A DNA stretch of 14,502 nucleotides from Armatimonadota bacterium (lineage in GTDB: Bacteria > Armatimonadota > Zipacnadia > Zipacnadales > UBA5352): positions 1 to 14,502 of the forward strand of contig JAYENL010000035.1 in the NCBI GenBank assembly GCA_034722055.1. The letters run 5' to 3'. The position numbers were made by a program, and so were the translations under genes. The notes beneath the pieces were generated by a model. The model was not told the origin of the DNA, did no database searches, and was given only the letters and a program-made list of their open reading frames with translations. The number at the start of each line of letters is the position of its first letter. The stretch's first letter is position 1. Shown one piece after another: positions 1 to 14,502 of the stretch.

Positions 1-1
1 G

Positions 2-124
2 CTGAATGTGCCCGAGGACCCGGACGACGATGCGCACAGACTCGATGACGAGCGCTCGGTGCCGGCGCCCGGCGAGATGTGGAAGGATCCGTTCACGCAG
101 CCGGCCTACGCCGAAGTGCGGTGA
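2..124 (+). CDS. 3' end of an upstream hypothetical protein (partial, acidic/Pro-rich)
   Basis: Frame open from the window edge: LNVPEDPDDDAHRLDDERSVPAPGEMWKDPFTQPAYAEVR*, TGA at 122-124. Third positions are mostly G/C and composition resembles the next gene. Absent from the ORF track because the start is outside the window. Confidence 0.7.
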   Translation: MNVPEDPDDDAHRLDDERSVPAPGEMWKDPFTQPAYAEVR

Positions 125-172
125 GGCCCGGGCGCGGCGGAGCCGAGGGGACGTTCTGAAGAGGTGCCATGC

Positions 173-3100
173 ATGCGTGCGAAGCCACTGACGCTCATTG
201 TGCTTGCGCTGATCCTGGCGATGCCCGCATTCGCGCAGGGCCCGCCGCCGTGGGAGGTGCGGGCGTATCTGTCCACGTACACCGACGGCGCCGGGTCGGG
301 GACGGGGTCGTGGACGTGGAACATGACGGCGGTGCGCCACCGATACGTGTGCCCCTACTGCGGCTACAGCACCGACCACATCAGCGCGGCGGGGGATACC
401 TGCCCGAACCCCTTCGGCATAGCCAGCCATCCGGCGGACGTGGAACTGGTGCCCGCCTCGCCCAAGGACCGCATTCTGGACTATCTGGGGGTCACCGCTG
501 AGGACGTTAACGGGAACGCAGCCAACCCGCTGATCGGCCGGCCGTTCCACCCTGGCGGGGCGGACTGGGAGGACCTGGACTGGAACAACGGCCCTCCCGG
601 CACCGACATCCCGTGGGAGGTGCCGACGCTCGCCAACGTGGCCTCCTTCGTGACCGCGCGCATGGACAGCGAGACTGTGAGCGGGCTGTTCGATACCGGC
701 TACGGACTGCGCTTCCTGGTCATCGAGCCGGGCTCTGTGCGGGCCGAAGCCAGCTTCCGCTACGTCAGTGATGCCGAGGCTCCCACCCTCACCCCGACCT
801 TCTATCGCACTGTCGGGGGCGGCACAGTTGCGGCGGCGGACTATAAGATCCACGTTAATCCCTACCGGGTGTCTAACGGCGATGTGTGGTATATCCGGCA
901 TCTGCAGACCGCGGCCGGCACGGCCGAGGTGGAGGCGTACAGCAAGCTCTACGGTCTGGACTTCGACAGCGCGGGCGCGATCGACGCAGGGCAGTACGCG
1001 ACGGACGGTGGGTGTCGGATCATCACCGACAGCGGCGCACTGATGGTGGACGTGCCCGCGATCACGGGCGCCCTCGGCGACGCGGGCCGGATCATCAAGC
1101 TGGTCATCGACTCCAACACGCAGACGCTGCCCTCGCCGCTGGAGATGGACTATGACTTCTGGGACGGGGAGGGTATCTACACCGATCCCGACCAGGTGGA
1201 GCCGGTCATCCCCGCGGGCAGCATGGGCCCCGAGCTGTCCGACAGCTATGGCGCCAAGGGCTGCTACGTGCTGGCGGACCTGACCGTCGATCCCATCCTG
1301 TCCACGGCGAACCCGGCCAACACCACCGACTGGCTGGTGGTGGAGAAGAGCGGGGAGACCTTCAACACCGCGCAGATATGGCCCTATCGCGTGCCGCCGG
1401 AGGCGGCCGGGGTGGGGCGGATTATGCTGCAGTGGTCGCCGCTGACGGCCGCCGGCCAGCCCGTCGGGGTGTCGGCCGGCGGCACCACGGTATACTACCG
1501 GGAGGGCAGCGAGTGGCACTACATGGCGGATCTGAACGCCCCGGCGACGCAGCACGTGACCAACGGCGACGTCGCCGCGCACACCGCGATGGGAGGCAAC
1601 GCGGCGTTTGTCGACACGCGCTTCATGTGCTCCCGGCCGGACGTGGACCTGGATCCGGCAGCCGACTTCGACCCCCTGGATGCGCATGATGACGTGGTCG
1701 TCAATGACCGCTGGGTGGACCCGGCGGGCAACGTGCACGCATCGTTCGTACAGGACGACGAGCCAGCGACCGGGGGGCTGCCACGCCTGATTCTCGGCGA
1801 GCTGTTCCCGGGCACCAGCGATGACTGGGGCGGGGAGTACAACCCCGGCACGCGGACGCCGACGCGGCTGTTCTCCGTCGCCAACAGGACGCCAGTGACG
1901 ACGCTGGTCTGTCCGGTCGATGAGGGCGGGTGTGGAGCGCGGTTCGAAGAGGGGATGGAGTATCTCCCCGGTAACCCGCTGGACGCCGGCGACCTGTGTC
2001 CGGTGTGCATGCAGCATACGACAGGTGGCCCGGTGGGCGTCAGGCTGGAGGAGGCGCCCGGCGAGGCGGACCTGCATTACGACGCCCACGACGCCCCGGA
2101 GACGCGGCTGGGGACGTCCCGTCACTGGATGACGCCCGATGCCATCAAGTTCGGGCCCTCGGGCAGCCGGGTGCCGATGGGGGCGCCGGACTTCCGCCAG
2201 GATGTCCACGTGGAGATCCCGCCCTACCAGCCGCCATCCGTGCCGTCGCGGGACACGTTCTTCGACAACGACCTGCCGAACGACCAGCCCTACGAGGGGC
2301 TGATGCTGGCCTTCCATCAGACAGGCGACGAGGCGGACGAGATGGACGGGAACTTCGCGTGGGACTGGTACTACGAGGCACCGCAGACGGGGAGGAAGTT
2401 CGACGATCCCACGACCGTGCCCAATGACTCCCACGCCGACTGGACCTGTCCGGTGTGCGGCACGCGCGTGTCCAATGCCCTGATTGGGGACCTCGACGGC
2501 GACGGGGACGACGACTGCCCGTTCTGCCTGGCCGATCCGGAGAAGCCAGCCGCGGCCCCGTTCATTGGCTACGACACGCTGGTGGCCGAGGAGTACGACC
2601 CCTTCGGGCTGCGGGTGTCGGTGCTGCGGAAGGCGGCGCTGGCGGCGGATGAGCGGATCGTGGACCTGGGATGGGTGGCGCCGGGCGTGCCGCAGGATGC
2701 GCCTAACACCGTGAACGAGCCGGCCGAGAGGCAGCCGGGGGACGAGGCGTGGCCGACGGATGTGTCCACGCGGTCGGATGTGCCGGTGCGCAACGAGGGC
2801 AACATCGCCTCAGTGGCCCGGATGCGCTCGGGCTTTTTGTTCCGCACGGAGATCGACAGCGAGGTGCGCTCCTATCCGCGGTGGGCGCAGAGCGTGCCGT
2901 TGACGGTGGGGACGCTGTTCCGCTACCGCCCGGGCATCCCCGAGGATGTGGAGTTCGGGGCGGCCGCGTGGAACCTGTGGCGGCAGCAGGCGACGGGCGC
3001 GGCCGGCGAGCGAGCCACCTCGCGGCTGCAGGCGGGGGTCCGCTCGACGGCCGGGCCCTATGCGGGCACCATCAAGCCGGTTCCGATGGGCCAGCCGGCG

Positions 3101-5545
3101 GGCAACTACGCCAATGAAGTGCTGCTCTACATTGACCTCGATCAGGACGGGGCCCTGGACTTCTACGACGCCCTGGCGGGTGTGACGGATACGACGACGC
3201 AGGAGTTCGACCCGGACGTGGATGAGCCGTTTGAGCCGGTGGCCTCCTTCGCGACGCGAATGCGGGTGGTGGAATCGCGGCTGCCGCACAGCGACTTCTA
3301 CTCCAAGGACGTCGAACCCACGGTGCTCTACGATGCATCGCGGGGCAACCTGCAGGTGCTGTGGGCGGGGCAACGCATCTCTGCGACCGGCGCCGGCTCG
3401 GCCGCGGCGGCGGGCACGTCGGACGCCGACCGGCCGTCACCGGGCGATCCGTTCAACCTGATGTACGCGAACGCAGAGCTGCGTCTCTTTGGTCCTGATC
3501 CGGTGTACCGGGGCTGGCTGTGGAGCCCGGCCGGGGCGCTGCCGGATGAGGCCGATGCGCTGACCGCCAGCACAGGTGCGGAGACCAACGCCTCGCCGAC
3601 CGCCTATGTGGATGGGGCCAACAACCAGCGGTGGGCCATGTGGCATCGCTCCCTGGCGACCGATCAGGGCCTGAGCTCGCAGCTCCGCTTCGACGGCTCC
3701 GCGAGCGTGGACTGGGACGGCTCCACGGCCACGGAGTTCCTGTTCGGAACCGGAGGCGCGCACCGGGGCCTGACCGGCTTCGTGCGGGAGGGCGCGGCCA
3801 ACCGCCACTGGCTGTTCTGGCACGCGGGGCCGAAGGGCCGGGAGCATCTGCGCTATCGCTGGGAGTTCGACCCGACTTCCGGGACGATTCCCGGGGACGC
3901 GCTGCTGCATGTGAGCAACACCGCGGCAGGCGGGCCGTATGACTTCTTCGCAGTGGATGTGGCGGGGGAGACCTACCGCTACCGGAAGCCAGCGGAGAGT
4001 CCCTTTACCTACGTGAAGCAGCCGAGCGCCTTCGGCAGCGAGGTGGGCGACCCGGCGAACCCGGAGTTCCAGGCTGACGTGTTCTTCACCGGACACATCC
4101 GGGCGCTGGGCAACTCCGACATCTGCTGGACGCGCTTCAACTTCGGCCCCATCGGGGGCGCCGACTTCCCCTACAACGGGGTGGACAACAACTACGGCAA
4201 GGTGCCGTTCCCGCGGGTGGTCAACGCGGACGGGATGCGGATGCCGGAGATCTACGATGGCGAGGGCGACCTGCGCGGGTACGCGGGCGAGCAGCTGCAG
4301 CCCAGCCCGCGGCGGGAGTCCTTCCAGAGTCGCGACATCGACTGGCTGGTGACGAAGGAGGTGCCGGACCCGGCGGCGCCGGACGAGCCGTTCAACTTCG
4401 AGACCAAGCCGGACTGGACGGCGTGGCTGGCGGAGAACTTCGGGATGGAGGAGTACGACGATCCGAGGTTCTACGTGGGCGTGGTGACCGAGGCCGGCGG
4501 GACGCGGACGGAGGACCTCTATGCCGTGAGTTGGGCCAATGGGAGCTACGATCGCGGCAGCGGGATCTACACCGTGACGCCGGTGCTGACCGGAATCTCA
4601 TCCGGTGGCATCTTCGAGCTGCCGCTGAATCCGGGCCATCCGGACAATAACCACCTGGGCGAGCTGATCGACCCGGCGGTGCGGAGAGAGGCCGAGGACC
4701 AGGGAGCCTTCGGCGGGCCGGGCGACTACAGCAGCTTCATGTGGCCATCGGTGCGCCTGAGGATCAGCCCGGCGTCGGGGACGCTGAAGTGGTCGTCGCC
4801 GCTGTTCAACCCCGACAACCCTCAAGACCGGCTGGCGGTGTTCAACTCCGGGAACACGCCGGGCATCGTGGATGTCGTGATGTATGCCGACTACACGCCC
4901 TTCGTGCGGCGGGTGACGACCGACGAGGCGAACGACGACAGCCCCTCGGCCTTCTACGACCTGGCCGGGAGCAGCCGGCTGACGGTCTTCTGGCGGCGCA
5001 GCTACGGGGGGACGGACACGCCGCACTTCGGCCGCCCGTCCTTCATGCACCGCTCGTTCACCCGCGCTCTGCAGGTGGCCAGGCCGCCGATCACGGCCGG
5101 GGACATCTCGGAGGTGTGGGACGTGACGGCTGGCGAGGAGCCGCCGTGGGTGCTCAGCTCCGAGGAGAACGGGATCATCACGATCGAGCCGGACGCAGCC
5201 ACCACACCGGCGCGTGTAGGACACCGCATCCGGGTGAGCTACAACGGCCAGGTGGAGCAGCACCGGGTGATCGGCTGGAGCACCGAGACGCCGGTGCCGG
5301 TGAACGCGGTGATCGCGGAAGGCCCGCTGCGCGTAGTGCCCGAGATCTATACGGTGCCGGGCACCAACTTCCAGACGGTTCGCTACTGGCTGCTGTGGTC
5401 GAGCGCGCGGAGCGTCTTCGACCTGCGCCAGCCGGACCAGGACGGCCAACAGGTGCAGCAGGCCACGGACGTCTACCTGGCGGTGGTGGCGCCGGAGTAC
5501 GGGAGTCTGATTGCGGACCTGCAGGTGCCACGGGTTGGTCCGTAA
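173..5545 (+). CDS. Very large secreted hypothetical protein (~1790 aa) with CxxC knuckles, DxDxDG loops, Ig-like and beta-propeller-like repeats; candidate pilus-associated/PilY1-like adhesin
   Basis: 5.4-kb ORF with strong GC3 bias. The ORF track starts at GTG 164, but ATG 173 lies 7 nt after GAGGT (161-165) and gives a Sec-type signal MRAKPLTLIVLALILAMPAFA|Q. Motifs CPYC, CPVC (x2), CPFC, DLDGDGDDD, DLDQDGALD. The CDS is secure; the function is inferred. Confidence 0.85.
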   Translation: MRAKPLTLIVLALILAMPAFAQGPPPWEVRAYLSTYTDGAGSGTGSWTWNMTAVRHRYVCPYCGYSTDHISAAGDTCPNPFGIASHPADVELVPASPKDRILDYLGVTAEDVNGNAANPLIGRPFHPGGADWEDLDWNNGPPGTDIPWEVPTLANVASFVTARMDSETVSGLFDTGYGLRFLVIEPGSVRAEASFRYVSDAEAPTLTPTFYRTVGGGTVAAADYKIHVNPYRVSNGDVWYIRHLQTAAGTAEVEAYSKLYGLDFDSAGAIDAGQYATDGGCRIITDSGALMVDVPAITGALGDAGRIIKLVIDSNTQTLPSPLEMDYDFWDGEGIYTDPDQVEPVIPAGSMGPELSDSYGAKGCYVLADLTVDPILSTANPANTTDWLVVEKSGETFNTAQIWPYRVPPEAAGVGRIMLQWSPLTAAGQPVGVSAGGTTVYYREGSEWHYMADLNAPATQHVTNGDVAAHTAMGGNAAFVDTRFMCSRPDVDLDPAADFDPLDAHDDVVVNDRWVDPAGNVHASFVQDDEPATGGLPRLILGELFPGTSDDWGGEYNPGTRTPTRLFSVANRTPVTTLVCPVDEGGCGARFEEGMEYLPGNPLDAGDLCPVCMQHTTGGPVGVRLEEAPGEADLHYDAHDAPETRLGTSRHWMTPDAIKFGPSGSRVPMGAPDFRQDVHVEIPPYQPPSVPSRDTFFDNDLPNDQPYEGLMLAFHQTGDEADEMDGNFAWDWYYEAPQTGRKFDDPTTVPNDSHADWTCPVCGTRVSNALIGDLDGDGDDDCPFCLADPEKPAAAPFIGYDTLVAEEYDPFGLRVSVLRKAALAADERIVDLGWVAPGVPQDAPNTVNEPAERQPGDEAWPTDVSTRSDVPVRNEGNIASVARMRSGFLFRTEIDSEVRSYPRWAQSVPLTVGTLFRYRPGIPEDVEFGAAAWNLWRQQATGAAGERATSRLQAGVRSTAGPYAGTIKPVPMGQPAGNYANEVLLYIDLDQDGALDFYDALAGVTDTTTQEFDPDVDEPFEPVASFATRMRVVESRLPHSDFYSKDVEPTVLYDASRGNLQVLWAGQRISATGAGSAAAAGTSDADRPSPGDPFNLMYANAELRLFGPDPVYRGWLWSPAGALPDEADALTASTGAETNASPTAYVDGANNQRWAMWHRSLATDQGLSSQLRFDGSASVDWDGSTATEFLFGTGGAHRGLTGFVREGAANRHWLFWHAGPKGREHLRYRWEFDPTSGTIPGDALLHVSNTAAGGPYDFFAVDVAGETYRYRKPAESPFTYVKQPSAFGSEVGDPANPEFQADVFFTGHIRALGNSDICWTRFNFGPIGGADFPYNGVDNNYGKVPFPRVVNADGMRMPEIYDGEGDLRGYAGEQLQPSPRRESFQSRDIDWLVTKEVPDPAAPDEPFNFETKPDWTAWLAENFGMEEYDDPRFYVGVVTEAGGTRTEDLYAVSWANGSYDRGSGIYTVTPVLTGISSGGIFELPLNPGHPDNNHLGELIDPAVRREAEDQGAFGGPGDYSSFMWPSVRLRISPASGTLKWSSPLFNPDNPQDRLAVFNSGNTPGIVDVVMYADYTPFVRRVTTDEANDDSPSAFYDLAGSSRLTVFWRRSYGGTDTPHFGRPSFMHRSFTRALQVARPPITAGDISEVWDVTAGEEPPWVLSSEENGIITIEPDAATTPARVGHRIRVSYNGQVEQHRVIGWSTETPVPVNAVIAEGPLRVVPEIYTVPGTNFQTVRYWLLWSSARSVFDLRQPDQDGQQVQQATDVYLAVVAPEYGSLIADLQVPRVGP

Positions 5546-5746
5546 GAGGGGGCGGCGGGACGGACTCGGGCATCGACCAGAAAACTTAAGCCTGGGGCGA
5601 AGGAGAGGGGCCGCCGCGCGGGGAAATGGGCGTGCGAGAATGGACGCGGAGCCTGTTGGCCGGGGCTCGGGCGAGGGCTTCGAGCTGCCCTGGGAAGGGT
5701 CGAAGCAGAGCGGCTTCGGCATGGAGTGAGCCCGGTGGCGGAGCAC

Positions 5747-5776
5747 TTGACAGGTTCCGGCTCGATGTAATAGAGT
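5747..5776 (+). promoter_or_regulatory. Putative sigma70-type promoter of the pilM operon
   Basis: Perfect TTGACA (5747-5752), 18-bp spacer, TAGAGT (5771-5776, TAnnnT) in a local AT-rich patch upstream of pilM. RBS AGGAGG precedes ATG 5853. Confidence 0.65.
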
Positions 5777-5852
5777 AACCTCAGGATCAGGCTGCCCCCC
5801 GGCGGCTGGCGAACGGGGATTCTGAGCTGGTCTATGGCAGGAGGAGCGCCAC

Positions 5853-7184
5853 ATGGCTAAGGGCGCCACACACGTCCTGGGCCTGGATATCGGAACAGCA
5901 TTCATCAAGGCAGCGGAGATCCAACTGCGAGGCGATGAGTACCACGTGGTGGGGCGGCCGGCGGTGATCCCCACTCCCGAGAATGCTGTACGCGGGGGGG
6001 TTGTGGTGGATGCCCCCGCGGTCGCCGAGGCGCTTGAGGAGATACGCGTCCGCTACGGGGCCGGCGTGAAGAGGGCTGTCGCCTCCGTGGGCGGCGATGC
6101 CTCGGTGGTGGTACGCATCACCGAGGTCCCCAGCATGTCGGACCGGGAGCTGGACGAGGCCATTCAGTGGGAGCTGGATGAGCAGACGCCCTTCCCCGTT
6201 GACGAGGTCATCTACGACTACTCCCCCATCGAGCGCCCCGACGCCGACCCTGAAGCCACGGAGATGGAAGTGCTGCTGGCGGTGGCTCAGGAGGACCTGG
6301 TTGACGCGCACGTCGATGCCATGCAGGGGGCGGGAATGGTACCCGTGGCGATTGACGTGGAGCCGCTGGCGATCGGCCGGGCACTGGTGGATGCCGCAGG
6401 CGATGCGTTCGCCGATCAGACTGTGGTCAACGTGCACATCGGCGCGACTACGACCCTCATTCTCGTATTCCGCCACAAGCTGCTGAGCTTCGTTCGCGTG
6501 ATCCCGTCGGCGGGCGAGAATCTGACGCAGGTGCTGGCGCAGAATCTGATGGTCGATCAGGATCAGGCGGAGATGATCAAGCTGGAGCTGGGGCGCGTGT
6601 ACGCCGGGAGGTTCGTGCCCGAGGAGGAGGAGGACGAGTTCGCGGGCGCGGGAATGTTCGAGGAGGAGGGGGAAGAGGAGCTGGAGTCGGACTCGGTCTT
6701 TGAGCTGTCGAGCACCGACGAGGGCTCGGCAACGATCGAGCCGGACGAGGGAGCCACGCGGCTGGACATCGAGGAGGACTTGGAGGGCCCGCCCGAGGAG
6801 GAGGCGCCGCCACCGCCGGAGGAGCCGGAGGCGACCGGGGAACAGGCCTCCGACCTGGTTGAGGCCCGGGAGATCGTGGCTGACGTCCTGACCGAGCCGG
6901 CGTTGGACGTGGCGACCGAGGTGCGGAAGTCGCTGGACTTCTACCGGCGCCGGCACCGGAACGAGCCGGTTGACCGCATCCTGGTGACCGGGGGCAGCGC
7001 CAAGCTGGATGGATTGACCGACATGATCCGCGAGGAGACCGGGGTGGAGGCCACTGAGGTCGGGAACCCCTTCCAGTACTTGACGATTGATGAGCCTGGC
7101 ATACCCGAGCAGTACCTGCGCGACATAGCCCCGTCGATGGTCATCGCAGTGGGTCTGGCGCTGCGGGACATGGTCCCGGCGTGA
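5853..7184 (+). CDS. pilM: Type IV pilus assembly protein PilM (actin/FtsA-like) with acidic insertion
   Basis: VLGLDIGTAFIK phosphate-1 motif, PFPVDEVIYDY, VLLAVA, AIDVEPLAIGRAL, EVRKSLDFY, ILVTGGSAKLDGL, NPF, IAVGLALR. First gene of an M-N-O-P-Q array with a strong RBS. Confidence 0.95.
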   Translation: MAKGATHVLGLDIGTAFIKAAEIQLRGDEYHVVGRPAVIPTPENAVRGGVVVDAPAVAEALEEIRVRYGAGVKRAVASVGGDASVVVRITEVPSMSDRELDEAIQWELDEQTPFPVDEVIYDYSPIERPDADPEATEMEVLLAVAQEDLVDAHVDAMQGAGMVPVAIDVEPLAIGRALVDAAGDAFADQTVVNVHIGATTTLILVFRHKLLSFVRVIPSAGENLTQVLAQNLMVDQDQAEMIKLELGRVYAGRFVPEEEEDEFAGAGMFEEEGEEELESDSVFELSSTDEGSATIEPDEGATRLDIEEDLEGPPEEEAPPPPEEPEATGEQASDLVEAREIVADVLTEPALDVATEVRKSLDFYRRRHRNEPVDRILVTGGSAKLDGLTDMIREETGVEATEVGNPFQYLTIDEPGIPEQYLRDIAPSMVIAVGLALRDMVPA

Positions 7185-7229
7185 GCGGCCAGCGACGGCG
7201 GCACCGCAGCATAATGTGAGGGATCGCAG

Positions 7230-8192
7230 TTGCTGAGAATCGACCTTCTGCCAAGGCACTTCGCGGTTGCGCGTACGAACAAGATCCTCATCGGTCTGTT
7301 CGTGGCGCTGCTGATCGCAGTAGGGGTCGTGGGAGCCGGTGCGGTGCTGCTCGTGCACAGGCAGATTGGGCAGACGCAGGCGGATATCGACGACATCAAG
7401 CCCAAGGCTGAGGAGACAAAGGAGATCCAGGCTGAGACGCAGAGTCTGCAGTTGCAACTGGAGCCGATCCAGAACCGGGTGGACTTCGTTGCGGAGGCCG
7501 ACGAGTCCGGGGCGCAGTTCTGGGACCGCTTCCACGCTATCAACGAATACATCTATGACAAGGCCCGCGTGACACGGTTCAGCATCACAATCCCGTCCAA
7601 CGTCAACTTCGACGTCATTGTGGGTGACACCACGGAGGCGGCGCGGTTCCTACTGAACCTTATCCGTTGTCCGCATCTGACCAGCATCAGCATCTCCGGC
7701 CTTCCCGCCGGCATGTCGATCGAGGGAGCCGGTGGGGCCGGACGCGGCTTCGCGCCTATGGGTGCGGGGGCGATGCCCGGCGAGGGCATGATGGGGATGG
7801 AAGAGCCGGGGATGGCCCCCGAGCCCGGCATGATGGAAGGGCCGGCCATGGGCGGCCCCGCGATGGGTGGTCCCGCGATGGGCGGGCCTCCGATGGGTGG
7901 AGGTGGCCGTGGCGGGAGGACCGCCACTGGCGAGATCGCCCTGAGCGTCTCCGCGCAGTTGACCGTACCCGTGAGCGAGCCGACGCCTCCCAGCGGCGCT
8001 GCCGCCGGAGCCGCCGGCCGGGGCGCAGGCATGGGCATGGGGATGGGCCCGGAGATGGGCATGGGGCCTGGGATGGGCATGGGCGAAGGCGGGCCGCCGG
8101 GAGCCGGCATGCCCGGTGAAGCCATGCCGCCCGGCGAAGGCATGGGCCCGCCCGGCGAAGAGATGGCCCCGCCCGGCGAGGCAGGGCCTTAG
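7230..8192 (+). CDS. pilN: Type IV pilus assembly protein PilN-like with Met/Gly/Pro-rich insert and tail
   Basis: TTG start after GAGGGA. N-terminal RIDLLP matches the PilN INLLP PilM-binding motif, followed by one TM helix, a coiled coil and a periplasmic alpha/beta domain. Directly follows pilM. Confidence 0.85.
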   Translation: MLRIDLLPRHFAVARTNKILIGLFVALLIAVGVVGAGAVLLVHRQIGQTQADIDDIKPKAEETKEIQAETQSLQLQLEPIQNRVDFVAEADESGAQFWDRFHAINEYIYDKARVTRFSITIPSNVNFDVIVGDTTEAARFLLNLIRCPHLTSISISGLPAGMSIEGAGGAGRGFAPMGAGAMPGEGMMGMEEPGMAPEPGMMEGPAMGGPAMGGPAMGGPPMGGGGRGGRTATGEIALSVSAQLTVPVSEPTPPSGAAAGAAGRGAGMGMGMGPEMGMGPGMGMGEGGPPGAGMPGEAMPPGEGMGPPGEEMAPPGEAGP

Positions 8193-8262
8193 GGCCTCAG
8201 TAGCGCGGTCGGCGAGGAGATTGGCCACAACGCGCACAGCATAGGACGGCAGGAGTGGAGCG

Positions 8263-9111
8263 ATGGGTCGGATACCTCCCATTGCAGTCATAGTTACCGG
8301 CCTCGTGGTGGTTATCGGCGCAGCGGCGGCCATGCTCTTCTTCCTGTACAAGCCCGCGCACGCGACGCTGGGTGAACTCAGGGACGAGTACCGCGAGGCG
8401 GAGAGGGTTGCCGATCAGCTCACGTCCGCGAAGGCCGAGCGTGACAAAGTGGCGGCCCAGTGGGAGGAGTACAAGGCGGAGCTGGACGAGCTCCGCGAGA
8501 AGCGGAGCATTCCCATCTCGTTCGGTCACCCCGCGGGCGCCATGGTGGCACTGTGGTATGAGTATCGCGAGGACCTCCCCCCGCTGATCGAGGACTGGGT
8601 GGAGTCCACCGGGTGCACGATAGAGAGCGGTCAGTCATTCCCCGCACCCGCCATGACCCCGCCCTCGCTGCCGCCCAGCGGCTTTCTGCAGGTCCCGCAG
8701 CAGTCTATCACCCTCACCGTCAGCGGGAGCCTCAGCGCCATCGAGCGCCTCTACCGGTCGCTGGAGCGGTTCCCCCGGGTCGTAACGGTCAGCCAGCTCG
8801 TGCTGGAGGCGGCGGATGAGACGGGGAACGTGCTGCGGGCGCAGGTGCCGATGAAGTTCTATCTGCTGGTTGAGGCTCCCGAGAGCATGCTTGGGGGCGC
8901 TGGCGCAGCCGCCGGGGCGGCCGGCGCAGGGATGGGCATGGGTCCAGAGGGTATGGGTCCAGGCATGGGTATGGGTCCCGAAGGCATGCCGCCGGGCGAG
9001 ATGGGGCCTGGCGGGATGGGTCCCGAAGGGATGCCCGGTGAGGGGATGCCGCCCGGAGGTGGCCCGCCAGGAGAGGTTGGTGCCGGCGGCGCGGGGCCGG
9101 AAGCGCCCTGA
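8263..9111 (+). CDS. pilO: Type IV pilus assembly protein PilO-like with Met/Gly/Pro-rich tail
   Basis: N-terminal TM ending FFLYKP, coiled coil, and PilO-like ITLTVSGSLSAIERLYRSLERFPRVVTVSQLVL. Follows pilN; GGAG elements upstream of the ATG. Confidence 0.85.
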   Translation: MGRIPPIAVIVTGLVVVIGAAAAMLFFLYKPAHATLGELRDEYREAERVADQLTSAKAERDKVAAQWEEYKAELDELREKRSIPISFGHPAGAMVALWYEYREDLPPLIEDWVESTGCTIESGQSFPAPAMTPPSLPPSGFLQVPQQSITLTVSGSLSAIERLYRSLERFPRVVTVSQLVLEAADETGNVLRAQVPMKFYLLVEAPESMLGGAGAAAGAAGAGMGMGPEGMGPGMGMGPEGMPPGEMGPGGMGPEGMPGEGMPPGGGPPGEVGAGGAGPEAP

Positions 9112-9149
9112 GAGAAGTTGGCCCGATCCCTGTTGCGGATCGAGGCATC

Positions 9150-9158
9150 TGGTATAAT
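9150..9158 (+). promoter_or_regulatory. Putative internal extended -10 promoter (TGnTATAAT)
   Basis: TGGTATAAT, a perfect extended -10 consensus, in the gap between the pilO stop (9111) and the probable GTG start at 9199. No well-spaced -35. Confidence 0.5.
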
Positions 9159-9198
9159 GGATAGCGAGACCACTGCCACAGCCGGAAAAGGATCAACC

Positions 9199-10074
9199 GT
9201 GATCGGAGAGCAGAAGGCGAAGGTGCTGTTCGCGGGCGGCGTGGCGTTGTTTCTCACGGGCCTGGTTGTTCTGATGCTGGTGGTCGTGCCAGCGGCACAG
9301 CGTACGCAGGTGGCCATGGCACAGGAGCCGCCGGAGGGGGTGCCGCCCGGTGAGCCGGGGATGCCGGGTGGCCCTGGAGGCCCGGAGGGAATGGCTGGCG
9401 AGCCGGGGATGCCGCCTGGCGGGCCGGGAATGCCGGGCGGTCCCGGCGGCATGGAGGGGATGCCCGGCGAGGGGATGGGCATGGGGATGGGGGCCGGCAC
9501 GGGCAGGGAGCAGCCGGCGGCGCCGACGGTGCCGCCGGAGGTCGGGCCACCCCTGGAGGCAAGCCGACCCAACCCCTTTGCGCCGCGGGCCGCGGTGGGG
9601 GTGGAAGAGGCTGAGGTGATGGCCGGCACGACCTACGGGCCGGACTGGAGCCAACTGCCTATTGCCGAACGAGTGGCCTTCGTGCGACCGGACATTCCGC
9701 CGGTGCGCACCCCGCCGGCGCCGTCGATCCCTCGCGCCCCCGAGGAGGCCATCCGGATCACGAGCATTCTGTGGGATGCGTCCGGTCAGGCTCAGGCGGC
9801 GTATGAGGATCCGGAGGGCGAGACCGGGGTCCTCAAGCCCGGGGACAGGATTCAGGGCATGACGGTGACGGAGATCACGCGGAAGGGCGTACGGCTGGAG
9901 AATGCGCAAACGGGTGAGGTCCAGGAGCTGGAGCTGAGGCCGCGGGCGAAGAAGAAGGAAGAGCCGCGGCGGCAGCAGAGACCGAGGCGAGAGCGGCGTG
10001 AGGGTGGTGCCCGCAGCGGGGGCGCCCGCAGGCGTCCGCCGGGCCAGTTCCCGGCCGCTCCGCCAGCTCCATAG
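9199..10074 (+). CDS. PilP-like / GspC-HR-like protein, TM-anchored, no lipobox
   Basis: GTG 9199 preceded by AAAGGA, in frame with the ORF-track start 9118. One TM helix, Met/Gly/Pro linker, RPNPF (cf. PilP RDPF), and a beta-domain RITSILWDASGQAQAAYEDPEGETGVLKPGDRIQGMTVTEITRKGVRL. Occupies the pilP position. Confidence 0.7.
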   Translation: MIGEQKAKVLFAGGVALFLTGLVVLMLVVVPAAQRTQVAMAQEPPEGVPPGEPGMPGGPGGPEGMAGEPGMPPGGPGMPGGPGGMEGMPGEGMGMGMGAGTGREQPAAPTVPPEVGPPLEASRPNPFAPRAAVGVEEAEVMAGTTYGPDWSQLPIAERVAFVRPDIPPVRTPPAPSIPRAPEEAIRITSILWDASGQAQAAYEDPEGETGVLKPGDRIQGMTVTEITRKGVRLENAQTGEVQELELRPRAKKKEEPRRQQRPRRERREGGARSGGARRRPPGQFPAAPPAP

Positions 10075-10131
10075 TCGGATAGCTTCGAAGCAGTCATACC
10101 AGGCGCGGGGCAGCGGCTGGAGGTAGGCAGA

Positions 10132-10950
10132 ATGTTGATGAAGAGAGCTGTATGGGCGGCGATCGTCGCCATCATGGTGGCGGCGCTGATGGCGGCGCCG
10201 GCGATGGCACAGGAGGAGCAGCCCCGGATCACCGTTGACTTCAACGGGGAGACGCTCAACCAGGTGCTGCAGATGTTCCGCCGCGCGTATGATCTGGAAT
10301 ACACGCTGGGCGAGGACGTGGACCCGGAGACCCAGATCTACACCTATCTGGTGGATGTACCTCTGCAGCAGGCTCTGACGTCTATCCTGGAGCCGAACGG
10401 TCTGCAGGCGATTGAGCAGAATGGGCGCTACGTCATCCGCCAGCGCAAGGAGCCCGAGGCGCGGGAGGCAGAGGAGGGGGAGGTGGTGCCTCGCGCAGCG
10501 ACTGAGGGCCGAACGCCTCCGCCACGGCCGACCCGGGAGACACAGTCCTACGTCCCCGGCGCCCAGGGCGATGGTGGCGAGGACGAGGAAGAGGAAGAGC
10601 GCGACGAGGTCCTGGAGATCATCTGGACGAAGCATCTGGGCGCTGACATGGCCTCCCTGATCTTCGGCGGCCAGGTGATTGAGGCCGGCGGCTATTACGG
10701 GGGCGGCGGTGGCGGCGGCGGATACGGCGGCCGTGGCGGCTACGGTGGCCGCGGTGGATACGGCGGCGGCTACGGCGGCCGCGGCGGGTATGGCGGCTAC
10801 GGCGGCCGCGGCGGGTATGGCGGCCGCGGCGGCCGCGGCGGCCGCGGCGGCTACGGCGGGAGCAGCTTCGGGCGCAGCGGCGGCTACGGCGGGAGCAGCT
10901 TCGGGCGTAGCGGCAGCTACGGCGGGAGCAGCTTGGGCCGCAACTACTGA
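10132..10950 (+). CDS. Secreted STN/secretin-N-terminal-like protein with Gly/Arg/Tyr (RGG/YGG) C-terminal tail
   Basis: RBS GGAGGT, signal peptide ending PAMA|Q, STN-like domain (ITVDFNGETLNQVLQMF...DVPLQQALTSIL...NGRYVI), acidic linker, N-domain-like beta-alpha, then a long Gly-rich repeat tail. Confidence 0.8.
   Translation: MLMKRAVWAAIVAIMVAALMAAPAMAQEEQPRITVDFNGETLNQVLQMFRRAYDLEYTLGEDVDPETQIYTYLVDVPLQQALTSILEPNGLQAIEQNGRYVIRQRKEPEAREAEEGEVVPRAATEGRTPPPRPTRETQSYVPGAQGDGGEDEEEEERDEVLEIIWTKHLGADMASLIFGGQVIEAGGYYGGGGGGGGYGGRGGYGGRGGYGGGYGGRGGYGGYGGRGGYGGRGGRGGRGGYGGSSFGRSGGYGGSSFGRSGSYGGSSLGRNY
10765..10944 (+). repeat. In-frame tandem repeats encoding the GGY/RGG/GSSFGRS tail
   Basis: Two identical 27-bp units GGCGGCTACGGCGGCCGCGGCGGGTAT (10765-10818), three GGCGGCCGC (10819-10845), three near-identical 33-bp units (10846-10944, GGYGGSSFGRS-like). 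Confidence 0.9.
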
Positions 10951-10959
10951 CGTGCCTCC

Positions 10960-10994
10960 GGCGGCTCACAGGGCGGGTAGCGTGTGAGCCCGTC
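10960..10994 (+). other. Intergenic stem-loop between the STN-like gene and the secretin gene
   Basis: GGCTCACA (10963-10970) is the reverse complement of TGTGAGCC (10983-10990); the stem can extend with a bulge. No U-tract. Confidence 0.5.
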
Positions 10995-11060
10995 AGGTTC
11001 CATGCGCACCGATGGGGGAGAAGGCGTTGTCGGTCACGACATGCTAGGGAGGGCCCAAAG

Positions 11061-12740
11061 GTGACGCTCCGAAATCGGCGGATGAAGCGCCTGACCGTAG
11101 CGTGCATCGCATTCACGATCATACTCGGGATCGGTGCAGTCGCAGCAGTGACTGCTGAGGAGGCCGCGGGGCAGGAGCAGCGGCTGATCAACATCGATGT
11201 GCGCGACATGGAGATCAGCGACGTCCTGCGAATGCTCGGCAAGGCGGCCAACGTCAACATTATCGTCGGTCATGGGGTCGCCGGCGAGATAGAGACGCTG
11301 ACACTGCACGACGTCTCGGTGGAGAGGGCGCTGCGGCTGATCACCGAGTCCGAAGGCTACCACTGGCGGCAGGACGACAACGTCTACGTCGTCAGCGCGG
11401 AGCCACCAGCGGTCGAAGAGGAGCAAGTGGAGCCGGCGACGGAGGTCGAGCCGCAGGTGGCGACCGCCAATCGACAGGCTCCCGAGGATGAGACTGTTAC
11501 TCCGACGGCGATCGTTCCCCCACCGCCGGAGGAGGACTACGCGACTCAGCCGCCGATGCCGTCGGAGCAGCCCAAGATCATTACCGAGCTCATGGAGCTG
11601 CGGTACGCCACAGCCAGCGAGGTGGCCGCGCTGTTCGGAGGCGCGCCGGCCCCGAGCAGCACGCTGCTGCGGTCACGCGGAGCCGGTGTCTACCCGTCCG
11701 GGGGATCGTACAGCAGTCTGGGGCGATTCGAGACGTACACCGGCGGCAGCCGTCTCGGGCCGCACGGTTTGGCGCAGTTCGGTGAGGACGTGGGCGGCGC
11801 GGGCGGCAGGGGGGTTACGGGCGGCGGCCTTGGCGGTGGATTGACCGGAACCGGAGCCCGGGCTACCACGACAGGTGCGGGCGGTCGCGGGGTGGGCGCC
11901 GGCGGGACGATCACCCTCCCGGGCGAGATGGAACCCCCCGTGGCGATCATGAGCCATAACGCGCTGCTGGTGCGTGGGACCCGCGAGGAGCTCGACCAGT
12001 TCCGCGAGATGCTGGCCCTGCTGGATATGCCGCAGAAGCAGGTGGAGATCTCCACGAAGTGGATCGACGTGTCCACCAAGGCGTCCAAGGCCCTGGGTAT
12101 CGACTGGGCCGTGACGAACGGGGCGCTGGAGATCTTCAACCTGGGCTTTGCCCCAGGCGAGGCCGCGAACAACGGCGTGCGCTACGGCCGGGGCCGATGG
12201 TGGGCGGAGCTGGCGGTGCTGCAGAACAACAGCCAGGCGACGGTCATCAACGAGCCGCGCGTGACCTGCATGAACGGGATGCCGGGGATGATCGCCTTTG
12301 AGACGGAGATCCCCTACTTCGCCGCGACGATCAGCTACAATCAGTTCGGTCAGCGGACCGTGGACTTCACCTCTGAGTTCGTGGACGTCGCGAACGAGCT
12401 GTGGGTCGTGCCGCAGATCAACCCCGACGACAGCATCAAGATGCAGCTCTCGCCACAGCTTCAGGACCAGGTCGGCACCGTGGAGGGTCCGAACGGCGAG
12501 CGAATCCCGATCGTGACGACTCAGTACGTGGAGACGATGGTGCGGGTAAAGGATGGCGAGACGATCGTGCTGGGTGGCGTCATCCGCAAGGACGAGAGCA
12601 TCAACCTCCGCAGCACCCCGCTGCTGTCGGAGATACCAATCATTGGCAAGCTCTTCCAGGCGCGGCGGACGGAGATCAATGACACGGAGCTGCTGATCTT
12701 CGTGACGCCGAAGATCGTGCGGGATCAGGCCACGACGTAA
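11061..12740 (+). CDS. pilQ: Outer-membrane secretin (PilQ/GspD family)
   Basis: RBS GGGAGGG and GTG start, signal peptide, STN/N0 domain, N3-like domain (ELRYATASEV...NALLVRGTREELDQFREMLALLDMPQKQVEI), secretin domain with VKDGETIVLGG, PLLSEIPIIGKLF, ELLIFVTPKIV. The pilQ name rests on synteny with pilMNO. Confidence 0.92.
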   Translation: MTLRNRRMKRLTVACIAFTIILGIGAVAAVTAEEAAGQEQRLINIDVRDMEISDVLRMLGKAANVNIIVGHGVAGEIETLTLHDVSVERALRLITESEGYHWRQDDNVYVVSAEPPAVEEEQVEPATEVEPQVATANRQAPEDETVTPTAIVPPPPEEDYATQPPMPSEQPKIITELMELRYATASEVAALFGGAPAPSSTLLRSRGAGVYPSGGSYSSLGRFETYTGGSRLGPHGLAQFGEDVGGAGGRGVTGGGLGGGLTGTGARATTTGAGGRGVGAGGTITLPGEMEPPVAIMSHNALLVRGTREELDQFREMLALLDMPQKQVEISTKWIDVSTKASKALGIDWAVTNGALEIFNLGFAPGEAANNGVRYGRGRWWAELAVLQNNSQATVINEPRVTCMNGMPGMIAFETEIPYFAATISYNQFGQRTVDFTSEFVDVANELWVVPQINPDDSIKMQLSPQLQDQVGTVEGPNGERIPIVTTQYVETMVRVKDGETIVLGGVIRKDESINLRSTPLLSEIPIIGKLFQARRTEINDTELLIFVTPKIVRDQATT

Positions 12741-12781
12741 GGCTTCGCGCGCGTTCGGGCACCACATATGCGGACGTATCC

Positions 12782-12815
12782 CTGGCAACGGCACAGATGA
12801 TGTGCCGTTTGTCAG
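12782..12815 (+). terminator. Stem-loop between pilQ and aroC (possible weak terminator or processing stem)
   Basis: AACGGCACA (12787-12795) / TGTGCCGTT (12801-12809) with a 5-nt loop, extended by CTGGC/GTCAG past one bulged T. Only a short T run follows. Confidence 0.4.
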
Positions 12816-12830
12816 TAAGGGGCATTCGGT

Positions 12831-14030
12831 GTGCAGTCCATCGAGCTCATCACAGCGGGCGAGTCGCACGGCCCTCAGGTCACGGCGATCCTGACAGGAA
12901 TCCCTGCGGGCCTGGAGGTCTGTGCCGGGGAGATCGACCGCGACCTGGCGCGGCGCCAGGTGGGCTACGGGCGCGGCGGGCGGATGACGATAGAGCGCGA
13001 CCGAGTGCGCATCCCCGGCGGGATCCGACACGGGCGGACGCTGGGCTCGCCGATCTGCCTGGTCGTGGAGAATCGGGACTGGGAGAACTGGCGTGCTGAG
13101 ATGGGGGCCGAGGCGCCGCCGGAGGGCTGGCGGAGTGAGCGCGAGGTAACGGTCCCGCGCCCCGGCCACGCGGATCTGGCCGGTGCTGCCAAGTTCGGGC
13201 ATGCGGACATGCGCAATGTCCTTGAGCGCGCGAGTGCCCGGGAGACGGCCGCTCGGGTCGCCGCCGGCGCCGTCTGCCGGAAGCTGATCGGGGAGCTGGG
13301 CGTGCACGTTCGGTCCAGGGTAATCGCCATCGGTGGCGTGGAAGAAGAGCACTTCGACGGATCGGAGGAGTCGTGGCGGTCGGTGGAGGAGTCGGATGTG
13401 CGCTGCGCCGACCCCGAGCTGGCTGCCCAGATGCGTGCTGAGATCGATGGGGCGAAGCAGCGCGGGGACAGCCTGGGCGGGATGGTGGAGGTGGTCGCCG
13501 ACGGACTGCCGCCCGGGCTGGGGTCGCACGTGCAGTGGCAGTGGCGGCTGGACTCGCGCATCGGCGGCGCGATGCTGAGTATACCCGGCATCAAGGCCGT
13601 AGAGATCGGTGCGGGCTGGTCGGCGGCGGCGGTGCCCGGCTCTGAGGTGCATGATCCCATCGTCCGGGCCGAGGGGGATGTTGCCTGGCCGTTCGCCCGC
13701 ACGTCCAACAATGCCGGCGGGATCGAGGGAGGGATGACCAACGGCGAGCCGGTCGTGGTCCGGCTGGCAATGAAGCCCATTCCGACGCTGACAACGCCAC
13801 TGGCATCCGTGGATGTGAGAAGCGGGGAGGCGGTGCAGGCTCACGCCGAGCGGTCCGACGTGTGTGCGGTGCCGGCCGCGGGCGTCGTGGCGGAGGGGGT
13901 GCTGGCATTGGTGCTGGCCGACGCGGCGCGAGAGAAGTTCGGGGGCGACTGTGTGGCGGACATGTGCGCGGCTCACGAGCGGTATCTGGGCCGGCTGGGG
14001 CTACCGTGGCGGGGAGATGAGGAGGCGTGA
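12831..14030 (+). CDS. aroC: Chorismate synthase
   Basis: TAGESHGP, RRQVGYGRGGRM, PRPGHADL, ERASARETAARVAAG, NNAGGIEGGMTNG, MKPIPTL, ERSDVCAVPAAGVVAE signature motifs. Confidence 0.98.
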   Translation: MQSIELITAGESHGPQVTAILTGIPAGLEVCAGEIDRDLARRQVGYGRGGRMTIERDRVRIPGGIRHGRTLGSPICLVVENRDWENWRAEMGAEAPPEGWRSEREVTVPRPGHADLAGAAKFGHADMRNVLERASARETAARVAAGAVCRKLIGELGVHVRSRVIAIGGVEEEHFDGSEESWRSVEESDVRCADPELAAQMRAEIDGAKQRGDSLGGMVEVVADGLPPGLGSHVQWQWRLDSRIGGAMLSIPGIKAVEIGAGWSAAAVPGSEVHDPIVRAEGDVAWPFARTSNNAGGIEGGMTNGEPVVVRLAMKPIPTLTTPLASVDVRSGEAVQAHAERSDVCAVPAAGVVAEGVLALVLADAAREKFGGDCVADMCAAHERYLGRLGLPWRGDEEA

Positions 14031-14502
14031 TGCGGCTCCGACCTCCGGCCCGCGCCATCGCGCTCACCGGGTTCATGGCCACGGGGAAGACGACGGTGGG
14101 CCGGCTGCTGGCGCAGCGACTGGGTCTGGGCTTTGTCGATACCGACGAGATGATCGAGCGGACCGCGGGGCGGGAGATCGACGAGATCTTCGCCAGCGAG
14201 GGCGAGGAGCACTTCCGGGACCTGGAGAGCGCCGCACTGCAGGAGGCCCTGCGTGAGGGCGACCGCGTGATCAGCACGGGGGGCGGCATGCTGCTGCGGG
14301 AGGCGAACGTGCAGGCGCTCCGGGAGGCGGGCCCCATCATCTGCCTCACCGCCGAGCCGGAGGAGATCCTGCAGCGCACGGCCGGGGATGAAACCCGCCC
14401 GCTCCTGCAGGTGGCGGACCCGGCCCAGCGTATTGCCGAGTTGCTGGATGCGCGCCAGGAGGCCTATGCGCGCGCTGACTACCATGTGGAGACCACCGGC
14501 AG
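14030..14502 (+). CDS. aroK: Shikimate kinase (3'-truncated by the window end)
   Basis: ATG overlaps the aroC stop (TGATG), with GAGGAGG upstream. Translation MRLRPPARAIALTGFMATGKTTVGRLLA...FVDTDEMIE...EIFASEGEEHFRDLE...VISTGGG...RPLL gives Walker A and shikimate-binding motifs. Absent from the ORF track because there is no stop in the window. Confidence 0.96.
   Translation, partial: MRLRPPARAIALTGFMATGKTTVGRLLAQRLGLGFVDTDEMIERTAGREIDEIFASEGEEHFRDLESAALQEALREGDRVISTGGGMLLREANVQALREAGPIICLTAEPEEILQRTAGDETRPLLQVADPAQRIAELLDARQEAYARADYHVETTG

Follow-up and report, generated by a model that had tools for sequence, protein, structure and literature searches.

A barrel-less paralogue of the secretin N-terminus encoded in the pilMNOPQ cluster of Armatimonadota

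Pilotins and TsaP are accessory proteins required for the assembly or anchoring of secretins, and a pilotin-binding tail behind the barrel is a feature of secretins. To our knowledge, the secretin accessory proteins known (pilotins, TsaP, and the Slk plugs) are all unrelated to secretin. SlkA and SlkB, the plugs of Pseudomonas aeruginosa, are periplasmic accessory proteins of the T4P secretin with mainly gammaproteobacterial homologues, and the authors expect unrelated plugs in lineages devoid of Slk (PMC13392014). PilP and GspC-HR bind the N0 domain of the secretin via its β1 strand and α1 helix (PMC3441751, PMC3169554). Here, we analysed a window of 14,502 nucleotides from an Armatimonadota genome (the whole stretch of contig JAYENL010000035.1, assembly GCA_034722055.1, read on the forward strand), in which a small gene, X, directly precedes a secretin gene.

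The PilQ/HofQ secretins of type IVa and competence pili (TIGR02515, PF00263; PDB 6ve2, 6w6m, 4ar0) are the described family to which X aligns, from N0 into the opening strand and helix of the N domain behind it, and as in PilQ/HofQ loci it is surrounded by pilM, pilO, a gene resembling pilP, a secretin gene and aroC/aroK; unlike PilQ/HofQ, X holds half an N domain, lacks the barrel and has a gene to itself, next to a secretin that is intact. When compared with the PilP/GspC-HR pairing, X duplicates the N0 side and not the PilP side, with a PilP/GspC-like gene directly upstream. In contrast to pilotins, X is homologous to secretin itself, and a loose lipobox-like pattern occurs in 2 of 90 orthologues; in contrast to TsaP it has no LysM hit, and it lacks the plug and β-barrel receptor domains of TonB-dependent transducers (both Pfam). 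To SlkA/SlkB it is likened by predicted role, yet it is built from the secretin's own domains; by this analogy we infer a putative plug function. X represents a sixth pilMNOPQ gene, made of the secretin's front end, broken mid-domain and kept in most families of the phylum.

Such a gene is apparently undescribed so far. We found no description of it in the open-access literature as covered here, mostly by title and opening of the abstract, and no NCBIfam model names it, database labels being hypothetical or STN domain-containing. In the portions available, the Fimbriimonas genome paper lists PilB, C, D, Q, M, and T without the word "secretin" (PMC4072686), and a survey of TFF systems names Armatimonadetes once, for T2SS (PMC6668835).

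Gene X within a pilMNOPQ locus

The gene order in the window, all on the plus strand, is a 1793-aa gene, pilM, pilN-like, pilO, pilP/gspC-like, X, secretin, aroC and aroK. The features are as follows.

5853..7184, plus strand: PilM (PF11104 and TIGR01175, over cut-off)
7230..8192, plus strand: PilN-like gene (position and conservation; without Pfam hit)
8263..9111, plus strand: PilO (Pfam PF04350, over cut-off)
9118..10074, plus strand (start may be 9157): PilP/GspC-like gene (GspC match E 1.6e-6, weak and below cut-off; position conserved)
10119..10124, plus strand: SD-like GGAGGT before X (sequence)
10132..10950, plus strand: gene X, barrel-less secretin paralogue, 272 aa (ORF, Pfam, BLASTP, profiles, orthologues)
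10132..10209, plus strand: X signal peptide, Sec/SPI-type, ending A-M-A before Gln27 (pattern reading)
10222..10446, plus strand: N0/STN domain of X (Pfam PF07660; AF2; PilQ N0 as best PDB sequence hits)
10447..10602, plus strand: Pro/Glu/Arg-rich extended linker of X (without secondary structure in the AF2 model)
10603..10686, plus strand: half N domain of X, β1-α1-(F/L)GG and a short hydrophobic segment (profiles, gapless motif)
10687..10947, plus strand: Gly/Tyr/Arg/Ser low-complexity tail of X, 58% Gly
11047..11053, plus strand: SD-like GGGAGGG before the secretin (sequence)
11061..12740, plus strand: secretin, PilQ/HofQ-like, 559 aa (Pfam; TIGR02515 213 bits, below its cut-off of 284)
11574..11648, plus strand: first half (β1-α1) of the secretin N domain, counterpart of the X half-domain (profiles, model)
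11649..11906, plus strand: long, largely disordered loop splitting the secretin N domain (model, alignment)
11775-11777, plus strand: recurring Gln (Gln239) at the start of the Gly-rich part of the loop
11907..12032, plus strand: second half (β2-β3-α2) of the secretin N domain, missing from X (model; Pfam Secretin_N profile positions 37-69)

The locus has the pilMNOPQ order, M and O being recognised over cut-off, N by position and P via the weak GspC match, with a secretin over the Pfam cut-off and under that of TIGR02515. The PilP/GspC-like protein comprises a membrane segment, a Gly/Pro/Met linker and an HR-like domain. Gly-rich low-complexity stretches are present also in PilN, PilO and the PilP-like protein. 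Neither a promoter-like site nor a plus-strand terminator-like site was found in 9900-12900.

A previous sequence-only reading had proposed two reading frames here, each with its own ribosome binding site, an STN domain in both products and no barrel or remainder of the N domain in the smaller one; all of this was borne out. The ORFs of 272 and 559 aa each follow an SD-like motif, and Pfam finds STN in X (E 7.8e-8) and in the secretin (E 4.5e-6), with Secretin_N and Secretin in the long gene only. Of the domains by which secretins are recognised, X has N0/STN but not a complete PF03958 N domain (β1-α1 alone), and the PF00263 barrel is absent from it and from all X ORFs in the loci examined (Pfam/HMM): X is not a secretin. 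Given half an N domain and no barrel, it is unable to form a pore, and without the barrel an outer-membrane multimer of X is not expected. Rather, X is a secreted-type protein, composed of N0, a half N domain and a disordered tail, and tied to one secretin type. A hydrophobic signal stretch is seen in 88 of 90 orthologues, of which 70 match the pattern [AVGSC]x[AG]Q when all 90 are counted; their linker has a median length of 46 aa, and the tail a median of 72 aa with 55% Gly (n=81). In the AlphaFold2 monomer of X the N0 domain is confident (block means of 96-97 across most of it), and the half-domain is unpaired, merely a low-confidence helix being predicted there.

The secretin consists of a signal peptide, N0, one N domain and the barrel, with the C-terminus right behind the barrel. 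Its model, for which V. cholerae PilQ is the top Foldseek match, contains N0, a complete N domain (β1, α1, a short bridge, the disordered loop, β2, β3, α2) and the barrel. The loop spans 75-182 aa (median 114) in 75 secretins.

Distribution in Armatimonadota

Named X homologues belong to Armatimonadota, save two short partial records with other labels and one "bacterium". With the X of the window as query, matches were found in 16 of 17 other genomes of the family. Among 20 order-level loci picked by X, 19 have the gene directly behind a pilP-like gene, followed by the secretin in 15 and by the contig end in 4, and one copy is free-standing; a further 20 loci picked in the same way, mostly from other classes, gave 16 in the cluster, 3 free-standing and 1 unrelated STN protein. 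To avoid selection by X, pilM was searched in 80 genomes, including 20 that an earlier search had left unmatched; 79 had pilM, and 60 of these loci were fetched for family spread and contig room, with the best hit for each genome (the second hit for G146). Four end before the X position and three lie in a second, paralogous cluster, leaving 53 informative loci, 3 of them on contigs that stop short of the secretin. Between the pilP-like and secretin positions, 51 of the 53 have a barrel-less N0 gene, 50 as identified by HMM and one with a weak N0 (E 3e-6); the other two hold divergent forms, one (L065) without detectable N0 and one (L069) of 952 aa. The 18 fetched genomes missed by the earlier search yielded 15 with the gene, 2 cut and 1 second-type. 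When all loci are counted the arrangement occurs in 36 of the 47 family codes of the phylum, although locus counts include kin, which are not independent, and sampling is within the phylum. The same gene order was recovered in at least one named MAG locus among the matches listed (genome contig scan). The conserved synteny of pilP, an STN gene with a Gly tail and pilQ, which the sequence-only reading had named as a check, does hold across the phylum, and X is a real additional component, nearly phylum-wide, of a type IVa-like pilus cluster.

The second-type cluster provides a control. Of 20 second-best pilM loci, 18 have a secretin, nearly all with extra N domains and none preceded by a barrel-less N0 gene, one has no secretin within 11 kb, and one is a first-type cluster with X; together with the three loci above, second-type paralogous pilMNOPQ clusters lack X in 21 of 21 cases. 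Second-type secretins mostly have extra N domains, and their loops appear shorter by eye.

Copies far from pil genes were also found, including one in the window's own genome (G000:C198, 48% identical; others are L016, L038, L041, L044 and L052), so the family can do without a pil neighbourhood, a point against the docking role proposed below. In two genomes of one family (L046/L149, L166) an extra copy sits just behind the secretin and ends exactly after β3. The L065 orthologue, having lost its detectable N0, keeps the half-domain motif (read by eye). Two candidates were rejected: L047, an STN protein with a different C-terminus, as an X; and L044 as an X beside barrel-only secretins, those secretins having their own N0 and N domains. 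The phage collection gave no match. At the level of features, the top matches were phage clusters at 0.90-0.93, which are leads only.

The half-domain and its proposed role

X and the secretin of the window share 26% identity over 202 aa (BLASTP, E 1e-7). Profiles of the two families, built from 85 X and 75 secretin sequences, align with an hhalign probability of 99.8% (columns 5-146 versus 5-145), a stretch that starts in N0 and closes right behind the GG. Among solved structures, PilQ N0 with the first strand-helix of the following domain ranks best (E 1e-22). The sequence-only reading had aligned two 23-residue segments without gaps (10603-10671 and 11574-11642), both ending in FGG where a Gly-rich stretch was said to begin. 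Coordinates and register stand; taken alone the pair is weak (5/23 identical, BLOSUM 25, equalled by 22 of 2000 secretin shuffles), and in the secretin the Gly-rich stretch does not begin at FGG. There, some 45 polar residues follow and the sequence turns Gly-rich only after Gln239, whereas in X a short hydrophobic segment precedes the Gly tail; the segment after GG is hydrophobic in 65% of X against 31% of secretin. All 92 secretins carry the gapless strand-helix motif, and so do 83 of 92 X, compared with 1 of 184 shuffled regions; the nine X without it mostly look like small-insertion variants (by eye). Hydrophobic positions of the half-domain are kept alike in both proteins, and in the secretin model this pattern is buried by β2-β3-α2. 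The loop splits the secretin N domain at the end of β1-α1; hence X ends where the secretin domain is interrupted.

Within the loop, a Gln fills one alignment column in 67 of 75 rows and sits 2-3 residues ahead of the Gly rise in 33 of 75 secretins; 40 of 75 contain Q[FY].?G, where local shuffles give 16 plus or minus 3.4. An unbiased motif search of the loop did not recover this Gln motif, which rests on post-hoc tests because the pattern was picked after viewing the data and unbiased searches missed it. The recurring Gln may mark a point of cleavage, of modification or of contact.

We propose, at a probability of about one half, that X is a dedicated periplasmic accessory subunit which docks onto the secretin via its half-domain; in broader terms, X is probably an unrecognised add-on subunit of the pilus outer-membrane pore. 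X would serve the first-type pilMNOPQ machine (type IVa/competence-like) of Armatimonadota and would be exported by Sec to the periplasm. There its β1-α1, which does not fold alone in the model, would be completed by β2-β3-α2 of the secretin, swapping with, or packing beside, the secretin's own β1-α1 hung on the loop of ~110 residues. A half-domain with a kept buried face needs its missing half, and in the cluster only the secretin supplies one, from which we infer docking. The domain complementation suggested earlier is favoured, indirectly, by the kept hydrophobic core pattern, the unpaired half in the model and the loop-split secretin N domain. Yet the secretin N domain is already complete with its own β1-α1 in the monomer model, so X must displace an intramolecular partner. 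Docking would tether an extra N0 domain to the periplasmic ring and, as PilP/GspC of other systems contact N0 at its opening strand and helix, would provide a further site of this kind, albeit on an N0 with conserved residues of its own.

Gly-rich secretin loops would face the channel, and FG-repeat barriers may offer a likeness for disordered Gly-rich tails. The weakest step of the mechanism concerns the X tail, which would be placed beside the Gly-rich loop of the secretin, where it would most likely act as a soft gasket in the vestibule of the channel; as PilN, PilO and the PilP-like protein have Gly-rich stretches too, a plug role may not be what the tail is specific to.

The proposed docking fits the architecture and position of X, its half-domain pattern, L065, the copies ending after β3, the tree and dN/dS values given below, and the likeness of X to the secretin of its own locus. 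As to the latter, half-domain identity is 0.253 to the own-locus secretin and 0.200 to those of other loci (z 4.5, 38 loci); for N0 the effect is weaker (0.223 versus 0.204, z 3.1). Such own-locus likeness fits co-adaptation and may also reflect shared lineage composition, since N0 shows it too. Covariation between the X half-domain and the second half of the secretin domain gave no clear contact pairs at an effective depth of 57; in register, the covariation maps of X and of the corresponding secretin half correlate at 0.38 (-0.15 to 0.08 when shifted), a result that kinship or column make-up can cause. Should X enter the ring by half-domain completion, this would show that secretin rings can contain more than one kind of subunit and can be remodelled in trans. 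X is also a concrete candidate for the lineage-specific plugs proposed in PMC13392014. The docking idea is testable, a cultured member with X being on record: Capsulimonas corticalis (CCAX7_33040, WP_119322451.1, annotated hypothetical).

A bolder version, which we consider doubtful, makes the secretin a two-gene pore of exchangeable domains: the N domain would open at the loop, perhaps cut or modified at the Gln, and half-domains would slot in, installing interchangeable N0 sites and disordered tails rich in Gly/Phe/Tyr/Met as a soft selective barrier. The half-domain sources would be X and free-standing paralogues with differing tails; some of the free-standing copies (L147, L151, L152) do carry different low-complexity tails.

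Alternatively, X could be a free adaptor or extra ring, its half-domains pairing with each other and its N0 bridging the PilP-like protein and the N0 ring, so as to lengthen a short secretin. X accompanies the short first-type secretin and is absent beside second-type ones, mostly endowed with extra N domains; its post-GG segment is more often hydrophobic, its N0 has its own set of conserved surface residues, distinct from those of secretin N0, and secretin N domains can self-assemble without a barrel, as reported in one study (PMC5646246). Nevertheless, an adaptor ring is at odds with L065, which lacks a detectable N0, and with a half-domain that keeps the very pattern buried by β2-β3-α2 in the secretin; we regard it as rather unlikely.

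A transient role for X, as a chaperone or decoy that the mature pore lacks, seems similarly improbable. X would cap the N domain during export against early multimerisation, as a pilotin stand-in, or titrate PilP-like/secretin partners to tune pilus number. The secretin ends at the barrel without an obvious pilotin-binding tail, paralogues located elsewhere could act in trans, and a nanobody that binds N0 is reported to block a T2SS from the periplasmic side (PMC5646246); yet the kept Gly-rich tail is left unexplained, and it would be odd for nearly all genomes to encode a pure inhibitor in line with the target.

The STN fold of X leads to a further alternative. STN domains of TonB-dependent transducers contact anti-sigma factors, and X shows weak FecR_C and transducer matches. 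A signalling role is nonetheless very improbable: transducers match at E 0.01 or weaker against 1e-22 for PilQ N0 with the opening of the domain behind it, the scanned ORFs of the window include neither a sigma nor an anti-sigma gene, and the half N domain would be unaccounted for.

Descent of X

In 87 of 89 cases the nearest neighbour of an X N0 comes from a second X, and X N0 is about as close to its own secretin (median identity 21%) as to other secretins (20%). On the N0 tree the X and secretin labels change 3 times, against 60.6 when shuffled, with weak deep support; a tree constrained to a single X clade (38 loci) fits better than the one from the unconstrained search, and the AU test does not reject it (p-AU 0.835); this is no proof of the clade. 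N0 identity tracks barrel identity with Spearman coefficients of 0.51 for X and 0.52 for secretin N0 (76 loci) and a similar rate of decay. Of 20 sequences, the five same-family pairs with the lowest dN and dS under 1 have dN/dS of 0.07, 0.13, 0.15, 0.18 and 0.20, indicating purifying selection; distant pairs range over 0.3-1.1 with dS probably saturated, and pooled medians (0.38-0.58) were set aside because they include such saturated, distant pairs. Overall, one old partial duplication of the secretin gene followed by vertical descent is the simplest account.

The separate N0 lineages and the close-pair dN/dS show X to be no duplicate in decay and no artefact of assembly, and the previous claim that this is not a simple split gene holds. 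Despite the direct tandem placement and common layout, decay of a duplicate, read-through of a split gene into the secretin and misassembly are all scarcely credible in the face of phylum-wide conservation, low dN/dS, a separate lineage, a hydrophobic signal stretch of the secretin's own (86 of 90), no fixed frame from the X stop to the secretin N0 (33/30/28 across three frames, 91 loci), and contigs from four of four runs that cover the X stop (10948-10950) and the intergenic gap with zero differences, all four runs being from one study and two of them possibly the source of this DNA. The number of Gly repeats (~10795-10878) is less certain, since only short pieces cover that stretch. Homologues running on into a barrel, which would have pointed to truncation, are absent from the X clade, and none of 960 candidates is a longer, fused relative, the latter being weak evidence. 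One X orthologue carries a C-terminal Peptidase_S74 chaperone domain.

Glutamine motif of the secretin loop and variants of X

Within the long loop that splits the N domain of the secretin, a Gln recurs where the Gly-rich half begins, falling in a single alignment column in 67 of the 75 secretins compared (window 11775-11777). In one family, the linker of X, the barrel-less secretin paralogue, carries an N-x-Q motif that resembles this recurring Gln motif.

X-like genes are variable in both position and extent. A free-standing X paralogue, distant from the pil genes, is found in the window's own genome (G000:C198:67981-68775, 48% identical) and at L016, a locus from a related genome, its neighbours being small secreted proteins with Gly/Tyr/Arg tails. 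At further loci from related genomes a second X-like gene lies immediately 3' of the secretin (L046:1248-2270 (L149) and L166:1273-2166); here beta2-beta3, part of the second half of the N domain missing from X, is present, and the protein ends before alpha2. In one X orthologue (L077:4615-5841) the Gly tail leads into a chaperone domain of the endosialidase type, Peptidase_S74, matched at E 1.4e-12. At L069:5087-7945 the position of X is taken by a 952-aa protein with a helical region and long GYNQT and Asn/Gly repeats.

Other secretin-like and STN proteins

Compact secretin genes form a tandem trio both in the window's own genome (G000:C178, 27643-31602) and in a related one (L044:8616-13001), each of them carrying N0 and a short N domain. 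Family f24 has proteins (L148, L155, L159, L161, and L165) in which the region after N0 and an N domain gives no match to the secretin barrel model; these are possibly secretin-like and very divergent. Long proteins in which an STN-like repeat occurs 3-8 times in tandem were also numerous among the profile matches (e.g. P0066, P0071, and P0081).

Other genes of the cluster and its flank

In many loci the immediate upstream side of pilM is occupied by relatives of a large gene of the window:

164-5545: 1793-aa gene; hydrophobic stretch at the N-terminus and several CxxC motifs

For this gene, neither Pfam nor NCBIfam gave a family above cut-off. In the window's order, the PilP-like protein displays an A-Q motif a few residues past its membrane segment, resembling a signal-peptidase site (window 9118-9330, L003, L008, L021, L022, L024, L027, L028, L030, L035, L037, and L060); the motif was not seen in most other lineages compared. 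Long Gly/Met/Pro repeats are common to PilN, PilO, and the PilP-like protein (window 7230-10074), and the entire periplasmic part of the machine is therefore rich in low-complexity tails.
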